Translations under genes and position numbers: made by a program
Shown: piece by piece, positions 1-64,000 of the stretch
Position numbering within the stretch: position 1 is the stretch's first letter
Layout: every line of letters begins with the position of its first letter
Source of the DNA: a virus
Taxonomy: Duplodnaviria; Caudoviricetes
Length of the DNA stretch: 64,000 nucleotides
Direction: 5' to 3' (one strand)
IMG/VR virus record: IMGVR_UViG_3300017917_004426
Location: 566 to 64,565 of that record
Notes under the pieces: generated by a model
What the model saw: the letters and a program-made list of their open reading frames with translations, nothing else
Database searches by the model: none
Told to the model about the DNA's origin: nothing

Positions 1-2
1 TT

Positions 3-392
3 GTTTCTTCAGCTGCTCTGACAGTGTTGCAAAGTGCAACAACTTCAGCCTTTGCTCGTACCACAGAAGGTACCTTCGAAACACCTACAAACACCAAGTT
101 TGTTGGTACATTGAACGGTTCTATGCGTGTGTTTGTTGACAGTTATGCTGCTGACACCACACCAGTTTTGGTTGGCTACAAAGGCTCTTCAGAAGCTGAC
201 GCTCCTGCATTCTACTGCCCATACATTCCTTTGATGAGCAGTGGTGTTGTGTTGGATCCAACAACCTTTGAACCAGTGGTGTCATTCATGACACGTTATG
301 GTTACATTGAGTTGACCAACACTGCAAGTTCGTTCGGTAACGCCGGCGACTATGTGGGTGAGATCGCTGTATCTAACTTGTCATTCTCCTAA
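3..392 (+). CDS. gp23: Major capsid protein, C-terminal part (5' end outside the window)
   Basis: GYKG...AFYCPYIPL...DPTTFEP..SFMTRYG motifs typical of the T4 gp23 family C-terminus; frame open from the window start. Confidence 0.93.
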   Translation, partial: VSSAALTVLQSATTSAFARTTEGTFETPTNTKFVGTLNGSMRVFVDSYAADTTPVLVGYKGSSEADAPAFYCPYIPLMSSGVVLDPTTFEPVVSFMTRYGYIELTNTASSFGNAGDYVGEIAVSNLSFS

Positions 393-423
393 TCAGAGAA
401 CCTGCCCAGGGATGGGAAGGCAA

Positions 424-447
424 AGAACCTGCTTCGGCAGGTTTTTT
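424..447 (+). terminator. Intrinsic terminator after the capsid gene
   Basis: AACCTGC-TTCG-GCAGGTT stem with UUCG tetraloop followed by a T-run. Confidence 0.9.
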
Positions 448-465
448 GTTGGCTAAGTATTTTCC

Positions 466-1485
466 ATGTTGCCTGTATTTTTAACTGAAAAAACTGACGC
501 TCGCAATTCTAGGCATTATCTCTGGCCGCTGATTCCTGCTGACTCATTGGTCATAACTGAACATGTTGCAGCCGCTAAAGAAAAACTCATGAACTGGAAA
601 CAGTTTTGCCCGGACTACAATGGCCAAACCATATACTATGACCTAACTCACAACCCAGAAGTGTTGGATTCGCCACACATCATCTCATTGATAGATGAGA
701 TGAAAACACATGGTACGGTAAAAATTCTAGCCAACCAATATGTAAAATATTATACCCCTGATCCTGATTATATTTTTTATCCGGCGTTTTTTCATGCCTT
801 ATCACATGGAACTTATTTGGAAGGCCGGGCATTACAATTTCCAACTTTTGAGAAAAAAACCAAAGGATTCATGAGTTTGAATCATCGAGCAATTTGGCAT
901 AGAATATGGCTGTTTGTAGAATTGGCCAAACACAATCTGCTTGACAAAATTGACTATACATTTTTCTGGGACCCACGCAACGATCCACACAATCAACTGG
1001 ATCAATTGCCCGATTACAAGCGTGAAGAATTCCGTCAATTTGAACATCTGTTGCCCATGAGATTTGAGTCAGAAAAACTGGACAACTACAAAGCAGATGT
1101 AAGCCTAGGACCTAAATGTCACAACGAATGTGCTGTAAACATTGTTACTGAGAGTTGTCCAAATTTGGGATTCTTAACTGAAAAAATTTGCAAACCATTG
1201 GCCAGTTATCAAATTCCAATCTTGCTCAGTCATCCAGGTGCCACGCAATTTTGTGTAGATGCAGGATTTGACATGTTTGAAGATATCATACCTTGGCGCA
1301 CCTGGGATTCAATTCAAGACGATCACACTCGTTACGAACTTACCTGTAAATTTATTACAGAGTACGTTACCCATGGAGATGCACTAGCAGACTGGAACCG
1401 CTGTCAAGACAGAGTGATTGCCAATCGAGCACGATTAACAAGCACTGAGTTTAAAAAGTTTTGTATTCAGCAGTTTAAACTTTAA
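466..1485 (+). CDS. Hypothetical glycosyltransferase-like protein (paralog of 25977 and 44216)
   Basis: 339-aa ORF; FMSLNHR...HR and NIVTES...LTEKICKPL...GFDMF motifs resemble the ITEK region of GT10-like folds; TAAGTA box 6 nt before the ATG. Confidence 0.55.
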   Translation: MLPVFLTEKTDARNSRHYLWPLIPADSLVITEHVAAAKEKLMNWKQFCPDYNGQTIYYDLTHNPEVLDSPHIISLIDEMKTHGTVKILANQYVKYYTPDPDYIFYPAFFHALSHGTYLEGRALQFPTFEKKTKGFMSLNHRAIWHRIWLFVELAKHNLLDKIDYTFFWDPRNDPHNQLDQLPDYKREEFRQFEHLLPMRFESEKLDNYKADVSLGPKCHNECAVNIVTESCPNLGFLTEKICKPLASYQIPILLSHPGATQFCVDAGFDMFEDIIPWRTWDSIQDDHTRYELTCKFITEYVTHGDALADWNRCQDRVIANRARLTSTEFKKFCIQQFKL

Positions 1486-2060
1486 CTGTATTCGTACGGT
1501 GTATCATCTTCGTCGTAGTTCACATCAATGTGAGCACCTTTTACATTGTCATAAGCCTTGTAGTAAGTTTCATTAGCAGCCAGTATACGGAATGATCCAG
1601 GATACTTTAATGCCGCAAATGTTGCTTCTTCCTTCTTGAGCAAATCACAAATCACAAAAGTTGATGTACAAGCACCTTCTACATTCTTGAATGCGCTGTG
1701 CTTGAACTCGTTCCGGCCAAGTGCTTGATGCATAGGGCTACCCCACTTGAAAATAATTCTAGTAATGCCCAGCTTTTGATTGCGCAGTCTAAACTTGTCG
1801 TAGATTGTGAGCTCAGAGAGAGTTGCACAGTTGTTATCATCGATAACAAGCAAAGCTTCTTTGAATTTTAAACTACCTTTGGTATGGGAATTGTCGGGAG
1901 TTTCCTTGGTGCTCCAAGGCATGTTGGCGTCAACATGATCGACGTAGAAAGTTTCACCATGTGTTTTTAAGACCCACATTGGTATGGTCTCGTCCTCTAA
2001 GTGCTTTTTGTTGAAATGGAAGACTACATCTCTACAAGCATATTCGATCTACATTGACAT
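1482..2060 (-). CDS. Hypothetical protein with an in-frame amber codon at codon 4 (192 aa if suppressed)
   Basis: AAGGA-N7-ATG TCA ATG TAG ATC GAA TAT GCT TGT...; reads MSM*IEYACRDVVFHFNKKHLEDETIP in frame into the 165-aa ORF 1482-1979; TAG at 2049-2051. Confidence 0.7.
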
Positions 2061-2080
2061 TTTTGTTTCCTTTAAAAAAG

Positions 2081-2086
2081 TATTTA
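2081..2086 (-). promoter_or_regulatory. Late promoter box TAAATA next to the tRNA CCA end
   Basis: Reverse strand reads CACCA-TAAATA-CTTTTTTAAAGGA, upstream of the amber-containing gene. Confidence 0.6.
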
Positions 2087-2162
2087 TGGTGCGCTAGGTG
2101 GGACTCGAACCCACACATGGGAGTTTTAGAGGCTCCTGCTCTAACCTTTTAGCTACTAGCGC
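2087..2162 (-). tRNA. Amber suppressor tRNA (anticodon CUA)
   Basis: 76 nt: GCGCTAG/CTAGCGC acceptor stem, A73, encoded CCA; D arm GCT..GG..AGC; anticodon arm GGAG(C) CT-CTA-AA (A)CTCC with U33; 5-nt variable loop; T arm GTGGG-TTCGAGT-CCCAC; A15:U48 pair. Confidence 0.9.
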
Positions 2163-2170
2163 ATGTGATT

Positions 2171-2179
2171 ATTATAACA
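2171..2179 (-). promoter_or_regulatory. Extended -10 (TGn-TATAAT) promoter for the tRNA
   Basis: Reverse strand TGT-TATAAT ends 8 nt before the tRNA 5' end. Confidence 0.55.
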
Positions 2180-2180
2180 G

Positions 2181-3329
2181 TTAAACTTTGAACCACGAGA
2201 GATATTGGGCAACTTTTTTAGTTACACTTGCCCAATCATCCTGTGCTGGTTGTCTAAACAGTCGCGCAGTTGAATACCAAGGCGAATCATCACGATTCAA
2301 CAAGTAACGCCAATCTGTACCAAACCAGTTGAGCATGATCCAAGTAGGTCGACCCAGCGCCCCGCTCAAATGACTCACAGCAGTGTCCACACCAATTACC
2401 ACATCCATGGCCATGATCAAGGCCGCAGTGTCAGCAAAACTTTGTATGGTGCCAGGAAATCTACTTACACCAGCAGCAGCCAATTCCGCTTCTTCCGCCT
2501 CGCTGGCATCAATCTGCAAGTTCACCCACTCGTATTGGGGATTGCTCTTTATCATGTCTAGCATGACAGGAAATGGCATACCTTTGTGTTCGTTTAACCA
2601 GTTGTCTTTTCTACCACTCCAGCAAAACCCCACTCGCATGCGTGTTTTTGGACCCAGACGTTGCAACCATTCTTGTTGCTTGCCCATGTCTGCATTGAGA
2701 TAGTTTACTGGTCTGGCCAAATTTTCTAGTGTGACACCTAAAACTCCCGGGATACTCATGATAGGAGTCCAGTAATCAAAGTTTCCCACATCATCCACGT
2801 ATCTACCAATTTTTTCTATAATTGGACTGCCAGCAAACAGTGGAATAAGCGAGTCTGTTACTTTGAGTTTTATCTTTGCACCCATCACATGCAGATTGTA
2901 GAGAAACCGCACAAACTGAATATTGTCTCCGTGCCCTTGCTCACCCTCTACCAAGATGGTTTTGTCTTTGAGATCTTGTCCGGTCCAGCGCGGTTGTGGG
3001 TGTTTGGGCAGTTGTCCTGCCAGGTGTTCGTAGTTCCAACGAGTTTCGTATTGACGCCATCCTGCTTGATAGTTGCCCAACTGTAGTAGCGCCACAGCGA
3101 GATTAAATTGTGCTGTGGCCGAACTGGGTTCTAGTATGATAGCGTGTTGTAAAAATGGCAGTGCTCTAGCAGGTTGCCCGCACTCTCTCAACACATTGCC
3201 ATAATTGTTCCAGGCCGCTGCGGATTCTGGATCGTCAACAAATGCTTGAGCATAGCATTTAAGGGCTTCCAGTGGGCGATGTTTGGCTCTAAGGTCGTTG
3301 CCTTGAGCGATGAGAGTGTTGGTGTCCAT
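2181..3329 (-). CDS. TPR-repeat protein with a C-terminal GT-B (GT9-like) glycosyltransferase domain
   Basis: TPR helices (AAWNNYGNVL, AQFNLAVALLQLG), then GEQGHGDNIQFVRF and VDTAVSHLSGALGRPTW; start set at ATG 3329, 5 nt after TAAATA. Confidence 0.8.
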   Translation of the reverse strand: MDTNTLIAQGNDLRAKHRPLEALKCYAQAFVDDPESAAAWNNYGNVLRECGQPARALPFLQHAIILEPSSATAQFNLAVALLQLGNYQAGWRQYETRWNYEHLAGQLPKHPQPRWTGQDLKDKTILVEGEQGHGDNIQFVRFLYNLHVMGAKIKLKVTDSLIPLFAGSPIIEKIGRYVDDVGNFDYWTPIMSIPGVLGVTLENLARPVNYLNADMGKQQEWLQRLGPKTRMRVGFCWSGRKDNWLNEHKGMPFPVMLDMIKSNPQYEWVNLQIDASEAEEAELAAAGVSRFPGTIQSFADTAALIMAMDVVIGVDTAVSHLSGALGRPTWIMLNWFGTDWRYLLNRDDSPWYSTARLFRQPAQDDWASVTKKVAQYLSWFKV

Positions 3330-3371
3330 GGTGATATTTAACATACATACTCTTTCATTTTACATTTTCGC

Positions 3372-3462
3372 TAAATACTTGTCAACGCAATAAGGCGTTT
3401 TATGCAGCTCACCACTGCGTAGCGGCTAGAACCCGCATTGGGCTTCTATAAGGAGAAATCAA
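3372..3462 (+). promoter_or_regulatory. Late promoter plus structured 5' leader
   Basis: TAAATA at 3372-3377, three consecutive hairpins, then the SD TAAGGAG at 3449-3455. Confidence 0.6.
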
Positions 3463-4287
3463 ATGGGAAGAGCTCTAAAAATTCAAAAAACAGGTTCCAA
3501 CGGTATCACAATCAATGCCAACGGAACAGTAAATCAACCTGCTGCATCAGTGCCAGTAGATGAAGGTTTTCCAAACTTTGGATCATTGACTGATCCAGTG
3601 TATAATGCACCAGTTCAAACATTGAACGCGGATCAATTCCTTGGTGTAGTTGGCGGAGCACCTGTGCTCAGCTCACCTACAGCAACATATCCTGAAATTT
3701 CACCTCAGGTGAATATTGCATTACCAAGTGGCTCAGGTCAAGGTGCTACAACTGGTCGCATTATTCGCCAGAAAGGTGCTCACAAATTCTTAGTATCTAG
3801 CGACACCACAGTTAACGACGAAGAAATGGTAGTTGGTGCAAGTTACATGATTATCAGTTTAGACACTACAAACTGGCAACAAATGGGTGCTCCTGCTGGC
3901 GCAACAGCCGGTACAATCTTTACTTGCACAGCACTTTGCGCAGATCCACAAAACGGCACAGGCGTGTTAGTTGGTCAATGTGTTTTGGCCAATACAGGTA
4001 CACCAGCAGCCGGCCAAATGAGCATCAGTTATTCAGTGGGCGACAGTTCTGCTGTGTATGCTTCATATATCACCAACAAGTGGGTGCGTGACTGGAATGG
4101 TATGACTTACCAGAACTATAGCAACAGTAACTTTGGACCAAACGTTCAAAGCGGCGAAAACTTCTATGTTACCAACTTCTTCACAGACGAAGGCACAGTT
4201 ACATGGTCTGGCGCAGAACTCATCAACAGCACAAATGCTCAAAATGGTTCTCTGCAACTGGCTCAAATTACTAATATTACATCGTAA
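3463..4287 (+). CDS. Hypothetical virion structural protein
   Basis: 274 aa, strong SD, late promoter, beta-rich composition, precedes the fibre cluster. Confidence 0.6.
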   Translation: MGRALKIQKTGSNGITINANGTVNQPAASVPVDEGFPNFGSLTDPVYNAPVQTLNADQFLGVVGGAPVLSSPTATYPEISPQVNIALPSGSGQGATTGRIIRQKGAHKFLVSSDTTVNDEEMVVGASYMIISLDTTNWQQMGAPAGATAGTIFTCTALCADPQNGTGVLVGQCVLANTGTPAAGQMSISYSVGDSSAVYASYITNKWVRDWNGMTYQNYSNSNFGPNVQSGENFYVTNFFTDEGTVTWSGAELINSTNAQNGSLQLAQITNITS

Positions 4288-4303
4288 TAGATTTGTTCTC
4301 GCC

Positions 4304-4335
4304 ATCCTCCTTGCTAACTACAAGGAGGATTTTTT
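4304..4335 (+). terminator. Terminator-like hairpin that also covers the SD of the next gene
   Basis: Perfect 10-bp stem ATCCTCCTTG/CAAGGAGGAT, loop CTAACTA, then TTTTT and ATG. Confidence 0.75.
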
Positions 4336-4908
4336 ATGACCACAGCATTTGTATTGGGTAACGGGATCAGTCGCAAAGGTGTCAATCTGGAACATCTACG
4401 GTCTCACGGCACAATCTATGGTTGTAATGCTCTTTATAGAGATTTTTCACCAGATGTTTTGATAGCCACAGATCGTCCAATAAGCGAACAAATACAGCAC
4501 TCAGGCTATGCGCTCAAACATAAATTTTACACTAGAAGACCTCTTAAGGATCTAGGCGCACATCATGTGCCCGAACAATATTGGGGCTACAGTTCTGGAC
4601 CATTGGCTGCTGCTATAGCAGCTGGAGATCAACATCTAACAATCTATCTTTTGGGATTTGACATGGCTGGCATAAACGACAAATTCAACAATGTGTATGC
4701 TGACTCAGAATTCTACAAACGTAGTGGAGCAAATGCAACTTATACAGGTAATTGGGAGCGGCAATTGATCAAAGTAATGCAAGATTACCCTCACACAAAC
4801 TTCATTAGAGTGCATGGAGCAGTCACAGCAGATGTGCCAGAATTCAATCGACACCCCCGATACTCGCGTGTAAACATCACAGAATTTCAAAATTTATTTG
4901 GAGTTTGA
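4336..4908 (+). CDS. Hypothetical protein with an MptE/Maf-like glycosyltransferase-related Rossmann motif
   Basis: AFVLGNGISR...IYGCNALYRDF.PDVL...SSG...IYLLGFD motif set. Confidence 0.55.
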   Translation: MTTAFVLGNGISRKGVNLEHLRSHGTIYGCNALYRDFSPDVLIATDRPISEQIQHSGYALKHKFYTRRPLKDLGAHHVPEQYWGYSSGPLAAAIAAGDQHLTIYLLGFDMAGINDKFNNVYADSEFYKRSGANATYTGNWERQLIKVMQDYPHTNFIRVHGAVTADVPEFNRHPRYSRVNITEFQNLFGV

Positions 4909-4964
4909 CCCAAACTCAGCAAGGTCCGGGTTCTGGTAAATATAACATAGGACCCAGATTCAGC

Positions 4965-7900
4965 ATGAGTGAACCACAACAAATAATCAATGTAGGCGAA
5001 GTTGCCAATGACGGCACAGGCGAATCTCTGCGCGATGCGTTTAACGCAGTAAACAACAATTTTGCCAATGTCTGGGCTGCCGGTCCGGTAAATTCGCAAG
5101 TTGTTATCTCCAACAACCGTATAAGCACCAACGAAACCAATCTTGATCTTGTATTGGCGGGCAATGGTATAGGCACTGTCACAGTGGCCAGTACCACCGT
5201 TCCTAGCATTGATGCTGTATATGACTTAGGCCAAGCAAATAGACGATTTGACGAAGTTCATGCTGTTTACTATTATGGCAATGGTGCTTACTTAACCGGC
5301 ATCAATGCCAATGGTGGCAGCGGCGGAAATGTGTATTTCAGCCAAGGTGCACCTGATGACGCCAGTATTGGCGATATTTGGATTGAATCTGATACTGGGG
5401 TTCAGTATCTTTACTTCAACGACAACACTTCTAACCAATGGGCCGAGATGGAGGCCTATCAGAGTTTTAGTTCAACCAGTGCAAATGCTGATACTGGCAA
5501 TTGGGCGTTTACCAACAATGTTATCTACAACATCAATGGTGGCAGCATTGACAACAGTGACCTAACTCACGGTCCCACAGCATTGCTATCCATACCCACA
5601 AATGGAAATGCTATTACTCCTGTAACAGTGCTAAACTATTACGGCAATATTACATTGGTTGCGGCTGCCAGCCCAGGCAATACAAAATCATGGACTTTTG
5701 ATTCATCTGGTAATTTGACCTTGCCAGGCAACACATTTAGTGTTAACTATGCCAATGGCACTCAGGTAAACATTGGTGGTGGATCTTACGGCAATGCCAA
5801 TGTGGCAGACTTCTTGGCTGATTTTGGTGCCAACAACATCAGTACAACAGGCAGTGTTACTGCCAACACATTCCAAACAAATGGAAATCTAGTCATTGGC
5901 GATATAGGATTTACTCCTGGGTCTGCTATTATCAACAACGGAAATTCATTCTTGGTGTTTGCTCAAGGTGTTAATGCAGCAGCATCTATGGGCTGGGCTG
6001 AAAATATTTTTGCTCCTGGCAATTTAGCCTATATTGATTTTAATACCAATCAAACTGGAAATATATCCATAATCACTGGTAACAATGTTGGCAATACATA
6101 CCAATGGACTTTTGACAAAGATGGTACATTGTATTTTCCAGTAAGTGATACCAATATTCAACAACAACGATATGGTATGGGTAATTTGGCCGCTTATCTT
6201 GACGGTGGTTGGACAATTGGTGAATACAACGGCACCAACTCCGGCACAGAGGGTATTCGTATCAATCCTGGCATTGAAGGTCCAGCAGATATAATTTTGC
6301 CAGCTGATGCAGCCAATGTTCCAGTCAGTGTCAACAACTATATTGGTGGAGTTATTGTAAATGCAGGTAACGGTACTGTTCAACTCAGTGCCGGTGCTAA
6401 CAGCTGGCTACTCAATTCGGATGCTAGTGTTCAGTTCCCACAAATATACACAGCCCGTGGTGACACCACCAGTGGCAACATCTATGGCTATACCTTGGTC
6501 ATGGGCGATGGCGAAAACGAAGCCATCATAACCACACCCAATGGCATAGGGGGCGATAGCGTACGTCTAGTGATCAATCCTGGCAAAGGTGCAGACGGAA
6601 CTTCGGGTGAAGGCGGCGACATATATTTGTGGGCCGGTCGCGGTGGCTCGGGCGATGTTGCCAATTTGATTGGAGGCGGATCTGGCGGTGACATCAAGAT
6701 CCGCGGCGGTCAAGGCATGGCCGGTGGCGAAGGTGGCTACATTCGTATCGAAGCCGGTGACGGTGATAATCAAAATTCACCCGGCGGTTATCCCGGTTTT
6801 ATTGAAATCACTGGTGGCCAGGGCGGCAACGCAGCACCTGGCGGCTATGTTCGTATTCTGGCAGGCACTGGCGATATCATTGGTGGCGACGCTAACATAT
6901 CAGCCGGAACAGGTCTTAACGGCCCTGGTGGTAACGTCAACATCAGCAGTGGGGGAGGTGCTACAGCAGGTAATGTCAACGTTACTTCGGCAGGTAACAC
7001 CTGGACTTTTGACAACAGCGGTAACTTAACATTGCCAGGTGGCGGTATTGTGTATGGTAATCCATACACACCCAGTGGTGCTCCTGGCAATACAATCACA
7101 TTACAACCAGCAGGATCAGGTACTGTTACTGATCAAAGATTATTGATATATCCAACAGCGGCTGACGGCGATCATATACATTTAACAAGCGGTAACTTAT
7201 ATCAAACTGAATTGTTCTTAGGTAGTGATAACCTATATGTCAAGTTGGCCAACACAGGTAATGTTGTGGTCAATGCCAATGATAATAATGGAAATTCTTT
7301 TCAATATGTATTTGGTGCAGATTCTACTATAACATTCCCAGACTCAGGATTGAGCATTGATTCAGGATATTATTCTGGTAACGCAGGTTTTGTAGCAGGC
7401 TCTGGTGTTGCCGCAGTAATGACAGAACTTTACAGCAGTGGAAATACTGCCGCGCAGATACTGCTGAATCGCCCACAAATTGATCATACCATCCAGTTAT
7501 CTTTGTATCCAGATTCTGCAGATCCTGCAACAACCTGGACCTTTGATGACACCGGTAACCTAACTGCACCTGGCAACATTATGGCCAACACATTTGTTTC
7601 TAATGCATTTAATGTTGTCACGGCTGGAAACTTGAGCATTACTTCGCAGTATGGTCTTGGCTTCACTGGCACAATACTAGAAGACAACGGCACACTTGAA
7701 CTTCTTGCAAACGGCACCGGCGGTTGTGTTATTGTTGGTTGGGACAGCAGTTATGGCAACGGGTTAGGCAATATTGCTGCTATAAGTTTTAATCAAGTTG
7801 CCGGCGGCGAAGGTAATGTGGTTGTTCGCACAGGTAATATTGCTGCCACCGAATACAACTGGAACTTTGATAGCACTGGTAACTTGACCTTGCCTGGCAA

Positions 7901-9725
7901 TTCGTTTGCAGTGAACTATGCCAACGGCAATCCAGTAACATTAAGTGGCAGTTACGGTGATTCAAATGTTGTATCATTGATGGGGGCATTTGGTAGCAAC
8001 GCCATATCCACCACAGGTAATGTGTCGGCCAATAATTTGATTGCTACAGGTAACGCCAATGTGCTGACCCTGACCACTCGCAACGGTGATTCAAACAACA
8101 GTTATGCCAGTCCACAGATCATCATGGGCTATGCTGGTACGGCAGACTACCCATCGTTCATACATACCACACACAATGCTGGAACTCCAGTAGACAACAC
8201 TATTGAATTTTGGACTAACGATGGAACTCAATTTGGCACATTCCCAGCCAATGCTGTATTGGGCCTCACAGTTACCAATGGCAACATTGAAACTGGTGGC
8301 ATACTAACTGACAACTATTATTATGCCAATGGCACACCAGTGAGTTTTGGTGGCGGCGGTAGCGGAACAGTAACCAACATTCAAGGCAATGGCGTAGTAT
8401 CTGGCCTATCACTCACAGGCAATGTGTCAACCACAGGCAATTTGACATTAGGTGGCACATTAAATCTCTCCAATGTGTCTGGCAATATCACAACAACTGG
8501 CAATATCACCAGTGGCAACATCATTGCCACGGCTAATGTGTTGGGCAATGGTTACGCAAGATTTGCTGGAACTTTTGATGAGTCACAGGCTGCAACCGCA
8601 GGCTTATATTTAGGTTATGCGGGCGGCACTCCTAGAATGATGTTTGGCACAGGCAACACACTACAAACATTTGAAATTGACAATGACGGCGGAAATCTGC
8701 GATTTTACCAACCCGGCGTAACCAAGGCCACACTAAATTCAAACGGTAATTTCTCGGCAGTAGGTAACATCACCGGTAATTATATTCTTGGTAATGGTAG
8801 CCAACTGACTGGATTACCAGCCACATATGGCAACTCAAATGTCACAACCTTGTTAGGAGCCTTGGGCAGTAATAACATTTCTACCACAGGCACAGTGTCA
8901 ACTGGTAACATCACAGGTGGCAATGTGTTAACAGGTGGCCTGGTATCTGCCACAGCCAATGTCACTGGCGGTAACATTTTGACAGGCGGATTGATCAGTG
9001 CCGCAGGCAATGTCACAGCACAAAATTTTATTGGTAACATTTCTATCACTGGCAATGTCACAGGTACAAGTGCCAATGTCACACTAGTTGCCGGTAGTTA
9101 TTCAACGGTTGTCAGTAACGATGGTAATGTTACAGCACCATCAACAGGTTATTTGCAGGGCGGAACATTAAAATCAACCAATTCAACTGGCAATGAAGGC
9201 GGCGAGTTACAATTGGCCTTGGCACCAAACGCCACTATATCTGGTAGCACTGTCAGTTTTGATAGCTATGTAAACAGAGTTAGAATTTTTGAAGGCGGCG
9301 GAAATGCCCGTGGCGTCTATATTGACTTGTCCAAAGCACCAGATGGTGTCGGTGGCGAATTATCTTACAAAGCCAGTGGATTTGTTGACGCAGGTGTCGA
9401 TGTTACATTAGGTAATCTACGAGCACGGATACCAACATCAGGTAATCGTAGTTTACAGGTGTCAACAGTGTCAGGCACTTACAGTATAAGTGGTAGTGAA
9501 GTATATTATGCTGGTGGTGTTGGCGGTTCTTATATTGATGGTGGAGGTCCGCTTAGTGTTACTACTACACCAACATACTTACGAGCATCAAACAGTTTTA
9601 ATGCCGCCGGTCAGGTTGACACTTGGAATATTATGGATACATCCGCTGGTCTTGCTTGGAGAATAACTTGTATCATTGGTGTTAGTTACAATAACAATAT
9701 GATCTCTATCGAACGGTTGGTCTAA
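4965..9725 (+). CDS. Long tail fibre / baseplate-attached fibre protein
   Basis: N-terminal IINVGEVANDGTGESLRDAF..VNNNF resembles T4 gp9/gp10 N-termini; recurring WxFDxxGNL and GNIT units; ATG 4965 preferred over TTG 4905 because TAAATA and AGGA lie between them. Confidence 0.8.
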   Translation: MSEPQQIINVGEVANDGTGESLRDAFNAVNNNFANVWAAGPVNSQVVISNNRISTNETNLDLVLAGNGIGTVTVASTTVPSIDAVYDLGQANRRFDEVHAVYYYGNGAYLTGINANGGSGGNVYFSQGAPDDASIGDIWIESDTGVQYLYFNDNTSNQWAEMEAYQSFSSTSANADTGNWAFTNNVIYNINGGSIDNSDLTHGPTALLSIPTNGNAITPVTVLNYYGNITLVAAASPGNTKSWTFDSSGNLTLPGNTFSVNYANGTQVNIGGGSYGNANVADFLADFGANNISTTGSVTANTFQTNGNLVIGDIGFTPGSAIINNGNSFLVFAQGVNAAASMGWAENIFAPGNLAYIDFNTNQTGNISIITGNNVGNTYQWTFDKDGTLYFPVSDTNIQQQRYGMGNLAAYLDGGWTIGEYNGTNSGTEGIRINPGIEGPADIILPADAANVPVSVNNYIGGVIVNAGNGTVQLSAGANSWLLNSDASVQFPQIYTARGDTTSGNIYGYTLVMGDGENEAIITTPNGIGGDSVRLVINPGKGADGTSGEGGDIYLWAGRGGSGDVANLIGGGSGGDIKIRGGQGMAGGEGGYIRIEAGDGDNQNSPGGYPGFIEITGGQGGNAAPGGYVRILAGTGDIIGGDANISAGTGLNGPGGNVNISSGGGATAGNVNVTSAGNTWTFDNSGNLTLPGGGIVYGNPYTPSGAPGNTITLQPAGSGTVTDQRLLIYPTAADGDHIHLTSGNLYQTELFLGSDNLYVKLANTGNVVVNANDNNGNSFQYVFGADSTITFPDSGLSIDSGYYSGNAGFVAGSGVAAVMTELYSSGNTAAQILLNRPQIDHTIQLSLYPDSADPATTWTFDDTGNLTAPGNIMANTFVSNAFNVVTAGNLSITSQYGLGFTGTILEDNGTLELLANGTGGCVIVGWDSSYGNGLGNIAAISFNQVAGGEGNVVVRTGNIAATEYNWNFDSTGNLTLPGNSFAVNYANGNPVTLSGSYGDSNVVSLMGAFGSNAISTTGNVSANNLIATGNANVLTLTTRNGDSNNSYASPQIIMGYAGTADYPSFIHTTHNAGTPVDNTIEFWTNDGTQFGTFPANAVLGLTVTNGNIETGGILTDNYYYANGTPVSFGGGGSGTVTNIQGNGVVSGLSLTGNVSTTGNLTLGGTLNLSNVSGNITTTGNITSGNIIATANVLGNGYARFAGTFDESQAATAGLYLGYAGGTPRMMFGTGNTLQTFEIDNDGGNLRFYQPGVTKATLNSNGNFSAVGNITGNYILGNGSQLTGLPATYGNSNVTTLLGALGSNNISTTGTVSTGNITGGNVLTGGLVSATANVTGGNILTGGLISAAGNVTAQNFIGNISITGNVTGTSANVTLVAGSYSTVVSNDGNVTAPSTGYLQGGTLKSTNSTGNEGGELQLALAPNATISGSTVSFDSYVNRVRIFEGGGNARGVYIDLSKAPDGVGGELSYKASGFVDAGVDVTLGNLRARIPTSGNRSLQVSTVSGTYSISGSEVYYAGGVGGSYIDGGGPLSVTTTPTYLRASNSFNAAGQVDTWNIMDTSAGLAWRITCIIGVSYNNNMISIERLV
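7003..7268 (+). repeat. Module shared with 12706-12972 (two different fibre genes)
   Basis: Both encode PGGGI.YGNP.TPSGAPGNTITLQPAGSG...LLIYPTAADGDHIHLTSGNL.QTELFLGSD..YVKLANTGN. Confidence 0.85.
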
Positions 9726-10411
9726 TGATTATTCAAGGTGTAACCCTTAATGGTGTAAGAGTTGTTGATGCTAGTATCATCACACAAAACTTGGCCATAT
9801 GGATTGATGCTAACAACAGTTCCAGTTATTCAGGCACTGGCACAGCCATAACAGATTTGTCAGGTAATGGCCGCACACAGAATTTAGTAAGTGCTACACA
9901 GTTTGTTACCCTAAGTGGCATTGAGTGTTTTGACTGCACATCGACCAATGCTATATCAGCCGCCAGTATAGGACCGGTGTTGCCTACTACGGGGTTTACC
10001 TACATTGCCTGGGCTAGAATGATTGCCAGCAGTGCAGGCTATCGCACATTGTTTAGAACTAGCCCTAACGATCATCCTTTGTTGATCAATATTGGTACCA
10101 ATACTTTAGGTATGTGGGATAACAACGGTACTAGTTTCAACTCAGCAGGTTATAATGTTGCTGGTTTGGCCAATGTGTGGGCACAGTGGGCAGTATCTGG
10201 TAGCAGTAGTGGACAAACATTTTATATCAATGGCCAACAGGTAGGAACTACTACACAATCTGCCGCAGGTAACAGTCACAACTACACAGGCAATATTCCC
10301 CCAAGCCAGCCCTTTGGTTACATAGCCAATATGTTTTTGTATACTACCATACTCACACAAGAACAAATACAGCAAAACTACTACGGACTAAAAGGGACAT
10401 TTGGCTTATGA
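9725..10411 (+). CDS. LamG/concanavalin A-like lectin-fold protein
   Basis: IWIDANNSSSYSGTG..ITDLSGNG, FYINGQQV and LTQEQIQQNY motifs. Confidence 0.75.
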   Translation: MIIQGVTLNGVRVVDASIITQNLAIWIDANNSSSYSGTGTAITDLSGNGRTQNLVSATQFVTLSGIECFDCTSTNAISAASIGPVLPTTGFTYIAWARMIASSAGYRTLFRTSPNDHPLLINIGTNTLGMWDNNGTSFNSAGYNVAGLANVWAQWAVSGSSSGQTFYINGQQVGTTTQSAAGNSHNYTGNIPPSQPFGYIANMFLYTTILTQEQIQQNYYGLKGTFGL

Positions 10412-10437
10412 TCTTTTGAGGCCTAAATCTCAAAAGA
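10412..10437 (+). promoter_or_regulatory. Intergenic hairpin
   Basis: TCTTTTGAG-GCCTAAAT-CTCAAAAGA 9-bp stem; no clear T-tail. Confidence 0.4.
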
Positions 10438-10460
10438 CCCACTGCACTAAATATTAAGAT

Positions 10461-11597
10461 ATGGCAACTACACTGAATTTTCCCACCAACCCCACGGTAA
10501 ATCAACTGTACAGCTTTGGCGGCAAAACTTGGATTTGGACTGGACAAGCCTGGCGTTTAAATCCACAGGGTGCTATAAACGGCATTGTTATCGGAAATGC
10601 TCAACCTGCTGCTGGCACTTTTACCACGCTCACAGCCAATACCCTAAATGTAACCAACGAAATTGTATATGCTAACTTGGCAGTGGGAAATCTGGCAGTA
10701 AGCAATGTCAGTGTAACAGGCAATGTAAATTCGGCATTGAATGTGCGTGGAAATGTTACAGGTACCAATGTTGTAACAGGTGGAGAAGTTGTTGCGTCAG
10801 GCAATATCAGCACACTGTCTGAGATCAGCGCATTAGGCAATATAACAACTAGTGGGTACTTTGTTGGCGATGGTAGTCAACTGTCAAATGTCACTGCTGG
10901 GTCGCAGATTGTGTCAGGCAACAGCAATGTGGCTGTTCAGGGCGCAGGCGGAAATGTTTCTGTAGGCGTTCATGGTGTTGCAAACGTAGCGGTGTTCACT
11001 CCCACAGGCGTACAAACATCCAATGTCAATGCCACAGGTGCAATTAGTGCTGTAGGCAATATTTCTGGACAGTATTTTGTTGGTAATGGCAGCCAACTTA
11101 CTGGCATTGTAACGTCTGGTGGCAGTTCAATTAATAACGGCAATAGCAATGTAACAATTGCTGGTACCAATGCCAACGTCACAGTCAGTGTTAATAACAT
11201 TGCAAATGTGGCAGTTTTTAGTCCCACACAACTCAGCGTGGCAGGCAATGTTGTGGCCAACAACTTTGTGGGCAGCGGACAAGCACTTACGGGTGTGCTG
11301 GCTGATCGTGGCAGCGACACAAATAACTGGAACACGCTGACTGAAATGGGTGTGTATACGGTAAATAGAATAAGTTGGTCAGGAACCAGTGGCACTCCGT
11401 TGGACAGCCAGGTTTTTGTAGGATTATTGGAAGTGATAAACAGCACAAACACTGCTATTACACAGGTATTTTACCCAGGTACAACACAGCCAGGAGATCA
11501 AAAAATACAGTGGAATCGCAGCAATTGGGCAGGAACATGGACCGATTGGATCAAAATTGTTAATGATTTTCAAGTGGTCACCGGTGGTGAGTTTTAA
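10461..11597 (+). CDS. Tail fibre protein with a C-terminal knob-like domain
   Basis: LNFPTNPT..QLYSFGGKTWIWTG N-terminus; GN-rich shaft; WNTLTEMGVY..GLLEV..TQVFY..WTDW C-terminus resembles pyocin-knob domains. Confidence 0.7.
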   Translation: MATTLNFPTNPTVNQLYSFGGKTWIWTGQAWRLNPQGAINGIVIGNAQPAAGTFTTLTANTLNVTNEIVYANLAVGNLAVSNVSVTGNVNSALNVRGNVTGTNVVTGGEVVASGNISTLSEISALGNITTSGYFVGDGSQLSNVTAGSQIVSGNSNVAVQGAGGNVSVGVHGVANVAVFTPTGVQTSNVNATGAISAVGNISGQYFVGNGSQLTGIVTSGGSSINNGNSNVTIAGTNANVTVSVNNIANVAVFSPTQLSVAGNVVANNFVGSGQALTGVLADRGSDTNNWNTLTEMGVYTVNRISWSGTSGTPLDSQVFVGLLEVINSTNTAITQVFYPGTTQPGDQKIQWNRSNWAGTWTDWIKIVNDFQVVTGGEF

Positions 11598-11616
11598 GGC
11601 AAAATAGGAAAATAAA

Positions 11617-14600
11617 ATGTCGAATACAATTTTAATCAAACGCTCAGGTACAGCAAACTCTGTTCCTGCCAGTGGTAATCTAGCATTAGGTGAGTTGGCA
11701 ATCAACTACCAAGACGGCAATTTATTTTACAAAGATGCCGGCGGTACAGTTCAAACCATTGCCAGCAAGCAGTTTGTGTCAGTGTCTGGCAATATTACAG
11801 GTGGCAATGTCAATGCTGCTGGATTGAGTCTTAGCGGCAATGTGCTCAGTGCAATCAACAGCACTTCAAATATTACTACTTCGGCCAACGTATCCGGCAA
11901 CTATATTTTGGGTAACGGTTATTTCTTAACTGGTGTTATCACTTCAGTTGCCAACATCAACAACGGTACATCAAATGTAACAGTTGTAAGTTCGGGAGGT
12001 AACGTCACAGTTGGAGTAGGTGGAACTGGCAACGTAGTTGTGTTTGCCTCAACTGGCCAGTATACAACTGGTTTGATCAGTGCCAATGGAAACATAACCG
12101 GCGGCAATATTTTAACTGGTGGTGTGGTCAGCGCAAGCGGCAATGTTACCGGCAACTACTTTATTGGTAATGGTAGTCAGTTAACTGGAGTTGCAGCCAG
12201 CAGTGTTGACGCAGGCAATTTGGTTGGTAACACACTTAGCCCAAATGTAATATACTCAAGTTTGACATCAGTTGGCACACTCAGCAGTTTGAGTGTAAGT
12301 GGAAACATTGACGGCGGTAATCTCAACACAGGTGGTGCAATCAGTGCAACCGGCAACATCTCTGGTGGCAACATTGTTACTACTGGACCCAATGGCAATA
12401 TTTTTGGTGCTAATGTAATCAGCGGCGTAACACTCAGTGCTTCCTCGTCTGTTGTTACAGTTGGTATCAGCGCCACAGGCACAGTGGATTTTGTTAGTTC
12501 TGGAAATATCAGTCTGGGCAACTTGGGTAATATTCATATTGGCGGCGGATCAAATGGATATTTGTTAACCACTGATGGCGCCGGTAATTTGACATGGACC
12601 GCAACTGCATCTACCACCGAAATTTACAATGGTAACAGTAATGTAACTATTCCATTTGCTAACGGCAACGTGTATATCAATGCCAATGCTGCTGTAGATC
12701 AGCAATGGAACTTTGATACCACTGGCAACTTGGCATTCCCAGGTGGTGGTATTATCTATGGTAACCCTTTCACACCAAGCGGTGCTCCGGGCAATACAAT
12801 TACTCTTCAGCCAGCCGGATCTGGAGTCACAACCACTCAGCAGTTGTTGATATACCCTACAGCAGCTGATGGTGACCACATACACTTGACCAGCGGCAAT
12901 CTGTTACAGACAGAATTGTTCTTGGGTAGCGATGATTTTTATGTAAAGTTGGCCAATACTGGTAATATTGTACTCAACAGCAGTGGCAATACTGGTCAAT
13001 GGGTATTTGACACAACTGGCAATTTGTCAGCATCGGGCAATATCATAACCACAGCCAATGTTAATGGTGCCAACTTTAATGGTAATGTTTTTGGTACTAC
13101 TGTAAGTGCAAGTGGCAATATAACAAGCGGAAATGTCAACACCAGCGGATTGAGTTTGAGCGGTAATGTGCTCAGTGACCTTAATTCAACCAGCAACATT
13201 ACCACATCAGCCAATGTAACTGCTGGAAACTTTGCAACAACAGGAGCAAGTGGAAACATCACTGGTGCTAATGTAATTTCAGCAGTGACTTTGTCGGCCA
13301 CTTCGGGTGTGCTCACAGCCAACTTGAGTTTGAGTGGCAATGTACTCAGCGATCTAAACTCAACCAGCAACATCACTACATCGGCCAATATCACAGGTGG
13401 TAATGTACTGTTTGGATCTGGTGTTGTCAGTGGTACAGGCAACATCATCAGTGGTAATTTGAATGCAGCCGGACTGAGTTTGAGTTCGAATGTTTTGTCA
13501 GAACTGAATTCCACCTCAAACATCACTACAACTGCCAACATTACAGGTGGTAATATATTAGGCGGTTCTGGTATAATTTCTACTTCTGGTAATATAACAG
13601 GTGGAAATCTAAACGCTGCTGGATTGAGCCTAAGTTCAAATGTTGTATCGGCACTGAATTCAACCAGCAACATCACCACAACTGCCAACATTTCTGGCGG
13701 CAATGTGCTGTCGACTTATTTGTCAGCCAGTGGTAATGTTGATGGGTCAAATGTCAATGTTGGCACAACATTGTATACTCCGAGCATTGTTGGTAATACT
13801 GCAATCACTATCACAACCACGGCCAATGCCAACATTAATTTGCAACCTAATGGCACTGGTAATATTGTTCTGTCTAACACTGTCATTAACGGTTTGGCAG
13901 AACCGCAGCAGAATCAAGATGCGGCCACCAAGTACTATGTTGACAATTTAGCAACAACTGGTTTTGCGTTCCACCCACCAGTTTTTGCTACCACAAACAC
14001 AGATTTGGCCACAGCCACAGGCGGCTCAATTACCTACACACAACCTAACGGTGCAGGTAATGGTATTGGTGCTGTACTGACCACAACCGGCTCATTCAAC
14101 TTAATTGACACTGCTAACATTCAAACCATTGGTACCAGAGTGTTGGTCAAGAACGAAGCCAATGCAGTATACAACGGTGTGTATACCTGGGCTAATACCA
14201 CAGCCATTGTGCGTTCCACAGATGCTGATGAGTATGGCCCAGACAGTACACAAGCATTGAGTATAAACGATTACTTCTTCACACAAAGTGGTAATGTAAA
14301 CGCTGGCGCTGCGTTTGTTGTCAGCGCACCAGCAGGTACCATTACATTTGGTACTTCAAATATCACATTCAGTCAGTTTAGCAGTACACAAGTTTACTCA
14401 GCCAATACCAATGCTGGTCTAAGCCTTACAGGCACAGTGTTCAGCGCCAAAGTTGACAACGATACCACAGCATTTGATGGCGGTGGTAATATTATTGTCA
14501 AAGCCAGTGCCAACTTGGTAACACCAAACATTGGCAATGCAACTGGTCAGACTTTGAGCGTAACAGGAACTGTAACCGGTGGCAATGTTAGTGCTGGATC

Positions 14601-15582
14601 TGGTTACATCACTACAACTGGCAATATTACTGGTGGCAATTTAATAACCGGTGGCATAATCTCAGCCACAGGCAATATTACTGGTGGCAATTTAAGCACT
14701 ACAGGATCTGGTGGTAATATCAGCGGTGCCAATGTAATCAGCGGTGTGACATTATCGGCCAGTGGTAATCTTATTGCTGGTAATATAAATGCCGCAGGAT
14801 TGAGTCTCAGCTCAAATGTTGTGAGTAACTTGAATGTTACTGCCAACATTGCAGGCGGTAATATTTCAACAGTTAGCTTGTTGACCACAAACAACTTCAG
14901 TATTACTGGTGATATAACTGGTAATTTGGTACCATCAGCTAACTTAACTTACAACCTAGGTAATGCAAGTAATCTCTGGAAAGACTTGTACCTATCAGGC
15001 AACAGTATTTTCCTGGGCACTCAAACCATCAGTTCTAATGTGTCTGGAGTCAGTGTTGGATCAGGTGATTTTGCAGCCGGTAATATAAACACCACAGGCA
15101 ACGTATCGGCCGCTGGCAATTTAATTGCTGGAAACGTAGAATTTGGTTCAGGTGTTGTAACCGGAACTGGCAATATCACTGGCGGTAATTTGTTGTTTGG
15201 AACAGGCATTGTGTCTGGCTCGGGCAATGTGATCGCGGGTAATGTGCTATTTGGCACAGGCGTTGTAAGCGGCACTGGCAATGTGCTTGGCAATAATTTT
15301 GTTGGTAATGTATTTGCCACATTTACAAGTGCTACCGGAAACGTCACAGCCGGTAATGTACTGTTTGGCTCAGGAATTGTATCTGGTTCAGGCAACATCA
15401 CTGGCGGCAATATACTTGCTGGTTCCGGTATTATTTCGACTTCTGGTGACGTTACAGGTGGAAACATTTTGTTTGGCTCAGGCATTGTGAGTGGTACTGG
15501 CAATATCACAGGAGGCAATATCTACCAAGGCATTTACCAGGTGTTAGATACAGCATCAACAGTAGATGGCGGACTGTATTAA
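11617..15582 (+). CDS. Tail fibre protein with an Mtd_N-like N-terminus
   Basis: ILIKRS...LALGELAINYQDGNLFYK N-terminus; many SGNITGGN repeats; ends VDGGLY. Confidence 0.8.
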   Translation: MSNTILIKRSGTANSVPASGNLALGELAINYQDGNLFYKDAGGTVQTIASKQFVSVSGNITGGNVNAAGLSLSGNVLSAINSTSNITTSANVSGNYILGNGYFLTGVITSVANINNGTSNVTVVSSGGNVTVGVGGTGNVVVFASTGQYTTGLISANGNITGGNILTGGVVSASGNVTGNYFIGNGSQLTGVAASSVDAGNLVGNTLSPNVIYSSLTSVGTLSSLSVSGNIDGGNLNTGGAISATGNISGGNIVTTGPNGNIFGANVISGVTLSASSSVVTVGISATGTVDFVSSGNISLGNLGNIHIGGGSNGYLLTTDGAGNLTWTATASTTEIYNGNSNVTIPFANGNVYINANAAVDQQWNFDTTGNLAFPGGGIIYGNPFTPSGAPGNTITLQPAGSGVTTTQQLLIYPTAADGDHIHLTSGNLLQTELFLGSDDFYVKLANTGNIVLNSSGNTGQWVFDTTGNLSASGNIITTANVNGANFNGNVFGTTVSASGNITSGNVNTSGLSLSGNVLSDLNSTSNITTSANVTAGNFATTGASGNITGANVISAVTLSATSGVLTANLSLSGNVLSDLNSTSNITTSANITGGNVLFGSGVVSGTGNIISGNLNAAGLSLSSNVLSELNSTSNITTTANITGGNILGGSGIISTSGNITGGNLNAAGLSLSSNVVSALNSTSNITTTANISGGNVLSTYLSASGNVDGSNVNVGTTLYTPSIVGNTAITITTTANANINLQPNGTGNIVLSNTVINGLAEPQQNQDAATKYYVDNLATTGFAFHPPVFATTNTDLATATGGSITYTQPNGAGNGIGAVLTTTGSFNLIDTANIQTIGTRVLVKNEANAVYNGVYTWANTTAIVRSTDADEYGPDSTQALSINDYFFTQSGNVNAGAAFVVSAPAGTITFGTSNITFSQFSSTQVYSANTNAGLSLTGTVFSAKVDNDTTAFDGGGNIIVKASANLVTPNIGNATGQTLSVTGTVTGGNVSAGSGYITTTGNITGGNLITGGIISATGNITGGNLSTTGSGGNISGANVISGVTLSASGNLIAGNINAAGLSLSSNVVSNLNVTANIAGGNISTVSLLTTNNFSITGDITGNLVPSANLTYNLGNASNLWKDLYLSGNSIFLGTQTISSNVSGVSVGSGDFAAGNINTTGNVSAAGNLIAGNVEFGSGVVTGTGNITGGNLLFGTGIVSGSGNVIAGNVLFGTGVVSGTGNVLGNNFVGNVFATFTSATGNVTAGNVLFGSGIVSGSGNITGGNILAGSGIISTSGDVTGGNILFGSGIVSGTGNITGGNIYQGIYQVLDTASTVDGGLY
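13930..14546 (+). repeat. Module shared with 18245-18858 (two different fibre genes)
   Basis: Both encode TTGFAFH.PV...ITYTQPNGAGNGIGA.LTTTGSFNLIDTANIQTIGTRVLVK...SAPAGTITFGTSNITF.QFSS...TPNIG. Confidence 0.85.
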
Positions 15583-15597
15583 TAGTAAATATGATCA

Positions 15598-16104
15598 ATG
15601 ACAAATACAGTACAGCTCAAACGGTCAAGTGTACCTAATTCAGTTCCTAGTGCCGGGAATTTAGTTCCGGGCGAGTTGGCCATCAACTACGCTGATGGTA
15701 ATTTATTTTACAAAAATTCCAGCAATACTGTTACAGTTATTGCCAGTAACCAGTTTGTAAGTGTCACTGGTAATGTAACTGGAAATTACATACTAGGTAA
15801 TGGTAGCCAACTTACTGGAATTAACGCTACATCGTCCCAAATATCCAATGGAACCAGCAATGTAGCAATTATTGCGGCCAATGGCAATGTTCAAGTTGCT
15901 GTGGCCAATGTGGCAAATTCAGTTGTGATGGGTGCTGGCAGTTTGTTTGTACAAGGCCCAATCTCAACGCCAAAAGTCATAAACACCCTAGCTCTTGTGC
16001 CAAATGCAGTAAATTCTGTGATGATCAGCCCCCTGACCATATCAGCAGCGGGCAACATTTTTGTGCCTACAGATTCTACACTCACAATCTTTACACCAAC
16101 ATGA
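15598..16104 (+). CDS. Short fibre-associated protein with an Mtd_N-like N-terminus
   Basis: N-terminus is a clear paralog of the 11617 ORF (LKRS...PGELAINYADGNLFYK). Confidence 0.7.
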   Translation: MTNTVQLKRSSVPNSVPSAGNLVPGELAINYADGNLFYKNSSNTVTVIASNQFVSVTGNVTGNYILGNGSQLTGINATSSQISNGTSNVAIIAANGNVQVAVANVANSVVMGAGSLFVQGPISTPKVINTLALVPNAVNSVMISPLTISAAGNIFVPTDSTLTIFTPT

Positions 16105-16132
16105 TGCTAAATATCAAATACGAGGATAAATC

Positions 16133-19100
16133 ATGGCTATTCAACTAGACGGCACAACAGGCATTTCAACAACTGGCAACATTGTTGCTGATGGCTCTCT
16201 TACAGTTGGAACTTTTGCGCCAAGTTCGTTGAGTGCTCCAGGTAACGTAACTGGAGCAAACTTAAATACTAGCGGGCAATTAAGCGTGGGTGGAAACGCC
16301 ATTGTTGCTGGTGATTTAACAGTTACTGGTAATGCTTCGTTAAGTGGTAATATTGTTGGTGACAAAATTACCAACGGTACCACATCTGTAGAAATTCAAA
16401 CTCCTAACGGTAATGCCAATATCACAATTGGCGGAACATCAAATGTGGCAGTGTTTTCTACAACTGGTGCTTTTATTACTGGTGTTGTGAGTGCAAACGG
16501 AAATATCACAGGCGGTAATATAAATGCAGCAGGTTTGAGTTTGAGTTCAAATGTTGTATCTGCATTGAATTCAACCAGCGACATCACAACCACTGCCAAT
16601 ATCTCTGGCGGCAATTTGTCAGGTACCAACATAGTTGGTACGTTGACCACTGCCAGTCAAACCAACATCACTTCAGTTGGCACACTTGGCAGTTTAAGTG
16701 TGTCTGGTAACACAACAAGTGGTAATCTTATCACCTCAGGAGTGTATAACTCTGCTGGAAACAGTTCAGTATTTTTTCAAAACAATAATACAAATTCTGC
16801 TAATGTTGTTGTGTCTCAAGCAGGCGCAAACGGCAGTATTGTTATTAGAATAGGCGAAAGCACAGTAACACCTGGTACATTTGGATTGTTTGCAAACGGA
16901 GTCATTGCAACCACCAGCAATCTTACTGGTGCAAACATTTCAACTGGTGGAGTGGTCAGTGCTTCGGGCAATATCACTGGGGGCAATTTAAATGCAGCAG
17001 GTTTGAGTTTGAGTTCAAATGTTGTGTCTGCACTCAACTCAACTTCTAATATTACTACCACCGCCAACGTTCAAGCAAATTATTTTGTTGGAACATTTGC
17101 TGGTAATATTTCAGGTAACATCACTGCTCCAGGTTCAAACACACAAGTTGTTTTCAACAATGATGGAAACGCTGCTGCATCATCAGCATTCACATTTAAT
17201 AGTACCTCCAATGTTGTCAGCGTATTTGGTAACGTAATTGGCAACAATATTTTGGCCAACAGTGTAATCAGTGCTACTGGCAATATAATTTCTAACACAG
17301 GCCTGTATGTAGGTGCTGGTGCTACCACCAGTGGATTGACCAATCCAATCATTGTGGCAGAAGCCACTGGACTTGCTTATGTTCAGGTAGCAGCAAGAAA
17401 CACAGCCAATACTGGGTCTGCTGACATGGTTACTTACGCTGACAACGGCGATGATACCAGAGCCTGGACAGACATGGGCATGGCTGGTTCAGGATTCAAT
17501 GACACCGCATATACTATAACCAATGCCAACGACGGCTATGTGTTTGTGCAAGGCAATGCTGACGGTACAGGTGGCAATTTGGTATTGGCCACAGGCAATC
17601 TTGGCAATGCGGCAGACATTGTGTTTGCCACAGGCGGTTTCCTTGATGCCAACGAAAAAATGCGTTTTATCAACGCAACTGGACAGTTTTGGATTGAAAC
17701 AGCCACAAATGCAACCAGTGCCACAAGCGGGGCTTTGAAAGTTAGTGGTGGCGCTGGCATTGCTGGCAATGCGTATGTGGGTGGATTAATTTCAGCTGCC
17801 GGTAATGTTACTGGTGGCAACTTGTCTGGTACAAGTATTACAGGATCTGTGGTTAGTGCAAGTGGTACCATTACTGGTGGTAATTTGGCCACAGGTGGCA
17901 CTGCATCAGCAGGTGGCAACATCACTGGTGCCAATATCTTAACTGGTGGATTGATTTCAGCCGCAGGCAACATTACCGGTGGTAACATTTTAGGTGGGGC
18001 GAATGTTAATGCTACATCATTAACTGGTACAACAGTAAGTGTAAGTGGCAACATTACTGGCGGTAATATCAGCAGTGTGGCTAACATCACTGGTGGCAAT
18101 GTCAACACCAACAAAATTGTTGGCACTGCACTTACATTAATATCAACTGGCGATTTAACGCTTAGTACTACCGGTAATATTAATGCCAATAACGAATATA
18201 TTAACAATGTTCCATCACCAGTTCAAGATGGCGATGCAGTCAACAAACTGTATGTTGACGGATTGGTAACAACTGGATTTGCTTTCCATCAGCCAGTTTA
18301 TGCTGCTACAAACACCACATTGGCTAGTGCCACAGGTGGTACAATTACATATACTCAACCCAATGGCGCAGGTAACGGTATTGGTGCCACACTCACAACC
18401 ACTGGATCATTCAACTTAATTGATACAGCCAATATTCAAACCATTGGTACTAGAGTATTGGTCAAAGACGAAGGCAATGCAGTGTACAATGGTGTGTATA
18501 CTTGGGCTAACTCTACAGCCATTGTTCGTTCAACTGACACTGACGAGTATGGTGCAGACAGCACCCAGGCATTGAGTCTTAATGACTACTTCTTTGTACA
18601 GAGTGGTAATGTCAACGCAGGATCAGCATACATCGTGAGTGCGCCAGCAGGTACTATTACATTTGGCACCTCAAATATTACATTTGCTCAATTCAGCAGT
18701 TCACAAGTTTACACTGCCAATACCTCAGCGGGTATTAGTCTCAATGGCACAGTGATCAACGCATTGGTTGACAACGTTACCACAGCATTTAGTAGTGGTA
18801 ATATTGTGGTTAAAACTGGTGCTCAACTCACAACACCAAACATTGGTGCAGCCACAGGTACCAGTTTGAGCACAACTGGCAACGTTACTGGTGGTAATAT
18901 TCTTACTGGTGGAATTGTAAGTGCAACAGGCAACATTACAGGAAATTACTTTTTTGGTAATGGATCCCAACTCACAGGTATTGATGCTACAAGTATTCAG
19001 AATGGCACATCAAACGTTCGAGTGGTAAGTTCAGGCGGCAACGTTGCAGTCAGCATAGGCGGTACAAGCAATGTGGCTGTGTATGCTACCACAGGTGAAT

Positions 19101-20185
19101 ATGTAACTGGTTTGATAAGTGCCAGCGGTAACATTACCGGTGGTAATTTATTGACTGGTGGATTAATCAGTTCAACTGGAAACATTACCAGTGCTGCTAA
19201 CGTAGCAGGCGCCAATGTGATTTCTACTGGTTTGGTCACAGCCACCGGCAACATTGTGACTACTGCCAACGTGTCTGGCGGCAATGTGCTGAGTTCAGCA
19301 TTGATTCAAGGTGTCACATTGAGTGCCAGTGGCAACGTGAACGGCGCCAATATAACCACAGCAGGATTAATAAGTGCCACTGGCAACATTACAGGCTCAA
19401 ATATTCTAACTGGTGGCCTGGTCAGTGCCACAGGTAATATTACCAGTGCTGCTAATATTGCAGGTGGTAACGCAATTATTACAACTTTGGTGCAAGGCAC
19501 GACACTATCTGCTACAGGTAACGTTAATACAGTGGGCATAGTTGGTACTGGTAACATCTCTACAACTGGTAATATCTCTGGTGGCAACTTGTTGGCAGCA
19601 GGTTTGAGTTTGAGTTCAAACGTATTGAGTGCTATTAACTTAACAAGCACTATTATCACAACTGCTAACATTACTGGTGGTAATTTGAGTGTTGGCACTG
19701 GTACAATCACTGGTGGTAACATTGTCAACTCGAACGCCAATGGTGTTGGTAATATTGGAAGTGCAACCGTTTACTTCAATACTGTTTTTGCTAAAGCCAC
19801 ATCAGCACAATATGCTGACTTGGCAGAAAGTTATGCTGCTGATGCAGAATATTCACCAGGTACTGTGTTGACATTTGGCGGCACAAAGGAAGTCACTATT
19901 TCAACTGCGTCTAGCGACGCTAGAGTGGCCGGTGTTGTGTCTACTAACCCAGCTCATGTAATGAATGCGGGACTAGATGTTGAGCATGTGGCGGTAGTGG
20001 CTCTTACAGGTCGTGTGCCAACTAGTGTTGTGGGCACAGTACGCAAAGGAGACATGATGGTATCAGGCGGCAACGGCTATGCACAGGCATGTGCTACACC
20101 TGCTATGGGCACTGTAATTGGCAAGGCGCTTGAAGACTTTGACGGTGAGTCTGGTGTTATTGAGATTGTTGTTGGTAGATTATAA
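16133..20185 (+). CDS. Tail fibre protein with a C-terminal intramolecular-chaperone (Peptidase G2-like) domain
   Basis: GNITGGN repeats; C-terminal ADLAE.Y...PGTVL...VAGVVSTNPA..MN...ALTGRVP...KGD...IGKALE motif. Confidence 0.8.
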   Translation: MAIQLDGTTGISTTGNIVADGSLTVGTFAPSSLSAPGNVTGANLNTSGQLSVGGNAIVAGDLTVTGNASLSGNIVGDKITNGTTSVEIQTPNGNANITIGGTSNVAVFSTTGAFITGVVSANGNITGGNINAAGLSLSSNVVSALNSTSDITTTANISGGNLSGTNIVGTLTTASQTNITSVGTLGSLSVSGNTTSGNLITSGVYNSAGNSSVFFQNNNTNSANVVVSQAGANGSIVIRIGESTVTPGTFGLFANGVIATTSNLTGANISTGGVVSASGNITGGNLNAAGLSLSSNVVSALNSTSNITTTANVQANYFVGTFAGNISGNITAPGSNTQVVFNNDGNAAASSAFTFNSTSNVVSVFGNVIGNNILANSVISATGNIISNTGLYVGAGATTSGLTNPIIVAEATGLAYVQVAARNTANTGSADMVTYADNGDDTRAWTDMGMAGSGFNDTAYTITNANDGYVFVQGNADGTGGNLVLATGNLGNAADIVFATGGFLDANEKMRFINATGQFWIETATNATSATSGALKVSGGAGIAGNAYVGGLISAAGNVTGGNLSGTSITGSVVSASGTITGGNLATGGTASAGGNITGANILTGGLISAAGNITGGNILGGANVNATSLTGTTVSVSGNITGGNISSVANITGGNVNTNKIVGTALTLISTGDLTLSTTGNINANNEYINNVPSPVQDGDAVNKLYVDGLVTTGFAFHQPVYAATNTTLASATGGTITYTQPNGAGNGIGATLTTTGSFNLIDTANIQTIGTRVLVKDEGNAVYNGVYTWANSTAIVRSTDTDEYGADSTQALSLNDYFFVQSGNVNAGSAYIVSAPAGTITFGTSNITFAQFSSSQVYTANTSAGISLNGTVINALVDNVTTAFSSGNIVVKTGAQLTTPNIGAATGTSLSTTGNVTGGNILTGGIVSATGNITGNYFFGNGSQLTGIDATSIQNGTSNVRVVSSGGNVAVSIGGTSNVAVYATTGEYVTGLISASGNITGGNLLTGGLISSTGNITSAANVAGANVISTGLVTATGNIVTTANVSGGNVLSSALIQGVTLSASGNVNGANITTAGLISATGNITGSNILTGGLVSATGNITSAANIAGGNAIITTLVQGTTLSATGNVNTVGIVGTGNISTTGNISGGNLLAAGLSLSSNVLSAINLTSTIITTANITGGNLSVGTGTITGGNIVNSNANGVGNIGSATVYFNTVFAKATSAQYADLAESYAADAEYSPGTVLTFGGTKEVTISTASSDARVAGVVSTNPAHVMNAGLDVEHVAVVALTGRVPTSVVGTVRKGDMMVSGGNGYAQACATPAMGTVIGKALEDFDGESGVIEIVVGRL

Positions 20186-20659
20186 ACTGGTCAATTCTGT
20201 GCGCTCTACAGAAACCAATTTTTGTTGAACAGCGTCAATGTTTACAGTGTTCCACAATCCAGGATGCATGGGCTTGGGCCATACGCCGGCTTGAATCCAT
20301 GCATGTCCAATGTGCTCGTCATTTAGCACAGGCACAAATTCTCTATCTAATACACAAACCCAAGTGTGATATTCAAACACACCATCTGCTGATGTAAACT
20401 TTTCTAACGGCACAAGTCTGTGATATTCAGGAAAATGCCCTAATTCTTCCATGCATTCTCTTTCCATACCACCTAACAACGTTTCGCCTGATTCAACCTT
20501 GCCCCCAGGCAAGCCCCAGGTTTCTGGATGCTTGGTATCATTGCGTAGCAGATACAGGTAACGGCCCGTACTCCGGGATAAAAACCAAACGCCTACTGCT
20601 TTTACAGTACTAAACTCCAGGCTCCGGGTGGGTAGACTCCTTGATAACTTTTTATCCAT
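20180..20659 (-). CDS. Nudix hydrolase
   Basis: Nudix box WGLPGGKVESGETLLGGMERECMEELG; start uncertain because it overlaps the end of the upstream gene. Confidence 0.85.
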   Translation of the reverse strand: MDKKLSRSLPTRSLEFSTVKAVGVWFLSRSTGRYLYLLRNDTKHPETWGLPGGKVESGETLLGGMERECMEELGHFPEYHRLVPLEKFTSADGVFEYHTWVCVLDREFVPVLNDEHIGHAWIQAGVWPKPMHPGLWNTVNIDAVQQKLVSVERTELTSL

Positions 20660-22020
20660 TGTTGACCAGTCCATTCATATTGTGTACCAGTAGTTATGTT
20701 TGTAACATACTGAGTGGCAGTTTCGTCGGCAGCCACAAATACCACACGCCAGCGTGTGCCATTCCACTCAATGATGTCGTTGGCATAAGCAATCAATGGC
20801 TGTCCACCTGTACCGTCCCAAGCATTGGGGTTATCGACGTTGTCCCAATTGCCGGTATCCTCAGTCAATAAATATCTAACACCCACCACAGGTGCGGGCA
20901 ATCCAGTGCCGGGCCCGCTGGCCAATGGATTGATAATAGCATCAATTGGTGCCAGGGTGTTTTGTGGTGCTGTGTCTGGGTCGGGAGTAAAAATTACCAA
21001 TCTGTCATCGTCGGGGTTGATCACTATGGTACCAACAATAGGATTGGCAGTATCTGGTGCGGCTATCGGGGGACGATTCAGTCTAATTTGGCTGATACCA
21101 GGACGCAACACGCCATATGCTGAAATCACAGCAGGCCACAGTAGTGGTGAATCGGCCACAATAGCAGTGGGATCTAAATCTTCATAGCCACCATTGGGCA
21201 CAATTGTAGGGTTGTATAACACTTGAATCTGATTGTCAATCACAACCAGTTTATAGTTCCATGGTGTGAACATTTGTCTTGTGCCCAACAACAAGTCATT
21301 GTTGGTGATAGCATCGATAGCATCACCGCTGGCATCAAAAATACCAGCAATAATTCTTTCTACCACACCCAGTTTCTTGATTTTAGCCGGTGACGAAATC
21401 CATATTGGCATGGAAAATTTGATGCTGGCAATATCAATGGGATTTTCTGTGCCCATTGGTATGGTTCTTGAACTCCATGATAACTGATCCAAATATAACA
21501 CACTCAAACTTGACCAGTCAATGTAGTTGTCAGTGCTTTGTAATTCCAGTGAAGGATTGAACAGTGTTAAAATCTGTTCGAGTATTTGCAATTTCTGATT
21601 GGTGTTAGAAGTCCAAATGTCCAAAGTGACACTGAGCTTGTAAGGCACAGGCATCAAGCGTTCGATAGTAAACGCATTGCCTTGTGTGGTCTCGTAAGTT
21701 TCGGTGTTGGAATCATAAGTGCGTTGGCGCACACTGAATCGGTCTACAAATGTGGGATCTTGAATGCGCGGACGATCATATTCAAGATTGTTGATGTAGA
21801 ACGTCATTAGCGGTGTTGATGGTAATGAACTTGCAGAGTTTTCTTGAATGATGGTTTGAGCATTGCGACTGGCATCACCATAGCGCACAGGCACACGCAA
21901 CAGGGTGGCTTTATTCACTCCGTCGGTTTCATTGCCATACTCAACTTGGAACCCTGAAAAAATTCTGGTAAATTGCAGTAGGAACCTGCGTATTTGTGCA
22001 TCGTAAAAAAATTGTTGCAT
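20602..22020 (-). CDS. gp15: Tail sheath stabiliser / tail completion protein with a C-terminal extension
   Basis: FFYDAQIRR...VPVRYG...MPVPY.L...LDIW...QKLQILEQIL.LFNP pattern of the gp15 family; follows the gp14-like gene. Confidence 0.75.
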   Translation of the reverse strand: MQQFFYDAQIRRFLLQFTRIFSGFQVEYGNETDGVNKATLLRVPVRYGDASRNAQTIIQENSASSLPSTPLMTFYINNLEYDRPRIQDPTFVDRFSVRQRTYDSNTETYETTQGNAFTIERLMPVPYKLSVTLDIWTSNTNQKLQILEQILTLFNPSLELQSTDNYIDWSSLSVLYLDQLSWSSRTIPMGTENPIDIASIKFSMPIWISSPAKIKKLGVVERIIAGIFDASGDAIDAITNNDLLLGTRQMFTPWNYKLVVIDNQIQVLYNPTIVPNGGYEDLDPTAIVADSPLLWPAVISAYGVLRPGISQIRLNRPPIAAPDTANPIVGTIVINPDDDRLVIFTPDPDTAPQNTLAPIDAIINPLASGPGTGLPAPVVGVRYLLTEDTGNWDNVDNPNAWDGTGGQPLIAYANDIIEWNGTRWRVVFVAADETATQYVTNITTGTQYEWTGQQWIKSYQGVYPPGAWSLVL

Positions 22021-22022
22021 GT

Positions 22023-23381
22023 TTATCTTGAAAAAGGTGGCGGTGGGTTAGGTGGCAAAAAGCCGCCTTGGTCCCCGTTGTCTGCTTTGGGTTTGAGAGC
22101 CTGACTCAAACTCTGACGCTGTGGTATAGCACCCAAGTCAGTGGTATTGGTAGTGTATGTATTGTTCACAAAGCCTGAGCGTTGAGTTTGATTGGTTGGT
22201 CCATTGTCTAATTGTGTTCTGACTTTTTCTTCAATCTTGATCCACATACGACCGTTGAAACGGAACAGTCTGTTGGGCTTGTAATCCAATCTCAAACAGT
22301 AATCTCCAGCCACTGGATTTGGCGGGAAAGTTACACCTGGAGTAACAGGCAAGCCGTTGGGAGCCTTGCCATCACCAGTGAGATAGCCCGCAGTGTATCC
22401 ATCTGCTCGTGGTGTGACATTCATACCACCTTGTGTGCCATCCACGGTGGTGCCACCCATGGTGTACAAACTGCTGGGGTTGGCAGGTTGACCATTTTCT
22501 AAAGTAGCCACAACATAAAACTTTTCAACATCATAGCCACTTAGTGGCACTTCCACATTGGCCTGCGCAAGAATATCGTCATTGATCTGTTGATCTTTGG
22601 GACGAGTACTCTGCATGTCTGATATTGTAGGTGGAGTATATTCACGCCAGAATTCAGTGTTGGTAATGTCTGTGCCAGCAGGTGTGTTCTTGATGGCTTG
22701 ATAATAAACATCGCCATAGTTTACAATGCTGCCACCAGGATAGAAATCGCCCGGATCCCAGATGTATTCAGCCACAAAAGGCTTGTTTAAAATGTTGCTG
22801 TATTCTTGTGCGTTTGTGAGTGGTGTGGCTTTCACACGCCACAAGTGCGGCAACCAAGTTTGGCTAAAACCTTCTGACGCAAAGTTGGCATCTTGAATCA
22901 CATAGTATCTGGGCAGGGCCAGCGGCAAGGCCGGATTCAACGGATTGTAATCTTTCAAATTTGGCACTTCAATCACATCACCGTTCATGAGCTTGCGACC
23001 AAATGTGTCAATCATGTCGTTGTAGTGAAAAGTGATGAACAGTGTGTCAGAGTTTAGGAATAATCCAAATTGTGTTAGGTCAAAGTCCACATCCTGCACA
23101 CGATAAACACCGCGCATGACGTAAATGTCTGGATCGTAAATTCTGTCGCGATTTTCCAGCAACAGCAAGTCTTGTATGTTTAATGGACTTTGTGTGTCAT
23201 AAATGGGCTGTGTGACGTCATAGTTGCCTGACAGCGCAGAGTCGTCGCCGCCAGTTTGCGGGCCCAGGTATTTGTGAACGTAGATATCCAAGCCGCCCAC
23301 AGTGTACATTTCACTGATGGTACGATCCATGAATTGATAGTCTCGTGTGCGATTTGGGCGGTATAAACTTAGGCGTGGCAT
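22023..23381 (-). CDS. gp14: Neck / head-closure protein
   Basis: FDLTQFGLFL.SDTLFITFH...GDVIEVP motif; adjacent to the gp15-like gene. Confidence 0.7.
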   Translation of the reverse strand: MPRLSLYRPNRTRDYQFMDRTISEMYTVGGLDIYVHKYLGPQTGGDDSALSGNYDVTQPIYDTQSPLNIQDLLLLENRDRIYDPDIYVMRGVYRVQDVDFDLTQFGLFLNSDTLFITFHYNDMIDTFGRKLMNGDVIEVPNLKDYNPLNPALPLALPRYYVIQDANFASEGFSQTWLPHLWRVKATPLTNAQEYSNILNKPFVAEYIWDPGDFYPGGSIVNYGDVYYQAIKNTPAGTDITNTEFWREYTPPTISDMQSTRPKDQQINDDILAQANVEVPLSGYDVEKFYVVATLENGQPANPSSLYTMGGTTVDGTQGGMNVTPRADGYTAGYLTGDGKAPNGLPVTPGVTFPPNPVAGDYCLRLDYKPNRLFRFNGRMWIKIEEKVRTQLDNGPTNQTQRSGFVNNTYTTNTTDLGAIPQRQSLSQALKPKADNGDQGGFLPPNPPPPFSR

Positions 23382-23401
23382 AGTGTATATTTATGGGCAG
23401 G

Positions 23402-23430
23402 TTGACCAATAAATCCTGATCTGCTACAAT
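23402..23430 (+). promoter_or_regulatory. Sigma70-type (early) promoter
   Basis: TTGACC-17-TACAAT with TG upstream of -10; ATG 7 nt later. Confidence 0.7.
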
Positions 23431-23437
23431 TGGCATT

Positions 23438-23716
23438 ATGAAAGTGGTAAAACTCAATCGCAGATTCAAACAATTTAGGGAAAACGGGCACACCGTTGCC
23501 CTGCGTTTTCCCTACTACACCCCCGACGTTGACAGGGTAGAGAACATAGTTAAACAACGACTGGGTGGCGCAGGCTACGATCGCCAAGCAGATTGGTGCA
23601 GTTATTTTGGTGCCGCAAACGGGCACTCAGACCGTAAAACTTTTTGGATCACATTCCGCAGGGAGTCTGATCTTACTTTAGTATTACTTTCTGCCAACTT
23701 GACCAAAAATTCCTGA
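23438..23716 (+). CDS. Hypothetical protein
   Basis: 92-aa ORF directly after a sigma70-type promoter. Confidence 0.65.
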   Translation: MKVVKLNRRFKQFRENGHTVALRFPYYTPDVDRVENIVKQRLGGAGYDRQADWCSYFGAANGHSDRKTFWITFRRESDLTLVLLSANLTKNS

Positions 23717-23727
23717 CGTGCTATAAT
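23699..23727 (+). promoter_or_regulatory. Sigma70-type (early) promoter
   Basis: TTGACC-17-TATAAT with TG; spacer very similar to the 23402 promoter. Confidence 0.75.
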
Positions 23728-23754
23728 ACACACTTGTTCACTACAGGAGTCTGT

Positions 23755-24042
23755 ATGAAAAAGGCAGCAAATTTTGTTGCAAAGTACTCTACTGCCAACA
23801 AGTCTAAGGCTGTTCTGCCCTATGACAGAATAAAAGCCACAGAAAAATGGCTGGAGTACAGTCTGGACATTGTTGACATGAATAAAATTTTAATGACGTC
23901 AGACTTTAACACCAAATGGCAGTTAATGGAGGCTTTAGACATTGCAGAGCGCAAACGCAAATACATGTATAATCACAAAAACTTTAACCTCAAACGTGCC
24001 ATGCAATTGTTTGAATTGTGCAAAGATTTACCTGTAAAATAA
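23755..24042 (+). CDS. Hypothetical protein
   Basis: SD AGGAG before ATG 23755; 95 aa. Confidence 0.65.
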   Translation: MKKAANFVAKYSTANKSKAVLPYDRIKATEKWLEYSLDIVDMNKILMTSDFNTKWQLMEALDIAERKRKYMYNHKNFNLKRAMQLFELCKDLPVK

Positions 24043-24054
24043 GTAAGGACACAC

Positions 24055-25188
24055 ATGAGCACCACATTTAAAATCAAACTGTTGAACCCCCGCAGTTCTG
24101 ACACCAACATTCTGGGCCTGGAGCCAACCTGGCACATTCAGCCCACTGAGTACCGTGCTAGTAGGTTGAGCAAAGCATTTTCTTGGTACAACTATTTCTA
24201 CGGCAAAAAAGATGCCCGGGACATGATTGTGAACTATTTGGAAGCACATGATCGCAGGGCAGATGTGCGACTGCTCAAAGGCATTCCAGATTCAGCAATT
24301 CGTTTAACCACAGGTTGGCTGTGCCGCATGACCATGGTGGGCTTGGAACTTTCTGATGCTGAACAGGTAAAACTGCAAAGGCAACTGAGAGAAATACTGG
24401 ACAGCAAGCAGACTGAAGTCACAGAAGTTGTAGAAGAGCCTGTGACAAACAAGCCCAACATCCAGGATCGACTGCGTGAAAAAGCGTCAGAGTGCAATGG
24501 CGAACTGGACGGCATGTTTGACGAGTTCATGTTGAGCGGCGCCAAAATGACTGCGGACTTCAAACCTGTCACAATCATGCGTGGATTGAATGTAGCACCG
24601 CAAATGATCAGCCAAATTGCTGACAACTGGAAACGCAAACTCTCAGAGTTTGAAGCAGTAGCGGAAGGCAAGGACCCGCAACTGGTGGAAGCATACAGCC
24701 ATCTTTCCAAAATACAACTGCGGAATGTTGTGAAGTTTTGCGAAGCAGTGGTAAATGACTGTGGTGCTTATGTGCAGATCAAGAAAGTGGAACGCAAGCC
24801 ACGCAAAGTCAAGGCAGTACCACCAGAGAAACGTGCGGCCAAGTTCAAGATTCTCACAGAATTTGCTGAACTCAAACTCAAGAGCCAGCCCGCCGCAAGC
24901 CTTGTGGACAAAGCAGAAGCATGGTTGTATGACAGCAAAAAACGCAAACTGATCCACTTGGTTGCTGACAGCCATACACAGTCTTTCACAGTAAAAAATA
25001 ACTCAATCATTGGATTTTCAACTGTGGAAACAGTGCAAAAAACTCTGCGCAAGCCAGCAGAACAACTCAAAGGCATCATAGGTGCAGGCAAGCCAGCCGC
25101 TCGCAAAGCATTCAAAGATATCAAAGCCACAGAAACTGCTTGGAATGCTCGTGGCACAGAGAACTTGATCATCCTCAAGAGTTGGTAA
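24055..25188 (+). CDS. Hypothetical basic protein
   Basis: 377-aa ORF with SD TAAGGA; no family recognised. Confidence 0.75.
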   Translation: MSTTFKIKLLNPRSSDTNILGLEPTWHIQPTEYRASRLSKAFSWYNYFYGKKDARDMIVNYLEAHDRRADVRLLKGIPDSAIRLTTGWLCRMTMVGLELSDAEQVKLQRQLREILDSKQTEVTEVVEEPVTNKPNIQDRLREKASECNGELDGMFDEFMLSGAKMTADFKPVTIMRGLNVAPQMISQIADNWKRKLSEFEAVAEGKDPQLVEAYSHLSKIQLRNVVKFCEAVVNDCGAYVQIKKVERKPRKVKAVPPEKRAAKFKILTEFAELKLKSQPAASLVDKAEAWLYDSKKRKLIHLVADSHTQSFTVKNNSIIGFSTVETVQKTLRKPAEQLKGIIGAGKPAARKAFKDIKATETAWNARGTENLIILKSW

Positions 25189-25212
25189 ATATAGGGACAC
25201 GGAGTCCCTATG
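25186..25212 (+). promoter_or_regulatory. Late promoter overlapping a hairpin that covers the gp13 start
   Basis: TAAATA at 25186-25191; stem ATAGGGAC/GTCCCTAT includes the AT of ATG 25210. Confidence 0.7.
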
Positions 25213-25977
25213 GCAGAACAGCAAGACACACTATCTCAGCTCAAGCAAAATCTCATCGAGTATGTACAGCTTCAACTGGGCAGTCAAATCATTGACTTGG
25301 AATTGGATCCAGCACACTACGAAGCCGCATATACCAAAACAATTGGCACTTACCGCCAACGAGCACAAAACGCCTACGAGGAAAGTTATAGTTTTTTCAC
25401 CTTAGTAAAAGATGAAAACATCTACACACTGCCCCAAGAGGTGGTAAGTGTGCGCCAGTGTTTTCGCAGAACTTTTGGCGATGCCACTGGTCCTTATGCG
25501 TCAAACTTTGATCCGTTTGCTCAAGCAAGTTTGAACGTTTATTTGATGAACTTCAACGTGGCTGGCGGTCTTGCTACCTACGACTTTTACAGCCAGTATG
25601 TTGAATTGGCCGGCAGAATGTTTGGTGCCTATTTCAACTACACATTCAACCCTGTGACCAAAAAATTACAGTTGATTCGTGATCCTAAAAACACCGGCGA
25701 GGCTGTGCTGATTTGGACTTACAATTTGAAACCCGAAATCAACTTGTTAAGCGATTTTCAAATTTCCCAATGGATTCGAGATTACATGGTTGCCAACTGC
25801 AAAATGATAATCGGTGAAGCACGTGAAAAGTTTGGCACCATTGCTGGACCACAAGGTGGCGGCACCCTAAACGGCACTGCCATGAAAGCAGAAGCCAAAA
25901 CAGCCATGGACGAACTGATTGGTCAATTGGTCAACTATGTGGATGCCAGCCAACCCTTGACCTGGGTAATTGGTTAA
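25210..25977 (+). CDS. gp13: Neck protein
   Basis: L.EYVQLQLG..IIDLEL...WIRDY..A..K..IGE..EKFG...GPQGG.TLNG pattern. Confidence 0.85.
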   Translation: MAEQQDTLSQLKQNLIEYVQLQLGSQIIDLELDPAHYEAAYTKTIGTYRQRAQNAYEESYSFFTLVKDENIYTLPQEVVSVRQCFRRTFGDATGPYASNFDPFAQASLNVYLMNFNVAGGLATYDFYSQYVELAGRMFGAYFNYTFNPVTKKLQLIRDPKNTGEAVLIWTYNLKPEINLLSDFQISQWIRDYMVANCKMIIGEAREKFGTIAGPQGGGTLNGTAMKAEAKTAMDELIGQLVNYVDASQPLTWVIG

Positions 25978-27095
25978 TGAATTTTTATCATCGCGATATT
26001 GATTGGGTATTTTCGCCAGATTTTGATTTAGAACTCAGTGTCGACAGGACCATACGTGCCTGTCGTGGACACAATGCCAACCTAATGGTGGCCATGCTGT
26101 TTTGGGAACCACATCAGGTTACGCCAGATGTTGAATATAGAATGCACTATTTGGTCACCCAGTTACAAAAAGCAGGAATAGACACAGTAGGCTTGATGCA
26201 TCACAGTTATGGGGATTTAACAACAGTTCCCTTTTTAGAACTGCTCAAAGTTGATTGGTGCTTGTGGAAAACGTGGAACTTAATCAAGGTACAGCAAGTT
26301 AGCAAACAAAACACACGTTGGAACGAGCAAGCAGACAAATTTTTATTTCTAACTGGCAAACCCTACAGACGCAATCGAGCGCGGCTGTTATGGAAGTTGA
26401 TCAATGCAGGACTAAAAGATCGCATGACATGGAGTTTGTTTTGCCACGGAACAGACATCGAACACACATATGACATCATTCCTGAATTGCCAAAGGCAGA
26501 ATTACGTGCGTGGGTCGACGAACATTTGTCTAACCCAGACAACATAGAACTAGTGATAAGAGACACTCCAACTATGAGTGCTCACTATCAAGGATTTCCT
26601 TACGATCACAAATTATTTGAGAATACACTATTTAGGCTGGTGTCCGAAACCAGTTTCCGACATGACAACGAAATAGCAATTCATCAGTACCCCACAGAAA
26701 AATTTTATGTCACAGCATTCAACAGCCAACCATGGATTCTGGCAGGAGATTCGGGCCTGTTAGATCATTTGGAAGAAGTGGGATTTGATGGGTTCCGTTG
26801 GGCTTTGAGCGAACAGTATGATCACATTCATCATGCAGAAAACAGAATGGATGCCATTGTGAGATGCACAAAATCTTGGGCAGAGTCTGGTATTCCAGAC
26901 CACAGTAAAATACGCAAAGGCGTAGAACACAATGTTCGACATGCTGAAGCAATGGCGCAAGACCTTTATGCCAAATTAGACTCATTGAACCAACGGTACA
27001 AGTTGGGTTTTGATGATTTAACCGATCTGTTTCCTGTGTTAGATAGAGATCCTTATGTGGTGAAATATCACGGTTTTCTTCCAGAATACATGTAG
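25977..27095 (+). CDS. Hypothetical glycosyltransferase-like protein (paralog of 466 and 44216)
   Basis: FLFLTGKP...R, LVSET...PTEKFY...PWIL...GFDGF motifs; ends in TAG. Confidence 0.55.
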   Translation: MNFYHRDIDWVFSPDFDLELSVDRTIRACRGHNANLMVAMLFWEPHQVTPDVEYRMHYLVTQLQKAGIDTVGLMHHSYGDLTTVPFLELLKVDWCLWKTWNLIKVQQVSKQNTRWNEQADKFLFLTGKPYRRNRARLLWKLINAGLKDRMTWSLFCHGTDIEHTYDIIPELPKAELRAWVDEHLSNPDNIELVIRDTPTMSAHYQGFPYDHKLFENTLFRLVSETSFRHDNEIAIHQYPTEKFYVTAFNSQPWILAGDSGLLDHLEEVGFDGFRWALSEQYDHIHHAENRMDAIVRCTKSWAESGIPDHSKIRKGVEHNVRHAEAMAQDLYAKLDSLNQRYKLGFDDLTDLFPVLDRDPYVVKYHGFLPEYM

Positions 27096-27121
27096 ACAAG
27101 TTTTGAAATATAGTCTATAAT
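27093..27121 (+). promoter_or_regulatory. Sigma70-type promoter
   Basis: TAGACA-17-TATAAT; ATG 6 nt later with no SD. Confidence 0.6.
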
Positions 27122-27127
27122 ACAGTT

Positions 27128-27649
27128 ATGGACTTGATGATTGATTTAGAGGGCTTGGGAACCGGCCCTGACACTACTATTCTTACCATTGCCGCCCAAG
27201 CATTTGATCCGTTTGGCTCTGGTTATTACGATCAGTCATACTATGCCAGAGTCACACTGGAAAGTCAAGAAACTCGTAGCATACAACAAGGAACTATTGA
27301 ATGGTGGGCCACACAACCTGCTGTGGTGCGTGACGAGGCGTTTGCTGAAGAAGACCGTATACCGTTAGATGAGGCATTGGACGGACTGGGCCGGTTAATT
27401 TGGCACTCCAAGCGCATTTGGGCTCAAGGCCCAACTTATGACATGAACATACTTGAGCATGCCTATAAGAGTTATAACAAACCCTTGCCTTGGCAGTACT
27501 ACATGGTGCGTGACAGCCGTACAGTGTTTTCACTGTGGCCTGATCAACCCATCCCGCCTACCAGCCACCATGCACTAGAAGATTGCCGCAGACAAATTGA
27601 CATGCTACAAAACACACTTCGATACCTTAATGTTTGCGAACTAAAATGA
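27128..27649 (+). CDS. DEDDh 3'-5' exonuclease (ExoVIII/Rv2179c-like)
   Basis: LMIDLE.LG, WAQGPTYD, RDSRT and HHALEDC motifs. Confidence 0.85.
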   Translation: MDLMIDLEGLGTGPDTTILTIAAQAFDPFGSGYYDQSYYARVTLESQETRSIQQGTIEWWATQPAVVRDEAFAEEDRIPLDEALDGLGRLIWHSKRIWAQGPTYDMNILEHAYKSYNKPLPWQYYMVRDSRTVFSLWPDQPIPPTSHHALEDCRRQIDMLQNTLRYLNVCELK

Positions 27650-28740
27650 GTCACTCAAAGTTCTTATGCAAAGCTCCTTGGGTGAGCATGGCATTTCAGC
27701 CCAGTGGGCAAGTTGGCCCTTGTTGCGTATTTGGGCTTGACAATCTCAAAGATATAGCAACGCCGGTAGAAACTACTTTTCAGCAAGAACGCCAAGATTT
27801 TCTTGCAGGAACAGTACCACAAGGTTGTCAAAAATGTTATCAAAGTTTTTTTGAAACTGGAAAAAGCGCAGCAGATTCGTTTAAGCAATACAAAACGGAT
27901 TTTGCTACAGTTCGTCTGCAAGAAATAAATGTAAAGTCAAACAACATTTGCAACCTAGCCTGCAGAAGTTGTGGACCGCATTTTAGTTCCAAATGGGAAG
28001 AAGAGTTTGGGCACACCATAACAATAACCAGAGACAGTTTGGTATTAGACAAGTTGAAATTAATAGACTTGTCCCAACTCAAAACTGTGGTTATAGCCGG
28101 CGGCGAACCCACCTTGACACAAGAGCACGTAGAAGTTTTACAAAAACTGTTAGAAATTGGACATACTGATGTGGCTATTCGTATTTCAACAAATCTTACA
28201 AGTTTACGATACAAACACATAGATTTGATTTCGCTATGGAAAAAATTTCCAAAACTTTATTTACAACTCAGTATTGATGCTGTAGAAGACCGTGCTAGAA
28301 CCATACGCTCAGGAACCGACTGGCAAGTGGTAAGCGCAAATCTAAAAACCATAGTTGCCAGCAACATCACATATTATGTAAATGTCACTGTGAGTGCATT
28401 AAACATTTGGTTTCTTGAAGAAACGTTAACGCACTTAACTTCCAACTTTGGTATAAAAGTCAAAGACATTAATTTCAATATTGTTTTTGGTCCAGAGCAG
28501 TTGAGCATACAAGTTATACCATCACAATACCGACAAGATCTTAATCTCATGTTGGATAGATGTGTAAAAATGGGCTACAATCTACAGCAAGTGAAAACTT
28601 ACTTTAACGGCACAGACAAACAAGATCTTTGGCCAAATTTTTTAATATATAATCTTATGTTAGACAATTCGAGGAAAGAAAATTTCTTCGAACAGTTGCC
28701 CATAAAAAAAGATCTAACAGATCAATGGCTTAAACTTTAA
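27646..28740 (+). CDS. Radical SAM protein with an N-terminal twitch/SPASM-like domain
   Basis: LCKAPW...PCC...CQKC, then CNLACRSC and AGGEP. Confidence 0.85.
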   Translation: MSHSKFLCKAPWVSMAFQPSGQVGPCCVFGLDNLKDIATPVETTFQQERQDFLAGTVPQGCQKCYQSFFETGKSAADSFKQYKTDFATVRLQEINVKSNNICNLACRSCGPHFSSKWEEEFGHTITITRDSLVLDKLKLIDLSQLKTVVIAGGEPTLTQEHVEVLQKLLEIGHTDVAIRISTNLTSLRYKHIDLISLWKKFPKLYLQLSIDAVEDRARTIRSGTDWQVVSANLKTIVASNITYYVNVTVSALNIWFLEETLTHLTSNFGIKVKDINFNIVFGPEQLSIQVIPSQYRQDLNLMLDRCVKMGYNLQQVKTYFNGTDKQDLWPNFLIYNLMLDNSRKENFFEQLPIKKDLTDQWLKL

Positions 28741-28751
28741 CAGGAAAAAAT

Positions 28752-29414
28752 ATGATCATAGGTATTTGTGGATTCATTGGGTCTGGCAAAGACACCATTG
28801 CTGACTATCTTGTAAATTTGCATCACTTTCGCAGAGAAAGTTTTGCTTCCACACTGAAAGATGCCGTGAGTCAAGTGTTTGGGTGGGACAGAACCATGTT
28901 GGAAGGGCGTACCAAACAAGCCCGCGAATGGCGTGAACGTGTGGATCCTTGGTGGGCAGAACGGCTGAACATGCCCACACTAACGCCACGCTGGATCTTA
29001 CAGTATTGGGGTACAGAAGTTTGCAGAGCAGGATTTCATGACGATATTTGGATTGCAAGTTTGGAAAACAAACTGCGCCACAGCCAAGACGATGTGGTCA
29101 TATCAGACTGTCGTTTCCCCAACGAAATTGCTGCCATCAAAAACGCAGGTGGGCGTGTGATACGTGTGGTGCGTGGGCCCGAACCTGCTTGGTACAGTGC
29201 GGCAGTGAGTGTGAACCGTGGACCAAATGGCAATGCTACCTGGGCATTAAGTCAGCGCAAACTGGAAAAGATAGGTATCCATGCGTCAGAAACTGCCTGG
29301 GTGGGCACAGACTTTGATGCTGTGCTCGACAACAACGGCACCTTAGATGACCTGTATCAGCAGGTTAAAAATCTGGTTCAAGATCGCCCTGGCGCCACGG
29401 AAGATCGCTCTTAG
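28752..29414 (+). CDS. gp1: Deoxynucleoside monophosphate kinase
   Basis: IIGICGFIGSGKDT P-loop; TPRWILQYWGTE, ISDCRFPNE and HASE motifs; ends in TAG. Confidence 0.92.
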   Translation: MIIGICGFIGSGKDTIADYLVNLHHFRRESFASTLKDAVSQVFGWDRTMLEGRTKQAREWRERVDPWWAERLNMPTLTPRWILQYWGTEVCRAGFHDDIWIASLENKLRHSQDDVVISDCRFPNEIAAIKNAGGRVIRVVRGPEPAWYSAAVSVNRGPNGNATWALSQRKLEKIGIHASETAWVGTDFDAVLDNNGTLDDLYQQVKNLVQDRPGATEDRS

Positions 29415-29709
29415 ACAGTTCTACTTCACAATTCCTACAAACTGATTTGAGATTCTTTAGTCCAGCATTGTTCAAGTTTCCGTCAATGTGATACACAAAG
29501 ATCTGACCGGCATATTTGGCTCGGAACCCACAACGGTCGCAAATCATCTTCTTTTTGTAACCTGCTGACTTCCAGCGTGGTTCTCTGGGTTTAAGTCCAC
29601 GACCTTTCCTAGCACAAGTCTCGCATCGCGACCGATAGTGTGTGATGTCTTCACGAATGTAGTTTACCGCACAAGGGCGTTGGTGGCAGGCTTGGCAAAT
29701 GGGTCTCAT
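29365..29709 (-). CDS. Small Zn-binding HNH-like protein
   Basis: Four CxxC pairs and HIDGNLNN...NL..VCRNC; start set at ATG 29709, 5 nt after TAAATA. Confidence 0.75.
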   Translation of the reverse strand: MRPICQACHQRPCAVNYIREDITHYRSRCETCARKGRGLKPREPRWKSAGYKKKMICDRCGFRAKYAGQIFVYHIDGNLNNAGLKNLKSVCRNCEVELSKSDLPWRQGDLEPDF

Positions 29710-29760
29710 ATGGGTATTTAGCGCCTGGACCTTTGACAAAGGTATTCAAAACGGCTGTTT

Positions 29761-29795
29761 TTTTCAAGGTCTCAATAAATATTAGAACTTGAAAA
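29761..29795 (+). promoter_or_regulatory. Late promoter at the apex of a hairpin upstream of the sheath gene
   Basis: TTTTCAAG-g-TCT-c-AAT[AAAT]ATT-AGA-a-CTTGAAAA; TAAATA at 29776-29781; the SD AAGGA overlaps the stem end. Confidence 0.65.
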
Positions 29796-29805
29796 GGATT
29801 CAACC

Positions 29806-32800
29806 ATGGCTCTCACATCACCCGGCGTACAAGTAACAGTAATTGACGAAAGTCAATATATTCCATCAGCAGTCAATACAGTACCATACTTTTTGATTGC
29901 CACAGCGCAGAACAAAGTTTCTGGCACTGGCGTTGGAGTAGCAGCTGGTACTACAGCGGCTAACGCTAACAAAACATATTTAATCACCAGTCAGCGTGAT
30001 TTAACAGCCACTTTTGGTGTGCCATTCTTCTATAACACAACTACTGGTACTCCAATTAATGGTTACGAACTCAACGAATATGGCTTGTTGGCTGCTTACA
30101 GCTCATTGGGCATTTCCAATCGCGCTTATGTTCAGCGTGTGGACATTGACTTGACCGAACTCACAGCCAGTTTGACCCGTCCAACTGGAACGCCTGTTGA
30201 TGGTGCTTATTGGTTAGATACTTCAACTTCTGTTTGGGGCATTCAAGAATGGAACCAAGAAACTGGTACATTTGAAGTTATGACACCAATGGTGATTACA
30301 AGCGCAGCAGATGTTGTGGTTAGCACCAGTGGAATTACAGGTTTGCCAATTTACACTCCATTGAACACAGTGGGCAGTATTGGTGATTATGCAGTAGTAG
30401 CATATGCCGATGCTGGCGATGATGCACATAATGTTTGCTGGTATAAGAATTCGGCAAATGTCTGGGTGGCAGTTGGCAGTGCAGAATGGCAAGTGTCATA
30501 TCCTACAATTCAAGGTTCAGTGGTTAATCCCACACTCACAGCAGGACAAAGTATTTTTATCAATGGAACATCTGTTGCTGTGCCTGCTTCGCCATCTAAT
30601 ACTTTGGCAGGTTTTGTTGCTGCTATCAATTCAGCAACCATTGCAGGTGTGACAGCGGCGGCTGTAGGTGGTAAGTTTACTATCTATGCTGACGATACAG
30701 CAACCAATGATGGTAGTACCGCCAATGGTGGTATTGTGAGCATTCAACCCAATGCTAGCGGTTCTGCATTGTGTACTGCTCTTGGTATTTCTGCCATTGA
30801 GTATCTAACACCCATATACTTCCCAGGTTACAGTTATCAAGCACCACGCTGGAGAACCACCGATACCACACCAAGACCAACTGGATCTGTATGGAACAAT
30901 TTGAGTCCTGCAAACAATGGATTAAATTTGATTTTGAAAAAATACAGTGCAACATTGGGCGAATGGGTAGCACAGTCAGTGCCAGCATATCAAAACACAA
31001 ACTATGCTCTGAACGCATTAGACCCTACTGGTGGTGGAAAAAATATTCCTGTGGGAACCACATGGTGCCAATATAATGCCAACTTCAATGAAACTACTCC
31101 TTTGAATTCCATGGGATTTGAAATTTATGAACAAGTGGTGTTTGGTCAGACCATCATTGCAGGAACAACCACACCAGGACAGAATGCCGATCCGTTGTTC
31201 ACAGCAGGAAATCGTTTTATACTTTATGGTTCGGCTGCTGGATCGAATACTGGTAATTACGCCACAGTTATATTGACTGGTACTAGCATTGCCAGTTTCA
31301 TCGCCGATGTTAGCGCAGCCAATGTACCTTATGTGTCGGCTAGTGTAAACAGCGCCGGAAACATTGTGTTTACTCACACTCAAGGTGGATCAATTGGATT
31401 ACAAAATGTTATTGGTACTCCAGCTGCAACCGCCGGTTTTACAACTGCTACTCCATATTGCAGACAGAGTGTAACAAATCAAAATATTTTGTTTTTAAGC
31501 AATTTCTGCGGTGTGCCTGAGTTCAATTACACTGCTTCAAGCACAGCACCTTATCAAGATCCTGCTGATGGCAGACTGTGGTACTACTCAACACCAAGCC
31601 AAGTTGACATCATGATTCAAAACAATGGATCTTGGCAAGGATATCAAAACGTCAGCAATGATGTTCGTGGATATGATCTCACACAAACCAATCCTTCTGG
31701 ACCAATCTGTGCTGCCACAGCACCAACATTGCAAACCGATGGTATTACAGATTTACAATTGGGTGATTTGTGGGTGGACACTAGTGATTTGGAAAATTAT
31801 CCAAAACTGTATCGTTGGTCACAGGTAGATGCCATTCAACAATGGGTGGCGGTAGATACCACTGACCAAGTCACACAGAATGGTGTGTTGTTTGCTGACG
31901 CACGTTGGGCACCAAATGGCACAACAGATCCTGTTGCTGATCCAATTCCAACTATTGTGAGTTTGTTGACCAGCAACTATCTCGATTTGGATGCTCCAGA
32001 TCCAGCACTATATCCACAAGGTATGTTGTTATGGAACACACGTCGTTCGGGCTACAATGTTAAGAGTTATCAAAGCGATTACTTTAATGCTACTTCATTC
32101 CCTGATCAAGCACTGCCGCCGGTGACCAGCACTTGGCTCACAGCATCAGGCAACAAACAAGACGGCAGCATGTACGCAGGTCGCTTGGCACAACGTCAGA
32201 TGGTTGTGGCTGCAATGAAGTCAGGCTTGGATACCAGTTTAGGCGCTAGAGAAGATACAGCACAGTTTACACTGATTGCAACACCTGCATACCCTGAACT
32301 GATTCCTAACATGATTGCACTCAGCAACGAGCGCAACAACACCTTGTTTGTGGTTGGTGATACTCCAATGCGCTTGCCAGCCAATGGTACTGATATTACA
32401 GCATGGGCTACTAACAATGGCGGCGTTGGCTTACCAGCAGGCGATGGTCAATCAAGCACCAGCAACTATGCTGCCACATTCTATCCAAGTTGTACAACCA
32501 CAGACTTGAGTGGCAATACTGTGGTAACAGCACCAAGTCACATGATGGTTAGAACCATAATCCGCAGTGACGAAGTAAGTTATCCATGGTTGGCACCAGC
32601 AGGCACACGCCGCGGTGTGGTAGACAATGCCACACAAATTGGCTATATTGATGGCGCTACCGGCGAGTTCCAGCCAATTGGTGTGAACCAGGGCCTGCGT
32701 GATGTGTTGTATGCTTTGAACGTGAACCCAATCACATTCATTCCAGGTATCGGTATTACCAACTTTGGTAACAAAACAAGCACCACAACTACCACAGCAT

Positions 32801-33123
32801 TGGATCGCATCAACGTTGCACGACTGGTTGCATTCTTGCGTGGACGCTTGGAAGAAATTGGTAAATTGTATCTGTTTGAACCTAACGATCAGATCACACG
32901 CAATGAAATCACCAACACCTGCAACAGTTTGATGGTTGACTTGATTGCTAAACGTGCTATCTATGACTACTTGGTTGTTTGCGACTTGAGCAATAACACA
33001 CCGGCTCGTATTGACCGCAATGAATTGTGGGTTGATATTGCTATTGAACCAGTCAAGGCTGTGGAGTTTATCTACATTCCTCTGCGTATCAAGAACACTG
33101 GAGACATAGCAGCAGGACTGTAA
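29806..33123 (+). CDS. gp18: Tail sheath protein with a large central insertion
   Basis: MALTSPGVQVTVIDES N-terminus; PWLAPAGTRRG, DRINVARL, LFEPND and IEPVKAVEFIYIP C-terminus. Confidence 0.95.
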   Translation: MALTSPGVQVTVIDESQYIPSAVNTVPYFLIATAQNKVSGTGVGVAAGTTAANANKTYLITSQRDLTATFGVPFFYNTTTGTPINGYELNEYGLLAAYSSLGISNRAYVQRVDIDLTELTASLTRPTGTPVDGAYWLDTSTSVWGIQEWNQETGTFEVMTPMVITSAADVVVSTSGITGLPIYTPLNTVGSIGDYAVVAYADAGDDAHNVCWYKNSANVWVAVGSAEWQVSYPTIQGSVVNPTLTAGQSIFINGTSVAVPASPSNTLAGFVAAINSATIAGVTAAAVGGKFTIYADDTATNDGSTANGGIVSIQPNASGSALCTALGISAIEYLTPIYFPGYSYQAPRWRTTDTTPRPTGSVWNNLSPANNGLNLILKKYSATLGEWVAQSVPAYQNTNYALNALDPTGGGKNIPVGTTWCQYNANFNETTPLNSMGFEIYEQVVFGQTIIAGTTTPGQNADPLFTAGNRFILYGSAAGSNTGNYATVILTGTSIASFIADVSAANVPYVSASVNSAGNIVFTHTQGGSIGLQNVIGTPAATAGFTTATPYCRQSVTNQNILFLSNFCGVPEFNYTASSTAPYQDPADGRLWYYSTPSQVDIMIQNNGSWQGYQNVSNDVRGYDLTQTNPSGPICAATAPTLQTDGITDLQLGDLWVDTSDLENYPKLYRWSQVDAIQQWVAVDTTDQVTQNGVLFADARWAPNGTTDPVADPIPTIVSLLTSNYLDLDAPDPALYPQGMLLWNTRRSGYNVKSYQSDYFNATSFPDQALPPVTSTWLTASGNKQDGSMYAGRLAQRQMVVAAMKSGLDTSLGAREDTAQFTLIATPAYPELIPNMIALSNERNNTLFVVGDTPMRLPANGTDITAWATNNGGVGLPAGDGQSSTSNYAATFYPSCTTTDLSGNTVVTAPSHMMVRTIIRSDEVSYPWLAPAGTRRGVVDNATQIGYIDGATGEFQPIGVNQGLRDVLYALNVNPITFIPGIGITNFGNKTSTTTTTALDRINVARLVAFLRGRLEEIGKLYLFEPNDQITRNEITNTCNSLMVDLIAKRAIYDYLVVCDLSNNTPARIDRNELWVDIAIEPVKAVEFIYIPLRIKNTGDIAAGL

Positions 33124-33150
33124 AAATAGGGTCCGAGGACCCTATTTTTT
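33122..33150 (+). terminator. Intrinsic, possibly bidirectional, terminator
   Basis: AAAAATAGGGTC-CGAG-GACCCTATTTTTT. Confidence 0.85.
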
Positions 33151-33191
33151 GACCTCAAGTCTAAGATAAATAAAACTAGGAGATACATATA

Positions 33192-33827
33192 ATGCCAAGT
33201 TCATCATTAAACAAAATGACAGTGCCGCTTGCAAGCGATCAATCAGCAAGCACCCAAGGTCTGTTAATGCCAAAACTTAGATATCGCTTTAGAGTGATGT
33301 TTGAGAATTTGGGAGTTTCAACACCAACTACAGAGTTGACCAAGCAGGTTGTAAGTTTTGCTCGACCTAACTTGACATTTGAACCAATTACATTGCCAAT
33401 TTACAACTCAACATTGAAGTTGGCCGGTCGTCACACCTGGGCAGATGTTGCTGTTGAGATTCGCGATGATGCATCTGGTAACGTCAGTAAGTTGATTGGC
33501 GAGCAGATCCAGAAACAAATGGACTTCTTAGAAATGAGTTCTGCTGCATCTGGTATTGACTACAAGTTCTTGACCAAGTTGGAAATTCTTGATGGTGGCA
33601 ATGGTGCCAACGAACCAGTAGTACTTGAGTCATGGGAACTGTATGGTTGCTACATTGTGAGCGCCGACTATGGTCCAATGAACTATGGCACCAACGAAGC
33701 TGTTTCGATTACTATGAACATTTCTTATGACAACGCCAACCAAGGCAATCAAGGTGGCGGCGGTATTGGGGCTGTTATCGGCCGTACTGTTAACGATGTG
33801 GTAACAGGTATCGGCACAGGACCTTAA
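33192..33827 (+). CDS. gp19: Tail tube protein
   Basis: Follows the sheath gene; PKLRYRFRV...RP...KLAGRHTW...WELYGC...ISYDNA pattern; TAAATA and AGGAG upstream. Confidence 0.88.
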   Translation: MPSSSLNKMTVPLASDQSASTQGLLMPKLRYRFRVMFENLGVSTPTTELTKQVVSFARPNLTFEPITLPIYNSTLKLAGRHTWADVAVEIRDDASGNVSKLIGEQIQKQMDFLEMSSAASGIDYKFLTKLEILDGGNGANEPVVLESWELYGCYIVSADYGPMNYGTNEAVSITMNISYDNANQGNQGGGGIGAVIGRTVNDVVTGIGTGP

Positions 33828-33837
33828 GGTCTAATCA

Positions 33838-34974
33838 ATGTCTAGCTTCGGCCAGGACTTTCTTAAAGGTTTTACTGCGACAAATAGCTTGCGTGATTAC
33901 ACTCACGCAAGCAAAACTTTTCGCACCAACGCCTACGAACTCAAACCTAGATTTAAATTTTTATTTCACGTGCAGTTCACACTCAACGTGGAAGAAATTC
34001 AAGCACTGAAAAATTCCAAGATATTTGGCCCAACACAAATTTCAACATTGAGCTTGGCAGTAAAAACTGTTGACTTGCCCAAATATAACATTGATGTTGC
34101 TACACTTAATCAGTACAATCGCAAGCGTCTTGTTCAAACCAAGATCAACTATGAACCAGTGAACGTCACATTTCATGATGATGGCGGCGACAACATTCGC
34201 GAGATGTGGTATCAATACTATTCTTACTATTACAAAGATCCAGCACAACAATACATCAGCAATGCGCCAACGTCTTATGGTACAGTTGGTAATGTAACAA
34301 ACAAACAAAATGGATTTAGTTATAACAATAGAGACATTTATTCACAAAACCGCATTGGTAGTGTGAATGATTGGGGCTTCATCGGTGAAAACTTCATGGA
34401 TGGTACCAGCACCGCAAGTGGTAAGCCTCCATTCTTCAAAGACATACAAATCATTGGTTTTGATCAGCACAAGTATGCACGATACATCTTGATCAATCCA
34501 CTAATTACCAATTGGAATCATGACACTTACGATTACTCGCAAGGCAATGGCACCATGCAGCACACCATGACCATACGTTATGAAACTGTGAAATATTTTA
34601 ACGGTGGTCTTGGCAAACCTGATGTCAATGTCAATTGGCCAGATTATGCGCACTATGACAACATTCCCAGTCCGTTGGCTCGTGCAGGATCTACTGCTAG
34701 TATATTTGGGCAAGGTGGTTTATTATCTACGGGAGAAGGCATATTGGCAGATTTGGAGTCTGGATCAGTGGCAGGCTTGATTGGTGCCGCACAAAAAGCC
34801 GGTGCTGCCTACAATACATTCAAAGGCAAAAATTTGCGTTCTATAGTAGAAAGCGAAGCAGTGTCTTTAGGTAAACAGACCATTGGTCAATATGGTCCTA
34901 ATGCAACTAGAGCAGTTATAAACAAAGCCGATGGCTGGTTTTTTCCAACTGCACAAACTAATAGAAATCCTTGA
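33838..34974 (+). CDS. Tube-fold baseplate / tube initiator protein (gp48/gp54-like)
   Basis: VKTVDLPKY...NQYNRKR..QTKINYEPVNVTFHDD tube-like fold; position after the tube gene. Confidence 0.65.
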   Translation: MSSFGQDFLKGFTATNSLRDYTHASKTFRTNAYELKPRFKFLFHVQFTLNVEEIQALKNSKIFGPTQISTLSLAVKTVDLPKYNIDVATLNQYNRKRLVQTKINYEPVNVTFHDDGGDNIREMWYQYYSYYYKDPAQQYISNAPTSYGTVGNVTNKQNGFSYNNRDIYSQNRIGSVNDWGFIGENFMDGTSTASGKPPFFKDIQIIGFDQHKYARYILINPLITNWNHDTYDYSQGNGTMQHTMTIRYETVKYFNGGLGKPDVNVNWPDYAHYDNIPSPLARAGSTASIFGQGGLLSTGEGILADLESGSVAGLIGAAQKAGAAYNTFKGKNLRSIVESEAVSLGKQTIGQYGPNATRAVINKADGWFFPTAQTNRNP

Positions 34975-34982
34975 GCAATAGT

Positions 34983-35348
34983 ATGAGCACAGGTTCAGTA
35001 AATTACACTAACACCAATCTTGATCAAACTGTAAGAATCTTTGACAAGTTTTACAAGTATGAGGCCAATGTTCCAGCGGCTGAATATGATATTGTGTTGA
35101 GTTTCTTTAAACAACAAATGGGCGATGCTAGAGTAGCAGGTAACTTTACAGTGAGTTTGTTTCAGGTAGCAGAACAAACTGGTATTCCTGCACTCACACT
35201 GTTGGATAGTTTTCAAGGCAGTGACTTGATGACCATAAACATCAACATGGCCTACTATTTGAACAACATACGCAGCAGAGCCACGCTACTGGGTGTGAAT
35301 GCACAACCAGTGCCCAACTATTATGCTGCCAGAACAGTGTTACAATGA
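34983..35348 (+). CDS. Hypothetical protein
   Basis: 121-aa ORF in the tail/head operon; overlaps the next gene by ATGA. Confidence 0.7.
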   Translation: MSTGSVNYTNTNLDQTVRIFDKFYKYEANVPAAEYDIVLSFFKQQMGDARVAGNFTVSLFQVAEQTGIPALTLLDSFQGSDLMTININMAYYLNNIRSRATLLGVNAQPVPNYYAARTVLQ

Positions 35349-35776
35349 GCAAGTGGGCACAAGGCGTATATCAAGTAATTAACCCTAAGAAATATGTGGG
35401 CCAAGGCATGCCCAGGTATCGATCAGGGTGGGAACATTCATTCATGCGTTTTCTCGACGAAAATAATAATATCATGCAATGGGCCTCAGAAAGTGTTCGC
35501 ATACCTTACCTTCATCCACTAACTGGCAAAATGACTACCTATGTGCCAGACTTTTTGATCACCTACAAAACTCGCGATAACACTATGCGAGCAGAGTTAA
35601 TCGAAATCAAACCCAAAGGCCAAAGCGCCATAACAGAAGGTCAAAAACCCAGAGACCGTGCTGTTGTTGCTGTGAATTATGCCAAATGGGACGCTGCCAC
35701 AAAATGGTGTAGAAATCAAGGCTTGACTTTTAGAGTCATAACTGAAGACGATATGTTTAAGAACGGTAAAGCATAG
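35345..35776 (+). CDS. gp4: Head completion nuclease
   Basis: INPKKYVG...YRSGWE...WASE...IPY...YVPDF...IEIKP...AKW.AA..WC...FRVITE; ends in TAG. Confidence 0.9.
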   Translation: MSKWAQGVYQVINPKKYVGQGMPRYRSGWEHSFMRFLDENNNIMQWASESVRIPYLHPLTGKMTTYVPDFLITYKTRDNTMRAELIEIKPKGQSAITEGQKPRDRAVVAVNYAKWDAATKWCRNQGLTFRVITEDDMFKNGKA

Positions 35777-35790
35777 CCACTAAATATGGC

Positions 35791-36282
35791 ATGACCCGTA
35801 AACTTGAAGAACTTTTTGATTTACCGCCCTCCACTGAAGAAGTGGACGCTGCTGTTCCTTCAATAGCAGAAAATCGCACCATAATCCAAAACTTAGATGC
35901 TGCTATCGACAAGATAGATGCTGCCTTGCCGGCTGTGCGAGGCTTGGAATCAACAGATCAAGAAATGGACGAACTGGCAGGCCTAGCCACCGGCAGTTAC
36001 AAGGACCTTATGGATCTTGGCATGCAAGTGGACTCAAGATTCGCCAGCGAAATTTTCTCAGTAGCATCTAACATGCTGGGGCATGCTATCACAGCCAAAA
36101 CAGCCAAGTTAGACAAAAAATTAAAGATGATTGACTTGCAGATGAAAAAAATGCGACTGGATCAACAGCAAGCAGAAAAAGATCCAGAAGGCGCAGCACA
36201 AACAGGGCAAGGCCATGTGCTCAGCCGCAATGAATTGCTGGAAAGAATCCTCGGTAAGAATCAAAACAGTCAAAGAGAATAA
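35791..36282 (+). CDS. Putative terminase small subunit (gp16-like)
   Basis: Helical 163 aa with SRFASEIFSVAS.ML and a C-terminal SRNELL; late promoter. Confidence 0.5.
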   Translation: MTRKLEELFDLPPSTEEVDAAVPSIAENRTIIQNLDAAIDKIDAALPAVRGLESTDQEMDELAGLATGSYKDLMDLGMQVDSRFASEIFSVASNMLGHAITAKTAKLDKKLKMIDLQMKKMRLDQQQAEKDPEGAAQTGQGHVLSRNELLERILGKNQNSQRE

Positions 36283-36302
36283 ATATATCACAGGAACCTG
36301 AC

Positions 36303-36911
36303 ATGAAACCATTTGCCAAATATCTAGCAGAAAGCGAACGCACATACGATTATCGTATTAAAATGTGTGGTCGAATTCCAGACGATCTTGTGCGTCAACT
36401 CAAATCCAAACTGGACCAATTTGATCCAGCCAAATTGGGCGACGTCAAGACCACTCCCATACAAAAAATCCTCACAGACTTTCCCAACAATCAGAACGAC
36501 GCTGTGACAATGTTTGATGTGAGTTTCAAATATCCAGCAATTGAACCACAGATTAAACAGTTGTTTCAAATGCTAGGTGGTGATCCCAATCTTATTGTAA
36601 TGCAAACACAGCAACATGTGGATGGACTAGTAGATGAGATAGATCGCATTGAAACTGAAAACAAAGACCTGTTGGCTGATACAGATTATCCTGCAGACAA
36701 CGTTGAACAAAAGGTATTGAAGAAAGATTACTCTGCTGATCCATATGATCATGCTGTGTTGAAAAATGCCTATCGCAGTGATTTCACAGTGGCTGGTGGT
36801 AAGACACCTCCTGCTAAGACCACTAACCAACTTCCCCAGGGCAACAAGAGCCCTATGACCAATATCAAGCGTCAACCCAAGCCTGCTACCGGCGCACAAC
36901 CTCGAGGATAA
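36303..36911 (+). CDS. Putative internal head protein
   Basis: N-terminus MKPFAKYLAE resembles T4 capsid-targeting leaders; TAAATA and AGGA upstream. Confidence 0.55.
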   Translation: MKPFAKYLAESERTYDYRIKMCGRIPDDLVRQLKSKLDQFDPAKLGDVKTTPIQKILTDFPNNQNDAVTMFDVSFKYPAIEPQIKQLFQMLGGDPNLIVMQTQQHVDGLVDEIDRIETENKDLLADTDYPADNVEQKVLKKDYSADPYDHAVLKNAYRSDFTVAGGKTPPAKTTNQLPQGNKSPMTNIKRQPKPATGAQPRG

Positions 36912-36916
36912 TTGAA

Positions 36917-39301
36917 ATGACATTTTTTTACGACTTAAACAAAAAACTGGATTCCATTCGTGAGAAACCAGAGACCACTCACAAGCAATTGAACGAGCGT
37001 GACGAAGGCAAGCCAGGCAAGAACTTTGCTAAGATTGCCAAAGACGCTGGTGAGCGTTATGGTAGCAAGGCTGCTGGCGAGCGTGTGGCTGGTGCTGTGC
37101 GTAACAAATTAAAAGCACAAGGCAAGTTGGAAGAAGAAGGCATGAGCCGTGCAGCCAAAGGCTATGAAAAATACGGCAAAGAAGGCATGGAGGCCTTGGC
37201 CAAGGCCGGACGTGAAGGCAAAGCATTAGATCCAATTCGCAAGAAGTACAACAAGTATGATGAAAGCATGGGTGACATGGCCAAGAAAGTTGGCAGCATG
37301 GCCAAGAAAGTTGGCGGTGCTGTGTTGAACAAATTGGGTCATGGCGACGACGAAGCCATGCGCAAAGATCTGCAACGCAAGATGGGCTTGCCACAAACTG
37401 GCAAGAAGCCAGGCACCACAGAAGATTATGGTCCGATGGAAAGCGAAGGTGGCAAGCCAATGACTGCCAAACAAAAGTCATTTGCCAAGTTAGCACCGCC
37501 CACAGACAAGATCACTTTTGCCGACAAGATTGCCGGTGCCAAAAAAGAAGTTGACGAGATGCTGGGCGATGTAGCTGCTGAAGCCATCAAGGGTGCTTTG
37601 AGCCCCAAGCAAAAGAAACTGGATAAGAATCATAACGGCAAATTAGATGCTCAAGACTTTGCTATGTTGCGTGCCGGCAAAGGCAAGCAAGAAACTGACG
37701 AAGGTTGGGATGACATGATCAAAGACGTAGAGCGCCGTCGCAGCCAACCCAAAGTTGGTGATGTAACTCGTGGTCACAAGCATGATATTGAAACCACTGC
37801 CACAGGCCGTAGAGTAACTCGCAGAGTGGATGACCAAGGTCATTCAGTGGGTGCTGATGATGCTGATGATGCTCAACCAGTCAAACGCGGTCGTGGTCGT
37901 CCTGCTGGTACAGGCAGCAAGATGGGGGCCAAAGGACCATCAGGCCGTTCAAAGTTAATGACCAAAGAAGGAGACATCGATCCAGCAGATCAAGGTGAGT
38001 ACGATCGCGAAGGCGAAATGGCCAAAGATCAAATTGGCACTATTGTGCGTCATGCTCAAGCCTTGGAAAAGATCTTGGGCGACAATGACAACCTTCCAGA
38101 ATGGGTACAATCCAAGTTGGCCAAGATCGAAGGTATGATGACTGCTGTGGACGACTACATGCAAAATCAGTCCGGCGATGAAGAAATGGCCGTGGGCGAA
38201 GAAAAAACTACCAAGCGTGACAACCGTGCCGAAAAGGCTGGTAAGAAGGTAACCAAAGACATTGAGTACGACGAAAAGAAGAAAGATCATATTCACGGCA
38301 AAAAGCGTGGTGCCGAAGATGCCAAGGCCGAGAAGGCTGGCAAGAAAGTTGCCAAGGATATCGAGTACGACGAGAAGAAAGATAAAAAGAAAGACAAGCC
38401 TGAAAAAGTCAAAGAACAAGGCGGAGCAGAAACTCCAACAGCGTCAAGTGGCTTCTCTTTTGGCAAAGGCATTTACGACTCAATGAATCGTGAACTGGAA
38501 AAGATGATTGCTGAATCAATGAGCGTGAACATGAGCGACTCGACAGAAGGAGGCAAGAGTTTGACCATCACTGCCACAGACGAAGATGCACTGAAGTTGG
38601 CCGGCTTGTTGAAAAATGCAGGCTTGGGCGGTGGCGATCAAATGGCACATGATCACGAAGGCATGAGTCACAGTCACGAAGGTGGTGATCAAGCACATGA
38701 TCATAGCGAAGAGTCATGCCCAACTTGCGGTATGAGTGACTGCGGTTGCGGCGATATGCAAGAAGCATTGGATGAAAACAATCCAGATTGGCCCACAGAC
38801 ACAGAAACCAGTGATGATGCTCTGCAATATTCAGGTGGCTTGAATGGCCCTAAGTCAACTGGACAAACTACTATACCTGTTATTGCCAGCCAAGAAAATC
38901 GTCAACGCACATTTGAAGAAGATGAAGAACTTCGCAGAATGATGGAAATGGCCGGTGTTCAACAAGACAATCTCAAGCCATGGGAACGCACCATGAAAGA
39001 AGATGCCGAAGAAGAACTTGATGAAGCCAAAACAGAAGAACTTGATGAAGCCAAGAAGTGCCCAACATGCGATTGTGATCCGTGCGAGTGCGACGAGTCT
39101 GTGACAGAAAGTTTTGAACAGATGTTGAGTCGCATGCGTGACATTGCTGGCATCAAAGAAGCCAAGAAGCCAGACTTCTTAGACATGGACAAAGACGGCG
39201 ACAAAAAAGAGCCAATGGCCAAGGCCATCAAAGACAAAGAGAAAAAAGTTGAAGAAAGTATCTTTGCCTTGACCAACCAATGGCGAGCCTACAAGGGGTA
39301 A
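36917..39301 (+). CDS. Large, highly charged putative prohead core / internal protein
   Basis: 794 aa, K/E/D-rich, internal duplications, many hydrophobic-X-E sites, His- and Cys-rich patches. Confidence 0.65.
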   Translation: MTFFYDLNKKLDSIREKPETTHKQLNERDEGKPGKNFAKIAKDAGERYGSKAAGERVAGAVRNKLKAQGKLEEEGMSRAAKGYEKYGKEGMEALAKAGREGKALDPIRKKYNKYDESMGDMAKKVGSMAKKVGGAVLNKLGHGDDEAMRKDLQRKMGLPQTGKKPGTTEDYGPMESEGGKPMTAKQKSFAKLAPPTDKITFADKIAGAKKEVDEMLGDVAAEAIKGALSPKQKKLDKNHNGKLDAQDFAMLRAGKGKQETDEGWDDMIKDVERRRSQPKVGDVTRGHKHDIETTATGRRVTRRVDDQGHSVGADDADDAQPVKRGRGRPAGTGSKMGAKGPSGRSKLMTKEGDIDPADQGEYDREGEMAKDQIGTIVRHAQALEKILGDNDNLPEWVQSKLAKIEGMMTAVDDYMQNQSGDEEMAVGEEKTTKRDNRAEKAGKKVTKDIEYDEKKKDHIHGKKRGAEDAKAEKAGKKVAKDIEYDEKKDKKKDKPEKVKEQGGAETPTASSGFSFGKGIYDSMNRELEKMIAESMSVNMSDSTEGGKSLTITATDEDALKLAGLLKNAGLGGGDQMAHDHEGMSHSHEGGDQAHDHSEESCPTCGMSDCGCGDMQEALDENNPDWPTDTETSDDALQYSGGLNGPKSTGQTTIPVIASQENRQRTFEEDEELRRMMEMAGVQQDNLKPWERTMKEDAEEELDEAKTEELDEAKKCPTCDCDPCECDESVTESFEQMLSRMRDIAGIKEAKKPDFLDMDKDGDKKEPMAKAIKDKEKKVEESIFALTNQWRAYKG

Positions 39302-39305
39302 CAGC

Positions 39306-39476
39306 ATGATGGCACCATATCAAAATCTTGTGAATGATGTAGCACAAATTCGCAACAATGGATATGTGCCGCCACCTGCGCCTCTACGCCAGGAAAGTCA
39401 TGTGCCACCTGTGTTACAACAAACCACACAGTTATACAAGCCTTACACACCTGCAACCGAGAAAGACAACAAATAA
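39306..39476 (+). CDS. Small hypothetical protein (56 aa; not in the ORF track)
   Basis: ATG 39306 to TAA 39474-39476 fills the gap and overlaps the next start (TAATG). Confidence 0.6.
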   Translation: MMAPYQNLVNDVAQIRNNGYVPPPAPLRQESHVPPVLQQTTQLYKPYTPATEKDNK

Positions 39477-39763
39477 TGGCCAATGTTTATACCACACTCA
39501 GCAACACTACAGTGTACACTGACAAATTACAGGTTGTCACAGGTAATACAGCAGTCACTTATCAAGTTTATGCAACTGCCTTGGGCAGTGCAAGCCCAGT
39601 AGGCAATTTGTATTCTGCACCTATCAATATTCCTGCCAATGCAGTTTATGAAACATATTCTGGTGTTGGTAACAAAGTTACTGTCTCTGGAAGCAATTGG
39701 ACGGCATTAGAACTTGGAACAGCCAGTTCAGCACAGGCTGGTGTAATTGGTTACGGAAGCTGA
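39476..39763 (+). CDS. Small hypothetical virion protein
   Basis: 95-aa beta-rich ORF in the late operon. Confidence 0.65.
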   Translation: MANVYTTLSNTTVYTDKLQVVTGNTAVTYQVYATALGSASPVGNLYSAPINIPANAVYETYSGVGNKVTVSGSNWTALELGTASSAQAGVIGYGS

Positions 39764-39768
39764 CCGCA

Positions 39769-40155
39769 GTGAGAGCCCGTGAATTTATAGCCGAAGGCAA
39801 TGGTGTCCGCGGAGGCCAAAGAGCCACTGTGAACCATGAGTTTGAACGAGCTCACCCTGGTATGGTTGGTCCCACCAATCACGGCGACTTGTACATTGGT
39901 CGATACTATGATTTCTATAGAGTCAGCAGTTTGGCAGGTATGAGCCTTGAGCAACTGGAAAATGCTGACGACATTTCGTTCTTCGGCAACTTGCCTATCT
40001 TTAGTGCCTATACTGAACATGATCGCAAAAAACTCAAAGCCATCATGAAAAAACTCAAGATGAAACCATCGGACTACATTGGTCATGGCAGTCACGAGCC
40101 TGACGGTGTAAATAATGCCAGCCCGGTTAAGTCCTTCATAGGCTATGCGAGATAA
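39769..40155 (+). CDS. Putative internal head protein, MRAxEF family copy 1
   Basis: GTG start gives MRAREFIAE; ends SPVKSFIGYAR. Confidence 0.65.
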   Translation: MRAREFIAEGNGVRGGQRATVNHEFERAHPGMVGPTNHGDLYIGRYYDFYRVSSLAGMSLEQLENADDISFFGNLPIFSAYTEHDRKKLKAIMKKLKMKPSDYIGHGSHEPDGVNNASPVKSFIGYAR

Positions 40156-40157
40156 GC

Positions 40158-41036
40158 ATGTGCATCATTATTGCAAAATACTTTCCAGGTGTTGGCTGGG
40201 CAGGTGCCAAGAATCGTGATCGCAACTACACACCTGAATTGGATTTTGTTGAGTCTGAGAGCCATGGCATTGATCGAATGATGATGCACGATCGCATCAC
40301 TGGCTATAAAGAAGGTATCAACAGCAATGGTATCAGTATCTTAAACACCAGTCTTGATGTTTACGATGATGAAAGCGAAGTGGATGCTGGCACAGCCAAG
40401 ACCAGTCCAGATGGTAGAATCATTGCCCATGCACTGATGCAGAAAAACGTGCTGAACGCTGTAAAAGTGTTGATCAAAAGCAAACTCGGCGGCTGCACCA
40501 TTGTGTTTGATAGAGACAATCTCTACTTGATAGAAGCCAGTGACTGGGATGGCACCAAACCATTTAAGTGGGTGGCTAAGAAAATACCTAAGACTAAAAC
40601 CATAGTGAGAACCAACCATGGCATTTGGCTGCCAGATGCTGGTTATCAGAAAAAAGCCGACAATCACAGTGAAACTGCCAGCAGAGTGAGTAGTGATGCG
40701 CGGCTACTACAAGCACAACTGGTGGCAAAACATGCCAAAACACCCGAAGATTTGGTGGATGGCATGTGTCAAGTTTATATCAATCATCCTCAACTAAATA
40801 TTATGAGGACCAGTACCGAAGGCAAAAAAATGCGTACTACTAGTCAGCAATTGTGTGTTCCCAGTGAGCGCACACTGTATTGCAGACCAGTCAGTAGTCA
40901 TTTGCAATTTGACTTTTGGCGCTTGAACAGACCCAAGACCAATGTATGGGTAGAGATATTGAGCAATCGAGCACTGTGGCAAAATGTCAAAGGTGATCCA
41001 CCGTTTGGGCAAATGAACATGAAAGATGTAGAATGA
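40158..41036 (+). CDS. Ntn-hydrolase with an N-terminal Cys nucleophile (C45/NAAA-like)
   Basis: M-C start; AKNRD, EGINSNG and RTNHG motifs typical of Cys-Ntn hydrolases. Confidence 0.75.
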   Translation: MCIIIAKYFPGVGWAGAKNRDRNYTPELDFVESESHGIDRMMMHDRITGYKEGINSNGISILNTSLDVYDDESEVDAGTAKTSPDGRIIAHALMQKNVLNAVKVLIKSKLGGCTIVFDRDNLYLIEASDWDGTKPFKWVAKKIPKTKTIVRTNHGIWLPDAGYQKKADNHSETASRVSSDARLLQAQLVAKHAKTPEDLVDGMCQVYINHPQLNIMRTSTEGKKMRTTSQQLCVPSERTLYCRPVSSHLQFDFWRLNRPKTNVWVEILSNRALWQNVKGDPPFGQMNMKDVE

Positions 41037-41431
41037 GAGCAAAAGAATTTGTAGCAGAAGCAAAATATGGCAGTGCTGCCGATGTACCTGCTTCTGCTGC
41101 CAAACTGCCAAAGTCGCATCAGTCTGCTCTCAAGGGTGCTATTAGCATGCCTGATATCAGTCAAACCAAACAAGGCGGCAGTCCTTACACACAATGGCGA
41201 TTTGGTATTGCAATGGCCGGTGCCCCTGATTTCCCTACACCACCTGCTGGCGCTTTTGCTGGCGATCCACTGTTGGCAACTTATTCAGATGTAGACTTAG
41301 AAAAAGTCAATGCAGCGGCCAAGGCAGTTGGTGCTGGTGAAGTAAAAAAATTAACAGACAATCGCTCAACTGAAGCAGATTGGGTACAAAAAATCAGTCC
41401 TGTAAAATCATTTGCGGGGTATCCACGATGA
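41033..41431 (+). CDS. Putative internal head protein, MRAxEF family copy 2
   Basis: Starts MRAKEFVAE; PY..WRFGIAMA core; ends SPVKSFAGYPR. Confidence 0.7.
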   Translation: MRAKEFVAEAKYGSAADVPASAAKLPKSHQSALKGAISMPDISQTKQGGSPYTQWRFGIAMAGAPDFPTPPAGAFAGDPLLATYSDVDLEKVNAAAKAVGAGEVKKLTDNRSTEADWVQKISPVKSFAGYPR

Positions 41432-41817
41432 GAGCACGAGAATTTCTTCGAGAACAAGCAGCCGGATTACCTCCTGAAGAAGCAGATCCCATGCGTTACA
41501 CTTATGTGATTCCAGGACTCAGTGCTGCTGATCCTTATCGCAATTACAGATTTGGTGTGGCCATAGCACGAGCCAGAAGTGATCACAGCACAGATGGTCT
41601 CAATGATCACATACCGGCTTGGCACTCCGAAACAGCATTTGGTGAACATGGGGTTGTGGCCGGTATGGTTCCCAGCATTGATAAAATAATTGACGCTGCA
41701 TTAAAAATGACCAACACACCTGGCGGCAAAAAAATGGTATCTAGTCCTACCAGTACAGAACCTACTTTTGTAGATAAAACAAGTCCTGTAAAGGCATTCA
41801 AAGGATACCCTAGATAA
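41428..41817 (+). CDS. Putative internal head protein, MRAxEF family copy 3
   Basis: ATG 41428 gives MRAREFLRE; PY..YRFGVAIA core; ends SPVKAFKGYPR. Confidence 0.7.
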   Translation: MRAREFLREQAAGLPPEEADPMRYTYVIPGLSAADPYRNYRFGVAIARARSDHSTDGLNDHIPAWHSETAFGEHGVVAGMVPSIDKIIDAALKMTNTPGGKKMVSSPTSTEPTFVDKTSPVKAFKGYPR

Positions 41818-43394
41818 TGGCATACCCTGAACCAACCCAAGTAGCGCCATGGTATTTGCGCAATATTACACAGGCACTTGAACTAGATGAAGCCACAGGC
41901 AATGTTTTTGTTCGTACTAACGCTGCGATCATTGGCAATGTGACTGTGAACAATGTGTCTATTGGGTCATTGGGCAATGTTGACATAACAGGCAACAGTT
42001 TACCTGTCACAGTTCAAAGTGGTAATGTCACAGTGTATCAAGGCACTGATCCTTGGAACGTTGCTGGCAATGTTGGCATCATTGGAAATATTGCTGGCAT
42101 CACAGCCAATGTTACAATAGTAGATGGGGGCGGCAGCATCACAGTTGATGGTTCTGTAAATGCCAATATTACCGGTGGTAATATTACATCCAGTTTTTTA
42201 CCCTCTGCAACAGATGCATTTGGTCGCTTGCGTGTGAGCGAGCCATACACACTGTTTGATACCCAGGCTCTATATTTTGATCACAGGCAGTTTGCTAATT
42301 CTATTTCTGGAACTGGTAATGTTGTGTATGTTCAAAATCAAAGTTCATACCAACTGAATGTGGGAAACACGTCTGGTGATTCGGTCATACGTGAAACAGT
42401 CAAAGCATTTCCTTATCAGCCGGGCAAAAGCCAACTCACACTAAACACATTTTGTTTTTCAGCGCCCAAAACTGGCCTGCGACAGCGAGTGGGTTTGTTC
42501 AGTGCTGACAATGGAGTGTTTTTTGAAAACGATGGCACATACAATTACTTTGTGATTCGTTCTGCATCAACAGGTGTGGAAGAACGTGTTCGTCAAGATG
42601 CTTGGAACACCAACACTTTGAGCAATTCATACGGCCCTAACCCATCGGGACAAGTGCTGAATGTAGCACTTACACAAATCATGTTTGCTGACGTAGAATG
42701 GTTGGGAGTGGGGTCTGTGCGTGTGGGTTTTGTTATAAACGGTGCGTATGTGATTTGTCACCAATTCAACCACGCCAATCAGACGGGCAATACCAAGGTA
42801 TACATGACCACTGCCACTTTGCCCATACGTTATGAAATAACCAACACCGCCAACACCACCAGTGTCAGTATGATGACACAGATTTGCAGTTCGGTTATAT
42901 CTGAAGGTGGCTATCAACTGGCAGGGTCAGGCAACCCTCGTGCAGCATCGCACACACTGGCCACTCCAGTTAGACTGCCAAACGACAATAGTTTCAAACC
43001 ATTGATTTCGATCAGACTGAAAAGTACCAATCTGAATGCTGTGGTCATACCCATAAACTATTCTTTGGTTCCAGCAGCACAAAGCACATTCCAATATAGA
43101 GTTTACAAGAAAGCCATCACATCAGGCGGCTCATGGGTGAGTTCAGCCGCAGACAGTTCTGTGGAATACAATCTAGCACCCACTGCCTTAGTGTCAGGTG
43201 ATATTGCCGAACAAACATTTTTGAACAGTTCAAACCAAAGCAGCCAAGCACCCACACAAACATCATTCACATTTACCTATCAACTGGAGCGTGATCCATT
43301 TACTGCCACAGCATATGAATATGTAATAACAGCAGCCACCATTGGTACCAACCAAGATGTTTATGCCAGTATAGAATGGCAAGAATTGACATAA
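41817..43394 (+). CDS. Virion structural protein with a lectin-like beta-sandwich
   Basis: GN-rich N-terminus, then DAFGRLRVSEPYTLFD...YQPGKS...EWLGVGSVRVGF...TATLPIRYEI. Confidence 0.65.
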   Translation: MAYPEPTQVAPWYLRNITQALELDEATGNVFVRTNAAIIGNVTVNNVSIGSLGNVDITGNSLPVTVQSGNVTVYQGTDPWNVAGNVGIIGNIAGITANVTIVDGGGSITVDGSVNANITGGNITSSFLPSATDAFGRLRVSEPYTLFDTQALYFDHRQFANSISGTGNVVYVQNQSSYQLNVGNTSGDSVIRETVKAFPYQPGKSQLTLNTFCFSAPKTGLRQRVGLFSADNGVFFENDGTYNYFVIRSASTGVEERVRQDAWNTNTLSNSYGPNPSGQVLNVALTQIMFADVEWLGVGSVRVGFVINGAYVICHQFNHANQTGNTKVYMTTATLPIRYEITNTANTTSVSMMTQICSSVISEGGYQLAGSGNPRAASHTLATPVRLPNDNSFKPLISIRLKSTNLNAVVIPINYSLVPAAQSTFQYRVYKKAITSGGSWVSSAADSSVEYNLAPTALVSGDIAEQTFLNSSNQSSQAPTQTSFTFTYQLERDPFTATAYEYVITAATIGTNQDVYASIEWQELT

Positions 43395-44209
43395 TGAAAA
43401 AACTATTCTTATCTTTATTACTCTTAGCCACACAGGCCTTTGCCTGGGACCAACGACCACCACTGCCTCCACAGGCCTGTCAAGTGCATTCGCCTTGGGG
43501 CTGGGCACAAACAGCAAGACCAGCACAACCAATCTGTAGAGAAGCATATCTAGTAGCCTATGATGCACCTGCAAAAATTCCTGTATATGTAAGTTACACT
43601 CTGTTGCCACAAAATGCACTAGGCTGCTTTCCACGAACCAATGCTTTTGTTGCAGACCAATCGGTGCCAGGCGGTGCTAAACCTGACGACTACGCTGGCA
43701 CAGGCTACGACAAAGGTCATGCTGCTCCAGATGGCGACTTGAGTTGGAGCCAACAAGTAGAATACGAATCATTCTTAATGACCAACATGTATCCACAACA
43801 TGGAAGTCTCAACAGAGGCATTTGGAAACTGTTGGAAACATCAGTGCGTGGCTGGGCTGTGCAACTCAACCAGCCGTTCACAATCTTTGTGGGCGCAATG
43901 TATGGTGCCAACAACCCCACAATTGGCAACGGTGTTGTAGTTCCCCATGGCTATTACAAACTGGTTGTTAATCAGGCCACAGGACATACAGCAGGTTGGA
44001 TATTTCCACACACCAAACCCTATGTTAACTTGGGCAACGACCTTACCAAGTTCCGTGCTCCTGTTGCACAAATACAAGAATATGCTGGTGTACGATTTGC
44101 ACTACCAGCCAACGCACGTGAATTACCACCAGGCCAAGAATGGCCGGTAAACTTTGGCCAACTAACCACAGCAAAACGAGCCAAATGCGGAGCCAACGCC
44201 GCTGAATAA
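43394..44209 (+). CDS. DNA/RNA non-specific endonuclease (NucA/EndoG type) with a signal peptide
   Basis: YDKGHAAP, ESFLMTNMYPQ..LNRGIW..LE and VPHGYYK motifs; N-terminus MKKLFLSLLLLATQAFA. Confidence 0.88.
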   Translation: MKKLFLSLLLLATQAFAWDQRPPLPPQACQVHSPWGWAQTARPAQPICREAYLVAYDAPAKIPVYVSYTLLPQNALGCFPRTNAFVADQSVPGGAKPDDYAGTGYDKGHAAPDGDLSWSQQVEYESFLMTNMYPQHGSLNRGIWKLLETSVRGWAVQLNQPFTIFVGAMYGANNPTIGNGVVVPHGYYKLVVNQATGHTAGWIFPHTKPYVNLGNDLTKFRAPVAQIQEYAGVRFALPANARELPPGQEWPVNFGQLTTAKRAKCGANAAE

Positions 44210-44215
44210 TCTAAA

Positions 44216-45250
44216 TTGAAAGTTTTTGATTTTGTAAATCCCAATGGGGTTCAAACAGTTGAGGGACCTACCAACGCATACAGGATGTTGCCAGACAATT
44301 CAATTGTGCTGATGGGAACCCCTTATACCATTGTTGATCGGAACTCATGGCAAAACTTCTATAAAAATTTGCAAACTCTTAAGGATCAGTCAATAACTGA
44401 CTCTTTTGTATTTGTTGATGCTGCCTGGGACCCAGTGTTGGTATCCACATCAGAATGCTTGGATCATCTTGCCGCAATTAAAGAATTTTTTCCCGGTGCC
44501 AAAGTTGCTGTGTTAAGCAGTAGATGCCAGCATTGGTTTGATAACATTCCAGGATTGATCTACTATCCCAGTTTTGGAGCCATAGTTTACGATCATCCAG
44601 TATTCCGCCCTAGATCAAAACGCATTGGATGTCTCAACAGACACAATAGCCCGCACAGGCTGTGGCTGATGCATTCCTTACTGAGCGAGCAGTTGATCGA
44701 TCCTAACAGAGATATCTACAGTGTGGGCTTTACCAATCCATACGACCTAAGTTCCTATGGAAAAATCAGCCAGTTGATTCCCTCTAGACGTGATTTGGAC
44801 GAAGAAATAAAAAAGTATCCGCCACAAATAGCCACACATCCTGACAATTTTCCCAACGATTATACCATCAATCATCCTGCCTGGCATACAGCAATTGCTA
44901 TTGTAACAGAAACACGCCCAAATGATTCAACCATAATCAGTGAAAAAACAGCCAAAGCCATAATAAGTCAGAGTTGTTGGAGCATTTACATGGCAGAAGT
45001 TGGTTATCAAGTGCTGGAAGAACTAGGGTTTGAACCACGACTGTTTGCCGACCATGCCAGCGAGGACAACATTGAACCTATCAAACAAATTTGCAGACAG
45101 TTTGACACTGAGAGTGCAGCCATGGACTACCGGCAAAGCCAAATTGACAAAATCAATCACAATTTTGAATGGTTCAGCAAAGGTCCAATAATGGGGCCTT
45201 GGTACAACATATACAAACCAAAATTCCAACAAGCATTAGAACGCCTGTAA
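44216..45250 (+). CDS. Hypothetical glycosyltransferase-like protein (paralog of 466 and 25977)
   Basis: CLNRH..PHR and IVTET...ISEKTAKA...LGFE motifs; TTG start uncertain. Confidence 0.5.
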   Translation: MKVFDFVNPNGVQTVEGPTNAYRMLPDNSIVLMGTPYTIVDRNSWQNFYKNLQTLKDQSITDSFVFVDAAWDPVLVSTSECLDHLAAIKEFFPGAKVAVLSSRCQHWFDNIPGLIYYPSFGAIVYDHPVFRPRSKRIGCLNRHNSPHRLWLMHSLLSEQLIDPNRDIYSVGFTNPYDLSSYGKISQLIPSRRDLDEEIKKYPPQIATHPDNFPNDYTINHPAWHTAIAIVTETRPNDSTIISEKTAKAIISQSCWSIYMAEVGYQVLEELGFEPRLFADHASEDNIEPIKQICRQFDTESAAMDYRQSQIDKINHNFEWFSKGPIMGPWYNIYKPKFQQALERL

Positions 45251-45257
45251 ATACTGC

Positions 45258-46406
45258 ATGAGCAACTTCTACTGTGCGGCACCCTGGCGTGGTTTACATA
45301 TCAATCCTCGTGGTGATGTCAAGACCTGCTGTGCAGGCAATCCCAACATGTTGGGCAATTTGAATACACAATCCATTGAGCAAATACTCAACAGCACGCT
45401 CATGGCAGACATACGCACCAGTTTATCCCAAGGCATTCCACATGAGTATTGTTCAAACTGTGTGCGAGCAGAACGTTTTGGTGCGGATTCAGAGCGTCAA
45501 TGGCATAACAATGTAAACCCTGGTTTTGATTATGCCACTGCTGGAGATCGTTATCATTATCCTGTGATTGTGGATGTGCGTTGGAACACAACATGCAACT
45601 TGAGTTGCAACTACTGTGGCGAAGCGTGCAGTTCAAAGTGGGCCAGTCTCAAAGGCATTCCATTCAAATCAGGAGCCAGACCTTACTATGATTCGGTTTG
45701 TGACTTTATTGAAAAACACTACGAACACATACATGAAGTGGCATTGGTAGGCGGAGAGCCGCTGTTGCTACCAGAAAACATTAGACTGTTGGAGGTCATA
45801 CCCAAAGATGCTATTGTAACACTGATAACAAACTTGAATGTGGATTTAGATTCAAACAAGATATTTCAAAAGTTATCTACTCGCAATCGAGTAGGGTGGT
45901 CAATGAGTTTTGATAACACAGGCGAGCGAGTGGAGTATGTGCGCCACGGTGCTAGTTGGGAGTTGATCAAAGAAAACTTGAGTAAGATCAAACACCTGAT
46001 GACCACCCAAGGCCAATGGGGCGGAATTCATGCTGTGTACAACATCTACAATGCCACACGCATTTGTGAACTGCGACAATTTGCTGAAGATACTGGTACC
46101 ACAGTGCTGTGGCAAAACCTGTTTCAACCCGAATACCTTGATCCATTCTTGCATGGAGCCGGTGTTGCAAAGGAAGCCATAGCAGAAATTGAAAAATTCT
46201 ATGAGATGAACATTGCTACTCCCGCCGAACGTCAGTTCTTTGACAATGCAATAGCCACTTATAAAAACAGATTGAACCAAAACAAAGTTAGTACAATTGA
46301 CATGGCATTTTTTAAGCACATACACGATAATGAAAACAAGTACCACCCAGACAAGGCTGGAGAATTTCAACGCCTATGGCCAGAACTGGCATTCTTATGC
46401 AAATAA
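45258..46406 (+). CDS. Twitch-domain radical SAM protein
   Basis: FYCAAPW...TCC...CSNC; CNLSCNYC; VGGEP. Confidence 0.88.
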   Translation: MSNFYCAAPWRGLHINPRGDVKTCCAGNPNMLGNLNTQSIEQILNSTLMADIRTSLSQGIPHEYCSNCVRAERFGADSERQWHNNVNPGFDYATAGDRYHYPVIVDVRWNTTCNLSCNYCGEACSSKWASLKGIPFKSGARPYYDSVCDFIEKHYEHIHEVALVGGEPLLLPENIRLLEVIPKDAIVTLITNLNVDLDSNKIFQKLSTRNRVGWSMSFDNTGERVEYVRHGASWELIKENLSKIKHLMTTQGQWGGIHAVYNIYNATRICELRQFAEDTGTTVLWQNLFQPEYLDPFLHGAGVAKEAIAEIEKFYEMNIATPAERQFFDNAIATYKNRLNQNKVSTIDMAFFKHIHDNENKYHPDKAGEFQRLWPELAFLCK

Positions 46407-47554
46407 AACAAATCACTAAAAGTCCTACATTTTGTCCAGCACCATGGACCAGTCTCAACATTGACCAGGCAGGCGAAACCAGTCCATGTTTTCACTGTGT
46501 GGACATGATTGGCAACAACAAACAAAACACCATACAAGAAATTATAACAGGTTCCAAAGTGACCAGCATGCGAGAGGCCATGGCCCGTGGTGAATGGCAC
46601 CCAGGTTGTAGTTGGTGTAAACGACTGGAAGAAACCACAGGCACCAGCGGAAGAACAGTGAGGTCTGCCAGCCCGGAAACATTGGCAGCAATTGACAACG
46701 ACATCAATTTCTTTAAACTAGAACATCTGGTAGTTAATTGGAGCAATCTCTGCAATTTGACTTGTGTGTATTGTAATGATCATACATCAACTGCCTGGCA
46801 AAGCGTTAAAAAAATTCCTATCAATCATGTAAAAAATGAACATGCAGATCTAATTGAACTGGCTAGAACCCAAGGACATAATATACAAGGACTGAGTTTG
46901 GGTGGCGGCGAACCGCTGTTGCAAAAAGGTCTTGATACATTTTTAAATTATATTGATTCTTCGCAAGTACGAGTGATGGTCACAACCAATCTCAGCATGG
47001 AAATAACTACCAATCCTATCTATCAAATTCTGAAAACTTGGCCCAAGGTAGAATGGATGGTGAGTTTTGACAATGCCAACAAAGAAAAATTTGAGTATGT
47101 GCGAGACCGGGCCAATTGGGAACAGTTTGTAAAAAATTTAAGACAGATGAAGCAAGACGGCCAACATGTGCTGGCACATCCAGCATACTCAATTTATTGT
47201 GCGCTAGACATCATGGAGTACTATGATTTCTGTGCGGAAGAAAATTTAGGCATCTACTGGTGCGAATTAAACAATCCTGGGGAATTGGATATACGAAGAC
47301 ATTCCTCACACTTGCGACAACTTGCCATTGAAGAAATTGACCGTGTGGTAGACAAGTACGGTAATTGTGTGAGCATGGCTATTGACACTTTAAAAAGTTA
47401 TCGCGCCACTCTTGAAGATAACAGTTATCTATCACAAAAAAACAACCTACAACCTATTGATACGATATATTGGCATGAGAATACAGAAACTGTTCTAAAC
47501 AAAACAACCAAATTTGTTGATTTGTGGCCGGAACTAGCAAAGGCAATGCAATGA
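46397..47554 (+). CDS. Twitch-domain radical SAM protein
   Basis: FCPAPW...PC..C...CSWC; CNLTCVYC; GGGEP. Confidence 0.88.
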   Translation: MQIKQITKSPTFCPAPWTSLNIDQAGETSPCFHCVDMIGNNKQNTIQEIITGSKVTSMREAMARGEWHPGCSWCKRLEETTGTSGRTVRSASPETLAAIDNDINFFKLEHLVVNWSNLCNLTCVYCNDHTSTAWQSVKKIPINHVKNEHADLIELARTQGHNIQGLSLGGGEPLLQKGLDTFLNYIDSSQVRVMVTTNLSMEITTNPIYQILKTWPKVEWMVSFDNANKEKFEYVRDRANWEQFVKNLRQMKQDGQHVLAHPAYSIYCALDIMEYYDFCAEENLGIYWCELNNPGELDIRRHSSHLRQLAIEEIDRVVDKYGNCVSMAIDTLKSYRATLEDNSYLSQKNNLQPIDTIYWHENTETVLNKTTKFVDLWPELAKAMQ

Positions 47555-48300
47555 CACACGATGTTAAAATGCCTTGGCATCCAGGGAAAAAGTCTGTGTC
47601 GTTTCAATGGTGGCCAACTGACACAGAAGCCAGATTCAATGAAATGATGCAAGACCCTGTGCATCGTGCTTATTTCCAAGAAAAAGGATGGGACAAACCC
47701 GATGGCATCAGTTACCATTTTAACAACCAGGGATTTAGGGCACAATCAATCGATGATAATTTTGATCCTGAAAATAATAACTTAGTAGCACTAGGATGCA
47801 GTTATACTATGGGTATTGGGCTGCCATACAAGGATGTTTGGCCAACTGTGCTGGCAACAGCATTGAATTTACGAGCATGCAATTTTGGATGGGGTGGCGG
47901 CAGTTCAGACAGATGTTTTAGACTGGCTGAATATTGGGTACCGCATTTAAAACCAAAACTTGTAGTGTTATTAAACCCACCTCGTGGTCGTATGGAAGTT
48001 ATCATAAATCAAGATACTAGAGAACCCGAAGGCATTATGCCAATGGACATTCATTCGGATGTATTTGTTAAAAAGTGGATGAGTGTAGATGAAAATCAAC
48101 GGTTAAATAATCTAAAGAACAGATTAGCCATTGAAGCCTTATGTAATAGGCTTGGTATACCATTTTTACCTTACGAAGCAGATACATGGATGAGTCGCAG
48201 TAGAGAAGAAGCAGGCTACGCTAGAGATTATTTCCATGCCGGCATCAAAGGCCACAAATCTTTTGTAGAAAGAATATTAGATGATTGGTCTAAAAAGTAA
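47551..48300 (+). CDS. SGNH/GDSL-like hydrolase or acyltransferase
   Basis: LGCSYTMGIG block I, NFG.GG.S block II, D..H near the C-terminus. Confidence 0.65.
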   Translation: MTHDVKMPWHPGKKSVSFQWWPTDTEARFNEMMQDPVHRAYFQEKGWDKPDGISYHFNNQGFRAQSIDDNFDPENNNLVALGCSYTMGIGLPYKDVWPTVLATALNLRACNFGWGGGSSDRCFRLAEYWVPHLKPKLVVLLNPPRGRMEVIINQDTREPEGIMPMDIHSDVFVKKWMSVDENQRLNNLKNRLAIEALCNRLGIPFLPYEADTWMSRSREEAGYARDYFHAGIKGHKSFVERILDDWSKK

Positions 48301-49864
48301 TTTAGAAACAGTGCTGGTCAAAGCACCACACAGGGTCGAAACATACACTGAACAAGAACTCACGGAGTTTGCGCTGTGTGCTGATCCTGTAAATGGCCCG
48401 CTGTATTTCATGGATAACTTTTTCTTTATCCAGCATCCCACACGCGGCAAAATGCTGTATCATCCTTTTGACTATCAAAAGCGACTGATCCACACCTATC
48501 ACAACTATCGTTATTCAATATCGCTAATGCCTCGACAAACAGGCAAGTCAACATCGGCTGCTGGATACCTGTTGTGGTATGCTATGTTTGTACCGGATTC
48601 TACAATCCTTATTGCCGCACACAAATACACCGGCGCACAAGAGATCATGCAGCGTATTAGATATGCTTATGAACTGTGTCCCAACCACATCCGAGCGGGT
48701 GCTACCAGTTACAACAAAGGCTCCATAGAGTTTGAAAATGGCAGCCGCATCGTCAGTCAGACCACAACAGAAACAACAGGCCGGGGTATGTCAATCTCCT
48801 TGCTGTATGCTGACGAATTTGCATTCGTTCGTCCAACTATTGCCAAAGAGTTTTGGACTTCCATTAGCCCTACCTTGGCAACTGGCGGTAAAGCAATTAT
48901 CACAAGCACTCCCAACTCAGACGAAGATCAGTTTGCGTTTTTGTGGAAGGGTGCCAACAAGTGCGAAGATGAACATGGCAATACAACAGAACTGGGCATC
49001 AATGGATTTCGTGCATTCAGATCATATTGGCGCGAACATCCTGATCGTGGCGATAAGTGGGGCGCCGAACAACTGGCGCAGTTGGGTGAAGAACGTTTTC
49101 GGCGAGAAATGGATTGTGAATTTGTTATCAATGACGAAACACTGATTAATCCTATCAAACTGATGGATTTAGAAGGCATAGAACCCATACGCAGAACAGG
49201 GCAAGTGCGTTGGTATAAAAATCCTACCAAAGATGGTATGTATGTGGTTGCACTAGATCCCAGTTTAGGCACAGGCGGCGATCCTGCTGCCATACAAGTA
49301 TTTGATGCTCGTACCACAGAACAGATTGCAGAATGGCGGCACAACAAAACTGATGTGCCCACACAAGTTAGGATACTTGCGGACATTGTGAAAGAACTAC
49401 ATTCAGTGGTTCAAGATGAAAAAAACATCTATTACTCTGTTGAAAACAACACTCTCGGCGAAGCGGCCTTGATCAGCATAGCAGAATACGGCGAGCAGAA
49501 CATTCCTGGATATTTCTTGAGCGACAACTCAGTGACGGGCAGTTCAGGACGCAGATTCCGCAAAGGATTCAACACCACAAACAAAAGCAAAATCACAGCC
49601 TGCAACAAGTTCAAAATCCTGGTAGAATCTGGGCGTATGATCATCAATTCAAGACCCTTGGTCTCAGAACTCAAAACATTTGTGGCCCTGGGCACTAGTT
49701 ATGCTGCCAAACCAGGCGAAACTGATGATCTAGTAATGGCCAGTTTGCTGGCTGTGCGCATGCTTTTATTGCTACAAACATACCATGCGGACTTGGACAC
49801 ACACCTAAAAGACCATGGAGACATGATAATCGAGCCCATGCCGTTCATATCAATGATGCGCTAA
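48281..49864 (+). CDS. gp17: Terminase large subunit
   Basis: PRQTGKST Walker A, LYADEFAF Walker B, ITSTPN, ALDPSLG and TDDLVMA nuclease motifs; no intein seen. Confidence 0.95.
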   Translation: MIGLKSNLETVLVKAPHRVETYTEQELTEFALCADPVNGPLYFMDNFFFIQHPTRGKMLYHPFDYQKRLIHTYHNYRYSISLMPRQTGKSTSAAGYLLWYAMFVPDSTILIAAHKYTGAQEIMQRIRYAYELCPNHIRAGATSYNKGSIEFENGSRIVSQTTTETTGRGMSISLLYADEFAFVRPTIAKEFWTSISPTLATGGKAIITSTPNSDEDQFAFLWKGANKCEDEHGNTTELGINGFRAFRSYWREHPDRGDKWGAEQLAQLGEERFRREMDCEFVINDETLINPIKLMDLEGIEPIRRTGQVRWYKNPTKDGMYVVALDPSLGTGGDPAAIQVFDARTTEQIAEWRHNKTDVPTQVRILADIVKELHSVVQDEKNIYYSVENNTLGEAALISIAEYGEQNIPGYFLSDNSVTGSSGRRFRKGFNTTNKSKITACNKFKILVESGRMIINSRPLVSELKTFVALGTSYAAKPGETDDLVMASLLAVRMLLLLQTYHADLDTHLKDHGDMIIEPMPFISMMR

Positions 49865-49874
49865 ATAACAAACT

Positions 49875-52142
49875 ATGGCTATAGAAAACATTTCCCAAGA
49901 TTTGTCAGATTTGCTGGCTACCAAAGACTATGACGTCAAATACACTGATGGGCAAGGCAAAGACTCATCACCAGAAGAAGCCAAAACATTTGCGTTTGAC
50001 TGGGTGGCTGGTTCGGGCAAAAACTACGGCACAGTGGTAATTGTGCTGGGAGATGACAACGACTTGCAATTGTTCTTTGGAGACAACTTGGGGCGGACCA
50101 TGGAAAATCCTCAGGACAAATTGGACTGGTTTGGATCAGAGCGCGAAACAGGTTTTTTGCCCGAACTAAAGAACTTTGCCACACAGCACAGATACACATT
50201 CAGTCCCAAGGATATTGGCCAACTCAAGCACACCATGCAAGGCATGGCAGCAATCAAAGAAGGGTTGTTTGAAGGCTACTATGGCACACGCAGAGTAAGT
50301 TACATGGGCGAGCAGACTGATGCTCGACTGGTAATCAAACACAACCGAATGATTGGCGAAGATGACAAACGCTATCGTTACGTGGAAAGTTTGTTTATTG
50401 AAACTGCTGACGGCGAGCGATTCAAACTCCCGTTTGTGAAACTGTCAGGTGGCAGAGCCATGTTGGAACATGTCCGCCAAGGTGGCAGACCCTATGACAT
50501 TCGTGGACAGCACATTGCAGAGATTGTGAGTGAAATGGCTGTGCTCAGCAGATTCAATAGAGCCAGTCAACAGCGAGTGTTTGAAGGTGTCACACAAGAA
50601 CTGGTAGAAACAGCACAGCACTACTACTCAGAACTGCGAGAAAACCTACAGCACATGGCCACAGGTCGTGGCTACCAACAATATTTTGAATCATGGACAC
50701 CAGCAGACATTGGAGATGAAACTGCCTTGGTGGAAGATCTCAAGACCATGTTTATTGAACAAACATTGGATGCCAGAATTGAGGCTGCACTGCCCACATT
50801 GGCCAAAATACAACAACGAGGAAACGCTATGAAAGAAGCACAAATTTTTGAAAACTGGGCGAACAGCATCATGGAAGGCACATGGGCCTTGCCAGACACC
50901 CCAGAAGCACAGGCCAAATTGAATGAACTAATGAGCCGAGAACTCATTGTTGGTCCTGATGCAACCAATGCCAAAGAACAACTGTATGATGTTGTGGGCG
51001 ATGATCAGTTGTTTGACATCCTCAATGACTTGGCTGAACAAGATCCTCGTGCTAACTGTTGGGATGACACAGATGTGCAGGCCCGATTGCAAGAACTTGG
51101 TATTCAACTGAACACCACACCTGCTGCTGACCAACAACAGCCAGTGGCACCTGCTGCCGGACAGCAAGCACCAGGCACTGCTCCTGAACAGGCTGTGGCG
51201 GAGGGCGTTATAGATTGGGCTAAAGAAAAATATCATGACTATCAAACTGGTAGACAATGGAACAAGTTTGGTAAAGCACAGCGTAAAGGTGATGCTGCCG
51301 GGATGCAAGCCGCACAAGATGCCGCAAATTTACACAAAGACAAATTACAAGTAGCACGTTTGAACAGAACAGGCAGCACATTGTCTAAAAATTCTAATTT
51401 TGGACAAGATCAAGATAGAGCAAATATTGCCTCCCTACAGAAAAGGGGATTGGTTCCTCAGAATTATGGTAGAGTAGAAGAAGAATCTAAAATGGCAGAA
51501 AACACAGAACTCAACACCATGCTGAAACATGCTGGCGTGCCAGTTCAGGAAAGTCGTATCCATGAAAATTCTGAATACACTTATGAAAAAGTTGCCAAAA
51601 TTTTAGCACGTGAACAACCAGGAATGGAAACCAACAGAGACAGCAATGATTTTTATGCTGCGGTATATCACGAATTGATCGCTATCGGTATGACACCAAA
51701 AGCCGCTCGCAATTTAATCTCCTATGACGAGGACTTTATGGGCGATGTAGCAACTGCTTACAGACACTATCAGGAAAATCCTGGATTGGATGAAAGCAAC
51801 TCTGGAATGATCATGCCCGAAGGCGCAGCCGTAGATGCATACATGGCAGGTAAGAGTCCAGCAATTGCTCACTTTGCTGATCAATTGGACAAGAACACAG
51901 AAATAAAAGAAGGTTCATGCAACATGACCGCAGAAGGCGAATACTGTCCAGAACACGGCTTGGCCGAATGTGGCTACATGGAAAGCATGGGCGGTACAGT
52001 GGCAGGCTCAGTTGCGCCAGTAATTGGCGAAGCACCCAATGATCCAATCAACTACAATGCGGCCATTACCGGCTCTTACTATGAGTCAAAAGATGGTGAC
52101 GCACTATTGGCAAGAATAAAATCACTGGCTTTGCTCAAATGA
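49875..52142 (+). CDS. Hypothetical late protein, probably head-associated
   Basis: 755 aa, late promoter, acidic low-complexity C-terminal half with a small C..C..H..C motif. Confidence 0.6.
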   Translation: MAIENISQDLSDLLATKDYDVKYTDGQGKDSSPEEAKTFAFDWVAGSGKNYGTVVIVLGDDNDLQLFFGDNLGRTMENPQDKLDWFGSERETGFLPELKNFATQHRYTFSPKDIGQLKHTMQGMAAIKEGLFEGYYGTRRVSYMGEQTDARLVIKHNRMIGEDDKRYRYVESLFIETADGERFKLPFVKLSGGRAMLEHVRQGGRPYDIRGQHIAEIVSEMAVLSRFNRASQQRVFEGVTQELVETAQHYYSELRENLQHMATGRGYQQYFESWTPADIGDETALVEDLKTMFIEQTLDARIEAALPTLAKIQQRGNAMKEAQIFENWANSIMEGTWALPDTPEAQAKLNELMSRELIVGPDATNAKEQLYDVVGDDQLFDILNDLAEQDPRANCWDDTDVQARLQELGIQLNTTPAADQQQPVAPAAGQQAPGTAPEQAVAEGVIDWAKEKYHDYQTGRQWNKFGKAQRKGDAAGMQAAQDAANLHKDKLQVARLNRTGSTLSKNSNFGQDQDRANIASLQKRGLVPQNYGRVEEESKMAENTELNTMLKHAGVPVQESRIHENSEYTYEKVAKILAREQPGMETNRDSNDFYAAVYHELIAIGMTPKAARNLISYDEDFMGDVATAYRHYQENPGLDESNSGMIMPEGAAVDAYMAGKSPAIAHFADQLDKNTEIKEGSCNMTAEGEYCPEHGLAECGYMESMGGTVAGSVAPVIGEAPNDPINYNAAITGSYYESKDGDALLARIKSLALLK

Positions 52143-52203
52143 TATAAATACTCTTGACACCAAGGCAAATAGCGCATATACTACATGGTGTATGCGCTTT
52201 TTT
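52143..52203 (+). promoter_or_regulatory. Late promoter, sigma70 promoter and terminator-like hairpin, all overlapping
   Basis: TATAAATA 52143-52150; TTGACA-17-TATACT 52154-52182; stem AGCGCATATAC/GTGTATGCGCT followed by a T-run. Confidence 0.7.
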
Positions 52204-52279
52204 GTTTGTGCGTCACAGGCAACAAAGATCTAATTTTAGATAGGCAACACATAGGCAACTTTTTAAGGAGAAATATACT

Positions 52280-53275
52280 ATGGCTAGTTTACAAGAAATC
52301 CGAGCAAGACTACAGGCAGCTGAAAACAAAGGCAACTCAAACCAAGGTGGAGGCGATCGAGCAATTTATCCACACTGGAACATGGAAGAAGGTCAATCGG
52401 CCACACTACGCTTCCTACCTGACGGTAACACAAAAAACACATTTTTCTGGGTTGAACGTGCAATGATCCGACTGCCATTCAACGGCGTCAAAGGAGAAAT
52501 GGAATCCAAACAAGTATTCGTACAAGTGCCCTGCGTAGAAATGTGGGGAGACGCCTGCCCAGTGCTGGCGGAAGTTCGTACTTGGTTCAAGGACAAGAGC
52601 CTTGAAGAAATGGGTCGCAAATACTGGAAGAAGCGTTCATACTTGTTCCAAGGCTTTGTGCGTGAGAATCCCATTGCCGAAGACAAGACACCGGACAATC
52701 CCATCCGCAAGTTCATCATTGGACCTCAACTGTTTACCTTGATCAAAGGTGCGTTGATGGATCCTGAGTTGGAAGAATTGCCAACTGACTTGATGCGTGG
52801 TTTGGACTTCCGTATCACCAAGACATCCAAAGGTGGCTTTGCTGACTACAACAGTTCTAAGTGGGCTCGCAAAGAGTCAGCACTCACGGAAGCCGAACAG
52901 GCTGCAATTGAAACTCACGGCTTGTATGACTTGAGCACGTTCCTGCCCAAGCGTCCCGGCGACGTTGAACTGAAGGTGATCAAAGAGATGTTCGAAGCAT
53001 CAGTAGACGGACAACCTTACGATACCGAGCGTTGGGGCCAATACTTCCGTCCTGCTGGCGTAGCCGCACCTGGTGCCGCAGCCGGCGATGCTGATGAAAC
53101 ACCAGCACCTGCTGCCAAGCCAGCACTAAAAGTGGCTGCCGCAACCGCACCAGTGGCCGAAGATTCTTTTGACGACGAACCAGCACCAGCAGCCGCACCT
53201 GTGGCCAAAGCCATACCAAGTGGTAATGCCCAAGACATCTTGGCTATGATCAGGGCTCGTCAAAACAAGCAGTAA
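52280..53275 (+). CDS. gp32: Single-stranded DNA-binding protein
   Basis: TLRFLPD, C...CPV, YWKKRSY and GFADYNSSKW motifs; Ala/acidic tail; SD TAAGGAG. Confidence 0.88.
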   Translation: MASLQEIRARLQAAENKGNSNQGGGDRAIYPHWNMEEGQSATLRFLPDGNTKNTFFWVERAMIRLPFNGVKGEMESKQVFVQVPCVEMWGDACPVLAEVRTWFKDKSLEEMGRKYWKKRSYLFQGFVRENPIAEDKTPDNPIRKFIIGPQLFTLIKGALMDPELEELPTDLMRGLDFRITKTSKGGFADYNSSKWARKESALTEAEQAAIETHGLYDLSTFLPKRPGDVELKVIKEMFEASVDGQPYDTERWGQYFRPAGVAAPGAAAGDADETPAPAAKPALKVAAATAPVAEDSFDDEPAPAAAPVAKAIPSGNAQDILAMIRARQNKQ

Positions 53276-53901
53276 TGCTAACAGCTCTTGATCATGAGCT
53301 GTTTCCTAAAAATTGTGAAGTGGTTCATTTACCACTTCACAATCAATGGATTTATTTGATTCAACGCAACGGAAGCAGCAGTTTACGACTACAACAACAG
53401 CAGGACAATCTGGCTGTGTTTGTCAATGAACAAATTCAAACTCTTGATTATGTAGATGTTTACATACGCAAGCCAAAAATTCGCTATGTTGGCGGAGTAA
53501 ATACCTATTTACAACATCTCAAAAGAGATCATCCTGAACTTGATTCAGACACTGCATTCTGGTTTGCCAAACGATATAAATTTCTAAATTCACACTATCT
53601 TCCGCAGTTTCATTGGATAGCAAATCTCAGTCAGTATCTAAGGCCAAATGCCAAGATAAGATTTAGAAATTTTCAAGATTTTAGCAGTGTAACTGATTTT
53701 CATGATTTAACACAAATAGTTCGTTACAATCAGGATTTTGTAAAAAAATTACTAGCAGATGATCCTGATTTAGAATTTTGGTTATACTTAGACCAAATTT
53801 TGCTAGATTTAGCAGGACAAAGTCTAACCTGGCAAGAATTATTAAATTACTATCAAACCAATTATCAGAACGTAATAAAATATGTATTGCCCGAGACTTG
53901 A
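53275..53901 (+). CDS. Sulfotransferase-like protein
   Basis: IQRNGSSSL resembles a 5'-PSB loop; IRKP..R..G and HYLPQ motifs. Confidence 0.45.
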   Translation: MLTALDHELFPKNCEVVHLPLHNQWIYLIQRNGSSSLRLQQQQDNLAVFVNEQIQTLDYVDVYIRKPKIRYVGGVNTYLQHLKRDHPELDSDTAFWFAKRYKFLNSHYLPQFHWIANLSQYLRPNAKIRFRNFQDFSSVTDFHDLTQIVRYNQDFVKKLLADDPDLEFWLYLDQILLDLAGQSLTWQELLNYYQTNYQNVIKYVLPET

Positions 53902-54871
53902 CCATTTTGTAAGATTCAACCCCAATGGAACTGTGAGTCGATGTGGTCACATGGTCAATTTCCCACAGTTCAACACATTAGACGAAATGAATTCAAGCCT
54001 GTGGCTAGATACAATTCAAACTACAATGGCACAAGGTCAATGGCCAAACGAATGTGTAAGATGCCAGGACTCTGAACTTAACGGCAACAAAAGTGTCCGT
54101 CAGTATTTTCTAGATGAACACGATCATAATGTCAGTATCATGTGCGATTATCTGGTATTGGGCGGAGTACTAGACAATATTTGCAATAGTGCATGCCAAA
54201 CTTGTAACGAAAATTTGTCTACCAAAATAGGTAGCCTGACAACCAGAGATTACATAAAAATTGATAACAGCAACAAACTCGATCTACTGCCACTAGATCG
54301 CATTATCAAAATAGACATTAATGGTGGCGAACCCAGTGCCAGTCTAAACTATGTTAAGTTGCTGGAAAATTTGCCACCAAATGTAAAAAACTTGCGATTG
54401 AACACCAATGGCAGTCGAGTATTAACATCGCTGACCAAGTTGATCGATCGTGGAGTCAAAGTAACTGTGACAGTGAGTTTGGATGGCATTGGATCTGTGC
54501 ATGACTATGTGCGTTGGCCTATCAAGTGGTCTGCTGTTGAACGCAATCTTTTGGCGTACAAAGGTATGAACTTGCATGAATTAAATACCTGGACCACAGT
54601 GTCTGCTCTCAACATAGGCAACCTCAAGCAAATTCAATCCTATGTCAAACAACACGATATCGATCACAGTTATGCACTGTTAGAACAGCCCAGTGTGTTG
54701 AGTGTGAAATACAGCAATCATTTTACAAGAACTGCTGATGTTCCAGATGAACTAAAAACCATTGTGGCACAAGATGAAGATAACACAGTTGAACTACAGT
54801 TGTTTACTTACAAGCAAGATAAGTTGCGAGATATCAAACTGTGGGATTACTACAAGGACACATGGAAATGA
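53882..54871 (+). CDS. Twitch-domain radical SAM protein
   Basis: YCPR...SRC...CVRC; CNSACQTC; NGGEP. Confidence 0.85.
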   Translation: MYCPRLDHFVRFNPNGTVSRCGHMVNFPQFNTLDEMNSSLWLDTIQTTMAQGQWPNECVRCQDSELNGNKSVRQYFLDEHDHNVSIMCDYLVLGGVLDNICNSACQTCNENLSTKIGSLTTRDYIKIDNSNKLDLLPLDRIIKIDINGGEPSASLNYVKLLENLPPNVKNLRLNTNGSRVLTSLTKLIDRGVKVTVTVSLDGIGSVHDYVRWPIKWSAVERNLLAYKGMNLHELNTWTTVSALNIGNLKQIQSYVKQHDIDHSYALLEQPSVLSVKYSNHFTRTADVPDELKTIVAQDEDNTVELQLFTYKQDKLRDIKLWDYYKDTWK

Positions 54872-55413
54872 AAATAGCAATCACGGGACACACAGCAGGT
54901 ATTGGGCAAGCACTGGCCAGTCAATACAGTAGTCATGGTCATGAGATTGTGGGGATCAGTCGTCGAGACGGCTATAATATCCGAAATATTTTAAAAATTT
55001 GTGATCTTATCGAACCGTGCGACATTTTTGTGAACAATGCTCAAGCTGGTTTTGCTCAAACAGAGTTACTGTTTGAAATGAGCAAAAGATGGACTCGATC
55101 TCAAAAACACATCATAGTTATCAGTACCATGATGACACAAGATCCAGTCAGTGTTTTACCGGGCATTGGCATGACTGAATATCGAGTGCAAAAAGTTACT
55201 TTAGAACATGCTGTGCAACAATTGAGGCATACCAGACCAGGCATAAGATTCACAATTGTACGCCCAGGCAACATTGCTACCAGTGAAGATAAAACTGTAC
55301 CACCAGCGGCCGATGTAAACAATTGGGCTGCTGTGCTGATACAAACGTTGAATATGGCACAATCTAACAATTTGGTCATTCCTGATATTTCTTTAGGTCC
55401 AGCGTATACATGA
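54868..55413 (+). CDS. Short-chain dehydrogenase/reductase
   Basis: ITGHTAGIG, FVNNA, YRVQK (YxxxK) and RPG motifs. Confidence 0.8.
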   Translation: MKIAITGHTAGIGQALASQYSSHGHEIVGISRRDGYNIRNILKICDLIEPCDIFVNNAQAGFAQTELLFEMSKRWTRSQKHIIVISTMMTQDPVSVLPGIGMTEYRVQKVTLEHAVQQLRHTRPGIRFTIVRPGNIATSEDKTVPPAADVNNWAAVLIQTLNMAQSNNLVIPDISLGPAYT

Positions 55414-56552
55414 CTCCAAAAGACATCCTAACCAATCCATACTTTTGTCCTATGCCTTGGTCAGGCATGATGTATAACTTTGATGGCGAGGTAAAAAACT
55501 GTATCAGAAGTGCCGATACACTTGGAAATATTAAACAACAACCAATACAGGAAATTTTACTTGATAACAATCAACTGAGACAAAGTCAAATTCTGAATCA
55601 AACTCCTGTGCCAACTTGTCATACTTGTTATGACCTAGAGCAAGGTAATAAAGGATTTGGTATAATTAGCGATAGAGTATTTTACATTAGAGAATTAAAA
55701 GATACTGTTGTTGATACATGCACTCAAGGTAATTTTAATTTACAAGCTATAGATGTGAGATGGACCAATCTGTGTAATTTTGCTTGTGTGTATTGCAGTC
55801 CTCAATTCAGCAGCAAATGGGCAAACGAATTGAAAGTTGTTGAACATGGTCCAACACAACAACAGGTTGACCAGTTCAAACAATATGTGTTTGACAAAGC
55901 CGCACAACTCAAACATGTATATCTAGCAGGTGGCGAACCACTGCTTATGAAAGAAAATTTAGAACTATTATTGCTGTTGCAAAAAGTTAACCCCAAAGTG
56001 AATCTGCGTATCAATACTAATCTAAGCAAAGTTAATACACAAGTATTTGATTTGGTATGTGGATTTGAAAATGTTCACTGGACAGTAAGCATCGAAACTA
56101 TAGAACAAGAATTTGAATATATTAGATATGGTAGTATGTGGACAGATTTTCAAGACAATCTTAAAGTAATTAAAAACTTAAATCATAAGATATCTTTTAA
56201 CATGTTACATTTCTTGCTAAATTATCAAAGTATTTTTGATTGTGTAAAATATCTAAAATCATTGGGATTTCACAATAACAGTTTTATAATTGGTGCCTTA
56301 CTTGATCCACTGTACCTAAATATTAGACATTTGCCTGATCATGTGTTAAACTCAGTCAAACATATACTTGAAGAAAAAATAAATCAACAACCAAAGTATC
56401 TCTTAGAGCAAAGCTACAAAAATTTGTTAAACTATTTGAATCAACCTTTTGAAAAAAACCTAGTAGGTGCAATAGAAAATTTGCAGATGCTGGATAAAAG
56501 AAGAGGGTTAGATAGTAAAGCAATTTTTCAACATTTATACAACTTAATTTAA
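55410..56552 (+). CDS. Twitch-domain radical SAM protein
   Basis: FCPMPW...NC...CHTC; CNFACVYC; AGGEP. Confidence 0.88.
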   Translation: MTPKDILTNPYFCPMPWSGMMYNFDGEVKNCIRSADTLGNIKQQPIQEILLDNNQLRQSQILNQTPVPTCHTCYDLEQGNKGFGIISDRVFYIRELKDTVVDTCTQGNFNLQAIDVRWTNLCNFACVYCSPQFSSKWANELKVVEHGPTQQQVDQFKQYVFDKAAQLKHVYLAGGEPLLMKENLELLLLLQKVNPKVNLRINTNLSKVNTQVFDLVCGFENVHWTVSIETIEQEFEYIRYGSMWTDFQDNLKVIKNLNHKISFNMLHFLLNYQSIFDCVKYLKSLGFHNNSFIIGALLDPLYLNIRHLPDHVLNSVKHILEEKINQQPKYLLEQSYKNLLNYLNQPFEKNLVGAIENLQMLDKRRGLDSKAIFQHLYNLI

Positions 56553-56565
56553 AAAAGGAAAAATC

Positions 56566-57621
56566 ATGGGCAAACCATTTGACGTAAGCAAGTTCCGCAA
56601 GGAAATTACCAAATCAATCGATGGATTGAGTATTGGCTTCAACGATCCAACAGACTGGATTAGTACAGGCAACTATGCCTTGAACTATTTGATTAGCGGA
56701 GACTTTAACCGTGGCATTCCACTGGGCAAAGTTACTGTATTTGCTGGCGAGTCAGGTGCAGGTAAGAGTTATATCTGCTCAGGCAACATTATTAAGAATG
56801 CACAAGAGCAAGGCATCTTTGTAGTGCTGATTGACACAGAGAACGCCTTGGATGAGGACTGGCTCAAAGCACTTGGTGTTGACACCAACGAAAGCAAACT
56901 GCTCAAACTGTCAATGGCCATGATTGATGACGTGGCAAAAACTATTTCCACATTCATGAGTGATTACAAGGCATTGCCCGACGGCGAGCGTCCCAAAGTC
57001 ATGTTTGTGATTGACTCGCTGGGCATGTTGTTGACGCCCACTGATGTAAACCAGTTTGATGCAGGCGAAATGAAGGGTGATCTAGGACGTAAACCCAAAG
57101 CTCTCACCGCCTTGGTGCGTAACTGTGTGAACATGTTTGGTTCATACAATGTGGGCCTGGTTTGTACCAATCACACATACGCATCACAGGATATGTTTGA
57201 CCCAGATGATAAGATCAGCGGCGGTCAAGGTTTCATTTACGCCTCATCAATTGTTGTGGCCATGAAGAAGCTCAAACTCAAAGAAGACGAGGACGGCAAC
57301 AAAGTAACTGATGTGATGGGTATTCGTTCAGCCTGCAAGGTCATGAAAACTCGCTATGCCAAACCCTTTGAAGGTGTACAAGTTAAGATTCCTTATGAAA
57401 CAGGTATGAATCCTTACTCGGGCTTGGTTGACTTGGCTGAGAAAAAAGGCTTCCTCAAGAAGGATGGCAATCGTCTTGCTTACACTACCTTGGATGGCGA
57501 AATCATCAAGTACTTCCGCAAGGGCTGGGAAGCCAATGAAGATGGTTGCTTGGATGTTGTGATGGCTGAGTTTGGAAAACGCAAGGAAGAGGTAAGTACG
57601 GTTGAGGAGGAAGCAGAATGA
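56566..57621 (+). CDS. uvsX: RecA-like recombinase
   Basis: AGESGAGKS Walker A; IDTENA, VIDSLG, TNHTY and SGGQG..YASS motifs. Confidence 0.93.
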   Translation: MGKPFDVSKFRKEITKSIDGLSIGFNDPTDWISTGNYALNYLISGDFNRGIPLGKVTVFAGESGAGKSYICSGNIIKNAQEQGIFVVLIDTENALDEDWLKALGVDTNESKLLKLSMAMIDDVAKTISTFMSDYKALPDGERPKVMFVIDSLGMLLTPTDVNQFDAGEMKGDLGRKPKALTALVRNCVNMFGSYNVGLVCTNHTYASQDMFDPDDKISGGQGFIYASSIVVAMKKLKLKEDEDGNKVTDVMGIRSACKVMKTRYAKPFEGVQVKIPYETGMNPYSGLVDLAEKKGFLKKDGNRLAYTTLDGEIIKYFRKGWEANEDGCLDVVMAEFGKRKEEVSTVEEEAE

Positions 57622-57878
57622 GCGAAACAATCGCAAGTGAAATTTGGGGCGAACTCAAGCGTTTTGTAAACACAGTGGATCGCGCCGAGGCCGCAGAAAC
57701 TGTGGTTCAAATTTTGATGGACAATGATTCGGAAGTTGATGATATTCGTGACGCTTTCAAAGGCGACTCAGATATCAAACGAGCACTCACAGCATATCTT
57801 GACAACGACAAAGACTACTTGGAAGACGAAGAAGATCCTGAAGAAGAGGATTATAACGAAGACGATTGGGAAAATTAA
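57618..57878 (+). CDS. Small acidic hypothetical protein
   Basis: 86 aa with a very acidic C-terminus; ATGA overlap with uvsX. Confidence 0.7.
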   Translation: MSETIASEIWGELKRFVNTVDRAEAAETVVQILMDNDSEVDDIRDAFKGDSDIKRALTAYLDNDKDYLEDEEDPEEEDYNEDDWEN

Positions 57879-59035
57879 TGTCTGAACCTAAACCACTAGA
57901 TTACTATTGTAGTCAAAAGTTCTGGTGGTTAAATGTTGATTTAGGAAAATTTCAAACTTTTAGTTGTTGCGCTGCCACGCCGCAACGGATAAATGTAAAT
58001 TGGCTAAAAAATCATCCTGGCAATTTGTTCAATACGCCTGAACTGATCGACGAACGTCAGTCAATGATTGATAATCGTTTGGTAAACAGTTGCAGTGCGT
58101 CCTGTTGGATTCCAGAGGGCCAAGACAAACCCAGCAGGCGTCTAAGCATGGGAACGCAACATCGAACTCATTTAGAGACAGTTGCCAGCCCAGAAGTTTT
58201 AAACATTGTTGTGGGTTCTGACTGTAACATGACCTGTGTGTACTGTTGTAAATTTTACAGCAGTGCCTGGACAAGAGACATAGCCAATGGAACCTATCCA
58301 ATCGATACTGCTGATGATAGATTTTCAATCAGCGCCTTGGACAAAACACTAGCAAATGTCAGTCAGAAACAAATAACATCAACTGGATTGTATCAAACAA
58401 TTGTAGATGAAGTGATTGCTTTGTCTCAATCTTCCACGTTACGAGAAATTGTTATTACAGGAGGAGAACCATTTTTATTTTTGGATCTATCTCGATTGGT
58501 AGGGTCTATACCCAGTCATGTAACTGTAACTATTTGGTCAGGATTGGGAGTTGATGAACAGCGGTTTGCACGAGAACTGCAAAAGTTAACCAACAATGTT
58601 ACGGTAATGATCAGTGCTGAAAACATTGAGTCTGCTTATGAATTTGTTCGCTATGGTAATACATGGCAACGATTCAATAATAATTTAGATCAACTAAAAA
58701 TTCGTGGCATATCGTATAAGTTTAATGCCACAGTAACCAATCTTACTGCACCGGGGCTGATGAAGTTTGTAGATTGGGCACAAGATGTTCCAATAAATTT
58801 CCAGCTGTGTAACGATCCAGATTTTTTATCCGTAAGCGTGTTAGACAATGCTACCAAACATTTACTGCGATCTGAACTTATTGGTGTTCCAGACTTTGTT
58901 TTGCAGGCATTAGAGATTGATCCTAGCAATCAACAAGTGTATAATTTTAAAACCTACGTGAAAGAATTTAGTAGTCGCAGATCTTTGTCAACTTTGGCAT
59001 TTCCAGAAACCCTAGTAAGTTGGCTTGAACAATGA
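57878..59035 (+). CDS. Twitch-domain radical SAM protein
   Basis: YYCSQKF...SCC...SCSASCW; CNMTCVYC; TGGEP. Confidence 0.85.
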   Translation: MSEPKPLDYYCSQKFWWLNVDLGKFQTFSCCAATPQRINVNWLKNHPGNLFNTPELIDERQSMIDNRLVNSCSASCWIPEGQDKPSRRLSMGTQHRTHLETVASPEVLNIVVGSDCNMTCVYCCKFYSSAWTRDIANGTYPIDTADDRFSISALDKTLANVSQKQITSTGLYQTIVDEVIALSQSSTLREIVITGGEPFLFLDLSRLVGSIPSHVTVTIWSGLGVDEQRFARELQKLTNNVTVMISAENIESAYEFVRYGNTWQRFNNNLDQLKIRGISYKFNATVTNLTAPGLMKFVDWAQDVPINFQLCNDPDFLSVSVLDNATKHLLRSELIGVPDFVLQALEIDPSNQQVYNFKTYVKEFSSRRSLSTLAFPETLVSWLEQ

Positions 59036-59054
59036 ATTTGATTGAAAGATAAAC

Positions 59055-59507
59055 ATGTGGTACAGTCGTGTTGTTGCTAGTCTTGGTGCTATTCCAGACT
59101 TTATAGCGCACTATGAACGTGAGCTTGAAGATGCCAAAAAAGATTGTCGCATCGGTGGACTTGTAGAAAAAAATATCACAGCACTACCGGGCATCACCGA
59201 GTTTAGATACAATCAACTGCAAGAAATTGAAGCAGTGCTAAACTATCTCAACATCCAACTGCGCAAGATTCGCAGAAAGCATTTCCAAAAGTATCTAGAA
59301 GGTTATGCTCGTGCGCTCACATCACGTGATGCTGAAAAGTATGTGGATGGCGAAGATGAAGTGATTGATTATGAAACCATAATCAACGAAGTAGCATACC
59401 TACGCAATCGTTGGCTGGGCATTATGAAGGGCTTGGACACCAAACAGTGGCAAATGGGTCACGTGGTACGCCTAAGAACTGCTGGTATGGAAGACATCCA
59501 GGTGTAA
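59055..59507 (+). CDS. uvsY: Recombination mediator protein
   Basis: Helical 150 aa, KYLE.Y...D.EKYVDGE....I.K.LD.KQWQM pattern; near uvsX. Confidence 0.75.
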   Translation: MWYSRVVASLGAIPDFIAHYERELEDAKKDCRIGGLVEKNITALPGITEFRYNQLQEIEAVLNYLNIQLRKIRRKHFQKYLEGYARALTSRDAEKYVDGEDEVIDYETIINEVAYLRNRWLGIMKGLDTKQWQMGHVVRLRTAGMEDIQV

Positions 59508-59515
59508 ATACCTGC

Positions 59516-60271
59516 ATGAAAATTGTACTTGTCACAGGCGGGTTTGATCCCGTTCATTCTGGGCACATTGCCTACTTCAATGCAGCAAAAAAACTTGGAG
59601 ACCTATTGGTTGTAGGTCTCAATTCTGATGCTTGGTTGGCTCGTAAAAAAGGCCGACCATTCATGCCTTTCCAAGAACGTTTTGCATTGGTAAGTTCTCT
59701 TAAGATGGTTGACGAAGTGATAGTATATAACGACGATGATGGATCGAGTTGCGATGCTATTCAAGTTGTTAAACTACGATGTCCTGACGCACAAATTGTG
59801 TTTGCCAATGGTGGCGACAGAACCCGGGACAACATACCCGAAATGGTGTTTGACGATGTGGAATTTGTGTTTGGTGTAGGCGGCGAAGATAAAAAGAATT
59901 CAAGTTCTTGGATTCTTGAAGATTGGAAAAAGCCCAAGACTGAACGTGCATGGGGATACTATCGTGTGTTACACGAAGTTGGGGCAGGCACCAAACTTAA
60001 AGAACTCACAGTGGCACCTAAAACTTGCCTTAGCATGCAAAGGCATGGCAAGCGAGCAGAGTTTTGGTTTGTGGCCGAAGGCGAAGCCACAGTGTACACA
60101 CTAGATTCCAGCACTGACAGAGATATCAAAGACCATATGACCATACATGAATCATGTTGGATCAATCGGAACGAATGGCATCAATTGTGCAATGAAACAG
60201 ATCAACCACTCCGACTTATCGAAATACAATTTGGTGAAAACTGTGTGGAAGAAGATATCGAGCGCCAATGA
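59516..60271 (+). CDS. Cytidyltransferase-like (HxGH) domain fused to a mannose-6-phosphate-isomerase-type cupin
   Basis: TGGFDPVHSGH, GLNSD and FANGGDR, then R.WG.Y...LSMQRH..RAEFW...WHQL...IEIQFG; start at ATG 59516 after TAAATA. Confidence 0.88.
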   Translation: MKIVLVTGGFDPVHSGHIAYFNAAKKLGDLLVVGLNSDAWLARKKGRPFMPFQERFALVSSLKMVDEVIVYNDDDGSSCDAIQVVKLRCPDAQIVFANGGDRTRDNIPEMVFDDVEFVFGVGGEDKKNSSSWILEDWKKPKTERAWGYYRVLHEVGAGTKLKELTVAPKTCLSMQRHGKRAEFWFVAEGEATVYTLDSSTDRDIKDHMTIHESCWINRNEWHQLCNETDQPLRLIEIQFGENCVEEDIERQ

Positions 60272-60954
60272 AACCAATTCCTATATTTGTAGGATATGAT
60301 CCAAGAGAAGCGATTGCATATCATACCTGCGTAAATTCAATTATCCGCAATAGCAGTCAACCTGTGGCCATTGTGCCTGTGGCGTTGAACTTGTTCAAAG
60401 AATACAGTGAAACGCACACAGATGGCAGCAATCATTTTATCTACACACGATTTCTTGTGCCTTATTTGATGCAGTACGACGGCTGGGCGATATTCATTGA
60501 CGGTGATATGATTGTGCGCGGCGATATTGTAGAGCTTTGGAACTCAAAACAATACAACAAAGATGTCATGGTGGTCAAGCACGACTACAAAACACGCATG
60601 ACTGAAAAGTACCTTGGTGCAAAGAACGAAGACTATCCACGCAAGAACTGGTCAAGTGTGATCTTATGGAATTGCAACAGCCATCCTAATAGACGTCTTA
60701 CTCCGGAGTTTGTGCAAAAATCCACTGGGGCTGAATTACATCGCTTTACATGGTTGGACGATGCTCGTATCGGTGAACTGCCACCTGAATGGAATTGGTT
60801 GCCCGATGAATACGGGCCAAACCCCGATGCCAAGCTCTTGCACTATACCTTGGGCACTCCATGCTTTCATGAGTTTGCTGACACGCCACAAGGTAACGAG
60901 TGGCACAGAGAACGCATGCTCACTGAATATTGCCAGCAAAGGTTGCCAGAATGA
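60268..60954 (+). CDS. GT-A glycosyltransferase (GT8-like)
   Basis: IFVGYDPRE, FIYTRFLVP, FIDGD, YPRKNWSS, LP.EWN and LHYTLG.P motifs. Confidence 0.85.
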   Translation: MKPIPIFVGYDPREAIAYHTCVNSIIRNSSQPVAIVPVALNLFKEYSETHTDGSNHFIYTRFLVPYLMQYDGWAIFIDGDMIVRGDIVELWNSKQYNKDVMVVKHDYKTRMTEKYLGAKNEDYPRKNWSSVILWNCNSHPNRRLTPEFVQKSTGAELHRFTWLDDARIGELPPEWNWLPDEYGPNPDAKLLHYTLGTPCFHEFADTPQGNEWHRERMLTEYCQQRLPE

Positions 60955-61946
60955 CAGATTGGGAACTTGAAGATGAATCAACATATATTCCACCCTCGCC
61001 GTCGGCGCCGCCTGATCCGCATGTGTTGGACCAGGTAGTCCCAGAGATTCGAGAACTGTTTCGTAACATATTGAAATATCGCGTGGACCCAGCAGGAACA
61101 TATTACAGTATTACATTAGAGAGTCTACAGCAACAATTGGCTGCAATACCAGTCAATCAAATTGTGGCACTGGACAGTGAATACAGATACGAAAGAAAAG
61201 GTCACATGTACGATCCTCTATTGCAAAGTTTTGTTCAAGGTGCCGGCGGGCAAATTTCAACTTGGGAGAAAGAGCAAAATGTTATGACTCCGGCTGTGTT
61301 GCGCGGTATAACCAAACGCAAACAAATGGAAGGATGTCGCGCTGCTGGTAGAGATTTTTATTACATGGACACAGGATACTTTGGCAATGGCAAACGCAAA
61401 CTGTATCACAGAATTACCAAAAATGATGTACAAAACTTTGGGCCGATAATAGATAGGCCAAGAGATAGACTGGACCGCACTGGAGTCAAACTCACAAAGT
61501 TTACACCGGGCACCAACATTTTGTTGGCACCGCCTAGTCAAAAACTATTGAACTTGTATGATATCAATCTCGAAGAGTGGTTGCAGCAAACACAGGATGA
61601 AATACAAAAACACACAGATCGACCCATTGTAGTGCGCCTCAAACAAGGACGATCAACTAGGGTAAATGACGATACCATGGAAATGGCTCTGGCACAAGAT
61701 GTGCATTGCCTGGTGACATTTTCCAGCATTGCGGCCGGAGAAGCATTGTTATTAGGCAAGCCAGCCATCACACTAGGACCCAACGCCGCGGCTGCATTAT
61801 GCAGCCAATCACTAGCAGAAATTGAAGCACCAAAAATTCCCACACTTGATGAAGTTGATGCCTGGGCAAGGCACATTGCCTACTGTCAATTTACTGAAGT
61901 AGAAATGCGTAACGGCACTGCCTGGCGGATCCTCAATGATCATTGA
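60951..61946 (+). CDS. Capsular-polysaccharide-type GT-B-like protein
   Basis: YYMDTGY, RPIVVR.K and LVTFSS.AA.EALLLGKP motifs. Confidence 0.6.
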   Translation: MTDWELEDESTYIPPSPSAPPDPHVLDQVVPEIRELFRNILKYRVDPAGTYYSITLESLQQQLAAIPVNQIVALDSEYRYERKGHMYDPLLQSFVQGAGGQISTWEKEQNVMTPAVLRGITKRKQMEGCRAAGRDFYYMDTGYFGNGKRKLYHRITKNDVQNFGPIIDRPRDRLDRTGVKLTKFTPGTNILLAPPSQKLLNLYDINLEEWLQQTQDEIQKHTDRPIVVRLKQGRSTRVNDDTMEMALAQDVHCLVTFSSIAAGEALLLGKPAITLGPNAAAALCSQSLAEIEAPKIPTLDEVDAWARHIAYCQFTEVEMRNGTAWRILNDH

Positions 61947-62868
61947 TGCAGTAGTATACATTAGTTCTGTTGCTAACTATCAAAAACATTCTAGGAAAAT
62001 TGAATGTTTAGAAAGTTTTGCTGCTGGCGTCAAGCATCAGGGTGGCAGGGTAATAGTAGAATATGATTTCAAATACACACCCAGTAGATTGGCAGTGATG
62101 TTAGGTTGGGCCACAACCAATACCGGTGGTAGAAACATTACTTTGAGAAAACAAATCATTGCTGAACAACAGCGCCGCAAATTGCATACTATGTGCATCG
62201 ATGCCAGTTGCTGGAAATATCTAGATGATTACGGCACCTACTTGCGCTACAGTCTCGGTGGTCCATTTTATGATCGTGCAGAATATGCCAATCACAACAG
62301 TAACAACACCAAATGGATGGAAATAAGCACAAGGCTTGGTATCACATTGAACGAACAGCCAGTTGTTAGACCTGATGGACATGTTTTGATTTGTATGCAA
62401 CGTGATGGCGGTTTTGCTATGAAAACCCTAGACCCTTTGCTGTGGCTGGAGACCAAGATTCAACAGGTCAGACAGTATTCTAAAAGACACATCATGGTCA
62501 GACCACATCCAGGTGCATACAAATTACAAGACTTTGATAAGTTTCGATCATTATCAAATGTCACTGTGGTAGATCCTGCACAATCGTCACTGCTGGACAA
62601 TTTGCAAACGGCTCATGCCGCTGTGTTTTTCAACAGTTCAGCTAGTGTGGCAGCAGCAATGGCCAACGTGCCAATTTTTGCTGACGACGAAAGTTGTGTG
62701 AGTTGGGCAGTGGCCAACAAAGATTTGGCCATGATTGAAACGCCGCAAATGTTTGATAGGTCACAATGGATAAATGATCTAGCAGCCGCGCATTGGAGTG
62801 ATGCAGATGGGCGGGCTGGACGAATTTATCAAAAGTTTTTGCCTTATTTGACCACAACCACGTCGTAG
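61936..62868 (+). CDS. Capsular-polysaccharide-type GT-B-like protein
   Basis: VRPHP and VFFNSS.SV.A....VP motifs; ends in TAG. Confidence 0.6.
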   Translation: MIIDAVVYISSVANYQKHSRKIECLESFAAGVKHQGGRVIVEYDFKYTPSRLAVMLGWATTNTGGRNITLRKQIIAEQQRRKLHTMCIDASCWKYLDDYGTYLRYSLGGPFYDRAEYANHNSNNTKWMEISTRLGITLNEQPVVRPDGHVLICMQRDGGFAMKTLDPLLWLETKIQQVRQYSKRHIMVRPHPGAYKLQDFDKFRSLSNVTVVDPAQSSLLDNLQTAHAAVFFNSSASVAAAMANVPIFADDESCVSWAVANKDLAMIETPQMFDRSQWINDLAAAHWSDADGRAGRIYQKFLPYLTTTTS

Positions 62869-63401
62869 TTTTGACCAAACACATTGGGCCATTTGTGTCG
62901 TTTGTCTACTACTGAAATATCTTCGTGTGCTATTGACAGCCGCATGTTAGAAAGTATTTTATTGCGCCACCAGTCTGGTGACTCTACCACAAGGTGTGCG
63001 TTACGTCCATCGGGCAAAGTTTTCTTTGCTGGATAACAAGCAATTCTAAACCATCCACACCGCTGTATTTTGCTGTCAATCAATTGCAGTGTGAGATTCA
63101 AGTATTGTGGTTCAATGTGTTCAAACACATCTGCACTGATCACAGCATCAAATGACCGTTTGGGCATGCGATTGAAAGCAGGATTGCCAGGATCGTATCC
63201 ATCCACTGCTATGTTGGGATAGGCTTCTTTGATTGCTGTCATCAATCCACCATGGCCGCAGCCGTAATCCAACACACTCGAGGGTTGATATTGAGAGAAA
63301 AAAGGCACAACAGATTGCAACAGTTTGCTACCGCGCATGAATTGTCCTTGACTGTGCATGGTCGCTAACTGTGCTTGATAAGCAGGATTTATTATGGTCA
63401 T
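62844..63401 (-). CDS. Class I SAM-dependent methyltransferase
   Basis: VLDYGCGHG, GYDP and FDAVIS.DVFEHI motifs. Confidence 0.88.
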   Translation of the reverse strand: MTIINPAYQAQLATMHSQGQFMRGSKLLQSVVPFFSQYQPSSVLDYGCGHGGLMTAIKEAYPNIAVDGYDPGNPAFNRMPKRSFDAVISADVFEHIEPQYLNLTLQLIDSKIQRCGWFRIACYPAKKTLPDGRNAHLVVESPDWWRNKILSNMRLSIAHEDISVVDKRHKWPNVFGQNYDVVVVK

Positions 63402-64000
63402 CTATGATTTACCTCAACATATTGATACTTACCTTCAAAGGTATCTGGAACGTCCTTCCAAGTGCCATTAAGTTGATCATCTATCCAGCCAGAATAATGC
63501 GGACGATCTTTCCACCACCAAAACAAATCACTGCCACTCCAGTTGTCAAAATGACTACGGAAAAATTCTCTAGTTCTGGGCAGTTGAAAATACTCGGCAT
63601 TGTACATGATTTTTTTATCTTTGGCTTCACGTTGAAAGTTCAACCCAATAAAACAAAATTTTGTTGCATGTTGTTCCAGCAAACCACGCACCCAGGGCAT
63701 GTCTGCATCGGGTATGCTATTCAATACTTGGGTGCAAATCACTCCGTCAAACTTTCTGTTTTTGGCCGGCTTGCGCTTGAAACCAGGCACACACGGATCA
63801 TACTTGAACACTGTTACTCCCAAGTATTCATCAAACGTTTGCCACTTATCCTCAGGTAGTTCAACTCCTGGACCACCACCATACGGCAACTTTTCTGTGT
63901 ATTGCACACCTTTGCCACAGCCATAGTCTAGTATGGTCTTGGCATTGTAGCGTTCTACTAGATCTTTAATTTTCTTTTGGTATTTGATTACATCGTAACC
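63398..64000 (-). CDS. Class I SAM-dependent methyltransferase (5' end outside the window)
   Basis: Frame stays open past the track start to the window edge and includes ILDYGCGKG; YDP and FDGVICTQVL follow. Confidence 0.82.
   Translation of the reverse strand, partial: GYDVIKYQKKIKDLVERYNAKTILDYGCGKGVQYTEKLPYGGGPGVELPEDKWQTFDEYLGVTVFKYDPCVPGFKRKPAKNRKFDGVICTQVLNSIPDADMPWVRGLLEQHATKFCFIGLNFQREAKDKKIMYNAEYFQLPRTREFFRSHFDNWSGSDLFWWWKDRPHYSGWIDDQLNGTWKDVPDTFEGKYQYVEVNHR

What the first reader, a model, noticed from the sequence alone, without database searches (positions are those of the whole stretch)
1482..2179. Amber-suppressor tRNA directly upstream of a gene with an amber codon at position 4: candidate tRNA-gated gene
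Seen: a full 76-nt tRNA with encoded CCA and anticodon CUA (2087-2162, minus strand). 27 nt downstream on the same strand is AAGGA-N7-ATG TCA ATG TAG, followed by 23 sense codons (IEYACRDVVFHFNKKHLEDETIP) in frame with the annotated 165-aa ORF. The tRNA has its own extended -10 promoter, and a late TAAATA box sits between tRNA and gene. Known: phage suppressor tRNAs are usually linked to genome-wide TAG recoding. Here the long late genes contain no in-frame TAG. Inference: the full 192-aa protein is made only when this tRNA is expressed and charged, giving a timing gate, a host-compatibility check, or a way to keep a toxic gene silent. Without suppression the ribosome would make only the tripeptide MSM.
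Basis: partly seen in the sequence, partly recalled or inferred. Interest (0 to 1): 0.92.

Follow-up and report, generated by a model that had tools for sequence, protein, structure and literature searches.

The report
Phage gene gated by its own amber-suppressor tRNA
A freshwater T4-like phage carries one tRNA gene, an amber suppressor, next to a conserved gene whose fourth codon is the stop codon that this tRNA reads, and the same pairing recurs in more than a hundred related phages, so it looks like a built-in translational switch rather than a mutation.

Summary
A canonical tRNA with anticodon CUA lies at 2087-2162(-). It is followed by ATG TCA ATG TAG and then 23 sense codons in frame with the 165-aa ORF. 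The contig otherwise uses the standard code. This is its only tRNA and its only TAG placed just after a start codon.

In IMG/VR relatives, 113 of 151 distinct 5' regions of this gene family read ATG, 0-8 further codons, then TAG. The stop is never TAA or TGA. The base after TAG is A in 105 and G in 8. The segment after the TAG evolves as coding sequence. CUA tRNAs lie on the same strand in most loci.

Three additions:
- A second family, PTH2-like peptidyl-tRNA hydrolases, carries the same leader in 35 of 35 distinct cases.
- Relatives of the gene without a TAG still sit beside CUA tRNAs.
- One cultured phage, Rhizobium phage RHph_I1_18, has the pair with the gene unannotated.

The protein's function, the inserted amino acid and the purpose of the gate remain unknown. 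My searches found no description in print.

The parts
2171..2179 (-). Extended -10 promoter-like TGTTATAAT, 8 nt upstream of the tRNA's 5' end. It is the inferred early (host sigma-70) promoter of the tRNA.
   Evidence: Sequence read. In relatives, 43 of 121 distinct CUA tRNAs have a -10 hexamer (at least 5 of 6) ending 5-11 nt upstream, 32 of them with a -35. At control positions the figures are 28 of 484 and 4 of 484. The tool's own scan needs a -35 and did not list this site.
2087..2162 (-). tRNA gene, anticodon CUA (amber suppressor). It is a canonical class-I cloverleaf with G1-C72, C2-G71, G3-C70, A73 and encoded CCA. It is the only tRNA on the 64.5-kb contig.
   Evidence: ARAGORN. Rfam RF00005, 60.7 bits. 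In 14 distinct relatives, 10 of 15 predicted pairs show compensatory changes and the loop U33-CUA-A37-A38 is invariant. Only tRNA on the contig.
2081..2087 (-). ATAAATA, a T4-late-promoter-like box that overlaps the tRNA's last base (function inferred).
   Evidence: ATAAATA lies within 70 nt upstream of the leader ATG in 25 of 112 distinct TAG-type genes, against 10 of 560 control windows. The full TATAAATA occurs once in the window and is not enriched.
2068..2072 (-). Shine-Dalgarno AAGGA, 7 nt before the leader ATG.
   Evidence: An SD-like motif precedes the leader ATG in 98 of 112 distinct TAG-type genes.
2052..2060 (-). Leader ATG TCA ATG (Met-Ser-Met), variable in length and sequence among relatives.
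   Evidence: Leader length including ATG, as codons:number of distinct cases: 1:6, 2:83, 3:5, 4:15, 5:1, 6:1, 9:2.
2049..2051 (-). In-frame TAG (codon 4), followed by ATC, so the base after the stop is A.
   Evidence: Identical in contigs of two studies. TAG at the equivalent place in 113 of 151 distinct 5' regions. The next base is A in 105 and G in 8, never C or T.
1482..2048 (-). Coding sequence after the TAG, 188 codons plus stop TAA. It holds an all-beta N-domain with the motifs FHFNKKHL, PMWV and STKETPDN-HTKGS, and an alpha/beta C-domain. No family assignment.
   Evidence: No hit in Pfam, PHROGs or NCBIfam, and only a chance-level PADLOC hit. No PDB fold match.

Best explanation
The TAG at codon 4 is a programmed amber codon that the phage's own tRNA(CUA) decodes. 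Ribosomes start at the ATG behind a good Shine-Dalgarno site and reach UAG after three codons. They then either terminate, releasing a tripeptide, or accept the suppressor tRNA and go on to make the ~192-aa protein. Output of the gene is therefore set by the balance between charged tRNA(CUA) and release factor 1.

Shown here:
- the anatomy;
- the conservation of TAG specifically;
- the purine (mostly A) after it;
- the coding signature behind it;
- the lack of a general alternative start;
- the tRNA being under selection;
- their genomic linkage.

Inferred: that readthrough happens. Also inferred is why the gate exists. My preferred reading is that the gene, and in sister phages a PTH2-like peptidyl-tRNA hydrolase with the same leader, belongs functionally with the suppressor tRNA. 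The leader TAG would then couple its synthesis to how well suppression works in the infected cell, a feed-forward sensor. Placing the TAG at codon 2-5 makes a failed attempt cost only a di- to tetrapeptide.

The inserted amino acid is unknown. Lys or Gln is my guess from recalled E. coli identity rules. It is probably unimportant, because relatives have Met, Thr, Asn or Arg, or nothing, at that place.
For: (1) Conservation. All 20 of 20 first-round relatives that include the 5' end have TAG there. Overall, 113 of 151 distinct 5' regions are ATG, 0-8 further codons, then TAG; 36 start normally and 2 are spurious motif hits. No TAA or TGA fills this place. TAG ends only 5 of 58 ORFs in this contig.

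(2) Context. The base after TAG is A in 105 and G in 8 of 113. In the PTH2-like genes it is A in 32 and G in 3 of 35. A purine there favours amber suppression (recalled: Bossi 1983; Miller and Albertini 1983).

(3) The 23 codons after the TAG are coding. Entropy at codon positions 1, 2 and 3 is 0.43, 0.28 and 1.13. They hold the family's most conserved motif and the first strand of confident models: pLDDT 82 for the full protein and 93.5 for the short form.

(4) No general alternative start exists. 31 of 85 distinct segments have no ATG, GTG or TTG in these 23 codons, and the window has none.

(5) The tRNA is real and selected. I found 129 distinct CUA tRNAs, mostly with the loop CTCTAAA (97) or TTCTAAA (26).

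(6) Linkage. All 120 ARAGORN CUA tRNAs are on the gene's strand and 97 are upstream. The CUA tRNA is the only tRNA in 59 of 113 loci.

(7) One tRNA, one codon. In G000 (64.5 kb) and in G001 (133 kb) the CUA tRNA is the only tRNA and this gene is the only one with a TAG just behind its start. In the complete 171-kb genome of RHph_I1_18 there are 24 tRNAs, one of them CUA, and the same single TAG-led gene.

(8) An independent second family, PTH2-like, has the same leader.

(9) Starting from the tRNA's 17-nt anticodon arm, 25 of 45 IMG/VR loci hold the gene on the same strand, all with TAG.
Against: No experiment or proteomic datum shows readthrough.

The correlation test is weak in one direction. 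Relatives with a normal start and no TAG in either gene also have CUA tRNAs nearby (6 of 10 with full flanks; L106 and L242 elsewhere in the record). So tRNA presence does not depend on this TAG.

One complete 353-kb genome (G017) has a TAG-led PTH2-like gene but no CUA tRNA found by model R1 at E <= 1e-4.

Of 25 loci found through the tRNA with at least 3.5 kb downstream, 10 lack the gene in the fetched stretch.

The codon after TAG is ATT, ATC or ATA in 94 of 113 cases. These are near-cognate start codons, which leaves room for the re-initiation rival.

TAG-terminated phage genes show no closer back-up stops than others (Mann-Whitney p = 0.88, n = 36 against 428). So there is no sign that the phage genome has adapted to strong general suppression.

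The 'Q' at this position in database proteins is probably the gene caller reading TAG under code 15. It is not evidence for Gln.
Confidence: 0.8

Rival explanations
1. Mini-ORF with re-initiation. ATG-x-TAG is a tiny upstream ORF. After termination at UAG, the ribosome restarts at the adjacent AUU, AUC or AUA codon without any suppressor. The nearby tRNA(CUA) serves something else.
For: The codon after TAG is ATT 83, ATA 6 and ATC 5 of 113. In normal-start relatives the initiator Met sits exactly at the TAG position, followed by Ile, Val or Leu (MIELAC, MVELAC). So a protein that begins there is viable.
Against: The stop is TAG in 113 of 113 and 35 of 35 cases, never TAA or TGA, although those end 53 of 58 ORFs here. 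Re-initiation would not care which stop is used. 19 of 113 have GTA, GTT, GTC, ACT, AAC, AAT or AAA after the TAG, none of which is a start codon. A cognate tRNA sits on the same strand in most loci.
Confidence: 0.07
2. Broken or shortened gene. The TAG is a nonsense mutation and the real product, if any, is the 165-aa ORF from Met-1979, as code-11 gene callers report it.
For: Code-11 calls in public data give 161-180-aa forms (P0006, P0007, P0024, P0042). A GAGGA lies upstream of Met-1979.
Against: The GAGGA is 13 nt away and lies inside conserved codons (HLEDETIP). The upstream 23 codons are conserved and under codon-periodic constraint. The TAG is kept across relatives down to about 40% identity. 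The truncated form would lack strand 1 and the FHFNK motif.
Confidence: 0.02
3. Delay timer or silencing of a toxic gene. The gate postpones or blocks synthesis until the tRNA has accumulated.
For: The gene cannot be read by an uninfected host. The family is absent from cellular genomes apart from 3 short MAG contigs. That fits a product that is only wanted, or only tolerated, during infection.
Against: The tRNA has its own sigma-70-type promoter in the window and in 43 of 121 relatives. The gene is preceded by a late-type ATAAATA box in 25 of 112. So the tRNA should precede the mRNA and add little delay. 36 of 151 distinct relatives do without the TAG. Toxicity was not tested.
Confidence: 0.15
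4. Special residue. UAG encodes a non-standard amino acid, as with pyrrolysine, needed at that position.
For: ARAGORN and the GenBank record of RHph_I1_18 label the tRNA 'tRNA-Pyl(cta)'.
Against: The label follows from the anticodon alone. The tRNA has G18-G19, a GTTCGA T-loop, a 5-bp anticodon stem and a 5-nt variable loop. As recalled, tRNA-Pyl lacks these features. The position is filled by Met, Thr, Asn or Arg, or is absent, in relatives. I did not search for pylS or pylBCD.
Confidence: 0.02

Closest known systems
Stop-codon recoding in phages (TAG read as Gln, 'code 15': crAss-like, Lak, Agate and others) with phage suppressor tRNAs
   Same: A phage-encoded tRNA(CUA) decodes in-frame TAG in phage genes of a standard-code host. 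A regulatory role in late expression has been proposed (bioRxiv 10.1101/2021.08.26.457843, abstract and passages read).
   Different: In those phages, many in-frame TAGs are spread over structural and lysis genes and TAG is lost as a stop. Here there is one TAG per genome, always 1-9 codons after the start of one or two particular small genes. TAG is still used as a stop, and standard code gives the best coding density.
Orphan CUA suppressor tRNAs of standard-code phages, for example Xanthomonas jumbo phage XacN1
   Same: CUA tRNAs in a phage whose genome otherwise uses the standard code.
   Different: [quoted passage not shown] Here a target is identified, and it lies at the 5' end of a gene, not at its 3' end. 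I did not check whether XacN1 has such a gene. tblastn of the family against 50,697 phage records found only three phages.
bldA tRNA-Leu(UUA) control of TTA-containing genes in Streptomyces (recalled)
   Same: Same logic: a single dedicated tRNA is needed to translate a handful of regulatory genes that carry one rare codon.
   Different: bldA reads a rare sense codon in a cellular developmental programme. Here a stop codon is read by a viral tRNA in competition with a release factor.
prfB (RF2) autoregulation through an early in-frame UGA (recalled)
   Same: A stop codon early in the ORF acts as a sensor of termination capacity.
   Different: prfB passes its stop by a +1 frameshift, and the product is the release factor itself. 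Here the stop is passed by a suppressor tRNA, and the product's function is unknown.
Lambda bar minigenes and peptidyl-tRNA hydrolase (recalled)
   Same: Two- to three-codon ORFs ended by a stop. The link to Pth is striking, because sister phages put the same leader in front of a PTH2-like gene.
   Different: Bar minigenes are stand-alone and act through peptidyl-tRNA drop-off. Here the mini-ORF continues in frame into a conserved protein.

Membership tests
Elongator tRNA (Rfam RF00005) | Cloverleaf scoring above the family's gathering score | tested here: met
   60.7 bits against 29, full-length match 1-71. ARAGORN cloverleaf.
Elongator tRNA (Rfam RF00005) | Helices kept by compensatory change among relatives | tested here: met
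   10 of 15 predicted pairs have double changes in 14 distinct sequences. The D-stem was not predicted by RNAalifold.
Amber suppressor tRNA | Anticodon CUA in a 7-nt loop with U33 | tested here: met
   C/U32-U33-CUA-A37-A38 is invariant in A3. 123 of 129 distinct CUA tRNAs have the loop CTCTAAA or TTCTAAA.
Amber suppressor tRNA | Aminoacylated and able to suppress UAG in vivo | not testable with these tools
   Needs a reporter assay or tRNA charging analysis.
tRNA-Pyl / pyrrolysine system | Atypical tRNA: no G18-G19 or T-psi-C consensus, 3-nt variable loop, 6-bp anticodon stem (features recalled) | tested here: not met
   G18-G19, GTTCGA, a 5-bp anticodon stem and a 5-nt variable loop are present.
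tRNA-Pyl / pyrrolysine system | pylS and pylBCD genes | not tested
   No search was made for them.
Initiator tRNA reading UAG | 1:72 mismatch and three G-C pairs at the foot of the anticodon stem (recalled) | tested here: not met
   G1-C72 is paired. The anticodon stem GGAGC/ACUCC has an A-U pair and a C-A mismatch.
Genome-wide TAG recoding (code 15) | Many genes interrupted by in-frame TAG; better coding density when TAG is read as sense; TAG not used as a stop | tested here: not met
   Coverage 95.6% with code 11 against 93.3% with TAG as sense. TAG ends 4 of 55 ORFs. One TAG-led gene in G000, G001 and RHph_I1_18. Internal TAGs in the middle of genes were checked only for the window.
Programmed stop-codon readthrough | Stop codon conserved at a fixed place, with conserved coding sequence behind it | tested here: met
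Programmed stop-codon readthrough | Readthrough product observed | not testable with these tools
   No proteomic data. Contigs of an RNA run cover the tRNA and 1941-2051, but that does not show translation or even transcription.
PTH2 peptidyl-tRNA hydrolase (PF01981), for the window's own protein | Profile similarity to PTH2 | tested here: not met
   Pfam gives none. hhalign of A2 against the phage PTH2-like alignment A7 gives probability 0.2%. Only the neighbours in sister phages are PTH2-like.

The most novel reading that the evidence does not exclude
The suppressor tRNA, the FHFNK-motif protein and the PTH2-like hydrolase form a self-contained phage 'suppression module'. The tRNA is made early and forces readthrough of UAG in the infected cell. 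The two proteins act with it, for example by antagonising RF1 or by clearing peptidyl-tRNAs and ribosomes stranded by readthrough. Their own synthesis is auto-gated by a UAG placed right after the start codon, so the module senses and tunes its own activity. This would give the orphan CUA tRNAs of standard-code phages both a purpose and a target. It would also define a new small all-beta translation factor.
Probability: 0.25. Interest if true: 0.92.

Novelty: new variant of a known kind. Interest (0 to 1): 0.85.

Why it matters
Phage suppressor tRNAs are understood where the whole late genome is recoded. In standard-code phages their targets have been an acknowledged blank (XacN1 paper). This finding supplies a concrete, conserved target class: a UAG one to nine codons after the start of one or two specific small genes.

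It also shows a minimal 'one tRNA, one codon' arrangement, in which the only tRNA gene found on contigs of 64.5 and 133 kb exists next to the only codon that needs it.

It explains a systematic annotation error. Code-11 callers truncate or miss these genes, and code-15 callers print Q at the position.

It links a high-confidence fold with no PDB match, and a PTH2-like hydrolase, to stop-codon suppression.

It also points to a cultured, non-pathogenic test system, Rhizobium phage RHph_I1_18. The leader could serve as a compact natural amber-gated switch.

Tried and rejected
Function of the protein:
- Pfam, PHROGs and NCBIfam gave no hit.
- PADLOC gave a 27-residue ThsB/TIR-like hit at E 0.00097, taken as chance.
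- A PDB sequence search with profile A2 gave nothing below E 0.7.
- Foldseek against PDB with the full model (pLDDT 82) and with the short-form model (pLDDT 93.5) gave no match at E <= 0.001.
- BFVD returned only the family itself.
- The ESM Atlas gave nothing above 0.80.

C-domain as PTH2: rejected by hhalign.

Amino-acid identity of the tRNA. Comparison with the phage's own Lys, Gln and Tyr tRNAs gave 54-63% identity. Comparison with 580 other phage tRNAs was inconclusive. The best partners were Thr 21, Met 21, Lys(ctt) 16, Arg(tcg) 11 and Lys(ttt) 10; Gln scored 1. 'Gln' from database proteins was rejected as a code-15 artefact. For example, L004 reads MTDLNPIAI-TAG where P0009 reads MSDLNPIAIQ.

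Back-up stops after TAG-terminated genes: no difference.

Megablast of the window's first 8 kb against phage records: no match.

The pattern scan YTCTAAR on whole records was uninformative, fewer than its control.

ARAGORN alone under-counts CUA tRNAs. Several 'no tRNA' loci held one that only the covariance model found.

The literature search for RHph found unrelated papers. Searches found no description of a leader-TAG gate. Paper supplements are closed and could hold tRNA tables that bear on this.
Full report
**What is there.** The window is 64,000 of the 64,565 bases of a single viral contig. The contig has 44% G+C and starts inside what looks to me like a T4-type major capsid gene; no search confirmed this. 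It also carries several proteins of 1,100-1,600 aa. ARAGORN finds one tRNA, at 2087-2162 on the minus strand, with anticodon CTA. Rfam's tRNA model matches it end to end at 60.7 bits against a gathering score of 29.

The minus strand reads as follows:
- TGTTATAAT;
- 8 nt;
- the tRNA, with encoded CCA;
- ATAAATA, overlapping the tRNA's last base;
- AAGGA, then 7 nt;
- ATG TCA ATG TAG ATC GAA;
- 22 further sense codons;
- the Met that opens the 165-aa ORF ending at 1482.

**Not recoding, not an error.** Standard code gives the highest greedy coding coverage, 95.6%. TAG ends 4 of 55 or 5 of 58 ORFs. No other ORF has a TAG close behind a plausible start. Contigs from two studies match the stretch with the TAG exactly: run X1 over 1760-2116 and run X6 over 1983-2162. 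Diverged relatives in these runs break off at 2051/2052 and at 2087, and their overhangs read ATG-NNN-TAG.

**The upstream segment is part of the protein.** A search of 5.8 billion proteins gave 1,418 hits. Most of the 120 listed are 185-193 aa long and cover 94-100% of the 192-aa reading. F14, H15, F16, N17 and K18 are invariant in alignment A2. In AlphaFold models residues 5-17 form the first long strand (pLDDT 82; 93.5 for an 86-aa relative). Across 85 distinct sequences, the 23 codons after the TAG vary mainly at third positions: entropy 0.43, 0.28 and 1.13. The shorter database entries (161-180 aa) are what a code-11 gene caller makes of the same DNA. The 'Q' printed at the TAG position in others is most likely a code-15 call, because every related DNA I could read has TAG there.

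**The TAG is conserved, and it is always TAG.** Four scans of IMG/VR gave 151 distinct 5' regions of the family. Of these, 113 read ATG, 0-8 further codons, then TAG; 36 start normally; 2 are spurious motif hits. The commonest form is ATG-NNN-TAG-ATT, with a leader of two codons in 83 cases. The base after TAG is A in 105 and G in 8, never a pyrimidine. From memory of the classical suppression literature, that is the favourable context. As background, the same 'leader plus stop' signature elsewhere in these sequences occurs 27 times with TAG, 25 with TAA and 24 with TGA. Three MAG contigs, the only hits among 185,579 prokaryote species genomes, also have the TAG.

**The tRNA.** Fourteen distinct relatives share G1-C72, C2-G71, G3-C70, A73, CCA and the loop U-CUA-AA, while the stems co-vary: 10 of 15 pairs show double changes. 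It is an ordinary class-I elongator tRNA. It is neither Pyl-like nor initiator-like. Which amino acid it carries cannot be told here.

With ARAGORN, 92 of 111 TAG-bearing modules with at least 3 kb of flank hold a CUA tRNA. All 120 such tRNAs are on the gene's strand, 97 are upstream, and in 59 of 113 loci the CUA tRNA is the only tRNA. A covariance model built from the family found tRNAs that ARAGORN had missed in 11 more loci, and found others elsewhere in the records. Two 11-kb fragments and one complete 353-kb genome remain without one.

Many of the tRNAs sit right behind a sigma-70-type promoter: 43 of 121 against 28 of 484 controls. The gene often follows a late-type ATAAATA: 25 of 112 against 10 of 560.

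**One tRNA, one codon.** In this contig and in a related 133-kb contig, the suppressor is the only tRNA and this gene is the only one with a TAG just behind its start. In the complete 171-kb genome of Rhizobium phage RHph_I1_18 there are 24 tRNAs, one of them CUA. The single TAG-led ORF there is an unannotated 82-aa member of the family. It reads MSEFM-TAG-NESCREVIFHFNK and lies 12 nt upstream of the tRNA.

(a) In the short-form branch, a PTH2-like gene lies directly upstream of the family member. It matches Pfam PF01981 at 9.8e-9 and 2.1e-16 for two members, and more weakly for others. It carries the same leader in 35 of 35 distinct cases. Sometimes both genes carry it.

(b) Family members with normal starts have no internal TAG. 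Yet they usually still have a CUA tRNA close by, for example about 235 nt upstream in L113, L121, L137 and L151.

(c) Two jumbo rhizobiophages have the domain fused to a helical N-terminal part, next to a PTH2 gene and without a TAG. Phosso has a CUA tRNA elsewhere in its genome. Atu_ph07 has a related UCA tRNA.

So the gene family, the hydrolase and suppressor tRNAs travel together whether or not the gate is present.

**How it most likely works.** The gate itself is well supported: translation proceeds only past a UAG that the phage's tRNA reads (confidence 0.8). Its purpose is inferred. I favour a sensor that couples synthesis of suppression-associated proteins to suppressor activity. A pure delay timer is less likely, given the early promoter on the tRNA.

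Re-initiation at the AUU after a mini-ORF is the main mechanistic rival. It fails to explain the exclusive use of TAG and the 19 of 113 non-start codons after it.

Results against my reading:
- no adaptation of back-up stops;
- tRNAs without the gene in 10 of 25 loci with enough downstream sequence;
- the tRNA-less genome G017.

**Comparison and novelty.** The kind is known: phage suppressor tRNAs read in-frame TAG. The variant, as far as searches show, has not been described. It consists of a single, 5'-proximal, gene-specific UAG in otherwise standard-code phages. It answers the question left open for XacN1. The closest analogues in logic are bldA and prfB, both recalled.

Noticed in passing
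window 3383-3465 (+): A freshwater-2 RNA motif (Rfam RF02980, 76.2 bits against a gathering score of 49.9) ends at the start codon of the 274-aa ORF 3463-4287, which has no family hit.
   Followed up: no
window 2181-3344 (-) and 3357-3385 (-): The gene upstream of the tRNA encodes TPR repeats plus a glycosyltransferase-9-like C-terminus. It is preceded by a near-consensus sigma-70 promoter, TTGACA-17-TAAAAT (11 of 12). That promoter could also drive the tRNA and the gated gene.
   Followed up: partly
L023 2977-3225 (MN988519.1 about 11000-11248): Rhizobium phage RHph_I1_18 has an unannotated 82-aa member of the family with TAG at codon 6, between the annotated 'tRNA-Pyl(cta)' and a methyltransferase gene. 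It is the only cultured example found among 50,697 phage records.
   Followed up: yes
L302 1501-1576 and L303 1501-1575: Jumbo phage Phosso has a CUA tRNA. Atu_ph07's best match to the CUA-tRNA model is a UCA (opal) tRNA. This suggests a switch of stop-codon specificity within the tRNA family.
   Followed up: partly
L168, L176, L187, L197, L216, L223; record G016 (L283, L287): Some relatives carry two CUA tRNA genes within a few kb of the module.
   Followed up: no
L047, L035, L167, L077, L228, L210, L123, L127, L211, L109, L244: ARAGORN reports no CUA tRNA in these loci, although a covariance model finds clear ones at 29-82 bits. Surveys of suppressor tRNAs with ARAGORN alone will under-count them.
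   Followed up: yes
G017 (record of L174, 353 kb, direct terminal repeats): This complete genome has a PTH2-like gene that reads MNT-TAG-ISTTEKLRVV, but model R1 finds no CUA tRNA at E <= 1e-4.
   Followed up: partly
L328 (- strand) and L348 about 2314-2658 (+): These loci were found through the tRNA's anticodon arm and lack the gene family. They hold ORFs with the same ATG-x-TAG leader and a PTH2-like motif (IIRKDL, FIRTDL). Pfam gave no hit for the L348 ORF, and the L328 ORF was not scanned.
   Followed up: partly
window 4336-4908 (+): A 190-aa protein matches phrog_30607 (1.1e-38) and, weakly, a sialyltransferase-like PHROG. With the TPR-glycosyltransferase it may form a small glycosylation cluster beside the fibre-like genes.
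   Followed up: no
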